This document shows positions 1 through 64,000 of a stretch of 64,000 bases of DNA, in pieces (the stretch's first letter is position 1; every line of letters begins with the position of its first letter). Below the pieces are notes generated by a model. That model worked only from the letters and a program-made list of their open reading frames with translations. It did no database searches and was not told the DNA's origin. The stretch spans positions 83,054 to 147,053 of the forward strand of contig JBKAGE010000080.1 in NCBI GenBank assembly GCA_046290225.1. The letters run 5' to 3'. The position numbers and the translations under genes were made by a program. Source of the stretch: Bradymonadia bacterium. GTDB taxonomy: Bacteria; Myxococcota_A; Bradymonadia; UBA7976; UBA1532.

Positions 1-290
1 GCGCCGAGTTCACCCAACGCATCAAAGACAATCCTCGGGGCTACATCGCTCAGCCGCTGGTGCAGCTGTCCACCTGCCCCACCTGGACCGATGAGGGCGT
101 CGCCCCCCGGCGGGTCGACTTGCGGCCCTTCATCGTCACCGGCAAGCACGGCAGCTATGTGCTCCCTGGCGGCCTCACCCGGGTGGCTCTGGAGGCGGGA
201 TCCTATGTCGTGAACTCCAGCCAAGGGGGCGGCTCAAAGGACACCTGGGTCCTCGACGAGTCACCCGCACATACAGGAGACCGCTCATGA
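1..290 (+). CDS. Circularly permuted ATP-grasp type 2 protein (C-terminal part; truncated by window edge)
   Basis: Frame open from base 3 ([18 protein letters not shown]...). Carries the family signatures [17 protein letters not shown] and [15 protein letters not shown]. Stop overlaps the next ATG (ATGA). Confidence 0.9.
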
Positions 291-1297
291 TCTCCCGCGT
301 CGCCGAGCACTGTGTGTGGCTGATGCGCCACGTGGAGCGGGCCGAGAGCGCCGCCCGCATGTTGATGGTGAACCGCGCCCTGGTCCCCGGTGAAGGGGCG
401 CTGGCCCCAGCCCGCTGGCACCCTCTGGTCATCGCCGCCGGCGAAGAAGACAACTTCATCGACCGGTTCTCCCGGGCAGCCCTCAACGACGGCGAGCAGG
501 TGCAGGCCTACCTCACCTGGGACAAGCAGTGCGCCGTGAGCCTGCGCAGCGCCATCTTCTGGGCCCGGGAGAACGCCCGGCACATCAGGGAGACCCTCAC
601 CCTGGAGATGTGGGAGAGCCTCAACGTGATGTGGCTCTGGCTCACCGAAGGCGAAGCCCGAGCGCTCTACGACGCCGAGCGGCACCGCATGTACGAGCAG
701 GTCCGCGAGGGCTGCCAGCAGTTCCACGGCGCCCTCGACGGCACCCTGCCCCGGACCACGGCCTACCAGTTCATGCAGCTGGGCAAGTGGCTCGAGCGCG
801 GCGGCCAGACCGCGCGCCTGCTCGACGTGCATCACTATGTGCTGCACCGGGACGATGGCCTGCCCCCTTCTCCCCTTGAGGCAGCGAAGTGGCAAGCGGT
901 CTTGCGCAGCTGCTCCGCCCACGACGCGTTGCTCAAGGTCAGCCGCAAGCCGTTCTCGGGACGCTCCATCGCCCAGTTCCTGATGCTCGATCCGCACTTT
1001 CCCCGTTCGATCCGGTACTGCCTCGAGCGGGCCCTCGAGACCCTCAAGGGCATTCACCCCGAAGAGGGGCCCCACCTCGGCGCCAGCACCCGACAGCGGC
1101 TCGGCACCCTCGTGGGCGATCTCACCGGTCGATCCATCGACGAGCACCTCGATCGTGGGCTGCAGCACAGTCTCACCGACATCATCGACCGCACGGCGAT
1201 GGTGTTCAGCGCCGTGCAACAGGACTACTTCGAGCCCCCCATCGACTTGAGCACCCCCCTGCCCCCTGTGCCCACCCCCCTCGCCGACCTGCAGTAG
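287..1297 (+). CDS. Alpha-E domain protein (DUF403 family)
   Basis: [52 protein letters not shown] motifs; usual partner of the permuted ATP-grasp. Confidence 0.88.
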
Positions 1298-1305
1298 AGC
1301 CATAC

Positions 1306-3132
1306 ATGAGTGAACTCCTGGTGCTGTCCTTCGACAGCCTCGCCTCCCCCGTGATCCATCTGAAGGGCATCGACCCTGATCGACAGCAGCGGCAGCCCTA
1401 TGGCTGGGGCATGGCCTGGTACCCTTCTGGGGACAACGCCGCCATGGTGATCAAAGATCCGACGTCGATCGGCCGCAACGCCATGACGCAGGTGCTCACC
1501 GAGTGGCGCCGCTTCAGCTCGTGCACCTTTGTGGCCCACATCATCGGGGCCGCCAAGCGCCGATCTCAGCAGGACACGCACCCCTTCGTGCGGGCCTACG
1601 CTGGCCGCTCCTGGATCATGACCCACAACGGTGATCTCACTGACGATTACGCCAAGGGGCTGCCCCTCGATGACGGGCCCCTGTTCCACCCCCTCGGCCG
1701 CTCCGATTCGGAGCACGCCTTCTGCTGGCTGCTCCAGCGTATCCACTCTGTGGGGGCGAGGAACATCCAAGAGGCGGGGTTCGACCGGCTGCACCAGTGG
1801 TTCCAGGAGATCAACGCCCTGGGCACCGCCAACTTGGTGCTCTCCGACGGCCTCGACACCGTGGTGTACCGGGATCGACAGGGTTTCAACGGTCTGCACT
1901 GGATCAGGCGCACGCCGCCGCACCCAACAGCGGCCCTTGAGAGTCGTCTGATGTCGCTGAGCCTCGACGAGCCGCCGTACGAGAGCCGCACCAGCGTGGT
2001 CTTCAGCAGCGAGCCGCTCTCCGATGACGAGGGCTGGGCCGCCATGGGGCACGGGCAGATGATCGCCACCCGCCGAGGGGCCATCACCTGGGACACCGAG
2101 ATGCACGGGCGAGATCAAGAGCCTGCCGCCCCCGTGGTGGCCACGCCGAAGACGCAGCAACCCACGGAGATGCCCATGAGCGCCGAGAGCAACCGCGCCT
2201 CGAGTTCGGGTCGCCGCCGCCCCTCACCGGAGGCCGACGCCCCCAAGGTTCAGCAGGGCCCCACGAGCCGGATCCTCACCGTGGTGCACGAGACTGAGTA
2301 CGAATACGCCAAGCCCATCGAGCTGAGCCGGCATCTGTTGCGTCTGCAGCCTGTGCTTGACGAGCAACAGCAGGTGCTCGAGCACTCACTGCTCATCGAG
2401 CCCGAGTGCCTGCGCACCGACTTCGAAGATGTCTTCGGCAATCGGGCCACCCGGCTCGAAGTCGAGGGCTCGTACCATGAGATCAAGTTCGTGAGCACCT
2501 CGAAGGTGCGCCTCGTGGCCCCGAGCGATCTCAGTCAGGCTTATGGGCACCGGCGATCCACCATCCCGCTGGCCTGGATGCCCTGGCAGCGTGAGATGAT
2601 GCACCCCTACCTGCTGTCACCGGAGCTGCCGGAGACCCAGCTCGAGGAGCTGTGGCACTACGCCATGAGCTTCGTCGAGCGTCAGGAGTACGATCTCGTC
2701 GAGACGCTCTACGACATGAACACCACGCTCTATCAAGACTACGAGTACGTCCCCGGCTCCACCCAGCTCGAGACCACCCCCTTCGAGGTCTATGTGCAGC
2801 GGAAGGGGGTCTGCCAGGACTTCGCCAACCTGTTCATCTGCCTCGCCCGGCTGCTCAACATCCCCGCTCGATATCGGGTGGGCTACATCTTCACTGGGGC
2901 CGATTACGACAACAAGCTGCAGTCCGAGGCCTCTCACGCCTGGGCCGAGCTGTATCTGCCAGGCATCGGTTGGCGGGGCTTCGACCCCACCAACGGCTGC
3001 CTCGCGGGCCTCGATCACGTGCGGGTGGCCTGCGGCCGAAACTATGTAGACGCCACCCCCACATCGGGCACCATCTACCGCGGCGGGGGTGGAGAAGTGC
3101 TGCGAACCACCGTACGGGTCGAAGAAGCCTGA
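1306..3132 (+). CDS. Fusion: class II glutamine amidotransferase-like (Ntn) domain + bacterial transglutaminase-like domain
   Basis: Start taken at ATG 1306 (MSELLVLSFD), just after the alpha-E stop. N-half has GWGMAWY, THPF, HNGDL, DSEHAFC, SSEPL. C-half has HETEYEY, GVCQDFA, HAWAE, FDPTN (Cys-His-Asp triad). Confidence 0.85.
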   Translation: MSELLVLSFDSLASPVIHLKGIDPDRQQRQPYGWGMAWYPSGDNAAMVIKDPTSIGRNAMTQVLTEWRRFSSCTFVAHIIGAAKRRSQQDTHPFVRAYAGRSWIMTHNGDLTDDYAKGLPLDDGPLFHPLGRSDSEHAFCWLLQRIHSVGARNIQEAGFDRLHQWFQEINALGTANLVLSDGLDTVVYRDRQGFNGLHWIRRTPPHPTAALESRLMSLSLDEPPYESRTSVVFSSEPLSDDEGWAAMGHGQMIATRRGAITWDTEMHGRDQEPAAPVVATPKTQQPTEMPMSAESNRASSSGRRRPSPEADAPKVQQGPTSRILTVVHETEYEYAKPIELSRHLLRLQPVLDEQQQVLEHSLLIEPECLRTDFEDVFGNRATRLEVEGSYHEIKFVSTSKVRLVAPSDLSQAYGHRRSTIPLAWMPWQREMMHPYLLSPELPETQLEELWHYAMSFVERQEYDLVETLYDMNTTLYQDYEYVPGSTQLETTPFEVYVQRKGVCQDFANLFICLARLLNIPARYRVGYIFTGADYDNKLQSEASHAWAELYLPGIGWRGFDPTNGCLAGLDHVRVACGRNYVDATPTSGTIYRGGGGEVLRTTVRVEEA

Positions 3133-3314
3133 GACATCCGATACAGTCTCTCGGGTCAAAGGGTGGTCTGGCAGACGTGATTCGACCGCGTCGAAGGTGC
3201 TACCATGGCGTGGCCTCTCGGGAGGAGGCCTGAAGAGATGCCCAGATCAAGTCCACGGCGACGTCATCGTCCATACGATGTCGCCGTGACGACACACGGC
3301 GCGCACCAGGAGGC

Positions 3315-4076
3315 GTGATGATTCGAAGAGGTTGGTCCCTTGTGCTGGCGATGTTGTTCATGGTGCCAGCGCTCGGGTGGCTGTCTCCGGCCCATGGCCA
3401 GGGCAAGCAGTCGATGGAGGAATTGCGGGATCAGGGCATCCTCTACTACAAGCGCGACGTCTACCCTCAGGCGATGAACGTCCTCAACAAGGCCTACAAG
3501 GCCAAGGGCGGCAGCCAGGACTTCAAGACGGTCTATTACCGGGGTCGCACCGCACATCAGATGCTGCTGCTCGAGGTGGCCTTCGAGATGGCCGATCTCG
3601 CCCAGAAGCTCGCCGGCGACAACGAGCGGGCCAAGCAGCTCACCGTGGCCTTCGTCGAAGAGCTCAACAGCCTCTATGGCGCGGTGAACGTCAAGCTGGC
3701 CAAAGAAGAGACCAACACGCGGGGCCGGGTGTTCCTCGAGTCGAAGACCGGCATCATCAACCGCGAGAAGAAGAAGGTGTTCCTCTCCATCAGAGAGCGC
3801 TTCAGGAACACGAACATCGCCTTCCCCACGAAGATCTATCTGCCTTTCGGCGAGTACACCGCGAACAACATCCCCTTCAAGATCGCCAAGGGCGAGCCCG
3901 AGCCCACCGTCGAGGTCTTCCTGCAGATCAAAGACGTGGGCAAGGGCGGCCTGAGCGGCTGGTGGATCACCGGCATCGCCGGCGCCGCCACCATCGCCGC
4001 CGGCGTCGGAGCCTTCTTCTTGTTCCGGGACAACACCGAAACCGTCGACCGCGCCAACCTGGGTCTCAACCCCTGA
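3315..4076 (+). CDS. Secreted/membrane protein with TPR-like N-terminus and C-terminal transmembrane helix
   Basis: AGGAGG RBS upstream; signal-peptide-like N-terminus; helical segment (GILYY...A...LNKAY); hydrophobic WWITGIAGAATIAAGVGAFFLF near the C-terminus. Confidence 0.7.
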   Translation: MMIRRGWSLVLAMLFMVPALGWLSPAHGQGKQSMEELRDQGILYYKRDVYPQAMNVLNKAYKAKGGSQDFKTVYYRGRTAHQMLLLEVAFEMADLAQKLAGDNERAKQLTVAFVEELNSLYGAVNVKLAKEETNTRGRVFLESKTGIINREKKKVFLSIRERFRNTNIAFPTKIYLPFGEYTANNIPFKIAKGEPEPTVEVFLQIKDVGKGGLSGWWITGIAGAATIAAGVGAFFLFRDNTETVDRANLGLNP

Positions 4077-4093
4077 GAAAGGAGCCGTAGCTC

Positions 4094-7000
4094 ATGTTCC
4101 GTCGGCCATCACACCGCCGCTCGAGCCGGACCTCAGCCTGGGGTGCGCTGTGCATCGCCACCGCTGCCCTCATCGGTTGTGGCGAAGACATCGAATACAA
4201 CGATTACAACCTCACGCTCGACATGACCGCCTGCCTCGGGGCCACCCCGGGCGGCGAGAGCGCCGAAGAGGGTCCGTCGTGTCGAGCCCAGCTCGACCAG
4301 ACCGTCTCCGACTCTGCAGTGAACGCGTGCATGCTGCTGCGCAACGTCGAGGCGGATAAAATCGACTACATCCCCCTCTCGTGGCGCAAGGGGGCCGACG
4401 CTCAGAGCCCGGGCCGACTGGCCTTCGCCGACGGCGCCAACACCGCCATCGAGCTGTCGGTGGGTGCCGTCGTCGAGGCCGAGCTGTACTTCTTCCGCCA
4501 GGGCGTCGATGGCGCCCCGCTGTGCGTGAAGGGCGGCGGCCTCGAGATGAACGGCGAGTGCACCCCCGACTCCCCGTGCCTGCTCAAGCTCAAGCAGCCC
4601 CAGACCGCCATCGCCGGCGGTGAAGACGGCACTCAGTTCGACTTCGGTCGCCGCGGTGGTGACGGCCAGTGCATCACCGAGGGCTCGCTGATGCCCGCCG
4701 GTGACGGCGCCGTCGCCGAGATCTGCGACGGCCTCGACAACGACTGCGATCTGCAGGTCGACGAAGGCCAGCTGCCCCAGGTGGGCGACAACTGCCCTGA
4801 ATCCATCGCCGAAGACGGCACCACCCGCCAGGGCATCTGCGCCCCGGGCAACCTCATCTGCGAGGCGGGCGCCCTCATCTGTCGCAGCGAGACTCTGCCC
4901 AATGATCGCGAGCTTTGCGGCAACGGCATCGACGAAGACTGCGACGGCAACACCGACGAGTCCGATCCCCGCATCTTCTTCACCCCTCCGGGCACCGAAG
5001 ATCAGCTCATCATGGGCGAGGCCTGCCAGCTCGGTCTCGGGCAGTGTCTCACCGACGGCATGGTGGTGTGCGACGAGGAGAGCAGCGGCGCCGCCGTGCT
5101 CTGCAACGCCGCGCCTCCCCCTGGGGCAGAAGAGGTCTGTGACGCCCTCGACAACGACTGCGACGGTCGCATGGACGAGGATCTGCTCTACTCCGATCTC
5201 GACGTGAACGGGCAGCCCCTCAACCGCAACGTGCCCCTGGGCCGCGTGTGCACTCAGGGCCTCGGCGAGTGCGAGGCTCAGGGTACCGTGGTGTGCAACC
5301 CCGATGGCAACGGCGAGACCATGTGCAACGCCAACGTCATCGAGCCCATCGAAGAGATGTGCAACAACCTCGACGATGACTGCGATGGCCAGATCGACGA
5401 GACCTTCCCCCTGGGTCAGATGTGCCAAATCGGCAACGGTGAGTGCATCTCCCGCGGCGTGCTTGTCTGCACCCAAGATGGCGCCGGTACCGAATGTAAC
5501 GCGGTGCCGATCCTGCCCGGTGACAACCCGGAGCTCTGCGGTGACAACCTCGACAATGACTGTGATGGCATCGTCGACGAGTACCTGAACGGCCGCTTCG
5601 AAGACTTCCTCGGTGAAGAGTGCAGCGTGGGCACTGGCGCCTGCTTTGCTCAGGGCCAGGTGGTGTGCAACGCCGATCGCACCGATGTGGTCTGTGGCGC
5701 GGTCGCAGGTGAGCCGGCCCCCAACGACCAGAATTGCAACGGCGTTGACGACGACTGTGACGGTGTCAACGACGAGAACTACCCCGAGATCGCCCCTGAA
5801 GAAGACTGCGGTGTCGGCGCCTGTGCCGCCTCTGCCCGCTTCATCTGCGTCGCCGGTGAGGTGGTCAGCGCGTGCCGCAACGGCGAGCCTGCGCCCAACG
5901 ACGCGGTGTGCAACAGCATCGACGATGACTGCAACGGCGCCGTCGACGAAGACTTCCCCTTCACCAACACTACCTGCGGCGTCGGTGAGTGTGTCAGCGC
6001 CGGTACGCAGCTGTGCTCCGGTGGTCGGGTCATCGACACCTGTGTGCCCGGGCAGCCTGCGGTTGCTGATGCGACCTGTGATGGCCGTGACGATGACTGC
6101 GATGGCGTCACCGATGAAGACTTCGTCACGAACATCACCCAGTGTGGCGTGGGCGCCTGCGCTGCCGAGGGTCAGACCCGCTGCGTGAACGGCCGCGTCG
6201 AAGACACCTGCACCCCTGCCCCGCCGGCACCGAACGATGCAGTGTGTGACGGCGTGGACAGCGACTGCGACGCCCGCACCGACGAGCACTACCTCAGCCA
6301 GAACACCAACTGTGGTGTGGGCCAGTGCGCCGCCAACGGCCTCACCTTCTGCGTGAACGGCCAGGTACAGGACTCCTGCCTGCCCGGCCAGCCCGTGGGC
6401 AACGACGCCACCTGTGACGGCCGCGACGACGACTGCGACGGCACCAACGACGAGGCCTACGTGCGCCTCGACACGCAGTGTGGCATCGGCGAGTGCTTCC
6501 GTCTGGGTCGCACCCGCTGCACCAACGGCAGCGTCGTGGACTCCTGCACCCCTGCGGCTCCGGCGCAGAACGACGCCAGCTGCAACGGTGAAGACAACGA
6601 CTGCGATGGCCTCTTCGACGAGAACTTCACCAGCACGCCCACGGAGTGTGGTGTCGGTGAGTGCTTCAGCCGCGGCCAGACCGTGTGTCAGGGCGGTGTG
6701 CCCCTCGACACTTGCGCCGTGGGCCAGCCCGCCAACGATGACGCAGGCTGTAACGATCGCGACGATGACTGCGACGGTGAGATCGACGAAGACTTCGTGC
6801 GGTTCAACACCAACTGCGGCATCGGGGCCTGCGCCCGTCAGGGCTTCAGTCAGTGCGTCGACGGCAACATCGACCCTGCATGCTTCCCCGGCCAGCCTGA
6901 GGACGACGACGCCACCTGCGACGGCGTGGACGACGACTGTGACGGCCTCACCGACGAGGACTTCGAGCCTGTTCAGGTGAACTGTGGTCAGGGTGCCTGC

Positions 7001-8914
7001 GCCGCCACGGGCTTCACCACCTGCGTCGGCGGCAACGCGGGCGACACCTGCCGCGAGGACGATCCTGCAGCAGACGACACCACCTGTGACGGTGTAGACG
7101 ACGACTGCGACAACCGCCTCGACGAGGACTATGTGCAGACGCCCACCAGCTGTGGTCTGGGCATCTGCGCCGCCGTGGGTACCCTGCGCTGTGTGAACGG
7201 CTCCGAGCAGGACACCTGCCAGGCGGGTCAGGCGGAAGGCAACGACGCTACCTGTAACAACCAGGACGAAGACTGCGACGGCCGCTTCGATGAAGACTTC
7301 ATCGTCACTGCCACCAGTTGCGGCGTCGGTGAGTGTGCCGCCACGGGCCTGCGCCAGTGCAACAACGGCGTGGTGCAGAACACCTGTGCGCCGGGCCAGC
7401 CTGCGGCCAACGACAACACCTGTGACCTGCAGGATGACGACTGCGACGGCCTCAACGACGAGGACTTCCAGAGCCAGAACACCAACTGTGGTGTTGGCGA
7501 CTGCGCCCGAAATGGCCAGACGCTGTGCCTCAACGGCCAGGTCCAGGACTCCTGTACCCCCGGCAACCCCGCCCCCAACGACGCCACCTGTGACGGTGAC
7601 GACGATGACTGCGACGGCCTCATCGACGAGGACTTCGTGAACACCCCCACCAGCTGTGGGGTGGGCGAGTGCACCCGCGCCGGTCAGCTGACCTGCGTGA
7701 ACGGTCAGGTCCAGGACACCTGCACCCCCGGCAACCCCGTGGGCAGCGACAACAACTGTAATGGCGAAGACAACGACTGCGACGGCCTCATCGACGAGCG
7801 CTTCGGCCGCAACGTCAACTGTGGTGATGGCGCCTGTGCCGACTCCGGCGAGGAGATCTGCGTGAACGGCGAGGTGGTGAACACCTGCCGCGTGGGCGAT
7901 CCTGCACCAGACGACGCCACCTGTGACGGCGTCGACGATGACTGCGATGGCGCCACCGACGAGGACTTCAACGTCATCAACACCAACTGTGGCGTGGGTG
8001 CCTGCGCCGCCAACGGCCAGCGTATCTGCTCCAACGGCTCCATCGTCGACACCTGCACCCCAGGTCAGCCTGCACCGGACGACGCCACCTGCGACGGTGA
8101 CGACGACGACTGCGACGGCAACACCGACGAGAACTACGACGTCACGCCCACGAGCTGTGGTGTCGGTGAGTGCGCCGCCACCGGTCAGCTGGTGTGCATC
8201 GCCGGCGCCGAGACGGACAACTGCAACGAGGGCGCTCCCGTGGCGGAGCTGTGCAACGGCCTCGACGACGACTGTGACGGCAGCGTCGACGAGACCTTCG
8301 CCAACCTCGGCAACGCCTGCACCAACGGCTTCGGTGCCTGTGAGCAGGCTGGCGCCTTCGTCTGTAACGGCGATGGCAGCGGCACTGAGTGCAACGCCAT
8401 CCCTGGTGCCCCCGAAGCCGAAATCTGCGACGGCGTGGACAACGATTGCGACGACTCTGTCGACGAGAACAACCCCGGCGGTGGTGGCGGATGTACCGCC
8501 AACAACGCCGACGGCATTTGCCGCAACGGCACCAGCCTCTGTCAGGGTGGGGTGCTCATCTGCGCCCCCGGCACCCCCGAGGTCGAGGAGTGTAACGCCC
8601 TCGACGACGACTGCGACGGCGAGATCGACAACGTCGCCGGCGCGGGCAACAACTGCACCACCGGCTTCAACAACCAGTGTGCAGGCAAACTGGAGTGTGT
8701 CGGCGTCAACCTGCGCTGCGTGCCCACGAACCCCTCCGCCATCGACTACTGTGGCGACGGCATCGACAATGACTGTGACTCCACGGCCGACGATGGTGAG
8801 GGACAACCCTGCACCCCCGAAGCGGGGGCGCCGTGTGCCGAAGGTGTCAACGTCTGTAACGACCAGGGCGACGCCGACGTCACCAACAACGTGCTTGAGT
8901 GTCAGTGTCCCTGA
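4094..8914 (+). CDS. Giant Cys/Asp-rich lipoprotein with ~24 MopE-like (CxxxDxDCDGxxDE) putative metal-binding repeats
   Basis: AAGGAG RBS; lipobox LIGC; about 24 C-x(3-4)-D-x-D-C-[DN] units counted by eye, ~55 aa apart in the central region. Confidence 0.85.
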   Translation: MFRRPSHRRSSRTSAWGALCIATAALIGCGEDIEYNDYNLTLDMTACLGATPGGESAEEGPSCRAQLDQTVSDSAVNACMLLRNVEADKIDYIPLSWRKGADAQSPGRLAFADGANTAIELSVGAVVEAELYFFRQGVDGAPLCVKGGGLEMNGECTPDSPCLLKLKQPQTAIAGGEDGTQFDFGRRGGDGQCITEGSLMPAGDGAVAEICDGLDNDCDLQVDEGQLPQVGDNCPESIAEDGTTRQGICAPGNLICEAGALICRSETLPNDRELCGNGIDEDCDGNTDESDPRIFFTPPGTEDQLIMGEACQLGLGQCLTDGMVVCDEESSGAAVLCNAAPPPGAEEVCDALDNDCDGRMDEDLLYSDLDVNGQPLNRNVPLGRVCTQGLGECEAQGTVVCNPDGNGETMCNANVIEPIEEMCNNLDDDCDGQIDETFPLGQMCQIGNGECISRGVLVCTQDGAGTECNAVPILPGDNPELCGDNLDNDCDGIVDEYLNGRFEDFLGEECSVGTGACFAQGQVVCNADRTDVVCGAVAGEPAPNDQNCNGVDDDCDGVNDENYPEIAPEEDCGVGACAASARFICVAGEVVSACRNGEPAPNDAVCNSIDDDCNGAVDEDFPFTNTTCGVGECVSAGTQLCSGGRVIDTCVPGQPAVADATCDGRDDDCDGVTDEDFVTNITQCGVGACAAEGQTRCVNGRVEDTCTPAPPAPNDAVCDGVDSDCDARTDEHYLSQNTNCGVGQCAANGLTFCVNGQVQDSCLPGQPVGNDATCDGRDDDCDGTNDEAYVRLDTQCGIGECFRLGRTRCTNGSVVDSCTPAAPAQNDASCNGEDNDCDGLFDENFTSTPTECGVGECFSRGQTVCQGGVPLDTCAVGQPANDDAGCNDRDDDCDGEIDEDFVRFNTNCGIGACARQGFSQCVDGNIDPACFPGQPEDDDATCDGVDDDCDGLTDEDFEPVQVNCGQGACAATGFTTCVGGNAGDTCREDDPAADDTTCDGVDDDCDNRLDEDYVQTPTSCGLGICAAVGTLRCVNGSEQDTCQAGQAEGNDATCNNQDEDCDGRFDEDFIVTATSCGVGECAATGLRQCNNGVVQNTCAPGQPAANDNTCDLQDDDCDGLNDEDFQSQNTNCGVGDCARNGQTLCLNGQVQDSCTPGNPAPNDATCDGDDDDCDGLIDEDFVNTPTSCGVGECTRAGQLTCVNGQVQDTCTPGNPVGSDNNCNGEDNDCDGLIDERFGRNVNCGDGACADSGEEICVNGEVVNTCRVGDPAPDDATCDGVDDDCDGATDEDFNVINTNCGVGACAANGQRICSNGSIVDTCTPGQPAPDDATCDGDDDDCDGNTDENYDVTPTSCGVGECAATGQLVCIAGAETDNCNEGAPVAELCNGLDDDCDGSVDETFANLGNACTNGFGACEQAGAFVCNGDGSGTECNAIPGAPEAEICDGVDNDCDDSVDENNPGGGGGCTANNADGICRNGTSLCQGGVLICAPGTPEVEECNALDDDCDGEIDNVAGAGNNCTTGFNNQCAGKLECVGVNLRCVPTNPSAIDYCGDGIDNDCDSTADDGEGQPCTPEAGAPCAEGVNVCNDQGDADVTNNVLECQCP

Positions 8915-9030
8915 TCACAGTGAACGTGCTCACAGTGACCTGATCATCGGGGCCCTTCTCGCTCACACCTCGAACGTGAGGTGTGAGCGAGCCACAGCCC
9001 GCTCCCCGCTCTCACAGGATCCATCCTTCC

Positions 9031-11235
9031 ATGAAGAGGCCGCTTTTCGCTCCCCTGCGAGCTGATCACCTCCTGCCCGAGCTCACCTTGTGTGTGCTGG
9101 GGGCGCTCTGCCTCACAGGCTGTTTCACCTTCAGCGTCGATCCCGAGCTGAGCGACTGCTTCAACGACGATTGCCCGGTGGGCGAGCGATGTGTCGAAGG
9201 TGCATGTGCCCCCGTGGTGGATCCTGCAGACATGAGCGATCCACCCGACGCGATGCCGATGCCTGCTGACGCATGTCTCGAAGGTTGCGGGATCCCTCAA
9301 GCCCCCATTTGCGACACCAACCCCTCCCCCGAGGTCCTCGAGGGCCTGGTGGAGCTGTGTGGCAACGAGATCGACGACGACTGCGACGGCACCGCCGACG
9401 AGGCGGATGACGGTGTGTTCTACCGGCCCGATCCCAACTCGGACATCAAGCTCGCCCTTGGGGATCCGTGCGCTCTGGGTCAGGGCGTCTGTGCCTCTGA
9501 AGGCACCGTGATTTGTGATCCCGATGGCGCAGGCGCCCGCCTGAGCTGTAACGCCATGGTGGGCACACCTGCCGAGAGCGACATTTGCAACACCCTCGAC
9601 GATGACTGCGATGGTCGCATCGACGAGGAGACCGACGGCCTCGGCGAGATGTGTACCTCGGGGTTGGGGCAGTGCCAGCGTGTGGGGCTGTCTACGTGCA
9701 ACGCCGAAGGCGAAGTGATTTGCGACGCTGAGCCCGGCCCCAGCGGCCCGGAGATCTGTGACGGTGTGGATCAAGACTGCGACGGCAGCACCGACGAGGA
9801 CTTCCAGATCGGCGAGCCCTGCTCTGTGGGTGAAGGCGCCTGCCAGCAGACAGGGGTCTATGTCTGCACGCTCGACAACAGCGCCTCGATGTGTGACGCC
9901 CCCGAGCCGGGCATGCCTCAGCCCGAGGTGTGCGACGGCGCCATCGATGAAGACTGCGATGGCCGCGTCGACGAAGACTTCGCTGATCAAATCAACCAGC
10001 CCTGCACCGTGGGCGTCGGCGCCTGTGAGCGCGGCGGGGTTCAGCTGTGCGCACCGGATGGTGAAGGCATCGTATGTGGCGTCGAGCCCGGCATGCCCGG
10101 CCTCGCCGATCAGACCTGTGACGGCATCGATGACGACTGTGACGGCAATGTCGACGAAGCCTACGTCGAGATCGCCCAGACGCTCACGTGCGGTGAGGGC
10201 GTCTGTCGCACTGAGGCCCCAACGCAGTGTGTCGAGGCCGCAGTGGTGGAAGAGTGCACCCCTGGCGAGCCCACGGGCGACGACAGCCTCTGCAACAACA
10301 TCGACGAAGACTGTGATGGCCGCATCGACGAGGCTGCGGACATCGTCAACATCGTCTGTGGTGAGGGCGTCTGCGCCGCCAACGGCATCCGCTCCTGTGT
10401 GGGCGGCGAAGTCCAGGAAGTGTGCACCCCCGGTGAGCCACGCGGCCCCGACGGCGATCAGCAACAGTGCAACGCCATCGACGAAGACTGTGACGGCAAC
10501 ATCGACGAAGGGTATGTCGGCGACGAGGTCCGCTGTGGTCTCGGCGCGTGCCGCACCACCACCACCCTCACATGCCAGAACGGTCAGGTGCTCAACCTGT
10601 GTCAACCCGGTGATCCCACGGGCGATGACGACGACTGCGACGGCATCGACGACGACTGTGACGGCGCCATCGACGAGCGATACCCTCAGACGGCCATCGA
10701 GTGCGGCGTGGGCGCCTGCGTACGAGAGGGTGTGCAGCTCTGCACCGACGGAGCACCTGTAGACGAGTGCGTGCCTGGCGATCCTGTGGGGGCAGACGAC
10801 GACTGCAACAACATCGACGATGACTGCGATGGTCTCGTCGACGAGGGCTATGTCTTTGCAGAGGTCGCGTGCGACGACGGCGCGCGGTGCAGCCTCCGAG
10901 GCCGAAGCCAGTGCATCGAGGGTGAAGAGCGCCTCACGTGTCGCGACGGTGATCCCATCATCGAGGGCGGCAACTGCAACGGTGTGGACGAAGACTGTGA
11001 TGGCATCGCTGACGAGGAATACATCGGCGGTGAAGCGTGCGAAGTCACAGGTGCCATCGGCGCCTGTGCCCGAGGCACCACCCAGTGCACCGGCGGTCGA
11101 GTACAGTGTCGGGTGTCGCGGCCTGATGAAGAGGCCTGCGATGGGATCGACAACGACTGTGATGGTCGCGTCGACGAAGACGAGCAGTGTCAGGGGCTAC
11201 AAGATCCCGAAGCCCCAGTGGATCCCGTCCCCTAG
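9031..11235 (+). CDS. Second Cys/Asp-rich lipoprotein with ~11 MopE-like repeats
   Basis: Lipobox LTGC ~30 aa after ATG 9031; same repeat unit as the upstream gene (alternative start 8983). Confidence 0.82.
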   Translation: MKRPLFAPLRADHLLPELTLCVLGALCLTGCFTFSVDPELSDCFNDDCPVGERCVEGACAPVVDPADMSDPPDAMPMPADACLEGCGIPQAPICDTNPSPEVLEGLVELCGNEIDDDCDGTADEADDGVFYRPDPNSDIKLALGDPCALGQGVCASEGTVICDPDGAGARLSCNAMVGTPAESDICNTLDDDCDGRIDEETDGLGEMCTSGLGQCQRVGLSTCNAEGEVICDAEPGPSGPEICDGVDQDCDGSTDEDFQIGEPCSVGEGACQQTGVYVCTLDNSASMCDAPEPGMPQPEVCDGAIDEDCDGRVDEDFADQINQPCTVGVGACERGGVQLCAPDGEGIVCGVEPGMPGLADQTCDGIDDDCDGNVDEAYVEIAQTLTCGEGVCRTEAPTQCVEAAVVEECTPGEPTGDDSLCNNIDEDCDGRIDEAADIVNIVCGEGVCAANGIRSCVGGEVQEVCTPGEPRGPDGDQQQCNAIDEDCDGNIDEGYVGDEVRCGLGACRTTTTLTCQNGQVLNLCQPGDPTGDDDDCDGIDDDCDGAIDERYPQTAIECGVGACVREGVQLCTDGAPVDECVPGDPVGADDDCNNIDDDCDGLVDEGYVFAEVACDDGARCSLRGRSQCIEGEERLTCRDGDPIIEGGNCNGVDEDCDGIADEEYIGGEACEVTGAIGACARGTTQCTGGRVQCRVSRPDEEACDGIDNDCDGRVDEDEQCQGLQDPEAPVDPVP

Positions 11236-11264
11236 AGCGCTGATTCACAGTCGAACGAGGCAAT

Positions 11265-11768
11265 GGTGAAAGCTGGGGCTGTGTAGGCAGTCATCGCTTC
11301 GCTCTGCCTGCGTAGGCGCCCGGTCTTCGGCAGCCCTTCGGGCCGCCTCGTCGGTCGCGTACACGTCGGCACACTCGCTGGCGCGAGCAGGCCTCCGGGT
11401 AGGCAGGGTCGCTCAGGGCTGCGCCCTGTTTGCTCGCTCCCCTGCGTAAAAAGTCAGTTCTGGTGTGGCTTTGGGGGTACTTTCAACGCTATTGGGGCTT
11501 ACGCCGAACGTTTGATGTTCAGAAGCTTGTACGTTCGCGGCAGGTCGAGTGCCGGCAGACATCAGCAACAAGATACAGAAGAAGCTCTTTACGCAGGGGA
11601 GCGAGCGAGTAAGGCGAAGCCTTGAGCGACCCTGCTTACCCGGAGGCCTGCTCGCTTCAGCGAGCGTGGCGACGTGTACGCAGCTCCAAGGCGGGCCGAA
11701 GGCCGGCCGTCGGCAGCTGCCTACGCAGGCAGAGCGAAGCGATGACTGCCTTCACAGCCCCAGCCACC
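11265..11768. repeat. Palindromic element A: ~180-bp imperfect inverted arms around a ~137-nt core
   Basis: Left arm GCTGGGGCTGTGTAGGCAGTCATCGCTTCGCTCTGCCTGCGTAGGC... (11272-11450) is the reverse complement of right arm ...GCCTACGCAGGCAGAGCGAAGCGATGACTGCCTTCACAGCCCCAGC (11588-11764); lies between convergent genes. Confidence 0.9.
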
Positions 11769-11823
11769 TACGGCCGCCCCAGCCCTATTCGACTCTGAAT
11801 CAAGGCTCTCAAAGGCCCTCACC

Positions 11824-12363
11824 TCAGGGCAACACCATCTCGCAGTTGTTGGGGAAGGCGCTGCGACCAGCGGTGGTCTCACACAGACAATCCTTGATGG
11901 CCAGGTTGGCGCAGCGGCCCGACATCCCACCGAAGTACGTCATGCAGATGCCACGCTGAGGCGGACACTGGCGGTTATTGGGGCCACCACACTCCGTCAT
12001 GTCGTCGCGGACGCAGGCGCCCTCGTCGCAGATGTAGCTCTCAGGGCAGGGCGTCGCTTCGTCACACGCCTCGCCGAGAGCCTCGCACATGAAGGGGGGG
12101 GCTGCGTCGGGCAGCGGCTCAGCGTCGGCGCGGGGCTCGGCATCAGGCATGGCCTCTGCGTCGGGCACCTCGGCGTCGAGATCCATCTCGCCGCCGGCAC
12201 CAGCCTCGCCGCCTGCACCTGCTTCACCACCGCCGGCTCCGGCCTCGCCACCACCGGCACCCGCGACGGCTCCGCCCTCACCACCAGAATCACTGTCGTC
12301 GTCACAGCCGACCGTGAGGGCCAAAGCGAGTGACATCCACACCATTGCGCTCTTGATTTGCAT
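11824..12363 (-). CDS. Small lipoprotein with GGEAGAG stalk and Cys-rich C-terminal domain
   Basis: Lipobox TVGC; Gly/Ala repeats; PDAEP repeats; Cys-rich end; GGAG RBS. Confidence 0.75.
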   Translation of the reverse strand: MQIKSAMVWMSLALALTVGCDDDSDSGGEGGAVAGAGGGEAGAGGGEAGAGGEAGAGGEMDLDAEVPDAEAMPDAEPRADAEPLPDAAPPFMCEALGEACDEATPCPESYICDEGACVRDDMTECGGPNNRQCPPQRGICMTYFGGMSGRCANLAIKDCLCETTAGRSAFPNNCEMVLP

Positions 12364-12595
12364 GATCGTTCTCCCGTGAGTCGACGCCGCCTCTTACCGG
12401 TCAGGGGGGATCATACGCAAGTAGATCGACGCGCCAAGCCCATGAAGAAGCCTCATGTGGGGGCCTCACCGGGGGCTTAAATTTCCTCCCATTTGCATCT
12501 TTCGTGTCGTGAGGGTGCACACACCCGGGCGTTCCGGTTACACTCCGGCGTCGTACGATACTGATCTTGAAACCCTGTTTGGAGTTGAGGCCGCC

Positions 12596-13834
12596 ATGCG
12601 TTCCAGCAAGAGGCTCACCGATTTTCTCACCCTTGTGTTCTCTATCTCCCTGGCCACGGCCGTCGTCGGCTGTGACTCCGAGGAGTCCGAAGGCGACAAC
12701 GGCGGTGCCGGTGGCGCCGGCGCGGTCGGGGGTGAAGCCGGCGGTGGCGCTGGCGGTGCCGCAGGTGGCGAAGCTGGCGCTGGTGGCGGCGAAGCTGGCG
12801 CTGGTGGCGGCGAGGCCGGTGCCGGTGGTGGCGAGGCTGGTGCAGGCGGCGGCGAGGCCGGCGCTGGTGGTATGGCCATGGGCGGCGAGGGCGGCGGCGA
12901 GCCCCCTGCCCCTGTGTGCGAGGGCAACGAGTTCTTCGTGAACAGCGAGCTCGCCCGTTTCCAGGATCCGGGCTTCCGCTACATCGGCATCGATGACCGC
13001 TTCAACGGCCCCATCTCCTTCATCAGCGTCGAGGTGGGTGACACCGTCGAGGCCGGGTCCTACGACCTCGCCGGCACCAACTTCAACGACTGTGAGGTCT
13101 GTGTCTACGCCGCTCAGGGCTGTGGCGAGAACGGCTGCGAGAAGATCTTCTACGCCGACGAGGGCTCTGTGGAGATCACCGGCTTCGACGGGCCCGGCGG
13201 TCAGTGGCAGGCCAACTTCAACAACACCATCTTCACCGAGGTGGACCTCGGCCCCGGCAACGTCTCCACCCCCGTCGACGGCGGCGAGACTTTCTGCATG
13301 GCCGACCAGGCCTTCGACGTCACCCTGCCCTCCCTCGTCAACCATCCGGTGCCCAACTTCGAGCTTCAGAACTGCGCCACCGGTGAGTTCGAGAGCATGC
13401 ACGACATCGTCGGCGACATCCCCGCCCTCTGGATCGTGCTCAGCGCCGGCTGGTGCAGCGCCTGTCACCAGTTCATCCCCAACGTGATGCTGCCCACGGC
13501 TCAGGCTCGCCCCGACGCCATCAAACCCATCATCATCGTTGGTGAAGACGACAACTTCGGCCCCGTGGACCTTGACTTCTGCGAGCGCTACGCCTCTCGC
13601 TACGAGGCCTACGACGCCGATCTGAGCATGTTCTACATCGACCACGACGGCACCAGCAGCTTCTCCACCATGTTCGCCAACATGTGGGCCTACTTCGGCC
13701 CCAACGGCGAGTTCGGTCTGCCCTGGAACGGCCTCATCCGCGGTGGTGACAACGTGTACTTCTACGGCGACGGCGCTTCTGGCCAGGGCCGTGAGGGCCT
13801 CACCGATGCCCTGAACACGCTCATCGGCGAGTGA
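12596..13834 (+). CDS. Lipoprotein with GGEAGAG stalk and C-terminal thioredoxin/redoxin-like domain
   Basis: ATG 12596 after GAGG; lipobox VVGC; tandem GGEAGAG; PNFELQNC...SAGWCSAC (WCxxC). Confidence 0.78.
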   Translation: MRSSKRLTDFLTLVFSISLATAVVGCDSEESEGDNGGAGGAGAVGGEAGGGAGGAAGGEAGAGGGEAGAGGGEAGAGGGEAGAGGGEAGAGGMAMGGEGGGEPPAPVCEGNEFFVNSELARFQDPGFRYIGIDDRFNGPISFISVEVGDTVEAGSYDLAGTNFNDCEVCVYAAQGCGENGCEKIFYADEGSVEITGFDGPGGQWQANFNNTIFTEVDLGPGNVSTPVDGGETFCMADQAFDVTLPSLVNHPVPNFELQNCATGEFESMHDIVGDIPALWIVLSAGWCSACHQFIPNVMLPTAQARPDAIKPIIIVGEDDNFGPVDLDFCERYASRYEAYDADLSMFYIDHDGTSSFSTMFANMWAYFGPNGEFGLPWNGLIRGGDNVYFYGDGASGQGREGLTDALNTLIGE

Positions 13835-14916
13835 TTTCGCCTTTCCCTCCTGCGCTCCGTGGCTGCATCTTGCTGGCCACGCTCGCCTGCCTGAGCGCCT
13901 GCGACAGCGACACATCTTCTTCAGATACTGTTGATGCAGCCCAGTTCGAAGGTGATGCCTCACCTCAACAGCTCGGCATGCCTGATGCGTCTGCTCAGAC
14001 AGATGCAGGGCTCGCGTCGGACGCCGAGACCAGCGATGGTGGGGTATCCCTCGCCGATGCCGGGCCTCCACCGACCGTAGATGAGTGCTTTGGCGACATC
14101 GTCGGCGCCCTCGGCCCTGACTATTCGCCGTATGATCCGGTCATGGGACACCACTGCCTGGGCACGAACCATCAGACCATCGAGGGGGTGCAACGGGTGG
14201 TCTTCCTCGGTGACTCGGTCACCAAGGGCACCCCGCCGACCCGTCGAGAAGAGTACTACCGCAATGTGCTCGGTGAGCGACTCACCGCATTGTGGGGTGA
14301 CGATCTCGTCATCGACGACTGCTCAGATCTCGGCGCCCGAACCGACGACTTCCTGCTGGGTAAAAAGCAGATCGAACGGTGCTTCCCCGAGGGCGGCGAC
14401 GAGCGCACCACCCTGGTGGTCTTCACAATGGGTGGGAACGACATCTTCGAATGGGCCCAGGCCGATCTCGACCTCGACGACGCCCTCGTCGAAGCCGACA
14501 AAGCCGCCGAGCTGCTCGACGATGCCATCACTTGGCTCACGACACCGCGACGGTTCCCCAACGGATCTTTCGTGATCTTCGCCAATCCGTACGAGTACAC
14601 CGACGCCACGGGCGATCTCGCCTCGTGTGACATCGCTCGCCGGGTGGGCATCACCGAGAACTGGCTGCGGGGGGCCCCTTCGGTGGTCTACTTCCAGTCG
14701 CGATACATGGAGATCGCCACACGCCATCAGGTGGATCTGATTTTCACCTTGGAGCACTTCTGCGGCCACGGGTTCCACAACGAGAACCCGGAGAGTCAGT
14801 GCTATCGGGGCCCGAACACCCCGCGGTGGTTCGACTTCACGTGCATCCACCCCACCCCTGAGGGGCACGGGGTCATCGCCGACATGTTCGAGGCCGTCGT
14901 CATCGATCGTCGCTGA
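13831..14916 (+). CDS. SGNH/GDSL hydrolase family lipoprotein
   Basis: Lipobox LSAC; block I FLGDSVT, block III GGND, block V CIHP; GTGA overlap with the upstream gene. Confidence 0.8.
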   Translation: MISPFPPALRGCILLATLACLSACDSDTSSSDTVDAAQFEGDASPQQLGMPDASAQTDAGLASDAETSDGGVSLADAGPPPTVDECFGDIVGALGPDYSPYDPVMGHHCLGTNHQTIEGVQRVVFLGDSVTKGTPPTRREEYYRNVLGERLTALWGDDLVIDDCSDLGARTDDFLLGKKQIERCFPEGGDERTTLVVFTMGGNDIFEWAQADLDLDDALVEADKAAELLDDAITWLTTPRRFPNGSFVIFANPYEYTDATGDLASCDIARRVGITENWLRGAPSVVYFQSRYMEIATRHQVDLIFTLEHFCGHGFHNENPESQCYRGPNTPRWFDFTCIHPTPEGHGVIADMFEAVVIDRR

Positions 14917-14934
14917 GCCACAAGGCTCGGCGAC

Positions 14935-15960
14935 TCATCGACAGGCGCCAGCCTCAGCGCAATCAGCATCAGCACAGTCAACCTGGCCGTCACCGTCGTT
15001 GTCGATGGTGTCGAGGCAGAACCCTGCCTCATCTTCACGACACAGGCTCACCAGGGCGTTTCGGCTACAGCCGAAGTCTTCGCAGTCGACGAAGCCGTTC
15101 TCGTCGTTGTCGATGCCGTCGCTGCACAGCTCGTCGGTGTTCTCCGCAGGGCCACACACGGTGACCCAGGGGTTGCGACCGCAGCCGAAGTCTTCACAGT
15201 CGGTGAAGCCATTCTCGTCATTGTCGAGCCCGTCTCCACACAGGATGTTCCGGTTCTCGGCCATGGGGCAGACCGTCACCGTGGGCGTGTACGTGCAGTG
15301 GAAGTCGTCGCAATCGGTGAAGCCGTCACCATCATCGTCGATCCCATTGCTGCAACGGGCGTCGGTGGCCTCGTGCAATTGGGGATCATAAGGACCCTCT
15401 GGCGCAGGGCCACCGCCGGCGCCACCAAGCGCCCCGCCCATGCCACCGGCGCCGGCCACAGGCTCGCCGCCCATACCACCAGCACCGGCCACGGGCTCAC
15501 CACCCGCCCCTCCGGCACCGGCCACAGGCTCGCCGCCTGCGCCACCTGTCATCCCGCCGGCACCGGCCACAGGCTCACCGCCCATGCCACCGGCACCGCC
15601 AGCACCAGCCACGGGCTCACCACCAGCACCACCCGTCATACCACCCGCGCCAGCGACGGGCTCACCGCCAGTGCCGCCCATGGACATGCCACCAGAGCCA
15701 CCCACAGGGGTGCGGCCGTCACCGCAGTCAGTGCTGGGCAAACGATCTTCGGGGGACTGGCCAACAACGCAGAGCATGTCGACGCAGACCCCTTGAGCGG
15801 CGCCGTTGCGCGTCTCTGCAGAGCAGCAGGGACCCACGATTTCAGTGTCTCTCAGCTGACACTGCTCTGCACTGTCGTTGTCAGATTCACAGCCCAGGGT
15901 GAGCGCGGTCAGCGCCGCCCAGGCCAGCGTCGTCCATCGTCGGTTCAAAGTGATGCGCAT
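14935..15960 (-). CDS. Lipoprotein with GGEPVAGAGG stalk and four Cys/Asp-rich DNDxNGxxDCxD repeats
   Basis: GGAGGA RBS before ATG 15960; lipobox TLGC; repeats CSNGIDDDGDGFTDCDD, CGDGLDNDENGFTDCED, etc. Confidence 0.78.
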   Translation of the reverse strand: MRITLNRRWTTLAWAALTALTLGCESDNDSAEQCQLRDTEIVGPCCSAETRNGAAQGVCVDMLCVVGQSPEDRLPSTDCGDGRTPVGGSGGMSMGGTGGEPVAGAGGMTGGAGGEPVAGAGGAGGMGGEPVAGAGGMTGGAGGEPVAGAGGAGGEPVAGAGGMGGEPVAGAGGMGGALGGAGGGPAPEGPYDPQLHEATDARCSNGIDDDGDGFTDCDDFHCTYTPTVTVCPMAENRNILCGDGLDNDENGFTDCEDFGCGRNPWVTVCGPAENTDELCSDGIDNDENGFVDCEDFGCSRNALVSLCREDEAGFCLDTIDNDGDGQVDCADADCAEAGACR

Positions 15961-16065
15961 GGGTCCTCCTGCATAATCGCGCGCTTGGTAACATGTCGCG
16001 GCAGGGTGGTTCAATGTGATGTGCTGGATGAGGGCTCGATGGCGTGTGACGAGAAGAGGAGGAAA

Positions 16066-16120
16066 CGGTGTCGGTCCACCACGGGCAGGACTGTAGAAGA
16101 CAGCTGATGGACCGACACCG
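16066..16120 (-). terminator. 13-bp perfect stem (CGGTGTCGGTCCA / TGGACCGACACCG), followed on the minus strand by a pyrimidine tract; possible terminator or attenuator
   Basis: Inverted repeat 16066-16078 / 16108-16120; minus strand continues TTTCCTCCTCTTCTC. The loop (29 nt) is large for a classical terminator. Confidence 0.4.
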
Positions 16121-16181
16121 CCCAAGGTGGGCTGAGCAAGAGAGGTATGCACCTCTTGGGGTAGGTTGCATGCCTTGGTTG

Positions 16182-16197
16182 AGCAACCCGTGTGCCA
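16182..16197 (-). promoter_or_regulatory. Sigma-54 (-24/-12) promoter, leftward
   Basis: Minus strand reads TGGCAC-ACGGG-TTGCT, an exact match to TGGCAC-N5-TTGCW; divergent from a sigma-54 activator gene. Confidence 0.8.
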
Positions 16198-16257
16198 AGC
16201 AGCGGACGCTGGCATTTTCCTGGCATCATGGCCACAATCCATTCATCGACGCGAATC

Positions 16258-16282
16258 CATGTGTAGCGTTGCGCTACACATG
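16258..16282. promoter_or_regulatory. Palindromic operator / enhancer-binding-protein UAS candidate
   Basis: CATGTGTAGCG-TTG-CGCTACACATG, perfect 11-bp arms with a TGT...ACA core, ~90-110 bp upstream of the predicted sigma-54 transcription start. Confidence 0.6.
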
Positions 16283-16300
16283 ACGCGAAAGAGGTCAGTC

Positions 16301-18286
16301 ATGGACAACACCCCCCTGGTCCTCGAAGACGTCGCACTGACGCAGTGGTCACGTTTTGTCGAAAGCAATGGCCAACCTTCGACCCTCGTCCCCAGCACGC
16401 TCTCACGGTGTTGGCGTCGGGTGATCGAGCTGGGGGTGGATCCCAACGGCGAGCGCCCGACAGATCACCTGTTGCGTGGTTCAGACCTGTCGGATCGGCG
16501 AGCAGCCCTAGAATCAGTCTGGTCGATCTCCAACCAGGTGTTTCAAGAGGCAGCCCAGGCTTTCTCCGACCGCGACTACATCACGTTGCTCACGGATCGC
16601 GATGGAGTGGTCCTGCAATCCCTCGGGGGCGGCAACTTCTCCGACATGGCCCGGTCGTCCCTGCTCATCGAGGGGGCCTGCTGGGGTGAGCCACACCGAG
16701 GCACCAATGCCATCGGCACCGCCATCGCGGAGAAGCGTCCGGTGGTGGTCCACGGGCGTGCACACTTCGAGCGTTCGAACCATGAGCTGGTGTGCTATGC
16801 CAGCCCGATTCGCGATCCCTATGGAGAGGTCATCGCCGTCCTCGACGCGACATCCTTCTCTGTTGCAGCTGATCCCTTCGTACACCACGCGATCCGCACA
16901 GCGGCCCGCGCCGTGGAGGAGATGATCCGGCTGCAAGCATATGCGGGGGTGGGACCCGGCATGCTGCAAACGCTGAGCAGCACGCTCGACCGCATCGACG
17001 GGCCCGCCTTCCTCGTGGAACGCCCAGGTGTGATTCGACATGCCAACGTGCATGCGCTGCAAAGCTATGCGCTGCGCCCTGGCTACACCTCACTCTCGAG
17101 TCTGGTGTCGATGAGCTGGGACGACCTGCTCCACGAGATCGTCAAGCCTTCTCGAGGCGGCCATGCAGTTGTTGACGCCCTGGGCCGGCAACATCTCTTG
17201 CGAGCAGAGCCCATCTTCGGCCCTCAAGAGCAAGTGCTGGCCACGCTGGTGATTCTGACGCCCTCTCGTGCAGGCCGCTCGACGCCTGTCCGAACGCCTG
17301 CCCCACGCAAAACGACGGATCCGTTCGATCCGATCTTTTGTGCTGATCCACAGGTGGCACAGGCGGTGAGCACAGCCCGACGCGTGGCCCGGAGCAATCT
17401 GCCGGTGATGCTCCTCGCGGAGAGCGGTACAGGCAAGGAGCTGTTCGCCCAGGCGATCCACAAAGCGAGCCGCCGCGCTGATGGGCCCTTCGTGGCCCTG
17501 AACTGCGGCGCGCTGTCGCCGAATCTCTTGGAGAGCGAGCTGTTCGGCTACGGGCCGGGGGCCTTCACAGGGGCAGATCGCCGCGGCCGCGACGGTCAGC
17601 TCCAGGCAGCCCACGAGGGTACGTTGTTCCTCGACGAAGTGGCGGAGATGCCTCAAACGATGCAGGCGATGTTGCTGCGGGTTCTGGAGACGGGCCGCTT
17701 CCACCGTGTGGGTGAGACCCAGGAACGCCAGGTGAGCGTGCGCCTGATTTGTGCCACCTGCGCCGAGCTGCCTCGCATGGTGGCGGAGAAGCGTTTTCGC
17801 AGCGATCTCTACTATCGCCTCAAAGGCATCTCGCTGGCGCTGCCTACGCTCCGAGCCCGCACGGATGTGGTGCCTCTCGCGGAGTACCTGCTGGAGCGTA
17901 TCTGCCATGATGAGGGCTTCGAGCATGTACCCGAGCTCTCTCCGGAGTTCGGGCAATGGCTCACCCGCTTCGACTGGCCTGGCAATGTCAGAGAGCTGCG
18001 TACAACGCTGCACTGCGCGCTCATCATGTCGGGTGATGCGCCGGTCCTCACTCTGGAGCACCTGCCTCCGGGCACTGAGCTCTCCATCTTCACCGAGCCT
18101 GCACCGTCGACCACACCCACACCCGGTAACCATCTGGCTTCAGGTCGAAACCTCAACGGCCTGGAAGGTGAGGCGGTCCGCACGGCCCTGAGAGAGGCTG
18201 CAGGCAACGTAAGCCAGGCAGCCCGTACCCTCGGCGTGGCTCGAAGCACGCTCTACCGCATGATGAAACGTCACGGCTTGGACTGA
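16301..18286 (+). CDS. Sigma-54-dependent activator, GAF-AAA+-Fis HTH (AcoR-like)
   Basis: GAF region with W.E...GTNAIGTA; AESGTGKE, ESELFGY..GAFTGA, LFLDEV, WPGNVREL; C-terminal NVSQAARTLGVARSTLYR. GAGGT RBS favours ATG 16301. Confidence 0.92.
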   Translation: MDNTPLVLEDVALTQWSRFVESNGQPSTLVPSTLSRCWRRVIELGVDPNGERPTDHLLRGSDLSDRRAALESVWSISNQVFQEAAQAFSDRDYITLLTDRDGVVLQSLGGGNFSDMARSSLLIEGACWGEPHRGTNAIGTAIAEKRPVVVHGRAHFERSNHELVCYASPIRDPYGEVIAVLDATSFSVAADPFVHHAIRTAARAVEEMIRLQAYAGVGPGMLQTLSSTLDRIDGPAFLVERPGVIRHANVHALQSYALRPGYTSLSSLVSMSWDDLLHEIVKPSRGGHAVVDALGRQHLLRAEPIFGPQEQVLATLVILTPSRAGRSTPVRTPAPRKTTDPFDPIFCADPQVAQAVSTARRVARSNLPVMLLAESGTGKELFAQAIHKASRRADGPFVALNCGALSPNLLESELFGYGPGAFTGADRRGRDGQLQAAHEGTLFLDEVAEMPQTMQAMLLRVLETGRFHRVGETQERQVSVRLICATCAELPRMVAEKRFRSDLYYRLKGISLALPTLRARTDVVPLAEYLLERICHDEGFEHVPELSPEFGQWLTRFDWPGNVRELRTTLHCALIMSGDAPVLTLEHLPPGTELSIFTEPAPSTTPTPGNHLASGRNLNGLEGEAVRTALREAAGNVSQAARTLGVARSTLYRMMKRHGLD

Positions 18287-18307
18287 GCGTTCCTCGTGCA
18301 GTGTACG

Positions 18308-19456
18308 TCACCATCCCCTGGCGGGGTGCCATTGCTCGACGACGGTGTCTCCCTCTACGACGTGATACCGCTCGAAGAGCGCCGCCGAGAGGCAACTGTG
18401 ATTGGGGATGATGCGCACCCGCTCTCCGATGTGCCATCTCGGATCTTCGGCTTCGACTCTCAGACCGCCTTCGACTTTGATGACGCCGTGCTCCTGACTG
18501 AGCGAGACGATTTTGAGCCCGTCGATACGCTTCTGCTCAGCGTCGACGACGATGCCGTAGCCACACTCTGGATCGACGTGGGTGGGCCCTGGGTCCTTGC
18601 TCAACGCCAGGGCCCCGGCATTGACGACGAGCGTGCCCCGCTCGGGGTAGCGCCCGATGATGGTGGCGACCACGCTGTAGGCGATCTCGTCGAGTGCGCA
18701 GCTGCCAATGGCGTGTTGAAACGCATCGAACAACGCATAGTTGCCTGGCCGCACTTCGGTGACCCCCTCCAAGCCTGCGGCGTGCGTGAGTGTGGGGGTC
18801 GATCCCAGGCTGACGCCGTGGATCTCGATGCCGAGGGCCCGAAGCCGCTGAGCGCACCGAACGATGGCATCCCGCTCTTGCTCCGCGACCTGTACGATCT
18901 CTTCTGAGGTGGTGCAGGCATATGATTGGCCTCCGTGGGTCAGCAACCCCCGCAGCTCGATCCAAGGTGATGCTTGAGCGCGCTCTGCAAGCCGCTGGAT
19001 CTCCTGGCCCTCAGGGCTCAATCCACCGCGAGCGTCGCCGCAGTCTATCTCCAGCCACACGCCCAGGGCACACTGCCGCAGCGCCCCTTCTCGGGCGATG
19101 GCTTCAAGTATCGTGGGATGGTCACACAACACATCGAGCCGCTCTATCTCGGGCCATGCATTGAGTTCAAATATGTGACTGATCTGTTCGAGAGCGGGCG
19201 GTACAGCCCACAAGATGTCTCTGACCCCTGCCCTGGCGAACGCTCTGGCCTCGGCGAGGGTGCTGACGGTGACGCTGTGGTGATCGCCGGCGAGCTGATG
19301 TGCGAGCCCCTCAGGCGATTTGTGGGTCTTTGCGTGGGGCCGCAACGCCACCCCGAGCCTGGCCGCCCGTGCGCTCATGTTCTGACAATTTCGAATGAAC
19401 CGCTGTCGGTCGATGACGGCGCATGGTGTGGTGACGTCTTTCAATTGAGTGGGCAT
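18308..19456 (-). CDS. PLP-dependent fold-III enzyme, D-serine dehydratase / D-threonine aldolase (DSD1) family
   Basis: TPCAVID, RPHAKTHK, GSTPT, EVRPGNY, LSQEHG, PNHSC motifs. Confidence 0.88.
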   Translation of the reverse strand: MPTQLKDVTTPCAVIDRQRFIRNCQNMSARAARLGVALRPHAKTHKSPEGLAHQLAGDHHSVTVSTLAEARAFARAGVRDILWAVPPALEQISHIFELNAWPEIERLDVLCDHPTILEAIAREGALRQCALGVWLEIDCGDARGGLSPEGQEIQRLAERAQASPWIELRGLLTHGGQSYACTTSEEIVQVAEQERDAIVRCAQRLRALGIEIHGVSLGSTPTLTHAAGLEGVTEVRPGNYALFDAFQHAIGSCALDEIAYSVVATIIGRYPERGTLVVNAGALALSKDPGPTHVDPECGYGIVVDAEQKRIDGLKIVSLSQEHGVIKVEGGLRVEAEDPRWHIGERVRIIPNHSCLSAALFERYHVVEGDTVVEQWHPARGW

Positions 19457-19476
19457 GTGATCTTACTCTCGGGTGC

Positions 19477-19905
19477 ATGATGGGTCAGACATATCACATC
19501 CATGGCACGCTTCATTTCGATCCGCGACCCACGGGCAAGGGGCGAAAGGGCCGCCGCGCTCACGGCTGGTGCGTGCTCTCGGTGGATCCTGCGCTCGTGC
19601 ACTATCTCCACTGGCACGTGGCCGCTGCGCATACACTGCCGCTCAAGCGCCCGGCGTGGCCTGGGGTGGTGCCGGTGGTGCTCGGTGCCACTCCCCGGAG
19701 AGGTGCGGATCTCTGGGGGGCTCGGGAGGGCGCCTCTGTATCGCTGGTGGTGCGAAGAATTTTTACAGAAGATGTGGGGCGCTGGTGGTGCCCTGTCGAA
19801 TGCCCCGAGATGCGCCAACTCCGCGAAGCTCTAGGGCTTTCACCGCTGCCTCGCGGAGGCTTCAGACTCTGTGTGGCAGAGCCGGCCCCTTCGAGGCCCG
19901 GTTGA
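19477..19905 (+). CDS. Hypothetical protein, possibly a degenerate 2H-phosphoesterase-like fold
   Basis: LKRPAW...LWG..EG..V...WW..VECP....LREALGL..P...F.L pattern recalls a phage/bacterial 2H family, but both catalytic His are missing. Confidence 0.5.
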   Translation: MMGQTYHIHGTLHFDPRPTGKGRKGRRAHGWCVLSVDPALVHYLHWHVAAAHTLPLKRPAWPGVVPVVLGATPRRGADLWGAREGASVSLVVRRIFTEDVGRWWCPVECPEMRQLREALGLSPLPRGGFRLCVAEPAPSRPG

Positions 19906-20029
19906 GCTGGACATAGATGATGCCTTTGGGTACCCTGCGCGCCCTCACACCCGTGGCCAAAGCTGTCACCGGCTGAATTCAAGCGCCTGAGCAGCAGGTG
20001 GTCACAACACAACTGGAGAGCATTCATAG

Positions 20030-20488
20030 ATGATGCAAAGCCTTACTGAGCACCCCTGGGCCGCAGACGAGTTCCACGGTCAGCAGGAGGTTGGGCTGGA
20101 AAGCGTTGGTCTGGAGTCGGTTGCCACCCCAGGCTCGCACGCTGAGAACGCCCCGGCCCCTTACTACGCAGAGCTGGTCGAGATGCGGGGGGGTCGCCGT
20201 ATGATCTTCCGCGCCTTCTTCCACGATTTCAAACAGCTGGGCTTGCACCCCCGCTCCCAGGCCCGCCTCGAGGGTCTGGTGAAGCGCGGTGGTCACCTCT
20301 TCATCGATCCCGACGGCGAGCAGCCGATCTGTGGTCTGATCAAGGGACGCCTCGCTGATTACCCCCGCCTCAACGCCGACGATGAGCAGCACTGCTGCAT
20401 CGTCCTCGACGCGGATTACACCCCGGCGCCCCGCGACAACATCGACGCCTTCGCCCGCCAGAAGAAGATCCGCGCGTTTTTGGTCTAG
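20030..20488 (+). CDS. Hypothetical protein
   Basis: GGAGAG upstream; GC3-rich codon pattern in the 3' two-thirds; no recognisable motif; start uncertain. Confidence 0.45.
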   Translation: MMQSLTEHPWAADEFHGQQEVGLESVGLESVATPGSHAENAPAPYYAELVEMRGGRRMIFRAFFHDFKQLGLHPRSQARLEGLVKRGGHLFIDPDGEQPICGLIKGRLADYPRLNADDEQHCCIVLDADYTPAPRDNIDAFARQKKIRAFLV

Positions 20489-20639
20489 CTCCGGCGCTCC
20501 GGCGGCGCCAGCCGTCGTGAGCGCGGCGATTTCACGCACAGCTGCGGCGGGCAAATGCTCGACGCAGCGCTGGCAGAAGCCTTCGCTGCGCCTGCGCTTT
20601 TCCCACCACATCTGCACGCGAACTCACCACGCTCACGAC

Positions 20640-20801
20640 GACTGTCGCCACCTCCGCGCCTCCGCGGGGCTCGTGCATAGGTGGGTTATGGCTTTGTGGG
20701 GCTCTTTGGGACTTCTGACTGCCGCCTCCGGGCCTCCGCGAGACATGTGCATAGGTGGGTTGTGGCTTTGTTGGGGTTTTGTGGGGCCGGGGGTTTTTGG
20801 G
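20640..20801 (+). repeat. Imperfect ~75-bp tandem duplication ending in a G-run tract
   Basis: GCCTCCGCG...GTGCATAGGTGGGTT(A/G)TGGCTTTGT occurs twice (GTGCATAGG at 20673 and 20747). Confidence 0.6.
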
Positions 20802-21076
20802 CTCCGGTTACGGGTCGTGGGTGTTTGAGTTGAGGGCTCTCGTGCATGACGCTTTGGGCTGTCCTACCTGCACCTTCATCACCGTGTGCCTGAACATGTG
20901 CCAGCAGCGAAAGCCACTGGTACCCATGCGGCCATCGTTGTAAGTTCCGGGCGAACCAGGCAGATAATCCCTGCCCAACAAACACCTTCATCCTTCGTGA
21001 TCTCGGGCCCCTTCAGAAGCCTGGGCTCGCGGAGGCGCTTCGGCGGCCATCGTCGCCGAAGCGCCGGAGCAACATC

Positions 21077-21709
21077 ATGCGTATGATTCTCGTAGGGCCT
21101 CCCGGGGCCGGCAAAGGGACGCAGGCGGCTCGCCTCGTCGAGAAACTCGGCATTCCTCACTTGTCCACGGGTGACATGCTCCGCGCCGCCGTCAAGGCCG
21201 GCACCGAGCTGGGCAAGGAAGCTCAGAAGTTCATGAGCGCCGGTGAGCTGGTGCCCGACGAGGTCATCATCGGCATGGTGGTCGAGCGGCTGCAGGCAGA
21301 CGATTGCCAGAAGGGCTTCATGCTCGACGGGTTCCCTCGCACCACCCCCCAGGCCGAAGCCCTGCAGGTGGCTCTTGAGGGTGTCGACGTGCAGCTCGAC
21401 GCCGTTGTGCTCATCAAAGTGCCCGACAGTGTCATCGAGGAGCGGATCGTGCATCGCCGGTCAGATCCCGACACCGGCACCATCTACCACCTGAAGTTCA
21501 ACCCGCCCCCTGCCGACATCGCCGACCGGCTCACCCATCGCAGAGACGATACCTCGGAAGCTGTGCGCACCCGACTGGCGAAGTACCACGAGGCCACTGC
21601 CCCCGTGGTGGACTTCTACGGTGCCACTGGCATGCTCAAAGAGGTGGATGGTCTGGGTGCCCCCGACGAGGTCACCGAGCGTATCTACAGCGTGCTCGGC
21701 ATCAGCTGA
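21077..21709 (+). CDS. adk: Adenylate kinase
   Basis: GPPGAGKGTQA, HLSTGDMLR, GELVPDE, LDGFPRT. Confidence 0.97.
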   Translation: MRMILVGPPGAGKGTQAARLVEKLGIPHLSTGDMLRAAVKAGTELGKEAQKFMSAGELVPDEVIIGMVVERLQADDCQKGFMLDGFPRTTPQAEALQVALEGVDVQLDAVVLIKVPDSVIEERIVHRRSDPDTGTIYHLKFNPPPADIADRLTHRRDDTSEAVRTRLAKYHEATAPVVDFYGATGMLKEVDGLGAPDEVTERIYSVLGIS

Positions 21710-22389
21710 GACAGCCACATCGGTGTCTCGGCCCCTTCGGGCCACTGGCCATGAGCGCGGGCCAATGACACCACCTGGGCAGCCAAGTCGTCCGACAGCG
21801 GCGCCTCCCACGCCCCCACCCCATCACATTCGATGCGCCACGCGTGCAGACACACGCGCCCTGGGCCCTTGGTGTAAGTCGCACCGCGTTTGGGCGGATA
21901 ACGTACGTCGTCCACCAACGCGTGGCCGATGCTCTGCATGTGTCTTCGAATCTGGTGCTTGCGGCCCGTCTCCGGGCGTACGTGCATCAAGGCCACCGGA
22001 CCCAACCAGCGGATGACCCGATAGCGCGTCACCGCCTCGAGGGGTCGCTTGCGACGCCCGTCGGCGAGGGCTCGACGCACGATCCCCTTTTTCCTCGGGC
22101 GGCCATGTACCAGCGCCAGGTAATGCTTGCGCACGGCGTGCTCGGCGAACCGCTGGCCCATCTCGCGCCTGATGTCGGCGCTGTCGGAGAGGAGCACCAC
22201 CCCCGACGTCTCTCGATCGAGTCGATGGATCGGGCTCATGCCGACCAGGCCCTGATCTGCCAACAACTCGGTCAGCGCAGGGCCCTGCCCCTCGACACCA
22301 GGGTGCACGGCGACGCCGGCGGGCTTGTGGACCGCGAGGATGCCATCACGATGAGAGATGATGTGGATGAGTGGGGGTGTCACAGGCAA
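21685..22389 (-). CDS. RluA-family pseudouridine synthase
   Basis: KPAGVAVHP, HRLDRETSG, TGRKHQIRRH, LHA; start uncertain (TTG 22389 or GTG 22383). Confidence 0.9.
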   Translation of the reverse strand: MPVTPPLIHIISHRDGILAVHKPAGVAVHPGVEGQGPALTELLADQGLVGMSPIHRLDRETSGVVLLSDSADIRREMGQRFAEHAVRKHYLALVHGRPRKKGIVRRALADGRRKRPLEAVTRYRVIRWLGPVALMHVRPETGRKHQIRRHMQSIGHALVDDVRYPPKRGATYTKGPGRVCLHAWRIECDGVGAWEAPLSDDLAAQVVSLARAHGQWPEGAETPMWLSQLMPSTL

Positions 22390-22424
22390 GCGTCAGAACA
22401 GCGTTCTCAGGAGGTGAAAGCGCC

Positions 22425-22856
22425 TCAGGAGGCGAAGGTGCGCTCCTGGCGCTCCTGGCGCTCCTTGCAGACGATGCACAGGGTGGTCACCGGACGCGCC
22501 CGCAGACGACGGAACCCGATCCAGGCGCTGCACTCGTCACACCACCAGTAGTCACCCTCGTTGAGGCGCTCGAGGGCCTCTTCGATCTTGCCGAGCAGGT
22601 GACGCTCGCGACCCCGGAGACGGAAGGCCAGGGACTGGTTGTAGTCCGATGTGGCGAGATCCATCTCGTCGGGGAGATCGTCGGGATCGAGGGTCATGTC
22701 TTCGGTGAGCGTACGCTGAGCGTTGCGCATCAGCTTGGCTTTCTCCGATTCCAAGATGGCCCGAAACTCTTCGGTCCGCTCTTGGAGCAGCTCCTCGGAG
22801 ACGCCCTCGAAATCAGCCTCTTCCCGAACTTCACCGGGCTCGATTTTCTTGGTCAT
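22425..22856 (-). CDS. dksA: DksA/TraR C4 zinc-finger transcription factor
   Basis: Coiled-coil tip PDEMDLA; CDEC...RLRARP.TTLCIVC; GGAGG RBS upstream of ATG 22856. Confidence 0.88.
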   Translation of the reverse strand: MTKKIEPGEVREEADFEGVSEELLQERTEEFRAILESEKAKLMRNAQRTLTEDMTLDPDDLPDEMDLATSDYNQSLAFRLRGRERHLLGKIEEALERLNEGDYWWCDECSAWIGFRRLRARPVTTLCIVCKERQERQERTFAS

Positions 22857-22971
22857 GACCCTCAACCTCCAGTCAGAGAGACGGCGAAAGTTACTGTCGT
22901 GCGGGCGCCGCTGTCAATGCTCAGAGCGCATGATCGAACATGGACCCAAGTGTCGATGCCCGCAAGGCTTT

Positions 22972-24681
22972 TCAGGCCGCGCCGGGTGTCTGTTTCTTCG
23001 GCTTCACCATGAAGGAGGTGCCAAGCATCAGCGCGAAGAGCACCGTCCAGACATAGACCGCGAGCATGTCTTGCGACACGGGCTGGGTGAAGGAGTAGAA
23101 CGCAAAGATGCCGAGGATCGGCACCAACGCACCCTGTACCCATAGCAAACCATTGGTGTTGAACGAATGCTGGGGGTTCTTCTCGGCAGCGCGGACCACG
23201 GCGTTGTAACCGATGAGCATGATCATCGACCCAATGCCGATGGCCATGAAGATCATCCACATGCTGTAGGGCTCGTAGGTATCCCAGAGCAGCTGGCGGG
23301 CACCCCAGGCGTCGACCTTCGCCGTCTCCTCGAAGAGAGGCATCACCTTGTCCTTGGGCAACCCGTTGACCATGTCGGCGGCGAGGTTGGCTTTCTCGAT
23401 GAGGTACTTCTTGGCGAGGTTCACCTTGTCGCCACCGTGCTCGTACAAGTTCCCGGCGACGATCGAGCCGATGGACCACCCGATGCCCACGGTCATGTTC
23501 ACGTAGCCCATGTACTGCCCCTGTTTGCCAGGAGGAGCGATGGAGGAGACGTAGCGCATCTTGGTGGGGCTGGCGATCATCTCACCCACGGAGAAGCCAG
23601 CGATGGCCAGGAAGATCACCCAACCACTCATCGAGGTACCCAGGCCGTAGATGCCCACGGCGGCGATGGCGATGCCGATGATGATGGCGGTGAGAGAGTG
23701 CATCTTGCCGGTCATGTAACCAAAGACCCAGGCGAAGAGGCTGATCAGCAACGGGTTGAAGTTGATGATCCACTCCTGGGTGAGGTTCCCGCCGTTGGTG
23801 GTGGGGATGGCCCCCTCACCGAACATGCCGGCGAGCATCTCTGCGGCGGCTCGAGAGTCGATCCAGTCGTCGATGAAGTTCGGGAGGATGTCGAACAGCT
23901 GATAGAACATCAGCCAGAAGCCCGCGAACGTGATGGTGAAGAAGAACAGCCGGGGCTCGAGCAGCCCCTTCACGGCGCGACCGATGAGGTCAGGGATGCT
24001 ACCCTCGTCTTTGTGCTCGCGCTTGGGCTCGGCGAACATGAACAGCGGGATGAAGTTCAGGGCGATGGCGGCGGAGCACAGCAGGAAGACGTACTCCCAC
24101 TCCAGAATCCGCAGGTAGCCCGCGATGAAGGGCCCCACGAAGCCACCGATATTTACACACTGGTAGAAGATGGCCCACCCCAGGGCGGCCTTGTCCGGGG
24201 GCATCTCGTTGGCGAGCAGCCCCTGCACACCAGGCTTGAAGATGGCGGTGCCCAGCGCAAGCAACTGCGCGCCAGAGAAGAAGATCCAGTAGGTGAGATC
24301 GGTGCCCTGGGCTCGAGCCTCGGCGATGGGCATGCCGGCGAGGCTCTCGGCGATGGTGATGCAATACCCCATCAGCAGATAGCCCAGGATCTTCAGCACG
24401 GTGCTGATGGCGATGTTGATCTTGTAGCCATAACGATCAGCGAAGACGCCGGAGAACACGGGTACAAAGCTCTGCACCAGGGCCCAGATGGCATAGATAC
24501 TGCCTTTCTGGGTGTGGGTGAACTCAGGGCCGCCCTCGGCGAGGGAGAGCACCATGAACACCGGCAACACGGTGCGCACGCCGTAGTAGGCGAAGCGCTC
24601 CACGAGCTCCATCCAGTTGGCGATCCAATAGACACGGTTGAAGCCGAGCTTCTTGCCGACTCCGGGATTGGGCTGTTGCAT
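22972..24681 (-). CDS. POT/PTR-family (MFS) proton-dependent oligopeptide transporter
   Basis: ELVERFAYYG signature; FYQCVNIGG; many transmembrane segments. Confidence 0.88.
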   Translation of the reverse strand: MQQPNPGVGKKLGFNRVYWIANWMELVERFAYYGVRTVLPVFMVLSLAEGGPEFTHTQKGSIYAIWALVQSFVPVFSGVFADRYGYKINIAISTVLKILGYLLMGYCITIAESLAGMPIAEARAQGTDLTYWIFFSGAQLLALGTAIFKPGVQGLLANEMPPDKAALGWAIFYQCVNIGGFVGPFIAGYLRILEWEYVFLLCSAAIALNFIPLFMFAEPKREHKDEGSIPDLIGRAVKGLLEPRLFFFTITFAGFWLMFYQLFDILPNFIDDWIDSRAAAEMLAGMFGEGAIPTTNGGNLTQEWIINFNPLLISLFAWVFGYMTGKMHSLTAIIIGIAIAAVGIYGLGTSMSGWVIFLAIAGFSVGEMIASPTKMRYVSSIAPPGKQGQYMGYVNMTVGIGWSIGSIVAGNLYEHGGDKVNLAKKYLIEKANLAADMVNGLPKDKVMPLFEETAKVDAWGARQLLWDTYEPYSMWMIFMAIGIGSMIMLIGYNAVVRAAEKNPQHSFNTNGLLWVQGALVPILGIFAFYSFTQPVSQDMLAVYVWTVLFALMLGTSFMVKPKKQTPGAA

Positions 24682-24809
24682 ATAGACCTCGCCACCAAAA
24701 ACCCCAACACACGTGGGGTTCGATTGTCATCGCGCTCGATGAGCAGACGTGCGGTTATACTCCCCGCACGTCTGTTCATCTACGCAAATCCCGAGGCCGC
24801 ATAATCACG

Positions 24810-25769
24810 ATGTACGCCGCCACACTCGAAGACATCCGCGCCGCACGAGCGCGCATCGCAGGCCACGCCCACGTGACCCCGGTCATGACCTGCGCCGCTC
24901 TCGACGCCCTCGCCCATCGCTCGCTCTTCTTCAAATGCGAGCATCTGCAAAAGGTGGGGGCCTTCAAGTTCCGGGGCGCGGTGAACGCGCTGTCCAAGCT
25001 CAAAGAAGCGCCAGGGCCGACCCCTGAGGCCGTGGTGACGCACTCCAGCGGGAACCACGCCCAGGCCGTGGCCCTCGCGGGGCGCACGCTGGGCTTCGAA
25101 GCCCACATCGTGATGCCCACGTCGGCGCCCACTGTGAAACGTCAGGCCGTAGAGGGTTACGGGGCGCGGGTGTACCCCTGCGCCCCGGTGCTTGAGGCAC
25201 GTGAGAGCACGGCGGCCCAGGTGGTGGCTGAGACTGGAGGGGTGCTGATCCCCCCGTACAATCATCCCGACGTCATCGCTGGTCAGGGCACCATCGCCCT
25301 GGAGCTGCTTGAGCAGGTTGCCGATCTCGACGCGGTGATCGTGCCCGTGGGCGGTGGCGGCATGATCTCGGGCATCGCCCTGGCCCTTCGAGAGGCGGCC
25401 CCCCACGTTCGGGTGTTCGCTGCGGAGCCTCTCGGCGCCGATGACGCAGCCCGCTCGAAGGCGGCGGGGCGTCTGATCCCCCAGACCGGCCCCGACACCA
25501 TCGCCGACGGGCTGCTCACCAGCCTCGGCGATCTCACCTGGCCGGTGATCCGCGACGTGGTCGAGCAGGTGATCACGGTGAGCGAGGCGGCCATCGTAGA
25601 GGCGATGTCCCTTGTATGGAGCCGTATGAAGCAGGTGGTGGAGCCCAGCGCCGCAGTGTCCCTCGCTGCGGCCCTCTCAGATGAATTTCGGGCCATTTCG
25701 GGGGTCAAGCGGGTGGCCCTGGTGCTGTGCGGAGGCAATGTCGACCTGAGCGCGTTGCCATGGGGATAG
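24810..25769 (+). CDS. Serine racemase / serine-threonine dehydratase (PLP fold II)
   Basis: FKCEHLQKVGAFKFRGA, THSSGNHAQA, GQGT, PVGGGG, TIADGL, CGGNVD. Confidence 0.9.
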   Translation: MYAATLEDIRAARARIAGHAHVTPVMTCAALDALAHRSLFFKCEHLQKVGAFKFRGAVNALSKLKEAPGPTPEAVVTHSSGNHAQAVALAGRTLGFEAHIVMPTSAPTVKRQAVEGYGARVYPCAPVLEARESTAAQVVAETGGVLIPPYNHPDVIAGQGTIALELLEQVADLDAVIVPVGGGGMISGIALALREAAPHVRVFAAEPLGADDAARSKAAGRLIPQTGPDTIADGLLTSLGDLTWPVIRDVVEQVITVSEAAIVEAMSLVWSRMKQVVEPSAAVSLAAALSDEFRAISGVKRVALVLCGGNVDLSALPWG

Positions 25770-26139
25770 CGGACGGTCATCGCCTTACGGCGACAGCCTG
25801 TAGCGGACGCCTGCTTCGCAGAGCTGTAGCGGACGCTCATTTGCCTTCGGCAAATTCCCTGTAGCTTTTTGAAGATCAGTTGAGGGGACGTGTGTGGGTT
25901 CATCTACCGCAAACGCTGGTGGCCCCTGACGCACCAGTTCCGGCGTAAGCCCCGACCTGGGTTGAGAAACCCACCAGCAACACCATAACTCTCTGAAAAA
26001 GCTACAGCTCCGGCTGCCGGAGGCAGACTCGGCGTCCGCTACAGCTCTGAGCCAGCGCAGCTGGTTCAGGCGTCCGCTACAGGCGCAGCGCAGCTGGGCC
26101 GTCCGCTACAGGCGGTGCCAAAGGCACGGCCGTCCGCTC
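25767..26139. repeat. Palindromic element B: CTGTAGCGGACG array + ~135-nt core + inverted CGTCCGCTACAG array
   Basis: Forward repeats at ~25767, 25798, 25824, 25859 (partial) and inverted repeats at ~26001 (partial), 26033, 26071, 26100, 26131; each pair separated by a mini-hairpin. Reverse complement of element C. Confidence 0.9.
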
Positions 26140-26257
26140 GATTAATTCCAGCATTTCGGTCGAAAAACCGTGAACCCATCGGGCCATTTGGTTCATCGTT
26201 GCTCAGTGGTACAGGCAAAGGCCCGTACCAGCTCAGACCCCACATCGGAGTGAATCC

Positions 26258-26707
26258 ATGTCTCGTTTCCTCGCTGGCCTGTGCGCCGCTGCCGCCCTCA
26301 CCCTCGTCGGGACCGTCGCCACCGCCTGCCCCGGTGGTGAGATGAAGGCCCAGGCCACCCCCGCCACCATGACCACCGCTCAGCTCGAAGAGGCCATGAG
26401 CGCCAAGAAGGTCACCGTGGTCGATACCAACAACGCCGAGAAGTTCGCCAAGGCCCACATCCCCGGCGCCACCCACGTGCCCTATGATCAGGTCTCCGCG
26501 AGCACCCTGCCCGCCGACAAGAACGCCAGCCTGGTGTTCTACTGCGCCAACACCATGTGTGGCGCCAGCAAGAAGGCCGCCACCGCCGCCATGGGCGAGG
26601 GCTACAACAACGTCGCCGTCTACCCCGAGGGCATCGATGGCTGGGTCGCCGCCGGCAAGCCCGTCGAGGCCGCCAAGGCTGCCAAGGCCGCCAAGGGCGG
26701 TTCCTGA
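26258..26707 (+). CDS. Secreted rhodanese-like domain protein
   Basis: Signal peptide; AHIPGA, VFYCAN..C, EGIDGW. Confidence 0.85.
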   Translation: MSRFLAGLCAAAALTLVGTVATACPGGEMKAQATPATMTTAQLEEAMSAKKVTVVDTNNAEKFAKAHIPGATHVPYDQVSASTLPADKNASLVFYCANTMCGASKKAATAAMGEGYNNVAVYPEGIDGWVAAGKPVEAAKAAKAAKGGS

Positions 26708-26848
26708 GCCCACCCCTGCCTTCAGGCTCTTCTCCCCCAGCTCTCTCCCTCACTGCACCTCAGCGCCTCGTCACCACGAGGCCTGCCTCTCGCAAGACCT
26801 GACAACTGACTGTCGAGGCACTAACGTACCCCCCTCACTGGTCAACGT

Positions 26849-28012
26849 ATGGGGAGTACGATGCTCAAAGAATGGCTGGGTAAGCTCAAAGGTCTGCTGG
26901 GCAAGAGAAGCTCGGGCGGCGCCAAGGGCAGTGGCCGGCAGTGGATACTGCCAGGCATTGCCACCTTCATCATCCTGCTCTCGCTCTTCAGCGGCGGCAG
27001 CGGCGCCGTAGAAGTAGAGCCCGGCGAGGTGGCCGTGATCTACAACCAGACTGGCATCAGCGCCTTTGGCGATCTCGCCAGCGTGAGCCAGGAGCAGGGC
27101 GTGTTGACCTTCTTCCCCGGGTTTCAGCGGGTCGAGAAGCTCGACGTGCAACCTCAGATCTTCGTCATGGAAGGCAACGGAGACTCTGCTGAGGCCAGGC
27201 CCAACCAGTCGGGCAAGCTTACCGTGCGCGCCAAAGACGGCTCGAACTTCTACTTCGAGCGGGTGGAGATCCACTACCAGCTGATCACCGAAAAAGCCGC
27301 CGAGGTCATCGTCCTCAACGGCCCCGGTGACGACTACAAGGGCAAGGCCATCAAGACCCACGCCCGGGAGATCCTGCGCGACGAGTTCGGCCGCTACGAG
27401 TTCCTCGAGATCGCCAACCCCGCCACCTATGGCGAGGCCACCAGCCGGGCCAAGCGGGCCCTGAACGAGCGCCTCAACCCCCTGGGCATCGAGGTCACCA
27501 ACATCCCGCCGCCGAAGCCCCGGTTCGACACCAACATCGAGCAGGCCATCGAGAAGCGTCAGAACGCCGAGCAGGAGGTCGAGGTCCAGCGAGAAGAGCG
27601 CAACAAGCTCAAGCAGGAGCGCGAGCGCAAGCTGCAGCAGGTGGCTCAGCGCAAGAGCGCCGAGTTCCAGGGCATCAAGGCCCGCCTCGAGGCAGAGCTC
27701 AAGCAGGCCCAGAACACCGAGCTCGCCAGCAAGCGCGAGGCCGACAAGTACTTCATCGAGCGCGACGCCGAGGGCAAGGCCATGCGCGACGAGAAGGTCA
27801 CCCAGGCCAAAGCCAACGAGGTGGCCTACCGCCGCGAAGCCGAAGGCCTCGCCGCCAAGATCCGCGCCGTCGGTGAAGAGGGCCCCGACGTACTCAACCG
27901 CGTCATCGCCGAGAAGGTGTTCCCCCAGATGCGCAACCTCACCGCCCGCCCCTACACCCGGCAGTCCACCCCCATCGACATCCGGCACATCGACTCTTCG
28001 GGAGAGCAGTAA
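26849..28012 (+). CDS. SPFH (band 7 / HflC-like) domain membrane protein with long coiled coil
   Basis: N-terminal TM; VEPGEVAV; C-terminal Ala/Glu/Lys coiled coil; alternative start 26861. Confidence 0.78.
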   Translation: MGSTMLKEWLGKLKGLLGKRSSGGAKGSGRQWILPGIATFIILLSLFSGGSGAVEVEPGEVAVIYNQTGISAFGDLASVSQEQGVLTFFPGFQRVEKLDVQPQIFVMEGNGDSAEARPNQSGKLTVRAKDGSNFYFERVEIHYQLITEKAAEVIVLNGPGDDYKGKAIKTHAREILRDEFGRYEFLEIANPATYGEATSRAKRALNERLNPLGIEVTNIPPPKPRFDTNIEQAIEKRQNAEQEVEVQREERNKLKQERERKLQQVAQRKSAEFQGIKARLEAELKQAQNTELASKREADKYFIERDAEGKAMRDEKVTQAKANEVAYRREAEGLAAKIRAVGEEGPDVLNRVIAEKVFPQMRNLTARPYTRQSTPIDIRHIDSSGEQ

Positions 28013-29046
28013 TGGCGATGAAGATTCTCAACTGGATCAGCGGCATCATCATCATTCTGTGGCTGGCCCCCAGCGCCTGCCTGGAGCGCATCGAGCCCGG
28101 TAAGATCGGCGTGCGCCGCAGCCTCTCTGGTGGTGTGAGCGAGGCCGACTTCAGGGTGGGCTACCACCTGTCGCTCCCCTTCTGGCACAGCTGGTATCAG
28201 CTCGACGGCACCCTGCACTACCTCGAGTTCAACCAGGCCTCCCCGGCGGGCTCTCTCGAGCTGCGCACCAAAGAGAACAACATCATCTTCATCGATCTCA
28301 CCATCCCCTTCCGCATCAAGAAGGACGAGGGCTGGCAGATCGTGAAAGAGGGCTTCTCCACCAGCTACAAGAGCAAGATGAAGTCCCAGGCCGTCGGCGT
28401 GTTGCGCAAAGAGCTCGCCGAGCTGTCCAGCCTCGACGTGCAGGTTCCCGAGAAGCGTCAGACCGTCGCCGAGAAGGCTCTGCCGCTGCTCAATGAGGCA
28501 TTGTCCCAGTATCACATCGAGGCCACCCACGTGATCATCCGGGGCATCCGGTTCCGACAGCAGTACGAGCAGAAGCTGCAGAACAAGCAGCTCTACATCG
28601 TGCAGGGTCGCCTCGACGAGGCCCTGGGCAAGGAGTCGAAGGCCCGGCAGGAGACCGAGACCCTCAAGAAGGTCATCGACAAGGATCTCGCCCTCAAAGC
28701 CGAGGAGTGGAACCGCAAGATCGAGGAAGAGAAGTCGACCTACGAGCTGCAGATCGCCCAGATTCAGGCCCAGACCAAGAAGTACGTCCGGGCCAAGAGG
28801 GCTCAGGCCGACGCCATGTTCTCCGAGCTCGAGGCTGAGGGTAACCTCGCCGAGGCCAAGGCCGCCGCCCTGGGCGAGAAGCTCAAAGCCGAGGCCCTGG
28901 CCAGCAAGGCCGGCCGCACCTTCAGCGCCATCGAAGCCGCCAAGCGGTTCCAGCTCGGCGACATCCAGCTCAACTCCAGCGATCCGCGGTTCTTGTACGA
29001 GTTCGGCAGTATGGCCGCGTGGCGACGGTTCTTCCTGGGAGAGTGA
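28012..29046 (+). CDS. Second SPFH-domain protein
   Basis: RIEPGKIGVR, GYHLSLPF, coiled-coil tail; TAATG coupling to the upstream gene. Confidence 0.78.
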   Translation: MAMKILNWISGIIIILWLAPSACLERIEPGKIGVRRSLSGGVSEADFRVGYHLSLPFWHSWYQLDGTLHYLEFNQASPAGSLELRTKENNIIFIDLTIPFRIKKDEGWQIVKEGFSTSYKSKMKSQAVGVLRKELAELSSLDVQVPEKRQTVAEKALPLLNEALSQYHIEATHVIIRGIRFRQQYEQKLQNKQLYIVQGRLDEALGKESKARQETETLKKVIDKDLALKAEEWNRKIEEEKSTYELQIAQIQAQTKKYVRAKRAQADAMFSELEAEGNLAEAKAAALGEKLKAEALASKAGRTFSAIEAAKRFQLGDIQLNSSDPRFLYEFGSMAAWRRFFLGE

Positions 29047-29049
29047 TCA

Positions 29050-29643
29050 GTGCTGCCTCGTTTGATCTTCTTCGCCGTGCTCATCGGCGGCGCCCTGTGG
29101 ACCTACCGGCGATGGCAAATCATTCAGGCCCTCAAGCTGCCCGAGGTACCCGAGGACTGGCGCGAGCTCGCGAGCCGTGACGCCCGGGTCGCCGAGGCCA
29201 TCGACATGCGCGATCAGCTCGCCACTCAAGTCAGTCGTAAAGACAACCGGCTCGATCGAGATGTGCTGCGGGAGCTCGACGAGCTCGTCGGCGGAGTGGT
29301 GGAGCTCACCCGTCTGCGTCACCAGATGGAGCATCACCTCGATCGTCTCGACCCCAAGGCCCTCGAGCGTGACGCCCACTTGCTCGGCGAAGCAGCCCTC
29401 GAAGATCATCAAGCGCGCATCGACGATCTGCAGACCCGACCCAAGGCCCTGGAAGCGGCCGCAGCGGAGACCGTACACGCCTTGCGGCAGTTCCACCTCG
29501 AGACCCTCGAGGCGCTGAGCCACATGGCCCTCGACCCGCAGACGGTGAGCCGGCGGCTCCGTGTCCACACCGAGGCGCTCCAGCACCGTCTGAAGGCCGA
29601 GCGGGAGATTCAGGCGCTGCTTGGGCCAGAGCATCGCTCTTGA
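29050..29643 (+). CDS. Membrane-anchored helical hypothetical protein
   Basis: GTG start 3 nt after the SPFH stop; N-terminal TM; coiled-coil-like remainder. Confidence 0.65.
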   Translation: MLPRLIFFAVLIGGALWTYRRWQIIQALKLPEVPEDWRELASRDARVAEAIDMRDQLATQVSRKDNRLDRDVLRELDELVGGVVELTRLRHQMEHHLDRLDPKALERDAHLLGEAALEDHQARIDDLQTRPKALEAAAAETVHALRQFHLETLEALSHMALDPQTVSRRLRVHTEALQHRLKAEREIQALLGPEHRS

Positions 29644-29851
29644 TCTGCGGCTTCGGGTTGAGTATCTCTCAGACACGATCTGTGTGACACCATCACACAA
29701 AAACCTACTCATAATGGGTGGAGGTGGTTCACATGCTCAGCGCATATCATACTTCCCTGCATGATGGCCGATATGAGGGGGGTGAGCAGGACGCTTCACC
29801 ACACTCAGATCTGCGCATCTGGGTAACTCGCTACCCCCATGGTTTCCTGAC

Positions 29852-31114
29852 ATGACGACTCAAACCCTGCGCGAGGCGCCCATGAAGAAGTTGTACGACA
29901 GCACGGCTGGCCGCCTCTTTTCTCTCTCTCGGCGAAAGGGCGCCCCTCAGGCGTTGCTGGTGACTGCCTGGTTCCCCCCAGCCGTGGGTGGCAGTTGCGT
30001 GTTGTACGAGAACATCTACGGGTGGATGGCGCAGGAACGCGACGTGCCCGTGCAGGTCCTCACCGACGAGGTCCTGTCTCCGGGCGCCGACGGGCCCTTC
30101 GCCGGCATGCAGGTGCAGCGACGACCCATCCAGACGTTGGAGTGGGGGGTCACCGACTTCAAGGGCAGCATGCACCACCTCTCGGTGGTGAAGCGCATGC
30201 GACAGCTCTCTCGCGGACAGAAGACTGTGATCCACACGGGACGCGGGCTCCCCGAAGGCCTGTGGGCCTGGGCCAACCGCTACCTCGGCGGCGGCGCCCC
30301 CTATGTGTGCTGGGCCCATGGTGAGGAGATGTCTTTCTGCGCCGACTCCCGTGAGCTGGCCATGCTGATGCGCCCTGCGTATGGCGGCGCCGCCTTCTGC
30401 ATCGCCAACAGCAAGAACAGCGGCAGTCTGCTCGAAGGCATCGGCGTGCCCTCGAAGCGCATCAAGGTGGTCTACCCCGGGGTGAACCTCGACTACTTCA
30501 ACCCTGAAGATCACGACGGCTCAGCCATCAGGGCCCGCTACGCCCCGAACCCCGACGACATCTTGATGCTCACTGTGGGCCGTCTGCAGCGGCGCAAGGG
30601 CCACGACATGGCCATCAAGGCAGTGGCCCGTCTCAAGGACTCACACCCCAACCTCAAATACGTGATCCTGAGCGATGGTGAGGAGCGAGAGAACCTGCAG
30701 CAGCTCATCGACACGCACGATCTCGGCGATCGGGTGTTCCTCGTGGGCCAGATCGAGTGGGCCGACATGCCCAAGTACTACGCAGCCTGCGATCTGTTTG
30801 TGATGCCCAACCGCGACGATGGCTCTGATCTCGAAGGCTTCGGCATCGTCTTCATCGAGGCCCAGTCCATGGGGGTGCCGGTCATCGGCGGCCGCAGCGG
30901 TGGTGTGCCAGAGGCTGTGGGTGAAGGCGAAGTGGGCTTCCTCGCTGATGGCACTGACGCTGAAGACATCGCCCACCACATCGCTCGTCTGGCGGACGAC
31001 GAGGCCCTCCGACGTCGCTTCGGTGACGCGGGCAAGATCCGAGCGCGCCGCTTCACGTGGCAATCGGCAGCACAGCAGGTGTTGGACATTCACGAGGCAG
31101 CAGCAGAGACCTGA
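29852..31114 (+). CDS. GT4-family glycosyltransferase (PimB-like)
   Basis: FPPAVGG, HGEE, VGRLQRRKGHD, EGFGIVFIEA, SGGVPEAV; alternative start 29882. Confidence 0.9.
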   Translation: MTTQTLREAPMKKLYDSTAGRLFSLSRRKGAPQALLVTAWFPPAVGGSCVLYENIYGWMAQERDVPVQVLTDEVLSPGADGPFAGMQVQRRPIQTLEWGVTDFKGSMHHLSVVKRMRQLSRGQKTVIHTGRGLPEGLWAWANRYLGGGAPYVCWAHGEEMSFCADSRELAMLMRPAYGGAAFCIANSKNSGSLLEGIGVPSKRIKVVYPGVNLDYFNPEDHDGSAIRARYAPNPDDILMLTVGRLQRRKGHDMAIKAVARLKDSHPNLKYVILSDGEERENLQQLIDTHDLGDRVFLVGQIEWADMPKYYAACDLFVMPNRDDGSDLEGFGIVFIEAQSMGVPVIGGRSGGVPEAVGEGEVGFLADGTDAEDIAHHIARLADDEALRRRFGDAGKIRARRFTWQSAAQQVLDIHEAAAET

Positions 31115-31119
31115 TGGTG

Positions 31120-31532
31120 GAGCGGACGGCCGTGCTTGCGCACCGCCTGTAGTGGACGGCCGTGCTGCGCACCGCCTGTAGCGGACGCCTGAACCAGCTG
31201 CGCCTTGCAGAGCTGTAGCGGACGCCGAGTCTGCCTTCGGCAGCCTGAGCTGTAGCTTTCTAAGAGACTTTTGGTGTGGCTGGTGGGTTTCTCAACCCAG
31301 GTAGGGGCTTACGCCGGAAGTGGTCTGTCAGGGGCCAACAGCGTCTGCGGAAGATGAATCTACACACGCCCCCCTCAACTGATCTTCAAACAGCTACAGG
31401 GAATTTGCCGGAGGCAAATGAGCGCCCGCTACAGCTCTGAGCCAGCGTAGCTGGTTCAGGCGTCCGCTACAGGCTGTCGCCGTAAGGCGATGACCGTCCG
31501 CTACAGGCGGCCCAAAGGGCGGCCGTCCGCTC
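31120..31532. repeat. Palindromic element C: inverted copy of element B
   Basis: Core TGGTGTGGCTGGTGGGTTTCTCAACCCAGGTAGGGGCTTACGCCGGAA...CAACTGATCTTCAAA is the near-identical reverse complement of the 25866-26000 core; same repeat/hairpin arms. Confidence 0.9.
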
Positions 31533-31749
31533 AGCCCGCGATCCAGCCGAGCATGGCGGTCAACCCACACATCGCGACGCAACCGACAAGCAGGGTGCCT
31601 GCAGGGCCGGTGACATCGATCATTCGGGTGTAGCGTACATGCAAGGTCTTCAGGCTGCTCATCATCTCGCCTTTTGGGCAGTCGTTTCACCAGAGCGCTT
31701 AGCATGTGACATGCCAGATGGGCAGGTGTCGAGTTTTCAAGGGGATGGC

Positions 31750-31790
31750 GGCCTCGCCGTGAGGCCAATGCTTTTTAAAGCATCTTTTTT
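31750..31790 (+). terminator. Possible intrinsic terminator
   Basis: GGCCTC-GCCGT-GAGGCC and ATGCTTT-TT-AAAGCAT hairpins followed by T6, between convergent units. Confidence 0.35.
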
Positions 31791-31819
31791 ATCTACTGTG
31801 CTGTGATTTACAGCATCAT

Positions 31820-32293
31820 TCAGCCGTGGCTGCTGAGGCCTGTCAGATGCTCCATCAGGCGCCTGATCTCGTCCGGCGTCACCGCGTCGGGCACCCAGTT
31901 GAGATTGCGGTGCACACGCTGCAAATGACGCAGGCGGGGCTGCTCTCGGGAGAAGTCGTAGGACAAGATGACCGGCACATCGCTGTGGCCGCCTTGTTTG
32001 AGGGCGTTCAAGATGAAGAGCCCCTGGTGATTGGCGAGATGGCGCCAGGCCCGGATGGGATCCCCATTGTGCTCCCGGGTGGCGGCGGCGTGATCTCCGA
32101 GCAAATCCCCCTCGGGGATGCGATCGAAGCGCATGTCGAGGTAGACGAGATCGATGGCCTCCCCAGGGCCTCGCTGCGACAGCCGGCTCAAGGCCGCAGC
32201 CCCGCTGTGCACCTGGATGTAGGTCGGCCCGGCGACGAACCGGCTCAGGTTGTCGAGATACTCGTCGCCGTCTTCGATGATCAGCACCTTCAC
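31820..32293 (-). CDS. Stand-alone atypical response-regulator receiver domain
   Basis: GTG start overlapping the upstream stop; KVLIIEDG...LVYLDMRF...QGLFIL...PVIL. Confidence 0.75.
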   Translation of the reverse strand: MKVLIIEDGDEYLDNLSRFVAGPTYIQVHSGAAALSRLSQRGPGEAIDLVYLDMRFDRIPEGDLLGDHAAATREHNGDPIRAWRHLANHQGLFILNALKQGGHSDVPVILSYDFSREQPRLRHLQRVHRNLNWVPDAVTPDEIRRLMEHLTGLSSHG

Positions 32294-35211
32294 ATCAGGC
32301 TCCCTTCGAAGAGGTCTTCGTCGAAGCCCTCTTCTTCTTCTGCGTATACGCGGGGCAGCTTCACCACCACCGCCTTCTCCCAATCACCATCAGGCACCCG
32401 CACATCGAGAGTGCCCTCGTATCGAGAGACCTGCTCGCCGGTGAGGCCGAGCCCCTCTTCGATGAAGCGCCCCTGCAGCATCTGGGTGGTGAGGGTCTGC
32501 GGTGATCGATCCCTGATCAAGAACACCACCCGCTCGATGCCCGTGATCATGTCCACCTCGACCTCGACGCCGAGGCCGATGGACAACGCCACCGGTGTGG
32601 ACCCCTCACCGGGATCGTGCCCCTGGCCGTGACGCATGCCCGACTGCAGGGCGTTGCGAATCAGGTTGGCCAGGATGTCTTCGAATGGCCCCCGAGGAAT
32701 ACACACGCCGATGGGGAGCGGGGCGTGTACGTCGAGGTGCAGCGGCCCCACGACGGCTTCAGAGAAGCCTGGCTCCCGTACGGTGCGCTCGAAGATGTCT
32801 TCGAGCAGGCCTTCGTCCACGGTGAGTACTTTGAGCTGGTCGAGCAGACGCCTGATCTCGCCGTAGCCGATCTCATTGAGCTGTGGCACTGCGCGGTTGA
32901 GCTGGCGGATGACGTCATCTCTGCGTTTGGGGGCCAGCGCCTCCACCCGGACGAGATCGGCGCTCACTCGAGAGAGCTGCTCGAACCCGGTGAGCAACGC
33001 CTTGAAGGCGGGATCTCGCCGCCTCAGGTTGAGCCGCAGCTTGTGAGCTCTGCCGATCTGGCGCAGCTGCTCGGCGTAGAGCTTCAGGCGGCCGTACACC
33101 CCCTCGTCTCCTCGGCGGGTGCCGAAGAGGCTGTGGCAGACATGGCGGGCCTTGTCACCGGCGGGCTGCCCCGCCTCGAGGGCGCTCACGAGGCCGGTGA
33201 GCACCATGGTGTTGTGCTTGAGCACCTCGTGGCGCACGGCAGACAGCACCCGCTGCACATCGGGGCCAGTCTCGGGGTGCTCGGTGATCAGGGTGGCCAG
33301 ATCGGTCCCCCCCCAGATACGCCGCCGCCACCCGAAAATGCCCACCCCGAGCAGCATCACGAGCCCGGCTCCCCAAATCGCCAGCCGCGTCAGGCGACCA
33401 TCGACCGTGCCCTTGAGCTGCTCGGCCTCCTGCACCGACCACTCCGAGGCCCCGGCGCTGAGCACGTCTTTGAGGTGAGCGCGGGCTTCGAGCAGGGCGC
33501 CGAGGCCTCTCAAGTCGCCTACGGGGCCCCACGCGTCGGGGGCCTCTTCGAGGGCGACGCGGGCGAGGGACAGGGCCGCGTCGACTGATCCTCGCGCCCG
33601 GGCTCGGGCCCAGGCGGTGCGGGCGTCTTCGGGCCGATCGAGCTTCCACAAGACCTGACCCATGAGGGCGTGGGTCTCAGGGCGCGCGTCATCGAGGGTC
33701 AAGGCGCGCTCCAGAGGCAGAATCGCCTCGGCCCAGCGCTCGGCGCTCACCAGTATCAGCGCCTCGAGGTTGAGCACCTCGGCCCCCCGATCCTCTTCGG
33801 GCAGCTGCTGCAAGGCCACCAGGGCTTCATCTGGACGCCCCTGGCTGAGCATGGCCCGAGCCGCCTTGAGAGTCGCGATCACCGAGCGATCGACAGGATC
33901 GCTCGCCGGCCCGGGCTCGAGGGGCTGATCGACCCCGTCGGGGAGCACCCGCAGCAGCTCGGCCTTGAGGGCCTGGGCCCGCTCTCGCTGGGTGCCGCCG
34001 CCTTCGAGGTAGCGCTCCACATGGGCCAGGGCCCGAGGCAGGCGACCTGCGGCGCGACACGCCCGGGCCATGCTCAGGTTCAGCTCGATCCAATCAGGGC
34101 GAGCGTCGAGGGCGCGGCCGAGAAACAGGCGGGCTTCACCGGCACGCTCGGGGATGCTCAAGTACAGCCGCCCGAGGCGGGCATGAACCTCGGCGTCTCC
34201 CTGCTCGATGCTCATGGCCCGCAGCAGGGCCATCTCACCGGCCTTCACCTCGCCGGCGGCCACTCTCAGGGCGCCGAGCTCGGACCAGGCCTTGGCATAC
34301 TGCGGCGCCTGTGACAGGGCCTCGTCGAGCAACCGGCGGGCATCTTCTACGCGGCCCTGGCCGATCATGCGGGTGGCTTGCTCCACCAGCCCACGGGTCT
34401 GCACGGGGATCTCGTCGTCCGGGCCCGACCAGCCGAAGCGGCGCGCCGTGCGCTCCACCTCGATCTCACGGACCGCTTGACGGGCAGCCTCATATGCTGG
34501 CCCGCCGCGCTGGCCGGCGACGATCTCCTTGTACCAGCGCAGCGCCTCGTCCTCTTCGCCAAGGCTGCGGTGGAAGTCAGCGATCTCCTTACGATCTCCG
34601 TCTTCGAGGGGCGACGCCTTGGACAGCTCGCGGTAGAAGCGCCGGGCCTCTTCGGTGCGACCCTGTAGATCAGCCACCCGCGCCTGACGGCGGATGACGT
34701 CGGGGAAGTTGCCTTTGATGCCCCGGGCCTTCTGCAGCAACCTCGCCACCTCGTCGAGGCGCTTGGGCGTCGACGGCCGCTCGAGGAGCAGATCGACGAG
34801 GTTGATGTGGGCCACATAGCGCTTGGGCGAGGCCTTGAGCGCCAAGCGGTAGTAACGCTCTGCGGCCTTGAGATCACCGAGCCGGTGATGCAGGTAGCCC
34901 GCGTTGTTGAGGATCTCGGGATCCTCCGGCGCCGCCTTGTAGGCTTGGCGAATCGCCCTCAGAGCCCCTGGGTAGTCACCGGCTTTGTAGAGGCGCAGGG
35001 CCCGCTTATTTTTGTCACGGGCGAGATTTCGAAAGGCGTTGTCGAAGTCTTTGAGCAGGGCCTTTCGATCGACCACGTCCGCGTCGGGCAGAGGGGACAC
35101 AGGGGCTGTGAGCCCGGCGTCGAGGGCGTCGGAATCTGGGGCGGCCTTCTGAGCAGAGGCGACGAGGGGCAACCACGCCAGCACCACCCATGACCAACAC
35201 CATCTGCTCAT
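32290..35211 (-). CDS. TPR-repeat membrane protein with C-terminal histidine-kinase-like domain
   Basis: Signal peptide; many TPRs; TM (LAIWGAGLVMLLGVGIFGW); H-box-like RHEVLKH; N-box ANLIRNA; IRD; GLGL. Confidence 0.75.
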   Translation of the reverse strand: MSRWCWSWVVLAWLPLVASAQKAAPDSDALDAGLTAPVSPLPDADVVDRKALLKDFDNAFRNLARDKNKRALRLYKAGDYPGALRAIRQAYKAAPEDPEILNNAGYLHHRLGDLKAAERYYRLALKASPKRYVAHINLVDLLLERPSTPKRLDEVARLLQKARGIKGNFPDVIRRQARVADLQGRTEEARRFYRELSKASPLEDGDRKEIADFHRSLGEEDEALRWYKEIVAGQRGGPAYEAARQAVREIEVERTARRFGWSGPDDEIPVQTRGLVEQATRMIGQGRVEDARRLLDEALSQAPQYAKAWSELGALRVAAGEVKAGEMALLRAMSIEQGDAEVHARLGRLYLSIPERAGEARLFLGRALDARPDWIELNLSMARACRAAGRLPRALAHVERYLEGGGTQRERAQALKAELLRVLPDGVDQPLEPGPASDPVDRSVIATLKAARAMLSQGRPDEALVALQQLPEEDRGAEVLNLEALILVSAERWAEAILPLERALTLDDARPETHALMGQVLWKLDRPEDARTAWARARARGSVDAALSLARVALEEAPDAWGPVGDLRGLGALLEARAHLKDVLSAGASEWSVQEAEQLKGTVDGRLTRLAIWGAGLVMLLGVGIFGWRRRIWGGTDLATLITEHPETGPDVQRVLSAVRHEVLKHNTMVLTGLVSALEAGQPAGDKARHVCHSLFGTRRGDEGVYGRLKLYAEQLRQIGRAHKLRLNLRRRDPAFKALLTGFEQLSRVSADLVRVEALAPKRRDDVIRQLNRAVPQLNEIGYGEIRRLLDQLKVLTVDEGLLEDIFERTVREPGFSEAVVGPLHLDVHAPLPIGVCIPRGPFEDILANLIRNALQSGMRHGQGHDPGEGSTPVALSIGLGVEVEVDMITGIERVVFLIRDRSPQTLTTQMLQGRFIEEGLGLTGEQVSRYEGTLDVRVPDGDWEKAVVVKLPRVYAEEEEGFDEDLFEGSLM

Positions 35212-36881
35212 CTCGATCTCAGCTCCCTGACCTTCAAGCCGAGCTGGTTGAACCGCAAACGGACCGCTCGACCCTTCTCGCTGTCTCCCAGCAACCGGTG
35301 TGCCATCTGCGCAAAGTCCCCATCGGTCTGATGGAACAGCGCGGTGAGGTACTGACGTTCCACAGCGTTCGAAACACCATTGAGGGTGTCGGCAGGGGCG
35401 AGGGTGACGCCGAAGGCGTTCGGATCACCGGTAGAGGCCTGCTCGGCACCTGCTGACGGCGCGAGCACCTCGGCGGCGGCGATGAGCTCGCTCACCAGCG
35501 TAGAGTCCACCTGCAAGCGGCGGGACTCCAAGGTGACCCCACCGTGTACGGCGTCCACGGCGGCGACGAGGGTGAAGGTCACGAGGTTGTGCATGACCAT
35601 GGCCAGCTCGCGCACGTTGCCGGGCCACCGGTGGGCGGCGAGGCGGCGCCAGGCCGGGTCGGGGATCGACAACAACAACGACTGGTCGAGGGCTCGACCT
35701 GCAGCTCCAGCGCCCTTGCCCCCCTTCTTCCGCACCACGAGGGCCATGGGGGCATCTGCCGGCAATCCAGCGCTCCGGGCCACCACCGCCTTGAGCTCGA
35801 TGTTGTCGGCGGCCTCGGCGGCCTGCGCCACGAAGCGTTGAGCCAGAAACAGCAGATCGGCTCTGCGGGCCCTCAGCGGCGGCAGGAGCACACGGGTGGC
35901 CGGCGACAAGCGCATGTAGAGGTCGGGGCGGAACTTCCCCTCGGCGACGGCCTGAGCCAGGGGGGCGTTGCTCGCCACCACCACCTTCACGTCCACCACC
36001 CGCTCTTTCGACGCCCCGAGCGGGCGCACCCGGCCTTCCTGGAGCACCCACAGCAGCTGCTTTTGCACCTCGAGGGGGATGTTCTGGATCTCGTCGATGA
36101 AGAGGGTGCCGCCGTGGGCCAGCTCGAAGACCCCTTTTCGGTCAGTCACCGCCCCAGTGTACGCGCCCCGCAACGCCCCGAAGAGGTGGGCCGGGATCAG
36201 ATCTCGGGGAATCGTCGACAGATCCACGGTGACAAAGGGCCCGGAGCGGCCGCTGTTGGCGTGTACGAAGCGCTCCGCAAGGAAGCTCTTGCCGGTGCCC
36301 GTCTCTCCTTCGACGATGATGGGCAGTCGGCCCCGAGCGAGGACCGACAAGCGCCGGCGCAGCTGAGCCATCGCAGGATCTCGACCCCAGAGCAGGCCCG
36401 ACTCTTCGAGACCTTGTGCGGCCTCCTGCAGCGCCGAGTGAATCCGAATGCGCAGGGCGTCGAGATCCTCGCCGTCGAGGAAGTAGGTCATCGACTGACC
36501 CGCGAGATCGTCACCGAGGCCGCTGAGTGAGACATCTTCGAGGGCGGTGAGCAGCACCACAGGCAGGCTCGGGTACCGGGCCCGAATCGCCTTCAAGATG
36601 GCCAGACCCTGGAACCGTCGGGTCCGCCTCAGGCTCACCCCCTCCGCCAGGGGGAGCAGCCGATCTTCCGGCACGTCGAAGTGCAGGTCGAGCAAGGCCA
36701 CGTCAACCTCTGCGGCCCGGGCCTCAAGGAACGCCAGAGCAGAAGGCCCGTCAGGCAGGCACTTCGCCGGATGCTCTCCGTTGAACCCGCTCGGATCGAG
36801 CAACGTGAACTCCGACATGCGGTGCTCCACCAGCTCGGCGTAGGCTTCTCCGTCATCTATGACCAGCACCCTGGGGCTCAT
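35208..36881 (-). CDS. Sigma-54-dependent response regulator (REC + AAA+), GAYTGA variant
   Basis: VLVIDDG; GETGTGKS; HLFGALRGAYTGA; LFIDEI; WPGNVREL. Confidence 0.88.
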   Translation of the reverse strand: MSPRVLVIDDGEAYAELVEHRMSEFTLLDPSGFNGEHPAKCLPDGPSALAFLEARAAEVDVALLDLHFDVPEDRLLPLAEGVSLRRTRRFQGLAILKAIRARYPSLPVVLLTALEDVSLSGLGDDLAGQSMTYFLDGEDLDALRIRIHSALQEAAQGLEESGLLWGRDPAMAQLRRRLSVLARGRLPIIVEGETGTGKSFLAERFVHANSGRSGPFVTVDLSTIPRDLIPAHLFGALRGAYTGAVTDRKGVFELAHGGTLFIDEIQNIPLEVQKQLLWVLQEGRVRPLGASKERVVDVKVVVASNAPLAQAVAEGKFRPDLYMRLSPATRVLLPPLRARRADLLFLAQRFVAQAAEAADNIELKAVVARSAGLPADAPMALVVRKKGGKGAGAAGRALDQSLLLSIPDPAWRRLAAHRWPGNVRELAMVMHNLVTFTLVAAVDAVHGGVTLESRRLQVDSTLVSELIAAAEVLAPSAGAEQASTGDPNAFGVTLAPADTLNGVSNAVERQYLTALFHQTDGDFAQMAHRLLGDSEKGRAVRLRFNQLGLKVRELRSR

Positions 36882-37264
36882 CGGGCATGCACCTCGTCGG
36901 CGAGATCGCGGATCGCGTCGGCGACAGCGCTCATGTCGTCGAGGGCCCGCTGGCGATCGATGGGGGCAGAGTCGGCGAGGCTGGCTTCCCAGCCCAGTGC
37001 CTGACGCACCGCCGCTTCGAGGGGGGCGAAGGCGCTGAAGGCGCGCAGGGTCTCCCCCCCTTCGTCGACGATCTCCTGCCAGATCATGTGAGCCCCCCGC
37101 ACGCCTCTGGGGGTGCGCCGTGTGCGCTTGATGGCCGTCTCGAGGGCCTCGCGCACCTCACCGTCGGTGGCCTCTGCAGGTAAGAAAGCCAGTGGCTGCC
37201 GCAGATATTTACCGAGGTCGTGCTGTAAATCGGCCACCAGATCGATCAGGTCATCGTGATGCAT
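36878..37264 (-). CDS. Small helical protein with H-box-like motif (LQHDLGKY)
   Basis: Overlap-coupled to both neighbours; HDL motif near the N-terminus resembles a HisKA phospho-acceptor helix. Confidence 0.65.
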   Translation of the reverse strand: MHHDDLIDLVADLQHDLGKYLRQPLAFLPAEATDGEVREALETAIKRTRRTPRGVRGAHMIWQEIVDEGGETLRAFSAFAPLEAAVRQALGWEASLADSAPIDRQRALDDMSAVADAIRDLADEVHAR

Positions 37265-38013
37265 CAGCTCTCCTGCTCCGTAGGGCGCATCAGGATGTCG
37301 TGAATCTGCGCGTGGGGTGGCTGGCCGAGGGCGTAGACCACCGCCTGGGCCACATCTTCACTCTGCAGACAGGTGTATTGACCATAGGTGGCCTCGGCGG
37401 CGGCGTCACTCTTGTGATAGTGGGCCGCGAAGCCCGTCTCGACATAGCCGGGGCTGATGGCGGTCACCCTGCTCTGACGCCCCGCCGCCCGCAGCTCGAG
37501 GCGCAGCCCCTCAGTGAGAGATCGCACGGCATATTTCGTCGCTGAGTACACCCCACTCTCCAAGGGTACGCGATGGCCCGCCATGGAGGAGATGTGGATC
37601 ACATGACCCTGATCACCTCGACGCGCTATGTCGGCGAGGGCCTCTCGCGTGCAGATGCACAGGGCGAGCACATTGACCTCGAGCATCTCTCGCCAGTGAT
37701 GCGTCTGCCCTGTGGTCAGCGGCGCCTTGTGGCCCAGGCCGGCATTGTTCACCAGCACGTCCACACCGCCCCAGCGGGCTCTGATCGCCTCGAAGGCCTG
37801 CACGATCTGCGCTTCGTCTCTCAAATCGACCTGCTGAGGCACCACCCCCGGGGCCTCTTCAGCGAGAGACTCCAGGGCATCGAGGCGCCGAGCCCAGGCG
37901 GCCACGTGCATTCCGTGTGACGCGAGCAGCTTTGCCGTGGCCCGGCCGATGCCCCCAGAGGCTCCAGTGACCAGCGCCACCTGCCCTGACCAGCGCTCCA
38001 TCCCAGTGCTCAT
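37264..38013 (-). CDS. Short-chain dehydrogenase/reductase (DHRS11-like)
   Basis: TGASGGIG, NNAG, YSATK, ISPG. Confidence 0.92.
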   Translation of the reverse strand: MSTGMERWSGQVALVTGASGGIGRATAKLLASHGMHVAAWARRLDALESLAEEAPGVVPQQVDLRDEAQIVQAFEAIRARWGGVDVLVNNAGLGHKAPLTTGQTHHWREMLEVNVLALCICTREALADIARRGDQGHVIHISSMAGHRVPLESGVYSATKYAVRSLTEGLRLELRAAGRQSRVTAISPGYVETGFAAHYHKSDAAAEATYGQYTCLQSEDVAQAVVYALGQPPHAQIHDILMRPTEQES

Positions 38014-39008
38014 GGGCTCTCCTGCTTCACGAGGGGGGCCAGCTTCAGCGACTTCGCCATCTCGTCGAGGTGGATCGCGAGGCTTGGCGCCAGCGTACGG
38101 GCCCGACTGAGATCTTGATGGGCCCTGGATCGAGGCACGCCATTCGAGGTCTTCACCCGGGCGGCGAGAGACATGGCCAGGATCAAACGCCCCTGTTCCA
38201 CGAGGAGCGGAGAGACCCCAGGCGACGCCATGGCTTGATCGAGGGCATCGATGGCCGCGGTGAAGGCGCCACTGGCCACGGCCTCTTGCGCTCGGGCGTA
38301 AGCCAGGGCCCCGGGGATCGGGCCCAGGCTCTCCTCAGGGGCCCCTGCGGCGACGGCTTCTGCTCTGGGCACCGGGTTGAGTGCGTCGAGGGCCACTCGG
38401 ATCTGCGTGTCGGGGCCATCTTTGATCCAGACCACCGTCCGACGGGCGATGCCGAAGTAACGCACCAGGCGCCCCACGGCCTGCGCTCGGGCCACAGGGG
38501 GGCCGAGCTCGAGCTTGCGCTCCATCTCTGCGAGTCGTCGATCGACGTTCACGCTCCTGGGGGCGCTGCTGGGATCGATGATGAGGGTTGCAGCGGCGAG
38601 GCGATCATCGACGAAGGAGAGCGAGGCCCTGGAAGGCAGCGAGCGACATCGCTTCGCTCGCTCGCAGCTGTACTCCAGGCGGGTGATTCGGCCGCTCTCA
38701 TGCCGAGTCCACGTCGGATCAGCGGCAATGCCTTCACCGCGATCGGGGGCAAAGGCCACCTGCACCCGTTCGGCCGGGTCCCCGAGGCGCAGGCCCCACA
38801 ACCCTGTGGGCACAGGGGCCTCGACGGCAGCTTTCTTCGGGGTCTTTTTTGGAGACTTCTTGCCCTTGCGCGCGCTCGCCGCGCCTGCGGAGAGCACCAT
38901 CGTCAGGCCGATGAACACCCCTATGGATCTCGAGCACCACCACCTGGACACAACACCCTCCTTGTTGACCCCTCGCGCAAATGCCCGAGAGCAGGTATGT
39001 TGTTCCAC
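38010..39008 (-). CDS. Secreted hypothetical protein
   Basis: Signal-peptide-like segment (IGVFIGLTMVLSAGAASA); ATGA overlap with the SDR; true start is probably downstream of 39008. Confidence 0.55.
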   Translation of the reverse strand: MEQHTCSRAFARGVNKEGVVSRWWCSRSIGVFIGLTMVLSAGAASARKGKKSPKKTPKKAAVEAPVPTGLWGLRLGDPAERVQVAFAPDRGEGIAADPTWTRHESGRITRLEYSCERAKRCRSLPSRASLSFVDDRLAAATLIIDPSSAPRSVNVDRRLAEMERKLELGPPVARAQAVGRLVRYFGIARRTVVWIKDGPDTQIRVALDALNPVPRAEAVAAGAPEESLGPIPGALAYARAQEAVASGAFTAAIDALDQAMASPGVSPLLVEQGRLILAMSLAARVKTSNGVPRSRAHQDLSRARTLAPSLAIHLDEMAKSLKLAPLVKQESP

Positions 39009-39031
39009 ATCCGTGGAGGTGTCGAGTCCGC

Positions 39032-40477
39032 ATGTGGTACGCCATTGTGCGCAACCAGCAGATAGGCCCGGTCAGCGCAGGCGCAATCGCTGAGCTCATC
39101 CGGGTTGGAGTCGCCGACGGCCAGACGTACGCCTGGGCCGACGGCATGGGAGACTGGAAGCCCCTCAGCGAGCTGCCGGACTTCATCCCCGTGCTCAACG
39201 GTGAGCCGCTCCGAGTGTCTGATGGGGATGCGCGAGAAGCCGATGAGCACGCATCTACTTTGATGATGTCCTCTGACCAGGCTCAGGCCTGGGCCGAGGT
39301 GCTCAATCATCTACCTGAGCTGGCGAGCTCGGCGGCGGCGGCACAGCACGCCACCGCAGAGCCTGATCCCGACGAGTCCCTCGCAGGCGACGACGCCTTC
39401 GCAGACGGGCACACCGTCCTTGAGATCCCGGGCCTGATCCCCGAGCTCGAGCACCGGCGTCAGAATCCGCCTCTCGATGCCCAGGGCACTCCCTCGCTCT
39501 CCGGGCCGCCGAGCATTCCCCCCTTCGATCCCAACCCGGAGCCGGCACCGGCACCAGAGCCGCCGCCTCCCGTGGACGCCCCCCTCGATCTCGCCGGGCC
39601 CCCAGATCTTTCAGCCCCCCCCGAGCTTCAAGCCCCTGCTGAGTGGGCACCGGAGACGGTGGCCGATGTGCCTGCGCTCTCGCCCGAAGAGCAGGATGAC
39701 GAAGAGGAAGACTCCGGCGGGGGCGGCAAGATGGTCCTGCTCCTCGTCCTGCTCGTCGTCCTCGGCGCCGGCGGCGCCATCGGGGTGAAGATGTGGATGG
39801 CCAGCGATCAGGGCGGCACGCCCGACGCCGCTCTGGCCGAGAAGCCGCTCCTCGCCGACATGGGCGCAGCAGTGGTGGCGCCGGTGAACGGCCTCATGGA
39901 CGCTGGCACAGTGCCCAAACCTGACGCTGCGGCGCCAGCGGCCGCCGACGCCGCCACCCCTGCTGCAGCTGATGCGGGCATGCCCGACGCTGCAACCCCC
40001 GACGCGGCACCCCCAGCCAAGCCTGACGCAGCACCTCCGGCGAAACCTGATGCCTCAGTGAAGATCGTGAAGAACAACACGCCGCCCAACCGCAGGAATG
40101 GTGGCAAGAGCCCCATCAGGCGCCGCAAGGGCAAGAACACTTCTGGCACAGGCGGGAGCAGCGGCTCGAGTCCTATCAAGGACACCCCTCCTAAGAACAA
40201 TCTGCCCGTGGTGCTCAGCCGCAACGACATTCAGAAGGTCATGAACGCCAACAAGCCCAAGCTCAAGGCCTGCGCTGATCCCGAAGGGCCTCAGGGCAGC
40301 ATCACCGTGCAGGTGCTCATTCAGCGCTCCGGCAAGGTGGCTCGGGCCCGGGTCACCAAGAGCAGCGTCCGGGGCACCCCCGTGGGCAAGTGCATCGAAA
40401 AGACTGTTAAGGGCATCAAGTTCCCCGAGTTCTCCGGAAACCCGATGGACATCCCCCTGCCGCCCGTGGAGATCTGA
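39032..40477 (+). CDS. GYF_2 domain / Pro-rich linker / TM / AgmX-PglI (TonB_C-like) C-terminal domain protein
   Basis: MWY....QQIGP...W..GM.DW.P; central TM; C-terminal LS...I......K..LKAC...G.ITV...I..SG.V...CI......KFP; architecture of myxobacterial GltJ/AgmX-like proteins. Confidence 0.78.
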   Translation: MWYAIVRNQQIGPVSAGAIAELIRVGVADGQTYAWADGMGDWKPLSELPDFIPVLNGEPLRVSDGDAREADEHASTLMMSSDQAQAWAEVLNHLPELASSAAAAQHATAEPDPDESLAGDDAFADGHTVLEIPGLIPELEHRRQNPPLDAQGTPSLSGPPSIPPFDPNPEPAPAPEPPPPVDAPLDLAGPPDLSAPPELQAPAEWAPETVADVPALSPEEQDDEEEDSGGGGKMVLLLVLLVVLGAGGAIGVKMWMASDQGGTPDAALAEKPLLADMGAAVVAPVNGLMDAGTVPKPDAAAPAAADAATPAAADAGMPDAATPDAAPPAKPDAAPPAKPDASVKIVKNNTPPNRRNGGKSPIRRRKGKNTSGTGGSSGSSPIKDTPPKNNLPVVLSRNDIQKVMNANKPKLKACADPEGPQGSITVQVLIQRSGKVARARVTKSSVRGTPVGKCIEKTVKGIKFPEFSGNPMDIPLPPVEI

Positions 40478-40479
40478 CC

Positions 40480-40875
40480 GTGACCATGAAGACCTCGGAA
40501 GCCACCACCCAGGGCATCCACATCGTCGTTCAGGCCCGGTACATCCAGGAACAGTCCGATCCTGAGCGCGACTTCTACTACTTCGCTTATCACGTGAACA
40601 TCGCCAACGAGAGCACGCAGACCGCGCAGCTCATCTCACGGCATTGGGTGATCACCGATGGGCAGAATCGCACCCAGGAGGTCAAGGGCCCTGGGGTCGT
40701 GGGCCAGCAGCCCATTCTGGAGCCGGGTCAGTCGTTCCAGTACACCAGCGCATGTCCGCTGCCCACCCCGGTGGGCACCATGCACGGCACGTATCAAATG
40801 ATCACGCTAGATGGGGGTTCGTTTGATGCCGAGATTGCACCTTTCGTCCTCGCTCGCCCTGGTGCGCTGCACTGA
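40480..40875 (+). CDS. apaG: ApaG (DUF525) protein
   Basis: QLISRHWVITD, EVKGPGVVGQQP, TPVGTMHG. Confidence 0.95.
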   Translation: MTMKTSEATTQGIHIVVQARYIQEQSDPERDFYYFAYHVNIANESTQTAQLISRHWVITDGQNRTQEVKGPGVVGQQPILEPGQSFQYTSACPLPTPVGTMHGTYQMITLDGGSFDAEIAPFVLARPGALH

Positions 40876-41830
40876 AAGCCTCGCCCCTCAGGCCCCCTGC
40901 GGGCTGACGCATCCCCGAGACGATGAACCCGCCGAGCAATGGCTTGGCGAAGAATGATTTGCGTACCAGGGGCTCGACGCGCTCGGCCACCCACGCCATG
41001 GCTGTGGGCATCTGAGGCAGCACGAGGCCATCGAGAGAGGCCTTCACCTCCACCATGCCCGCCTCCAATGCCCAGTCGATCATGTCGTCGTGCCGCAACG
41101 GCATCTCATTGGGCGAGAGGTTCTCGCTGCGGTTCCAGTCGAAGTAGTACCGGTTGAACAGGTTGTAGAGGCTCGGCTCCCGGAAGGCGAAGCTGCCGCC
41201 CACCCGCAGAATGCGCCACAGCCCCCTGAAGAAGGCCGGCATATCTTCGGGGATGTGATGCAGCACACCGAGGCCGATGGCTGAGTCGAAGACCCCGTCT
41301 CGAAACGGAAACGCCAGAATGTCCGCAGCGACGAGCAGTACATCTGGGTTGTCCCCGAGGCGCTTCTTCGCCACCCGGAGCATGTCGATCGACAGATCAG
41401 TGCAGACGACACGGCGCCCGGCGGCCAGGTGACGCTGGGTCATGTCGCCGGTCCCCGTGCCCACCTCCACAGTCAACGTGCCGGAGGCCTCAGTGGGCTC
41501 GAGCACCGAGGCCACCATCCGGGCGAGACGCCTCTGAGCAAAGGGCTTCTCGCTGCCGAGTACGTCGTGATCATACGCATCGGCAGTGGCCTCCCAGAAA
41601 GCCAGCTCACCCATCGTGTCCTGGGTCGTGCTGGCCTGGGCCCCCTGAGCCCGCACCCGGGCGATACTGTTCGGGCGTAGATCGAGGATCCCATCAATCC
41701 AGGGGACCCGCTCATGGGTGCCCCTGATGTAGAGCGCATCGTCACGCCACTCGATGGGAGTGTTGTCATTGGGGGTGGCAAACAGCTCGCGGGCCCAGAC
41801 AGGCACATGGCCGGGGGTGGTGTCAGTCAT
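40802..41830 (-). CDS. Class I SAM-dependent methyltransferase
   Basis: EVGTGTG, TDLS..ML, FPF.D..FD, VLHHI, RILRVGG; 3' end overlaps apaG. Confidence 0.82.
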   Translation of the reverse strand: MTDTTPGHVPVWARELFATPNDNTPIEWRDDALYIRGTHERVPWIDGILDLRPNSIARVRAQGAQASTTQDTMGELAFWEATADAYDHDVLGSEKPFAQRRLARMVASVLEPTEASGTLTVEVGTGTGDMTQRHLAAGRRVVCTDLSIDMLRVAKKRLGDNPDVLLVAADILAFPFRDGVFDSAIGLGVLHHIPEDMPAFFRGLWRILRVGGSFAFREPSLYNLFNRYYFDWNRSENLSPNEMPLRHDDMIDWALEAGMVEVKASLDGLVLPQMPTAMAWVAERVEPLVRKSFFAKPLLGGFIVSGMRQPAGGLRGEAFSAAHQGERGRKVQSRHQTNPHLA

Positions 41831-42098
41831 CGTCGTCGCTCTCGTCTCGTGGAAAATGAGCACACAGAGTAATGGCTTCGATCGCTGAGCCCGGACATCT
41901 GCCCACCAAAACTCGATGTTTCACATACAGTGAGCACGGGTGTTTTTCGAGGTGCGTGACCACCTCGAAACCCTCACGGTGTCTGGGTGTGCGTTCAATA
42001 CCATGATGTATGGCGCCCCTGCCACCCACACCTACTCACAACAACGCACAAAAGAGTTTATGTGGCGTGTGCATAGAGGCCTTACGAGACGGCCAGCA

Positions 42099-42794
42099 TC
42101 AACGCTCGGCGAGCCATGCCGCCTCAGCCTCGGTGGGCAACCGTGCGTCGCCTTCCGGGAGATCGCCGAGGCGAACCTCTCCGAACCGCACCCGCTGCAG
42201 ATCGAGCACAGGATGCCCCGAGTTCGCGAGAATCCGCCGGACCATCCGGTGCTTGCCCTCACGTACGACGAGCCGCACCACATCCCCTTCTATGGCGAGT
42301 ACATCGGCGGCAAAGCGCCCCTCGGCAGTCTCGACCCCTGCGGCGAGGGTCTGCACCAGCCGATCATCGGGCACGTTCTCTACCCGAGCGAGGTACTCCC
42401 GCTCTACAGCGTACTTCGGGTGCAGCATGCGCTGAGTGATGGTGCCATCTTGCATGAAGAGCATCAGCCCTGTGGTCTCGGCGTCGAGCCGACCTACAGG
42501 GTGCAGTCCCAGGGCGAGATAGCTCGCCATCTCAGTGCCCAGGCAGGGGCGCCCCCATGGATCTTCAGTCGTCGACACCACGCCATTGGGCTTGTGGTAG
42601 ATGACCACCGGCGGGGGTGCCAGGACCGGCTCACCATTGAGGGTGACCTCGGCCCCGTCGGGCACGTGCATCGACACGTCTTTGACCGGCTCACCGTCCA
42701 CGGCGACCAGGCCCTTCTTCACAAATCGTCGGACCTCTTTCCGAGTGCCCAGCCCGCGCTCGGCGAGCAGCTTGTCCAGACGTGCACCTGCCAT
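42099..42794 (-). CDS. rsuA: RsuA-family pseudouridine synthase (S4 + catalytic domain)
   Basis: RLDKLL...LGTRKEV, HKPNG, PVGRLD.ETTGL, EGKHRMVRR. Confidence 0.88.
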   Translation of the reverse strand: MAGARLDKLLAERGLGTRKEVRRFVKKGLVAVDGEPVKDVSMHVPDGAEVTLNGEPVLAPPPVVIYHKPNGVVSTTEDPWGRPCLGTEMASYLALGLHPVGRLDAETTGLMLFMQDGTITQRMLHPKYAVEREYLARVENVPDDRLVQTLAAGVETAEGRFAADVLAIEGDVVRLVVREGKHRMVRRILANSGHPVLDLQRVRFGEVRLGDLPEGDARLPTEAEAAWLAER

Positions 42795-42820
42795 CGTTCA
42801 ACCTTTCGTCAGGGCCAGCA

Positions 42821-43930
42821 TCATCGTGGCCGTCGGGCCAGCCAGACGCGGAACCGGGTATCTTCTTCGAGCACTGTGACCTCGTGGAAAAGGGCTTCGA
42901 GGCTCGGCTCCACCTTGCGCTGACGCTGAATCACCATCACCAGCGATCCACCAGGGGCCAGCGCCCGTGCCCCCCATGTGACGAGATCGTCCACCACACC
43001 GAGATCGAGGGCCTTGCCGCGATGGATCGGTGGGTTGCTCACGATCAGATCGAAGCCCGTCGACTGCGGGAGCGCGCTCACCCCGGACCAGCCATCACCC
43101 ACAGCCATGTGTGCACCTGTCACGTTCGTCGAAGCGGCGTGGGTGGCCAGGGCGTCGTGATCCACGAGGGAGAGGGCTGCCTGCAGACCGAAGATCTGCC
43201 GCACGCCGATGGCGCTCACCCCAGGGCCACAGCAGAAATCGAGCACTCGAGCGGGGGCGAGACCATCGGCCTGCAGCCCACGAAGCGCGTCGAGGAGCAT
43301 GGCAGTGCCAGGATCGAGGGTGCCGCCGGCGAAGCAGCCCGGATAGCTCGCCACCTGGGCAGGGCCCAGGGGCAGATCCACAGTGTCAGTACTGCACCAG
43401 TTGTCGAGGGTGCCTCGGGCAGCGCCAGGATCAGATGCACGGCCCCACCACAAGCGGCAGTGGGACTTCGTCGTGATGGTGCCCACTGAACCGAACCAGG
43501 GCGCCAGCACCTTCCCCGCGGACTTGGCCCCCTCGTCGTTGGCGCCGTAGAGCCAGATCACCCCCCCGGGCATCAGGTGCGCCGCGGCCAGCTCGATGCA
43601 CATCGCCAGCTCGGGGCGGGCCCGGCTGAGCCGCAGCGCCACACCGGCGAAGGGCCCACCCTCAGGCCAGGGCGCACATGGTGGCGCGTCGCCTTCGGGG
43701 CTGAGATCACGGCGCCTCCACCAGACAGCCTGCTGCCCATGGGCTTCGAGGGCCTGCACCACGCTGCCGCCGAGATCGTCGATGACGAGCCATGGGCCTT
43801 CCACGGTGGGTGCCAGGTCACCTTCGAGGGCGAGCTCGTCTTCGATGGCGGAGACCATCAGCTCATAGGCCCGGTCACCGCGATTGGGGATGATCCGACG
43901 TGGACTGGAGGCGATCGATCTACGACTCAT
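42821..43930 (-). CDS. RsmC-like (16S m2G1207) methyltransferase
   Basis: GANDEGAKS, PGCFA...LDPGT.ML, LDFCCG.G, SNPPIH.G; start uncertain. Confidence 0.8.
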   Translation of the reverse strand: MSRRSIASSPRRIIPNRGDRAYELMVSAIEDELALEGDLAPTVEGPWLVIDDLGGSVVQALEAHGQQAVWWRRRDLSPEGDAPPCAPWPEGGPFAGVALRLSRARPELAMCIELAAAHLMPGGVIWLYGANDEGAKSAGKVLAPWFGSVGTITTKSHCRLWWGRASDPGAARGTLDNWCSTDTVDLPLGPAQVASYPGCFAGGTLDPGTAMLLDALRGLQADGLAPARVLDFCCGPGVSAIGVRQIFGLQAALSLVDHDALATHAASTNVTGAHMAVGDGWSGVSALPQSTGFDLIVSNPPIHRGKALDLGVVDDLVTWGARALAPGGSLVMVIQRQRKVEPSLEALFHEVTVLEEDTRFRVWLARRPR

Positions 43931-44049
43931 TTCAGGCAGTTTGCTCTTTTGTTCAGGTGTTCGTTCAGTTTTTTGCTCTGGGGGGTGTTGTACCGCAGCC
44001 CACTGGCCTAATCTACCGGGCTTCAACGACTGTGCTCGAGAGTTCGACC

Positions 44050-46392
44050 ATGCCGACCCCTTCCCCCTTCGCCGCCGCCATCGCCCAGGAGCTGAGCCTG
44101 CCCCGACGAGGGGTGGAGGCCGTGTTGAGCCTGCTCGGCGAGGGCAACACCGTGCCCTTCGTGGCTCGGTACCGTAAAGAAGCCACGGGGGATCTCGACG
44201 AGGTGCAGATCCGCGCCATCGAGGAGCGGGCGGGCTACCTCAAAGATCTCGCCGATCGGCGCAAGACGATCCTCGACAGCATCGAGTCTCAGGGGAAGCT
44301 CACCGACGCGCTTCGAGCCCGCCTGATGAAGTGCACCACCAAAGCAGAGCTCGAAGACATCTACCTGCCCTACAAGCCCCGACGCCGCACCCGAGCGCAG
44401 ATGGCCCGTGAGCGCGGTCTCGAGCCTCTGGCGAAGCAGATCCTAGCCCAGCCCCGAGGGGGTGATCCGATGACCGATGCCCGGGCCTTCGTCGGCGACG
44501 AGGTCCCCGACGCTGAGGCGGCCCTCGCCGGCGCCCGGGACATCGTCGCTGAGGCGGTGGCGGAGCACGCCGACATCCGCCGCATGGCCCGCGACTTCTT
44601 CGGCAGTGAGGCCCTGCTGGTGAGCAAGGCCATCAAGGGCAAGGCCGACGGCCCTACCCCCTTCGAGCAGTACTACGACTTCAGCGAGCCCGTGGCCAAG
44701 ATGCCACCCCACCGCTTCATGGCGGTCCGCCGCGGAGAGAATGAGGGCATCTTGCGGGTAAAGCTCGAGGTCGAAGCCGAGCACTTCCTGCCCCACGTGT
44801 ATCGCATCATGGGGCACGACAGCCGCTCCCCCTTCGGCACCCAGATGCTCGACGCCGCCGCCGACGCCTGGAAGCGTCTGCTGGCCCCGTCGATGGAGAC
44901 GGAGCTGCGGGTGCAGCTCAAGATGACGGCAGACACTTCGGCGGTGGATGTCTTCGCGGAGAACCTCAAAAACCTGCTGTTGGCGGCCCCTCTCGGAGAG
45001 AAGTCGGTCATCGGCATCGATCCGGGCATCCGCACGGGCTGCAAGTGCGCCGCAGTGGATGCCACAGGGCGCCTGCTGGCCCACACGACGATGTACCCCA
45101 TCGGCGGTCGAGGCCGGCCTGAGGAAGCCCAGCGCGTGCTGCTCGACTTCCTGCGGGCTCACCGCCCTCTGGCCATCGCCGTGGGCAACGGCACCGGCGG
45201 CCGAGAGACGGAGGCCTTCGTGCGGCGCACGCTGAAGGCCGACGGCGCGCCAGAAGGCGTCATCGTGGTCTCGGTGAACGAGGCGGGGGCCAGCGTGTAC
45301 TCGGCTTCGGAGATCGCCCGGGCGGAGTTCCCTGATCTCGACTTGACCATCCGCGGCGCCATCAGCATCGCCCGGCGCCTGCAAGATCCACTCGCCGAGC
45401 TGGTGAAGATCGATCCGAAGTCCATCGGCGTGGGCCAGTACCAGCATGACGTGCACCCGCCGCTGATGACCCGCAAGCTCGGCGAGGTGGTCGAGAGCTG
45501 TGTGAACCACGTAGGCGTGGAGCTGAACACCGCCAGCGCCCCCCTGCTGAGCCACGTGGCGGGCATCGGCCCCAAGCTCGCCGACAACATCGTCATGTGG
45601 CGTGACGAGAACGGCGCCTTCCCGAGCCGCAAGGCGCTGATGAAGGTGAAGGGCCTCGGGGCGAAGACCTTCGAGCAGGCCGCCGGCTTCCTCCGGGTCC
45701 GGGGGAGCAAGCACCCCCTCGACGCTTCGGCAGTGCACCCGGAGCGCTACGCCCTGGTGGAGCGCATGGCGGCAGACTTGGGGGTGCCTCTGAGCCAGAT
45801 GGTGGGCCGCACCGATGTGGTGGATCGCCTCGATCTCAAACGCTATGTGAGCGACTCGGTGGGTATGCCCACCCTCGTCGACATTCTGGCAGAGCTGAAG
45901 AAGCCGGGCCGTGATCCCCGCGAGACCTTCGAGCCGCCGAAGTTCCGCGAAGACGTGCAGACGCTGGATGACGTGAAGGTGGGCATGAGCTTCGAGGGGG
46001 TGGTGACGAACGTGACCCACTTCGGGGCCTTCGTGGACATCGGGGTGCATCAAGACGGCCTGGTACACATCAGCAAGCTGGCGAACCGCTTCGTCCGCGA
46101 CCCCCACGAGGTGGTGAAGGTGGGCGACAAGCTCAACGTGCGGGTGCTGGAAATCGACGTGGCCCGCAAGCGCATCTCGCTCTCGGCCCGTACCGACGAG
46201 GGGCGGCCCCAATCACGTGATGGCGGGCGCGATGGTGGTGGTCGGGATGATCGCCGCGGCGGAGGCCAGCGTCGCGGCGGGCGGGATGATCGCCGTGGTG
46301 GTGGCCGCGGGCGTGACGACCGCCGCGGTGGTGGCGGAGGAAAAAGCTCGGGCTTCAAGCACAACCCGTTTGCGGACTTGCTGAAGAAGTGA
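44050..46392 (+). CDS. tex: Tex RNA-binding transcriptional accessory protein
   Basis: TVPFVARYRKE, GIDPGIRTGCK, EAGASVYSAS, LQDPLAELVKIDPKSIGVGQYQHD, S1 domain; GGRDDRRGG tail. Confidence 0.95.
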   Translation: MPTPSPFAAAIAQELSLPRRGVEAVLSLLGEGNTVPFVARYRKEATGDLDEVQIRAIEERAGYLKDLADRRKTILDSIESQGKLTDALRARLMKCTTKAELEDIYLPYKPRRRTRAQMARERGLEPLAKQILAQPRGGDPMTDARAFVGDEVPDAEAALAGARDIVAEAVAEHADIRRMARDFFGSEALLVSKAIKGKADGPTPFEQYYDFSEPVAKMPPHRFMAVRRGENEGILRVKLEVEAEHFLPHVYRIMGHDSRSPFGTQMLDAAADAWKRLLAPSMETELRVQLKMTADTSAVDVFAENLKNLLLAAPLGEKSVIGIDPGIRTGCKCAAVDATGRLLAHTTMYPIGGRGRPEEAQRVLLDFLRAHRPLAIAVGNGTGGRETEAFVRRTLKADGAPEGVIVVSVNEAGASVYSASEIARAEFPDLDLTIRGAISIARRLQDPLAELVKIDPKSIGVGQYQHDVHPPLMTRKLGEVVESCVNHVGVELNTASAPLLSHVAGIGPKLADNIVMWRDENGAFPSRKALMKVKGLGAKTFEQAAGFLRVRGSKHPLDASAVHPERYALVERMAADLGVPLSQMVGRTDVVDRLDLKRYVSDSVGMPTLVDILAELKKPGRDPRETFEPPKFREDVQTLDDVKVGMSFEGVVTNVTHFGAFVDIGVHQDGLVHISKLANRFVRDPHEVVKVGDKLNVRVLEIDVARKRISLSARTDEGRPQSRDGGRDGGGRDDRRGGGQRRGGRDDRRGGGRGRDDRRGGGGGKSSGFKHNPFADLLKK

Positions 46393-46522
46393 GCACGCGG
46401 CTGTCACTGCTGGTCATCAAGACCTTCTTGGAAGTGATATTTAAGAGTAGCCCTCAACTCGAGTTCTGGTACAACCTTCGACCATCAGAGAATTGGCATT
46501 CGTAGTCACTGGAATATGTAAT

Positions 46523-48802
46523 CTACCCCCCTTGCCATGGTAGGCCTGCAAACTCCTCTGGTTCACAACACAAACAACAAATGGATGCAGTGGTTGATGT
46601 ATCTGAGCCAAAAGAACACAATAACACATCTCTCAGGCAGTCCTGGTTGTTGATGTAGGATAGGACGTCTTCCCAAAGTTGATGCACACGCTTGCAATCC
46701 TTCTCACGGGCAAGATGGAAAATCCGTAAGTGTTCCGGCTCAACAGGAAGCACGTATGTCTGCTCAAGTAGACCACTCGTCGATGTCTGGTCCTTATGAC
46801 GTACAACGCCCCCATGTCGAGCAGCATATGCAAGCGCGCCTGAGCGAGCGACTTCGATGAAAGGGTTGATATGCAGAAGACCTGTTTGAGAATCCCACCG
46901 GAATTGCCCCTTCTTACGCTTCTCACTGACCATTTTATCGGAGATTTTTTGAATTGAGTCGGCTTTAGGCAAACTACGAAAAAGGTGCTCATTGAGGTCG
47001 TTCTTGTCTTTGCGACCACCAAGTAGAATACAAATTGCCTGCTCGACTTTTGGATCCATGTTCCGGCCAGCGCGGCCCGCTCCTTGAAGATATGCAGACA
47101 ATCGTGTGGGGGGCATCACGTGAACCACCCAATCCAACCAAGGCAAGTCGACACCCATACCAAAGGCAGAAGTCGCGACAACGACCTGCAACTGACCGCT
47201 ACGGAGCTTGTCAGCGGCCTCGTTCTTTGCGTCCTTCGGCAAACCCCCATGAAAATGGGTTGCCTGGATACCTGCCGCCCTCAAATGCTCGGCAACGAGT
47301 TCAGCGGAGAGCATCTTCTTTTTGGCGTGACTGCAATATACGAGGCCCCGGCTGACAGGACGTGACTGGATGAACTTGGTCAACCACTTCAGGCGTCTTT
47401 TGTAGCTCGGGATGTTGAACGCGGCATAGCGCAGTTCAGGCCTGTCAGCATGGCTTTGAACCACAATCGGATCCTCAAGCTCCAGGTTTTGCTGCAGTTC
47501 CTGAATATTGTGTGGGGTCAGAGTCGCCGAGAATGCGACGAGAGGAATGTCCTCACCTGCATGGTATGACAACCACTTGCGTAGCTTGCCGAGGCGCAGA
47601 TAATCCTGGCGAAACGTATGGCCCCAGTCGAGAACACAGTGCGCCTCGTCTATGACGATACGTGACGGCAGACGCCAGGAGCACAACGCCTCTCGGAAAC
47701 CCTCACTGAGCAGGAGTTCGGGCGAGACGTATACGATGTGAGTGTAGTCCAGCTCCTGAAATGCTTGAGCTCTCGCTTCATGGTCCATATTGCCTTCAAA
47801 ACGAAGCGCGTCATCTTCACGACGAACCTGGTCTGCCATGAGGGCCAGGAGTGGGGAGACCACCAGGACATAGCCCTCTCCCTCATCGGCCAGGACGCGT
47901 GCAGGTAGGGTGTAACACAAGGTTTTTCCTGTGCCTGTTGGCAACACCACAATCCCGTCGCGACCCTCAAGCACGACCCTGGCAGCCTGCTCTTGTTGAG
48001 CGTTGCGCCAACAGTTGTGCCCTTCGGCAATCAACGCCGCCCCCAGCTCATCCTGTCCCGCTGGAGGGCCATCGGCGTATTGGCGAGATGTGCTCTGCCA
48101 CGCTTCTCGAATCTGATGACGCAGTTTGTTGCCCAGCCTCCGGGTGGTCTCCGGCCACAAGTGCAATGGACCTCGTGGAGACAAGCGCCTCAGGAGATCT
48201 TGCGTCTCCTTTGAGTCATCAATGTCAGGTGCCTCATCCGCCAGAATTCGAAGCAGTACTGGTGGCAGTTCCAACAGCGCAGCCAGCTCAGGAAATTGCT
48301 TCACGAGACTGGCGTGCTCAGGTAGGGACAGGAGCTGACGGGTAGCAGCAATCAAGCGCTCGCCATCATCGCCCCATCGCGGAGGCAGGGTGGCCAGCCT
48401 GTCAGGCAATGCACCCGCCTTCTCAGAGAGCATCTGCCAGATCTGAGCCACTTCATTCGGCGTGGCTCCGTCAGGAGTGACGTGGAACCTGATAGGAAAG
48501 GTGACACCGCTGTCCGTCACCAACCCTCCCAGCCCTCGCATCCGGGATGCCAGCGACTCCAGATCTGCTCCTTCCTCTGGACCATCGGTCAGCAACGCAC
48601 GAAGCTCGGAATCATGTCGCATCTCGAACCATGCACGCGCGCTCAGGTGGGCAGGTACCTTCGAGCGACGTATCTTCGCATCCGGGCTCTCCGTCACCGG
48701 CTTGCCACAGCAGGGAAAAACCCGTGGCCTTTGGCCTTTGATCTCCATCACCACCGAGGTCAAACCGCCACAATATGGGCAGTCGAGAAGGTACTCGCGC
48801 AT
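46523..48802 (-). CDS. RecQ-like SF2 helicase with N-terminal Zn-ribbon extension
   Basis: GGAGGAGG RBS and TGATG overlap at 48802; CPYC...CC; LPTGTGKTLCY, SPLLALM.DQV, YVSPE, IDEAHC..DWGH.FR, TSAFGMGVD, Q.AGRAGR; C-terminal CLR...CCLCC. Confidence 0.9.
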   Translation of the reverse strand: MREYLLDCPYCGGLTSVVMEIKGQRPRVFPCCGKPVTESPDAKIRRSKVPAHLSARAWFEMRHDSELRALLTDGPEEGADLESLASRMRGLGGLVTDSGVTFPIRFHVTPDGATPNEVAQIWQMLSEKAGALPDRLATLPPRWGDDGERLIAATRQLLSLPEHASLVKQFPELAALLELPPVLLRILADEAPDIDDSKETQDLLRRLSPRGPLHLWPETTRRLGNKLRHQIREAWQSTSRQYADGPPAGQDELGAALIAEGHNCWRNAQQEQAARVVLEGRDGIVVLPTGTGKTLCYTLPARVLADEGEGYVLVVSPLLALMADQVRREDDALRFEGNMDHEARAQAFQELDYTHIVYVSPELLLSEGFREALCSWRLPSRIVIDEAHCVLDWGHTFRQDYLRLGKLRKWLSYHAGEDIPLVAFSATLTPHNIQELQQNLELEDPIVVQSHADRPELRYAAFNIPSYKRRLKWLTKFIQSRPVSRGLVYCSHAKKKMLSAELVAEHLRAAGIQATHFHGGLPKDAKNEAADKLRSGQLQVVVATSAFGMGVDLPWLDWVVHVMPPTRLSAYLQGAGRAGRNMDPKVEQAICILLGGRKDKNDLNEHLFRSLPKADSIQKISDKMVSEKRKKGQFRWDSQTGLLHINPFIEVARSGALAYAARHGGVVRHKDQTSTSGLLEQTYVLPVEPEHLRIFHLAREKDCKRVHQLWEDVLSYINNQDCLRDVLLCSFGSDTSTTASICCLCCEPEEFAGLPWQGG

Positions 48803-49512
48803 CAGGCCACCTCCTCCAAAATGCAGTGGTTTACCAGTTCCTCGAACAGCTTCCACACCAGCTGTGCCTGCTGAGCCCCGATTGTGACACCGACCTCAAT
48901 GTTCCGGGACATGCCCAGGTGCGTGAAGTTGGCTGACGTCACGAGACCACGCTGACGGTCTGAAATCAGGAGTTTAGCGTGCAGTTTGGCCATGTCCTTG
49001 GGTGGGTAGGTGTACAGGTGAAGCCGTTCCAGGCTTTCCCTGAATACCCCCCGGAGGTACTTCAACTTCTCGTTCTTCGGGCTTTCCCGGCCTTCCAGAT
49101 CATGGCCAATGATGTTGATGTCTACAGAGTGGGGCAAGCTGGCAAGCTGCTCCCAGCAACCAGCAGCCTTGGTAAGGCTGTATCCGACCAGGAGTATGCT
49201 ACGCCGAGCAGTGCCGATGAGCTCATCGACCACCTGGGATGTGATACGCATCGGAACGCGGATCCCACTCATACCAGTCCACACCATCGAGGGAGTTTCC
49301 CTTGTAGAGGCATAGTGCTCAGCGGCGGCACGTGCCCCCCTGAACGCTGGTAGCAACTCGCTCTTCATAGACAGCTTCAGCGAATCAAGGACCTGCCGGT
49401 GCCCCGCAGACAGGTTTGAGCTGCCTGCTCCGCTCAACTCACGAACAACGGCGTCACGCTCCAGTGGGGACAGCGTCTCTACAAAAGCTGCCAGCTGAGC
49501 CCAGGCAGGCAT
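48802..49512 (-). CDS. drmC: DISARM phospholipase D-family nuclease DrmC
   Basis: VWTG...R.T..V; LHAKLLISD (HxKxxxxD); TSANFT..G...NIEVG; ATG overlaps the drmB stop. Confidence 0.85.
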   Translation of the reverse strand: MPAWAQLAAFVETLSPLERDAVVRELSGAGSSNLSAGHRQVLDSLKLSMKSELLPAFRGARAAAEHYASTRETPSMVWTGMSGIRVPMRITSQVVDELIGTARRSILLVGYSLTKAAGCWEQLASLPHSVDINIIGHDLEGRESPKNEKLKYLRGVFRESLERLHLYTYPPKDMAKLHAKLLISDRQRGLVTSANFTHLGMSRNIEVGVTIGAQQAQLVWKLFEELVNHCILEEVA

Positions 49513-51242
49513 CAGAACGAGTCGCTGAAAAAGCCGGGCATGTCGACCCCGGGCAAGTCCACCAGCGTGGCACGATCCAGAAGGTGGTTCCGATGCTCGC
49601 AGGAGGTTTCCGAGACGAGGACACACGCGTGGCATGCCACACCATTGAGCGTGTCCTTCAGCTTTTCTGGTGCCCGCTCCCGACAGAGAGGATCACCAGA
49701 GCACAGAGTGGCATGGTCGATGGCCCGCTGGAGCAAACCTGGCAATCGATCTGGAGCCCCTTGACGCAGGAGTCCGCCAAGGGAGCCATCAGAATCAACC
49801 GTACCCGTGTAGATCAGAATGCCGTTCTGGCCGGGCTCAGCGTATACGCGCTCCTTGAGTGAAGCCGAGGAATACCCACACTCAAGCGACAATACGTTGA
49901 TGAGCACATGAGCCAGGGTATGGAGCATCACAAAGCCCGGACGACGCTTGACGACAGTCCAGCCCCTCTCCTCACGCCTCTTCTCATCACGAGCGAGCAA
50001 CATGCCAACCCGGTCAAGGACATGTTGGTTCTTCTCCCATGCACCAAGTCGCTCTTCATCAACCTGGAGGAACAGCCCCTCACCAAACAGCTCTGTACCC
50101 GGCACCCAGCTGGTCTTCTCCACCCAGGGCTTGAGAGTAGCGATCTCAGGTCGGTCCGGATCTGGCGCGTCTATGCGTGAGAAGCCAGCAAGTGCTCGGA
50201 CCTCACGAAGCTTCTCCACCAGAACGAGGTTACCCAGATGAAACCCGTCTGGGATGTCGCCGGGCCGGGTTCGAAAATCGCCCTGAAGCATGCCTTTGGG
50301 CGGTGTACGAAGGGCGTTGTACTCCTCATGGCGGTAGTTGGTCGGCGCCTTGAAGCCTGACAGCCGCTGCTCAATGGCAGTGTCGATTTCATCAGCATCA
50401 AACGAGTACTTCGCCTGTAGCACCGAGCGGGCAACCTGCCGGTAGATCTCTGGGTTGTCTTCAAGGACGCTCAGGGTCTTCCAATGTGCATCCAACGCCT
50501 TCTCTATCGGATCCGAGAAAGGTGGGATGGACAGCTGGCTGACGACGGAGGAGAAGTACAGGTTGGTAGCACCTCGTAGACTCCCGCGAGGGCCGTCTTC
50601 TCCGCCGAGCAGTGTGCAGTCCTCATTCGGCTCATCAGGTACCCAGGGTCTCCGCCCACTACATTTCCAACCACGGAGGCCATCCTTACCCAATGCACCT
50701 GACAGGCTGCGGTGGGCACCGCAACTCTGGCATCGCACTCTAAGGTCCGACAGAGTTGCGGCAGAGCCACTGCTGGTGAGAGTCAGAATCGGATCATCGG
50801 ACGCTGAGCAATCCTTCCCTTTATGTACCCACCAGCTCCACGGAAAATCGTCAATATGCCCTTTGGGGCATACGGTGATGAGGCGAGCTGGATAAGTGCG
50901 CACGTTCCGGCACTTCGGACTGGTACACATCGGCCCCCGTTTGGCGCGTATCTTCGCCGGCATACGCGAGAGGTCCACGATTCTTCGGCAAGATGGGCAA
51001 ACATGTTTGTCGGGAAACGGTACAACTGGGACATCCAGTCCACCCCCCTCACATTTTGGAGTTTGGAAACTGGCGACTTCCAAACGTTCCTGCAGGAAGC
51101 GCTCCTGGATCTCCCGGCCCTCGGGCCAGTAGTCGATGGCCGTCACAATCGCGGAATCATGACGCAGATCTACAATGGCACCAGGGCCGAAGGTGGTTAC
51201 CAGTTGAGAGGGCCGAATACGGCCGATGTCAGGGCGCTTCAC
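49512..51242 (-). CDS. drmB: DISARM DUF1998 protein DrmB
   Basis: IRPSQLVTTFGPGAIVD; C..GH.DDFPW; HTLAH.LI; CS.DP.C...ACHAC....ETSCE..N..LDR. Confidence 0.92.
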   Translation of the reverse strand: MKRPDIGRIRPSQLVTTFGPGAIVDLRHDSAIVTAIDYWPEGREIQERFLQERLEVASFQTPKCEGGGLDVPVVPFPDKHVCPSCRRIVDLSRMPAKIRAKRGPMCTSPKCRNVRTYPARLITVCPKGHIDDFPWSWWVHKGKDCSASDDPILTLTSSGSAATLSDLRVRCQSCGAHRSLSGALGKDGLRGWKCSGRRPWVPDEPNEDCTLLGGEDGPRGSLRGATNLYFSSVVSQLSIPPFSDPIEKALDAHWKTLSVLEDNPEIYRQVARSVLQAKYSFDADEIDTAIEQRLSGFKAPTNYRHEEYNALRTPPKGMLQGDFRTRPGDIPDGFHLGNLVLVEKLREVRALAGFSRIDAPDPDRPEIATLKPWVEKTSWVPGTELFGEGLFLQVDEERLGAWEKNQHVLDRVGMLLARDEKRREERGWTVVKRRPGFVMLHTLAHVLINVLSLECGYSSASLKERVYAEPGQNGILIYTGTVDSDGSLGGLLRQGAPDRLPGLLQRAIDHATLCSGDPLCRERAPEKLKDTLNGVACHACVLVSETSCEHRNHLLDRATLVDLPGVDMPGFFSDSF

Positions 51243-54200
51243 AGGTCCGGCTCCATACCCTTGGGTGAATGAAAATAGAACTCTGCAGAGGGCTCTACCT
51301 CACGCAGGGAAGTCAGGGTCGGCCACCCATCACCACTCCCTGGTGCAGGCTCCATGAGTACAGGCTTCGGCTCCCCTCCTGGAGGGGCCATCGTGCCGTA
51401 TTGAAGGTCCGGATGACTGCCTGCCCGTTGTCTCCATTGATCCAACAGCCCTTCGGCCATGAAGGTGACGTCTGAGCCAGACTCGCCGGTCATGGCCGCT
51501 CGGCTCTGCAATATCTTGATGATTCGATCAGCAATGCCCGCCGGCAGCTTCTTGATCTGCTTTGCATCCTTCCCAGCAGGCAAGCCGCCATCCAGATGGC
51601 GAGCAAGAGCAACGATCAAAGCATGTAAACCTCGATTGAGCGCCTGAGGCGCAAATGGGGTGACACTGGTTGCCTCGACGAACTGGTAGAGCGATTGGTG
51701 ATAGCTGCGAAACTGCTCGTAGTGACTGATGTCTCTAGGGCGAGTCCACCGATACAGGCTGCACACAAGACCCGGATGACGACGTCCTACGCGAGAGGTG
51801 GCCTGAATGTACTCGCTGGTGGTTTTGGGCTGGCCCGCAACCACCATCATTCCCAAGCGATCGATGTCCACCCCAACCGAAATCATGTTGCTGGCCAGCA
51901 CCACGTCCTTCGGAGGAATCTCCCCATCGAGGGTCTGCTCGAGCGCAGTCAGCGCCTGGGGAACCTCCGTGGAGGTGAGACGGCTCGTAAGCTCTTGGAT
52001 GCGGTCGCGATAAATCGCTCTACCACTACTCCGATCATCAGTTCTCAACCCCCTGAGGCGATCGTTGACGTCGTCCTCACACAAGGGAATGGCGCCCGCG
52101 AGCTCACGAATGGAGTTGAAGTACCCAACCAGGGTCCACCACGGATCTACATCCTCGCCCTGCTCGAGCAGCAGCCAAGCCTTGTGGAGGAGTGCAGCAT
52201 AGACACGCAGCAGGGCAGTCTTTCCTGACTTACCCACAGGGTTGACGCCAAAATAAAGACGCCCAGGCATGTCCGAGCGCTCCCGGGCGAACCAGGAGTC
52301 CCGAGCATCGAGACCAGGTGGTGGAAATTGGGAGACTCGACGAGTGAACAACCCCCTGCACTGCTCATCTGCATGCCGGATGGTGGCGGTAGACGCCACA
52401 TAACGTGGTCGAACTCCATCGTCTGTGGTGGCCAGAACATCCAACACCGTTTCATACAGCCCGGTGATGGTGCCCAGTGGCCCCGAGATGAGGTGCAATT
52501 CATCCATCAGGATGAGTGATGGTGGCGCTGTAGGTCTCACACCACGTCCGAACAACTGCCGTGTGTCCTCCACCCAGGGCAGCTGAGCGAACTTGTCCAC
52601 CGTTCCGATGAGCAAGGCAGGCCGGGTCGAGTAGATCTCCTCATCAGTCACGACAACAGGCAGGCCAGAGTCGGCATCGCTCGCGCTACCGTGAAAGTCA
52701 CATGCCCTGTTCGGACAGGTGATGAGCATGCGACCCGCGCGCTTGTTGATGTGGTAGTCCTTCAACTCAATCGGAGTACCACACCATGGGCAATGACTGA
52801 ACTGCACTGGGTTGGCCGATGCCGGAGTACGACCGCGACGGCATTCACGAAGCGCAAACTCCGCTCCCCTGACGTTCTTTGGAGTTGCCCGTGTACCCAC
52901 CCACAAGCCGATGCGGAAAGGCTCGCTCCCCCATCGTCCCGGATCTGAGCGCCGGACGACCTCGCAAGCGCAGATGAGCGCAGTAGCACGTTGGAACTGC
53001 TGCAAAGTAAGCAGCCGAAGTGTGTAGCGCATGATTACGGTGATGCCAGCACCCTCAGCGATCTCATCTCGCAGCCGACGTAGGGCCATGGTGAAGGCAG
53101 CCACACCAAGGTAGGCCTCCGTCTTGCCACCACCGGTCGGGAACCACAGGAGATCAACAACGTCTCGATCCGGGTGAGCGGGATCAACCGTGGCAGGGAT
53201 GTTCATCAGCAAGAAGGCCAGCTGGAACGGACGCCAGCTTCCCTCGAGCTTCAGCTCGTTATCTTCTCCTCGTCGCCTTGCGAGGCTCCACCCCGAATGG
53301 GCGCGCTGAAGCAGCATGACCCTGCATGCAAAACGAAATGCCTCTCCTACTTCAGGATCCTGCAAGCACAGCAGCCCGTCGCGCATGCGCTTGAGAGCCG
53401 TTGTACACTGCAGCACGTGACCCTCCGCAGTCTCCTTGAGAGCCGGAATGACATTTGGCAGTTTTTCCGTCTGCTGCTCTTCAATCCAGTCCTCATAGAG
53501 TTTCAGCAAGGGCTCGATGCTCGATATCGCCTCCGCTGCTGAGGCGTTTGCCAGGAAGCCCATGCTCAGGCACTCCAGTCCAGAGTCCTTGGGCAGGATG
53601 GGGTGTACTTCCCAGAAGGGCATGATCTCAGTGCGCAGTGCTGTAGCCGACTGGCCATCCTCAGCATCCCACTCAGCAGCGCAGTTGTGGCCGCGGGCAA
53701 ACTCCGGCATGCCCGAGTAGATGAGGCGAGTGGATCTCTCCTCATCTGACAGGCTCTGGATGTCCGCTTCATGGCTTCTGTCGAGAAAGGCCGCCGCCCC
53801 CCCTGCGTTGATCTCCAAGCGGGGCTGGAAAAGGCAGAGTGAATCATTCCGCCCGGACTTTGGCTCTTCGGAACGATTGGTCAGAAAGAGGCTGACGGTC
53901 GTGATGTCGCCAGCCCTTCTTGCAATCGCGTCCACGGTGACGTCGATCGCCACCGTGTGCTTACTAGTCCCAGGGGTCAGGGGCAAGGACAAGCTGCCGT
54001 GTACCGGGGTCCGCTGCCACGCACGCTGACCATCATCGCTGGTGGAGGTGTAACGCCCCCCTTCCCAGCTGACATCCAGGTGCGTGATGTCACCACGCAC
54101 CAAAAACGTAAGTCCTATGGCGCCAGGCAATGGAATGCGGCGCAAATCAGCAGCACTGTTTACGCCATCGTCTCCATCGTCCCCCATACCCAGACCCAAG

Positions 54201-54364
54201 GTGTCGTTTGCCTCTTCGGCAGGGTGAGCACCACCAGGGTAGAGAATTCCGGTCAGATAAGCGCTGGTAGGAGGATCTGCAATGAGCTCATCTTCAGCAT
54301 AGGGCCCCATCAGGTCCTGACGGGAGAACGACATCAACTCGTTTCTGATCTCAACAGGAGTCAT
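51239..54364 (-). CDS. drmA: DISARM helicase DrmA
   Basis: Y.TGILYP; GHNCAA.W; WRPFQLAF; WFPTGGGKTEAYL; MRYTLRLLT.QQF.R; DELHLI.GPLG; ISVGVD; EYIQATSRVGR. Confidence 0.93.
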   Translation of the reverse strand: MTPVEIRNELMSFSRQDLMGPYAEDELIADPPTSAYLTGILYPGGAHPAEEANDTLGLGMGDDGDDGVNSAADLRRIPLPGAIGLTFLVRGDITHLDVSWEGGRYTSTSDDGQRAWQRTPVHGSLSLPLTPGTSKHTVAIDVTVDAIARRAGDITTVSLFLTNRSEEPKSGRNDSLCLFQPRLEINAGGAAAFLDRSHEADIQSLSDEERSTRLIYSGMPEFARGHNCAAEWDAEDGQSATALRTEIMPFWEVHPILPKDSGLECLSMGFLANASAAEAISSIEPLLKLYEDWIEEQQTEKLPNVIPALKETAEGHVLQCTTALKRMRDGLLCLQDPEVGEAFRFACRVMLLQRAHSGWSLARRRGEDNELKLEGSWRPFQLAFLLMNIPATVDPAHPDRDVVDLLWFPTGGGKTEAYLGVAAFTMALRRLRDEIAEGAGITVIMRYTLRLLTLQQFQRATALICACEVVRRSDPGRWGSEPFRIGLWVGTRATPKNVRGAEFALRECRRGRTPASANPVQFSHCPWCGTPIELKDYHINKRAGRMLITCPNRACDFHGSASDADSGLPVVVTDEEIYSTRPALLIGTVDKFAQLPWVEDTRQLFGRGVRPTAPPSLILMDELHLISGPLGTITGLYETVLDVLATTDDGVRPRYVASTATIRHADEQCRGLFTRRVSQFPPPGLDARDSWFARERSDMPGRLYFGVNPVGKSGKTALLRVYAALLHKAWLLLEQGEDVDPWWTLVGYFNSIRELAGAIPLCEDDVNDRLRGLRTDDRSSGRAIYRDRIQELTSRLTSTEVPQALTALEQTLDGEIPPKDVVLASNMISVGVDIDRLGMMVVAGQPKTTSEYIQATSRVGRRHPGLVCSLYRWTRPRDISHYEQFRSYHQSLYQFVEATSVTPFAPQALNRGLHALIVALARHLDGGLPAGKDAKQIKKLPAGIADRIIKILQSRAAMTGESGSDVTFMAEGLLDQWRQRAGSHPDLQYGTMAPPGGEPKPVLMEPAPGSGDGWPTLTSLREVEPSAEFYFHSPKGMEPDL

Positions 54365-57300
54365 GCTGTCTCAGCCCCCAGGATCCGAGCCAGCTCCGAC
54401 TGGCCGAAGGTAAGCACGGTCGTAGAGCCTTCTTGAGCGGACTGCTCCCCACTGTCGTTCTTGCTCATGTCCCAGACCACCCCCAACCCCTTGAGGGGCT
54501 GGATGGTGAACTGGCCCTTGACAATATCTGCGCGGAGTCTGTCAGGCAGCTCGCAGCCAATGGCCCAGGCATCGTCCAAAGCATGGGCCAGGGCCATGGA
54601 CCACAACCCCTGATCCAATCCGTCAGAATGAGCATTCTTGAAGATTTCGTCGAGCACTGACACGCCATTGCTGAGGCGAACCACGGTCGAACTCACAGCA
54701 CCGCCTTCTGACGAGAACCGGCTCTCACACACAAGTACATCCAGGGTGGTCTTGCCATACTCGTGTTTAACGACGACCCGCATCATGTCCGGGTGATCTT
54801 TGATGAACCAGTCTGAGTGCGGATCCAGACCAACCCAGAAACAATGACCGTTGGTCTTGTGCGCTTGGTCTGCGTAGAAGCGCAAGGCGTGGCGACCAAG
54901 CAGCTCTGATGCAAAGGCAATACGATCGGTGGCCTTAAGCGCAAGTGCTGGTGCGAGCTTGCCAGTCCGGTTGGCCACCTGATTGACCATGGTGTCAATC
55001 TGAGACTCATCGAGGTCCTTGGCCTGACTCCTGAGCATGGCCCGAAGGTTTCGCTTCAGCGGATCCTTGACCACATCGGAGGCTACAATGAGGCTGTAAT
55101 CACCGTTCTTCCCAAGCCCGGTGGATACATGCAACACTTCCGGTACATTGGACATACCGGTAAGCTGACGTCGAGTGATGCCAATGTCGATGATGGCAAC
55201 TTGAAGCGCAATTTGGCGAAGCCTCTCAAAATGCTCGGCGGTTTCCCCGATCTCACCATGAAGCTCGAGGTACTCAAGTACGTCTGCAGCCTTGCTGGAG
55301 CGGCCCTTGTTGAAAGATCTGGCAGTGGCATCAGCCCATGCATAGAGCATGCGGTCCGGTGTCGGAGGTCGTAGATCGATAACCAAGTCTGTCTGATTGC
55401 CACTTGCAGGTTTCTGAGGCCGCTCCAAAACCGGATCTGACTCGCCATCAGGTAGCAAGATAGGCTCGGACCTAACCTTGAACTGTCGCTCACCGCTGAA
55501 CAGGAAGGGCACGATGGCAATATCGAGCAGCACCTCCGAGTGATTCCCCTTACCGACAAGGCTGTCAGGCAGCTTCTTGCTGTTGCCAGTTATATGGTGA
55601 CGCACTTCCAGGAGAGGAAAATGCGAGTGCCCGCCGGTCTTCATGAGAGTACGGGCATGCCCCTCCTCTACTAGGCTGTCCACTTCTACAGCACCTTCAG
55701 GCGCCACCAAGTGGAGTGTCAGCCGTGTATCTGCGCGCTTGCGTGAGAACTGGCGGATGAACTCCCGGGCCATCCCGGTCTTCTCACCCATCAGCAAAAC
55801 ATGAAGGCCCGCCTGCTTGTGCGGCCGGGTTTCCACATACTCACTGGCAAGTTGCACGAGAGTGCGAACTGCGGCTGGATCCAGATCGGACGTGATGTGC
55901 GACTGAGAATCCTGCCGTTGGTAAGCCTCGCACCATCCACACTCTTTGACCGGTACATGAATCTGCCCGGCCTGAATGGAAAGAATCGGAGGGTAGCGAT
56001 GAGGTGACCAAGCCTTCATATGCTGCAGCATGAAGGAAAGATCCCGGTTGGAAGCATCCAGGATATTCTTCAGCTGACTCTCGATGTACTCGCACATACG
56101 GCTACGCCATGATGTAAACCACCGAAGTCGAAGCGGGTGGCACCCCATCATCCACACCCAACCTTGGACATCCTGCTCAGCTTCTTGCTGAACACAATCC
56201 ATGCTTCTGAGCATGGTGAGTGTGTCTGCATCATCAGAGGAGAGAGCCTGAACCAGCCGCTCCTGCCACGCCGTGATGTACTGGATGACGTGATCGTGTT
56301 GCAGTCCGGTTTGAGACAAGAGCTTCAGCCAACGTGCTCGAGTGTCAGCCCATTCACCTGCGAAGTCGCTCTTGGCTGCCTGCATGCTCTCAACGGTATC
56401 TACCTCACGCAAGTCGGCCTGGGTGCTCCAGAGGCCTGGCAAGGATCTCCACCTCTCGTTGCAGATGGCACCAATCCAAAGCTGGATGAGACCGGTGTCC
56501 TCCTTCTCGGGTGTCCACCGAAATGTGCGCTTTCCACCAGTACCAATATCGAGAGTGATGGATAGCTCCCGGGCTTCATCTATATGCTCGTCATAATCAC
56601 CATCGTCGGATGAATCCGACTCATCCGACATCCATGGAGTTCCATCAACTAGGAAAGGCTCAATCTCAACAGTGATTCCATCTTTAGATATGCGACTTTT
56701 GAGTTCATCCAGTGCGGAGCCATACAGGAACGCAAAAACACCTCTGAGAATATTGCTTTCAGTCCCAACGGTGATTGAAAGCCTGTCAGGGCTACTGGAA
56801 TTGGCCAGGAGACCATCCAAAGTCTGGATAATGCCATACAATGGCTCAGTAAAGAGGCTCTCTTTAGGGACGAGGCGCTTTACCTTGTTCTGTAGTACCC
56901 GGCTCAGCCGATGAAATACTTCTGGCGTCTCCATAAGTTCAATGGCCGCCTCCGCATTTTTCTCGTTAAGGTCTGACTCCCAGTCACCATCTTTGTAGAG
57001 CTTTAAAGGTTTCTTGTTGTTCGGGATATTCGTCAGAAACTGGTGAATTGCGAAGCCCAGCTCCGCCCCTTTTATCGATTCGATGCAACGCTTGAATTGG
57101 TCAAAGTCTACTTCGTCAAGAGCAGCCTTCTTGTTGTTATTCTCAAGAAATTCGCGAGTCAGATCCTTAAGACGCCTGTTTTCCTCAGGGTCTTCATGAA
57201 AGATCGCAGTACGCAGCCGCTCGATAATTTGATCCGGATCTCGCTCAGCTCCGCTGGGACGTCGGAGAGACGACCCGTAGATCAGTTGGCGGAACTCCCG

Positions 57301-57984
57301 GAGGTAGGCAGACTCTTTGTCGTCAACCAGCGATATGGCAAGGCGGTGATAGCGGAAGAGGTCAAGGGCCGGAAAGCTGGCCTCCAAAATCTGGATTCGT
57401 TCATACCTGGAGGGTGTAGGCGTCCAGTCCAGCTTCGCCCATTGTTGGGAAATAGAGGTCAGGAAAGCTGCAAAGCTACGCAGGGAAATGGTCTCAACAT
57501 TGTTGTGCCCTCGAACAATCCGGGCCACATCTCTTCGCCAGGGCTCTACACTTTCTGCGGTCATATCTGGGTGGATGGTCCGCAAGAGATATTCCCAATG
57601 CTCATTGTCGAACAGCGAACGATCTCTGAGAGGGAACATTGCCCGAGTAGACTGGGCGTCGGTCTCAGCACTGGTCTGAAAGTACACGAAACCGTTCGTG
57701 TTGTGGTTTCGACCATAGGTCGCGGTCAGGCCGTTGGCCGTGAAAGCCTTGGGATCGAGCAGATCCTCCAGCAAGGGTACTGGTGCGCCACTGACCATGA
57801 CCAGTGCCGGGTTGTCCCCATCTTTGTCCAGACCTGCAGTTTTAAGAGCTTCTGCAATCTCGGCATCGGTGAAGCTCGACACTCGAATCTGAGGTTGCTG
57901 ATTCTTCAGAAGCTGTGCCTTGAGCAACAGGCCCAAGCCCTTGCCAGCGACAATGGTCGTGTTGACTGAGTACTCAGGCTTCAT
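54361..57984 (-). CDS. DndH/DptH-like large protein lacking the C-terminal HerA/FtsK ATPase
   Basis: Third gene after the F- and G-like genes; HPLRLRW motif; late PD...E-S-R nuclease-like motif; no convincing C-terminal Walker A/B. Family call is from context and recalled motifs. Confidence 0.55.
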   Translation of the reverse strand: MKPEYSVNTTIVAGKGLGLLLKAQLLKNQQPQIRVSSFTDAEIAEALKTAGLDKDGDNPALVMVSGAPVPLLEDLLDPKAFTANGLTATYGRNHNTNGFVYFQTSAETDAQSTRAMFPLRDRSLFDNEHWEYLLRTIHPDMTAESVEPWRRDVARIVRGHNNVETISLRSFAAFLTSISQQWAKLDWTPTPSRYERIQILEASFPALDLFRYHRLAISLVDDKESAYLREFRQLIYGSSLRRPSGAERDPDQIIERLRTAIFHEDPEENRRLKDLTREFLENNNKKAALDEVDFDQFKRCIESIKGAELGFAIHQFLTNIPNNKKPLKLYKDGDWESDLNEKNAEAAIELMETPEVFHRLSRVLQNKVKRLVPKESLFTEPLYGIIQTLDGLLANSSSPDRLSITVGTESNILRGVFAFLYGSALDELKSRISKDGITVEIEPFLVDGTPWMSDESDSSDDGDYDEHIDEARELSITLDIGTGGKRTFRWTPEKEDTGLIQLWIGAICNERWRSLPGLWSTQADLREVDTVESMQAAKSDFAGEWADTRARWLKLLSQTGLQHDHVIQYITAWQERLVQALSSDDADTLTMLRSMDCVQQEAEQDVQGWVWMMGCHPLRLRWFTSWRSRMCEYIESQLKNILDASNRDLSFMLQHMKAWSPHRYPPILSIQAGQIHVPVKECGWCEAYQRQDSQSHITSDLDPAAVRTLVQLASEYVETRPHKQAGLHVLLMGEKTGMAREFIRQFSRKRADTRLTLHLVAPEGAVEVDSLVEEGHARTLMKTGGHSHFPLLEVRHHITGNSKKLPDSLVGKGNHSEVLLDIAIVPFLFSGERQFKVRSEPILLPDGESDPVLERPQKPASGNQTDLVIDLRPPTPDRMLYAWADATARSFNKGRSSKAADVLEYLELHGEIGETAEHFERLRQIALQVAIIDIGITRRQLTGMSNVPEVLHVSTGLGKNGDYSLIVASDVVKDPLKRNLRAMLRSQAKDLDESQIDTMVNQVANRTGKLAPALALKATDRIAFASELLGRHALRFYADQAHKTNGHCFWVGLDPHSDWFIKDHPDMMRVVVKHEYGKTTLDVLVCESRFSSEGGAVSSTVVRLSNGVSVLDEIFKNAHSDGLDQGLWSMALAHALDDAWAIGCELPDRLRADIVKGQFTIQPLKGLGVVWDMSKNDSGEQSAQEGSTTVLTFGQSELARILGAETA

Positions 57985-59404
57985 ATCGCACCATACGGGT
58001 TGAGTCGGAGTATGACTGCATCAGGCCAAGGCCATTGAGCGTGTCGGACAGGTGTTGTGTATTCTCTTCGAACAAGCTCAGGTTCGCTTCTCGATCCAGC
58101 TTGCATTCACGTGCTGCAGCTTCGTCGATCACAAAGCCGAACTGCTTGTACAGCCAGTCTTCCACAAAGCTCTCAAAGGTCATCTCGTCCTGACCAGTGG
58201 CAAGGACCAGTGCTTCCAGCAAGGGCTCACTGAGGACAAACCGTCGACTTCCCTTCAGTGCGTTGGACAGTCCGATGGCTGGTGCTCCTCGCGTGAACCA
58301 AGCGACGAACTGCTTCAGGTTGCGCCTCGGTACATTTTGGTCTGGATCGTTGTTCACCTCTTGCAAGGCGGCAAGCAGCATCTTGTTGATATTCACGAAT
58401 GAGCGGTGGGCAGCACCTCTCACTTCATTCCGCCGGTTACCCGCTGGAGAGCAATCGATGACGACTTGGTGCTTCTTAGCCTCCAGATCAAAACCAAGCT
58501 GTGCGGTATCAGCCCCGCTCGAGTCAGCCGTCTCTACTTTGGCTTTCGCCCTGCCAATCATCAGGACCGTCAAGCACAACGGAATGATGTGGAAGAGTGC
58601 ATCGAGGCGGACAACCTGGGGCGCGCGCTTAGAGGTCACGATTGAGTGTACGCAGTGGCGGAGCAGTTCCTCCCAGTGATCTCCGCCCTCCTGGCCAGGC
58701 CTGCCCCTTCGCCACTCAATCACCTTCTTCGCGAGAGTGTCATTGATCTCCGTATTGACAGTCTGCCCCTTGCACCCATTCCTGGCCTCGTACACCTTGT
58801 GCTCGTGCTTGTCGAAGACGTTGAGGAGCATTCCGGTGAAATGGTCCCGCTCGAAGATCTCTCGGAAGGCCGCTCGCGTTTCATTCAGTCGCTGCTCGTT
58901 CGGGTCCGAGCAGATGATTGCGTATGCAAGAGTGCCAGCTCCTCGGTAGTAAATACGCTCTTTAATGGGCCTCTTGCCCTTATGACGGGCATCCCAGTGC
59001 ACAAGGCCCTTGCCGTAAGGCACGAAGTGGGAACCAGACCAGCTGGTTCCGGCCCTGCCGGTGTTGGGGATGTGTACTTTCAGACCTCGTAGGAGCTCTT
59101 TGACCGGTGCACGCACATCGTCGTCAATGACCTCATCCAACGCTTGCAGCTCGCCTTGCTCGAAATCATCGAATGCCATTCGGCGTGCAGCGAGGTAGCC
59201 GGGTGCGGTAACCCTGATGTGACCGTTCTCATCCGGACCGGGCATGACCTCTTCATCGTCGGGGTGCCCTCCCACGAGGGCAAGGAACTCCAGAGAAGAA
59301 TAGAACCCACGGTTGTCGGAGTGGAAAACACCACCCCATAACCTGATAGAGAGTTCGGTTGCTGCCGTCTTCTTGTTGGTGCTCTTTCGTGTTGTACTTG
59401 GCAT
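57974..59404 (-). CDS. DndG/DptG-like protein
   Basis: N-terminal LWG..F...LEFL; C-terminal F..N...L...L..LGL...YSD...V resembles the DptG tail; overlaps the next gene by 11 nt. Confidence 0.55.
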   Translation of the reverse strand: MPSTTRKSTNKKTAATELSIRLWGGVFHSDNRGFYSSLEFLALVGGHPDDEEVMPGPDENGHIRVTAPGYLAARRMAFDDFEQGELQALDEVIDDDVRAPVKELLRGLKVHIPNTGRAGTSWSGSHFVPYGKGLVHWDARHKGKRPIKERIYYRGAGTLAYAIICSDPNEQRLNETRAAFREIFERDHFTGMLLNVFDKHEHKVYEARNGCKGQTVNTEINDTLAKKVIEWRRGRPGQEGGDHWEELLRHCVHSIVTSKRAPQVVRLDALFHIIPLCLTVLMIGRAKAKVETADSSGADTAQLGFDLEAKKHQVVIDCSPAGNRRNEVRGAAHRSFVNINKMLLAALQEVNNDPDQNVPRRNLKQFVAWFTRGAPAIGLSNALKGSRRFVLSEPLLEALVLATGQDEMTFESFVEDWLYKQFGFVIDEAAARECKLDREANLSLFEENTQHLSDTLNGLGLMQSYSDSTRMVRYEA

Positions 59405-59418
59405 TACAGCTTCCCCAC

Positions 59419-61167
59419 TCAGTCCAGGGTAACCACACCATCTTCGACGGTGATCGAGATCAGACGACCCTGGTACAGCACCTGGGCGGTATCGATGTTC
59501 TCTTCCTCAGAATCTTGAGCCACCTTGAGGAGGAAGTTCGTAATGCGGCGGGCTTCCCGAGCAAAGAAGGTCCGAGAGACAAGACCGGATCCACATCGGC
59601 AGAGAAACTCGAAGTCCCACAGGCTCAAACCAATCCGATGCTTGCGCACGACGAGCCAGAGACGCCTTGGCACTGCATCCAGGGCACTGCGGCTTTCGTC
59701 GCCAGCGGGCTTTGGAGGCTCGTCTGGTTCGAGTGTGACCTCCTTTGCCGGGACCTGCATGGCGATGACTGCAGTAGCCGAGCGTGCCCGCAGGCTGATG
59801 GGATCCACAATGTAAAGACCACCCCCATCAGGTCGGGGAAGGTATTGCAGGCGATGCAACCCTTCGATGAGGCGGTTGATGATCTTCTTCCTGGCAATTT
59901 TTTTCAGGGTGCCAGCCAACAGGCTTTGGAACGCCTGCACATGCTCGAAGCCAGCAATGGGAATGGGGTTGTCCGGAGTATACTCGGTCTCGAGCAAATG
60001 GTTCCGCCTCAGGATGGCAAACGAGCGTTCAAGGATACTGGACTCGTGTTTGAGGTGGTTCTTCCCATCAATATCAAATTCGGTCGGGCTCAAATGGGTG
60101 TGCAGGTCCACCTTGTGACGCTTCGTGATGTGCGTCCTGTCAGGGGCTGTATTAGGAATGCATTGCCGGCCCTCAGGAGTGACCAAGTAGTCGTCAATCC
60201 GCCTACTGGCACTCCATGCCGGATCCAACAGCTTCAACCGATTGAAGAGACCATGAGAACGAATGAAGGAAGCCTGTGCGCCCTCTCCAAACAGGGTGGA
60301 GGCATGCGAGTAGACGGATGTGTCTGTAGACCCCCTCTTCATATTATGGACATCCTTGCACTCAAGATTGCCGGTCAACAGCCAAGCCAGATGAATCATG
60401 ACCTGCCGAATGGTCACCACCTCACCAAGTTGCTCTACAATCTCGTAGAGGCGCCTGATGGACTCAAGCCGCTGCTCACTACGTGCAAGTATGGAACGGT
60501 TCTGGTAGATGGGACATAGATCCTGCGCACTACACTCCTGACAGATACGCCACTTTCGGCCATCCAGCAGCTGTTTGAGGAGCGTCACCATGATGCCACT
60601 CGGCAAGGAAACCATCTGCCAATTAAGATTGAGCACCACGATGCCTGGATCCGGCTCAATGTCGTTCTCATGCAGTGCTTTGCGAATGCTCCCGGCTAGG
60701 CTCGTCTCACTCAGAATGTCACTGCTGAGCATGGCCCGTAGCCTCCCCTCATTGACACATGCGATCAATGGATATGGAGCAGTAATGGACTCTCTGAGCA
60801 GTTGAGCCGCATTCTGTGGATCTGTCTCGCTCAGATCCTTGTGGATAGCGAGTGTGTACTCATCATAAGTGCGAGGCTTACCATTGCACTCATTCTGAAG
60901 CACCGATGACAAGTCCCCTTTGGCTCCAAGGCGTTTGAGCAGCTGGCGCACTAAATGGGTTTTGCCATGACCAGCATCACCGGTGAGGATTACAAGGGAA
61001 GTAGGATTCCCTGTCTGGAGCCTCTTGGTCAGCCAGAGCTCGGCTGCAGTATCAGCGTGAACGAACGATTCTCGCTGATGTTCTTCGTAAATCTCTGCAT
61101 GGCTCGGATTAAAGGGGATGTAGCCGTGAAGTCGTTCCACTGCACGGTTCACCTTCATGTCACCCAT
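59419..61167 (-). CDS. DndF/DptF-like P-loop NTPase
   Basis: LVILTGDAGHGKTHL Walker A; KDLSE; NEGRL; C..C...CPI..N; LDP; ~580 aa, as in DptF-like proteins. Confidence 0.68.
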   Translation of the reverse strand: MGDMKVNRAVERLHGYIPFNPSHAEIYEEHQRESFVHADTAAELWLTKRLQTGNPTSLVILTGDAGHGKTHLVRQLLKRLGAKGDLSSVLQNECNGKPRTYDEYTLAIHKDLSETDPQNAAQLLRESITAPYPLIACVNEGRLRAMLSSDILSETSLAGSIRKALHENDIEPDPGIVVLNLNWQMVSLPSGIMVTLLKQLLDGRKWRICQECSAQDLCPIYQNRSILARSEQRLESIRRLYEIVEQLGEVVTIRQVMIHLAWLLTGNLECKDVHNMKRGSTDTSVYSHASTLFGEGAQASFIRSHGLFNRLKLLDPAWSASRRIDDYLVTPEGRQCIPNTAPDRTHITKRHKVDLHTHLSPTEFDIDGKNHLKHESSILERSFAILRRNHLLETEYTPDNPIPIAGFEHVQAFQSLLAGTLKKIARKKIINRLIEGLHRLQYLPRPDGGGLYIVDPISLRARSATAVIAMQVPAKEVTLEPDEPPKPAGDESRSALDAVPRRLWLVVRKHRIGLSLWDFEFLCRCGSGLVSRTFFAREARRITNFLLKVAQDSEEENIDTAQVLYQGRLISITVEDGVVTLD

Positions 61168-61742
61168 CGATGCCCCCAAGCAGGCTGTCGTATTGAAATT
61201 CTAGGAATTGATGTAGTTCTCACGAAAACGACCTCACAATTAACCCAAAACAAGTCAACACCGCAAGATGCAGCTCAACGAGAATTGAGTCAGACAGCAG
61301 CATGGAGCCTAAACTGCAATTTGCCCAGAGCATTGCACCACCTCTGCCCTGTTGACCCTCTTGCTCACCTGCTTGACCTTGGGTATCGGTCCCACCTAGC
61401 AGCTCTTGTCCACGCCTTGGGGCCTATACCGTTCAAACACCTAACCTTATTAAATTCTCCCACCACAAAGCTGAATCCACTCAGCGGGAGTATCCGCCTC
61501 GGATGCCTGGAATTGGCTGGCAAGATGGCACATTGGCCATGGATGTGGAACCAAGACATCTATCGACAACCAACCATCACACATCTGCAGTCACTTACGA
61601 GTATCAACATAACACCTACCCCCAAACACTCCACTCAACAAATCACTAACAAGCTCATTGCATAACACATAACAAAAGAACATACCAAATCAAAAGCAAA
61701 ACAATCCCGCAGCCTTCGTATATCTCCCCCCATAAACGACTA

Positions 61743-63833
61743 TTAAACAGCCTCTCGAAGCTCAGTCGTACAACCTACAGCTGAGTACACCAGACTTTTC
61801 AAATGCTCTGCCAACGCAAAGGCGAACAATGGGGGTACAGCATTGCCGATCTGACGGTATCCAGGATTCATAGTGCCCGCAAACCGAAAGCTGTCAGGAA
61901 ACGACTGTAGTCGTGCCGCTTCCCGAACACTGATGACCCGAGCCTGCTCCCCATCAAAGTGGATGTGACTGTAGGTGTCCTTGCCCAGATGGGCCATCAA
62001 GGTACGGGCAGGCTCATCAGGATGGACCTTACGCCACTTGTTGGGGAACTTCCCTGGATCATATGGCGGAACGAACCCTCTCTTGATGGCAGGCAGATCC
62101 AGCAGTTGCTCGGCAAAGTCGGCAACGATCCAGCACATGATCTCGATAGCGAAGCCGACTTCGTACTCAGGGCCCCAGAACATCATATGAGATACACAGT
62201 TACTGTCGGCCTCTTCCAACCACTTCAACATCTTGCGAGCATCATCATGGTCGCTTGTACTTAACAGGCTACTTGAAGGTACGCTCCAGTCCCCAGGCAT
62301 GGTTCGCATACCAACTTGCCATGCCTTACGAACAGACAACGAGGCGCTCACGCGCTTTAGAGACTGACGCCCTACCTGAAGAAGTAGCTCGCAGCCCTCC
62401 TTAGGGGAGGACAGCATTGCAGTCAGAAGACGCTCAACCCGATCGTAAGTAGAGAGCAGGGTCTCTGGCAGACTCGCAGGCGGTGCATGCTCTTCCTTCA
62501 GCTTGATCTGAGACAGGGCTGTCCTGACACGCTCCCGAGCTCCAGCAACCACACCAACCTGCTCAGTAAGCCCCCGCCAGCGCTCAAGCATCTCCTTTAT
62601 CAACTCTTCTAACTTGAGGGTTTCAGAAGACTTCTTGAGCCAGCCTCGGTAATCTGCCAGCTCATTCATCAGCGCCTTCGACTCTGAAGTCTCCTCAGTT
62701 AATGGGGTGCTTACCCTCAACTCATTCAGGAAACTCTCAAGCTTCTCAAGCGCCAGCTGGTAGACTTGCGGGTACTGGTGGTTGTGTTCCATATCTCGGA
62801 ACAAGCGGAAGTCACGCCAAGTCAACGCCCGGGTCACATGAGCATTCAGGAGGTCTTTGGAAGGGTTCACTTCGAAGCCTGGCCAGCCGTGCATGTGATC
62901 CCTAACATAGGCTGAGCGGTCTGTAGCAGTGTCGTAGTTGATATCTCGCCGCCCATCAAGTGGGGTAGCCCCCTTCTTCATCTCTCCCGTCAGATGGCTC
63001 TTGATGGCTGGCAGATCCACCAACGCCTGTCGGGCCGTTACTGGGCCAAGTGCATCTGCGGCGGGGCATGGTGTTGGCAGAAAGTGTGAGCTGGTATCAT
63101 TTAGATCAACATGCTTCAGGGCAACGTTTCTAGAGCCCTTGTAACCAGACGGAAACTCCACCTTCCGTCCAGGCACAGGGAAGCTGACTTCTACGCCCAG
63201 TTCCTCATGAATCGCCACCAGGATGAAGCGCTCTCGCATCTGTGGCACACCATAACTCGCCGAGTTGAGTAGCGTGTACCGGCACTGGTATCCCAGTGAC
63301 TCAAGCACTTCTGCAATCTCCTCACCGAGATTGTGTCCGCCAAAGTTCATGACATCCGGCACATTCTCCATCAGAAGGGCGACAGGCTGCAGATACTCCA
63401 CAAATCTCAAGTACGGCTCGTAGAGCTGAGCTCTCGGATCTTGCTTATAAGCTTCTGGGTGTTGGTGAATCTCGCGCAATTTTGCTCGGCCAACCCGTGT
63501 AAAAGCCGGGCATGGCGGACCACCAATGAGGAAGTCGACCACTGCTTTGGGCTCCTCGTAGCCCCACGATCGTAGAAGGTCCTCAGGGTTCGTTTTGGTA
63601 ATATCGCGGTGCCTAGCGTGCTCTTCATAGAGTTTGGGATCTGAGATGTGCTTATGAAAGTTGAGGGCATGAGCTTCAGCAGCCTTCCTATCAAGCTCTA
63701 CACCACCAACAATCTCACATCCCGCCCTTTGAAAACCCAGCGACAGCCCTCCACACCCAGCAAAAAGGTCCAACACCCGTGGTGCGTTTCCTTGCCGGAA
63801 GCGCTCGATTTTAGAAGAGAGAAACTGAAACAT
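61743..63833 (-). CDS. dcm: C5 cytosine DNA methyltransferase with ~200-aa insertion
   Basis: Motif I DLFAGCGG, IV GGPPC, VI ENV, VIII Q.RER, IX SVREAARLQSFP, X QIGNAVPP. Confidence 0.93.
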   Translation of the reverse strand: MFQFLSSKIERFRQGNAPRVLDLFAGCGGLSLGFQRAGCEIVGGVELDRKAAEAHALNFHKHISDPKLYEEHARHRDITKTNPEDLLRSWGYEEPKAVVDFLIGGPPCPAFTRVGRAKLREIHQHPEAYKQDPRAQLYEPYLRFVEYLQPVALLMENVPDVMNFGGHNLGEEIAEVLESLGYQCRYTLLNSASYGVPQMRERFILVAIHEELGVEVSFPVPGRKVEFPSGYKGSRNVALKHVDLNDTSSHFLPTPCPAADALGPVTARQALVDLPAIKSHLTGEMKKGATPLDGRRDINYDTATDRSAYVRDHMHGWPGFEVNPSKDLLNAHVTRALTWRDFRLFRDMEHNHQYPQVYQLALEKLESFLNELRVSTPLTEETSESKALMNELADYRGWLKKSSETLKLEELIKEMLERWRGLTEQVGVVAGARERVRTALSQIKLKEEHAPPASLPETLLSTYDRVERLLTAMLSSPKEGCELLLQVGRQSLKRVSASLSVRKAWQVGMRTMPGDWSVPSSSLLSTSDHDDARKMLKWLEEADSNCVSHMMFWGPEYEVGFAIEIMCWIVADFAEQLLDLPAIKRGFVPPYDPGKFPNKWRKVHPDEPARTLMAHLGKDTYSHIHFDGEQARVISVREAARLQSFPDSFRFAGTMNPGYRQIGNAVPPLFAFALAEHLKSLVYSAVGCTTELREAV

Positions 63834-64000
63834 CGATTCTACCCAGATACCCTGAAGCGACAGTAGCCCAAAGGAAACCTAGTGGCTAGAGTCAAGGGGG
63901 TTGAGGTGGACCCCATTGGTTGGACAGTAAATCAGCGATCCTTATGTGACAACTGGAGTTGCCACCCGTCGCCGAAATATGCGCTCGCGGGCGTGGCGTA

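Follow-up and report, generated by a model that had tools for sequence, protein, structure and literature searches.

Organization of the locus

The window, a stretch of 64,000 nt from a genome that is 99% complete in 83 contigs, carries eight open reading frames on the minus strand between positions 46523 and 63833, in the order MTase-F-G-H-drmA-drmB-drmC-RecQ. These genes and one further feature are:

61743..63833 (-), 5mC DNA methyltransferase (MTase), 696 aa; PF00145 2e-56, TIGR00675 above cut-off, catalytic motifs present
59419..61167 (-), F, P-loop protein of the SspF/DndF family, 582 aa when started at the ATG of P0001
57974..59404 (-), G, SspG-family protein; PADLOC SspG 6e-22, MAD7 2e-4 and far under its cut-off
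54361..57984 (-), H, SspH/DndH-family scaffold, 1207 aa; PADLOC SspH 9e-26
51239..54364 (-), DrmA, SF2 helicase, short form; NF038325 1078 bits (cut-off 950)
49512..51242 (-), DrmB, DUF1998/MZB; NF038324 499 bits (cut-off 240), PF09369
48802..49512 (-), DrmC, phospholipase-D-family nuclease, 236 aa from the overlapping ATG, HxKxxxxD motif intact
46523..48802 (-), RecQ-family helicase, 759 aa; TIGR00614 above cut-off
63903..64000, 98-nt repeat closing the contig; contigs C52 and C42 have it at their ends too

Our map bears out the first-pass annotation, which had described eight co-directional genes in a lower-GC island (GC 55.8% in the locus, 64.9% in the remainder of the window and 64.4% genome-wide) and an overlapping chain of the last six genes: G and H overlap by 11 nt, stop and start codons overlap at H/drmA (ATGA), drmA/drmB (GTGA), drmB/drmC (TGATG) and drmC/RecQ (TGATG), and F is spaced 14 nt from G. 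Only 167 nt of contig remain upstream of the MTase, so that any genes beyond them are out of view. They finish in the 98-nt repeat, which by the look of its end we take to be the probable terminus of a multicopy insertion sequence.

The drmABC core and its RecQ

DrmA matches the DrmA of PDB 7S9V at 2e-200, with Walker A, DELH and motif VI intact, and groups outside the eight class I DrmA proteins from relatives. DrmC scores 2.6e-27 on the PADLOC DrmC model and 118 bits on NF038319, slightly below the cut-off of 133, and drmA, drmB and drmC stand in a row, as in a DISARM core. The RecQ opens with two Cys pairs in a clade-specific N-terminal region of ~250 aa, for which searches returned only two other proteins (50-51% identical overall) and no match in the Atlas; it is distinct from the other RecQ-like gene of the genome (contig C12; 35%), and its structure model, at pLDDT 45, is too low for use.

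H lacks the FtsK motor of its family

F retains an intact Walker A, an Asn-type Walker B and a Cys4 insert, features that agree with the description of DndF in section 20 of PMC10853773. Against the PADLOC models it scores 2.4e-53 on SspF and 0.004 on DndF, and the earlier description of the trio as DndFGH-like therefore stands for the FGH family as a whole and gives way in detail, as the nearest models are SspF, SspG and SspH. No solved structure was found by sequence with the F profile. Close relatives of F were absent from the 30 other genomes of the order, from 400 genomes sampled from the phylum and from viral contigs; plasmids gave distant ones only, and five weak relatives from the phylum had no drmA or drmB in the adjoining DNA examined. 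By analogy with DndG, G is a putative DNA binder of the winged-helix type.

H consists, in its C-terminal half, of a methyltransferase-fold domain (~aa 673-973) followed by a PD-(D/E)xK-type domain (~aa 974-1207), the latter assigned by motifs and secondary structure, with the motif E-S-R in place of E-x-K. The model of aa 590-1207 (pLDDT 87) has a Rossmann methyltransferase fold (Z 13.7, rmsd 3.6, 173 aligned); Foldseek returned nothing matching this model at E<=0.001.

The key feature of the locus, overlooked by the first-pass annotation, is the absence of the motor from H. The protein ends at aa 1207, directly after the nuclease domain, and has no C-terminal FtsK motor, no conventional Walker A and no FtsK Pfam match. 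A C-terminal Walker A is present in 73 of 74 distant H proteins, the 74th being interrupted by a contig end, and FtsK is present in both long proteins that were scanned (n=2); this part of the long relatives matches the mad8 model. Homology between the window H and the 74 long proteins runs to a median of aa 1197, beyond which they extend by a median of 434 aa. All four close relatives (the window, L084, P0113 and P0114) instead end at 1205-1212 aa, with intact frames, 49-61% identity and a common end point, and compared with the 74 long relatives the loss of the motor is seen in this short-H clade only. The nuclease Lys is Arg in all four and Lys in each of the other 74, and the four acidic nuclease residues are retained in 78 of 78 proteins. 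Among the short proteins the methyltransferase-fold domain is 58-75% identical and the nuclease domain 47-57%, which together with the retained acidic residues allows that the nuclease may be active. A separate H-type FtsK gene was not found in the genome, the sole match (36%) lying on another contig; in the Atlas, H matched clusters that were either unnamed or of the FtsK family and that lacked DNA context, and plasmids gave no match. The earlier proposal that DrmAB, DrmC and RecQ supply motor and nuclease fits an H of this predicted composition, motor-less and with Arg for Lys. The clade sits on a long branch and could have a single origin, in which case both H changes and the acquisition of drmABC would count as one event and not as repeated ones.

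The same junction recurs in a second locus

Contig L084 carries F-G-H-drmA-drmB-drmC(start) with the same overlap types as the window, at identities of 71% (F), 63% (G), 61% (H), 70% (drmA), 70% (drmB) and 52% (drmC start), indicating that the FGH and drmABC halves have diverged about equally. The gene order has been read as DNA at these two loci only, L084 ending inside drmC, and in both drmA comes directly after H. The conserved synteny that the first-pass annotation named as a check holds from F to the start of drmC and fails at the methylase, for which L084 has a different gene. Relatives of F (P0002), H (P0113) and RecQ (P0128) each have a longest contig of 21933 nt, and on the basis of this equal figure they probably share a third contig. 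Sequencing reads aligned to L084 gave no variants, no joints and nothing beyond its end, the runs possibly being the source of L084 itself.

Elsewhere, drmAB lies within the examined DNA in one of 80 distant FGH loci, and there not after H, and 18 drmB regions of the same class contain no F, G, H or RecQ. The position directly upstream of drmA is taken in relatives by a Hachiman region (L130), Septu (L139) or a Mza-like block (L135), indicating that adjacency of other systems to drmA is common.

A loosely attached 5mC methylase

The MTase stands outside the overlapping chain, and the ~0.58-kb spacing to F rules it out as a translationally coupled member. The gap contains no ORF of >64 aa in full on the coding strand and no promoter consensus was seen in it; a frame of 236 aa on the plus strand overlaps it. 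It has no protein similarity and no evident DNA similarity to the corresponding gap of L084, where the methylase is 38% identical to that of the window, lies on the opposite strand and is separated by a GHKL-kinase gene. The earlier inclusion of the MTase in a co-translated unit has accordingly been dropped.

Such loose placement is normal for the FGH family, because a 5mC methylase lies no more than 3 kb away, on either side and in either orientation, in 54 of the 59 distant FGH loci that are well flanked. The association of a 5mC methylase with FGH and no phosphorothioation (PT) genes is therefore the rule in the distant family and not peculiar to the window locus. Methylase similarity follows F similarity (Spearman 0.60, reached in 0 of 500 permutations, with host kinship left in), and the window and L084 enzymes are both nearest to the FGH-linked methylases of L016, L027 and L033. 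The window MTase has a ~190-aa insert in its variable region that is missing from all four aligned relatives, and it is the sole 5mC methylase found in the genome with three queries. Vsr was not found in this genome, and palindrome counts pointed to no methylated site. We regard the methylase as a loosely attached candidate self-marking enzyme.

Comparison with known systems

DISARM class II consists of drmMII, drmE and drmABC. The window shares with it the drmA-drmB-drmC core with intact motifs and a 5mC methylase, and differs in having F-G-H in the place of DrmE/DrmD, an appended RecQ and a methylase that fits generic type II models as well or better (7e-74 vs 4e-62 for DrmMII). Neither DrmE nor DrmD is found among the eight proteins, and genome searches gave 0 matches for DrmE (the controls likewise gave nothing above cut-off) and none above cut-off for DrmD, as the first-pass annotation had read the locus. 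It had also set the trio apart from DrmE, and with no match in locus or genome the trio as DrmE is rejected. The drmD and drmMI genes of class I, upstream of drmA, are missing from the locus. Dpd, a 7-deazaguanine system, has the RecQ-like helicase DpdF together with DUF1998-helicase and PLD genes, a pairing that the window likewise has; we nevertheless reject a Dpd assignment, as the RecQ reaches 180 bits on DpdF (cut-off 550), DrmA is weak on DpdJ (23/800), DpdH gives 12/450 and F, G and H have no significant Dpd match.

The trio is most like SspABCD-SspFGH (PMC8092258) and DndFGH (PMC10853773), sharing the F-G-H order, homology and an H in which a methyltransferase fold precedes a nuclease. 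It differs from both in that the window H is without FtsK/HerA, a constant part in those descriptions, in the Arg of the nuclease, in the drmABC-recQ block that follows, and in having a 5mC methylase as neighbour, PT genes not being found in the genome (83 contigs). Genome-wide searches gave 0 matches for dndD and 0 for DUF4007 (the latter without a positive control), and the three PAPS-reductase matches fit neither the SspD nor the DndC model. MADS, in the available text of 10.1101/2023.03.30.534895, is an eight-gene operon with an N6-adenine methylase; it resembles the window in its methylation-based self mark, a putative one in the window, and in the weak match of G to MAD7, and DISARM helicases go unmentioned in that description. 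The trio is not MADS, as MAD7 scores 20 bits (cut-off 410), mad8 scores 0.014 on the P-loop of F and no MADS cut-off is reached by the eight proteins.

A proposed hybrid of two defence families

We propose, with a probability of about 0.5, that the locus is a co-inherited, restriction-type hybrid defence locus in which DrmAB(C) and RecQ have replaced the motor, and perhaps the nuclease, of a 5mC-associated SspFGH-like system. Its origin would lie in a widespread SspFGH-like branch that stands beside a 5mC methylase (often with Vsr) and not beside phosphorothioation genes. Within one rare clade, H would have lost its C-terminal FtsK translocase and changed the nuclease Lys to Arg, and overlapping stop and start codons would have come to join the operon to drmA-drmB-drmC and to a RecQ of its own. 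PMC10853773 offers a precedent in reporting that the motor domain of DndH has been exchanged repeatedly (section 22), whereas its argument that DndFGH stands alone as a system (section 25) speaks against the hybrid. More tentatively, F-G-H and DrmABC-RecQ may form one 5mC-guarded machine, the DISARM helicase and PLD nuclease replacing both catalytic parts of H; that the machine is physically one and that 5mC is its self mark are both inferred. The methylase would mark host DNA, F-G-H would read unmarked DNA and either nick it or merely hold it, DrmAB would load on single-stranded DNA or 5′ overhangs and unwind in the stead of FtsK, and RecQ may extend the unwinding while DrmC cuts. Serratia DrmAB, according to PMC9142583, loads on such structures and discriminates by DNA structure. 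A co-fold of H 660-1207 with DrmA 1-372 scored 0.03 (mark 0.32), which for one domain pair of many possible is no evidence either way.

The motor loss was seen only in the short-H clade, with drmA right behind H in both loci, and no separate H-type FtsK gene was found in the genome (sole match 36%, other contig). These observations argue against two independent systems that merely travel together, a motor-less FGH that still cuts unaided and a DISARM core without its own front end, whose overlaps would reflect compact packing. We consider this improbable, if far from negligible: unrelated systems lie upstream of drmA in relatives and the acidic nuclease residues of H are retained. Genetic precedent divides, as a review (PMC12707154) notes that single dndF, G or H deletions leave restriction in place, whereas in PMC8092258 each of the sspF, G and H deletions ended protection in Vibrio. 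That FGH is a decaying, functionless hitchhiker, shortened by a DISARM insertion at the 3′ end of H, is very improbable; domain loss, a changed catalytic residue and the long branch of the F clade (1.44) are typical of or compatible with decay, but the four intact H frames share an end point at 1205-1212 aa despite 49-61% identity, their methyltransferase-fold domain remains 58-75% identical and the F motifs are kept in all close relatives.

The hybrid might also be real and its self mark not 5mC, the complex sensing DNA structure (single-stranded DNA or 5′ overhangs, by way of the trigger loop of DrmA) or else products of the phage, with the methylase exchangeable. The distance of the methylase from the chain and its replacement and inversion in L084 favour such a model, as do the structure discrimination of Serratia DrmAB (PMC9142583) and the frequent decoupling of DndFGH from modification (PMC10853773). 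We hold it to be unlikely as well, since a methylase within 3 kb recurs in 54 of 59 well-flanked relatives, the window and L084 enzymes are nearest to the same FGH-linked methylases and no second 5mC methylase was found in the genome with three queries.

The cluster is rare, and it suggests that defence families exchange working parts, here the recognition module of one and the helicases and nuclease of the other. As a natural swap experiment it bears on how the DISARM core is aimed and on what FGH reads without phosphorothioation genes. If FGH gives DrmAB its recognition, the front-end slot of DISARM (DrmD/DrmMI or DrmE) would be a recognition module open to replacement, and an unrelated SF2 helicase could take over from the FtsK motor of H. 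If the one-machine reading is true, the locus would add a third to the kinds of front end used by DISARM, and it would be the tip of a widespread SspFGH-like family, so far undescribed, that reads 5mC and not phosphorothioate; many of the distant relatives are in cultured Streptomyces and proteobacteria, where 5mC as an SspFGH-like self mark is open to test.

Organisation of the locus

Eight co-directional genes in a lower-GC island had been claimed by the first-pass annotation, and all eight ORFs are indeed present on the minus strand between 46523 and 63833, in a block of 55.8% GC, below both the remainder of the window (64.9%) and the genome as a whole (64.4%). The junctions of the chain were likewise upheld, as F and G are spaced by 14 nt, G and H overlap by 11 nt, H meets drmA at ATGA and drmA meets drmB at GTGA, with TGATG at both drmB/drmC and drmC/RecQ. 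Of the single co-translated unit proposed, the close or overlapping chain from F to RecQ stands, but the methylase lies ~0.58 kb from F and outside it. The outermost genes are:

61743-63833, minus strand: 5mC methylase, its variable region enlarged by a ~190-aa insert (roughly aa 370-580)
46523-48802, minus strand: RecQ, whose N-terminal 250 aa hold two Cys pairs, then helices

The methylase insert is missing from 4/4 aligned relatives. The RecQ N-terminal region, for which the search found just two relatives and the Atlas no match, is possibly a docking domain. Contig C80 and the window end together at a 98-nt repeat (63903-64000), where the view upstream of the methylase stops. This repeat, which we take to resemble an IS3-type end, also ends contigs C52 and C42 of the genome and, with the methylase start 70 nt downstream of it, may alter expression.

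The PADLOC check on the proteins established that the trio is not DrmE and gave no DrmD or DrmE match, in agreement with the claimed absence of both from the locus. The trio had been called DndFGH-like; its FGH family membership holds, but the closest models are SspF (2e-53), SspG (6e-22) and SspH (9e-26), with DndF weak at 0.004. DrmA and DrmB score above their NCBIfam cut-offs, the former matching the solved Serratia DrmA at 2e-200, while DrmC is slightly below its cut-off and retains the HKD motif. RecQ exceeds its family cut-off and is well short of that of DpdF. Across the host genome (99% complete, 83 contigs) dndD, DrmE and Vsr gave no match, DrmD nothing above cut-off, and DUF4007 no match in a search run without a positive control; none of three PAPS-reductase matches fits the SspD or DndC models.

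H has lost its motor and carries an altered putative nuclease

In the model of H residues 590-1207 (pLDDT 87), the stretch from about aa 673 to 973 folds as a Rossmann methyltransferase (Z 13.7, rmsd 3.6, 173 aligned) and leads into an alpha/beta domain bearing PD-(D/E)xK-type residues, a putative nuclease; DndH has the same domain order (PMC10853773 section 21). Among H ORFs >1000 aa from 80 distant loci, a C-terminal Walker A is present in 73/74, the remaining one being interrupted by a contig end, and both distant H proteins scanned have the FtsK domain. The window H aligns with them to about aa 1197, beyond which they run on for a median of 434 aa. Three close relatives are also short: P0113 (1212 aa), P0114 (1205 aa) and the H of metagenome contig L084 (1211 aa). 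The E-x-K position of the nuclease is Arg in 4/4 short H and Lys in 74/74 others, yet E1027, D1054, D1066 and E1087 are unchanged in 78/78 proteins and the domain is 47-57% identical among short H, similar to the remainder of the protein. Judged by these residues, the short-H nuclease is altered, not clearly dead. The methyltransferase-fold domain is their most conserved part (58-75% identity).

Gene order in close relatives

A search for conserved synteny bore out the core of the locus and not its methylase. The sole metagenome match, L084, has the order F-G-H-drmA-drmB-drmC up to the start of drmC, within which the DNA examined ends, at identities of 71, 63, 61, 70, 70 and 52% (drmC start), and shares the overlap types at G/H, H/drmA, drmA/drmB and drmB/drmC. 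The L084 methylase gene runs on the other strand, its product shares 38% identity with that of the window, and a GHKL/histidine-kinase gene separates it from F; both methylases are closest to FGH-linked enzymes of three distant loci (L016, L027, L033). Within L084:5103-8618 the methylase is divergent from a 696-aa protein, directly upstream of F, that carries two ATPase domains, one of GHKL type at the N terminus and one of histidine-kinase type at the C terminus. For one RecQ relative, P0002 (F) and P0113 (H), the longest contig has the same length of 21933 nt, which suggests a possible third full locus. Seven close F proteins group together on a long branch with good support.

FGH beside 5mC methylases in distant genomes

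A species-genome scan for F relatives gave 105 loci, of which the best 80 were analysed (25-40% identity). G occurs in 76 of the 80, and ORFs of the H, methylase and Vsr clusters in 75, 68 and 52, respectively. For the 59 loci with ample flanks (upstream >=5 kb, downstream of H >=2.5 kb), a methylase is no more than 3 kb away in 54/59 and Vsr in 41/59, whichever the side or strand; in L081 the methylase gene adjoins FGH. Methylase similarity tracks F similarity (Spearman 0.60, 63 loci, 0/500 permutations; 0.30 in a 29-locus subset, 5/500), a correlation that can come from common host ancestry. In genome-wide searches of 50 of these genomes, strong dndC matches came from 2 (1 above cut-off) and DUF4007 matches from 0. 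From these counts, the pairing of a 5mC methylase with FGH in the absence of dnd modification genes is real but, rather than peculiar to the window, widespread: an SspFGH-like family with full-length, FtsK-bearing H adjoins a 5mC methylase, often with Vsr, mostly in genomes in which these searches detected no phosphorothioation genes. In the flanking DNA examined for the 80 loci, drmAB occurs once (L025, upstream with other genes between) and RecQ in none.

DISARM comparison regions

F, G, H and RecQ are found in 0/18 control drmB regions of the same class. Among selected proteins of these regions, several cut by contig ends, DrmD + DrmMI occur in seven and DrmMI in one, and 8 class I DrmA cluster away from the window DrmA. 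In a class I locus (L130:2818-18225), a Hachiman HamB gene separates drmMI from drmA. In L135:978-17000, a stretch that lacks drmD, drmABC is preceded by a 5mC methylase, a UvrD-like helicase, MzaC-like and PDC-M33A-like genes and two small genes; here the DISARM core carries a further type of front end. In L138:4330-14746 the DrmA and DrmB matches fall in one 1756-aa frame, and upstream ORFs of 614 and 951 aa fit no PADLOC model.

Classification and proposed mechanism

As its H lacks the motor that H of SspFGH carries, the locus is not SspFGH in the strict sense, and with neither DrmD nor DrmE it is not DISARM class I or II. The compositions of DISARM class II and of Dpd served for comparison. 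Neither an FGH-drmABC fusion of systems nor the 5mC/Vsr-linked SspFGH family was found described in the full-text literature searched, which mostly does not cover subscription journals, or in the available parts of PMC10853773, PMC8092258, PMC9142583, 10.1101/2023.03.30.534895, 10.1101/2025.10.09.681413, PMC12707154 and PMC10740426. The words DISARM and RecQ are absent from the main text of PMC10853773, whose gene-neighbourhood supplement may bear on novelty.

That FGH and drmABC-RecQ are two independent neighbours has its main support in the unrelated systems that often lie directly upstream of drmA in control regions (L130, L135, L139); we consider it unlikely. A hybrid locus indifferent to 5mC would fit a methylase outside the chain and inverted in L084, and is improbable given how regularly distant FGH loci have a methylase nearby. 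Decay of FGH, to which motor loss and the Lys to Arg change might point, is very improbable.

In the portions available of the respective studies, the substrates bound by Serratia DrmAB are single-stranded DNA and 5′ overhangs, its action needs ATP to be hydrolysed, and DrmC was not co-purified with it (PMC9142583); SspFGH depends on each of its three genes and causes damage to DNA that is unmodified (PMC8092258); and the motor of DndH has been swapped repeatedly (PMC10853773 section 22). The locus is a real and rare hybrid, conserved and built from two known defence families, in which, with a probability of about 0.5, FGH would recognise DNA without the 5mC mark, which it may nick or hold, DrmAB would take over from the FtsK motor, RecQ would contribute unwinding and DrmC would do the cutting.
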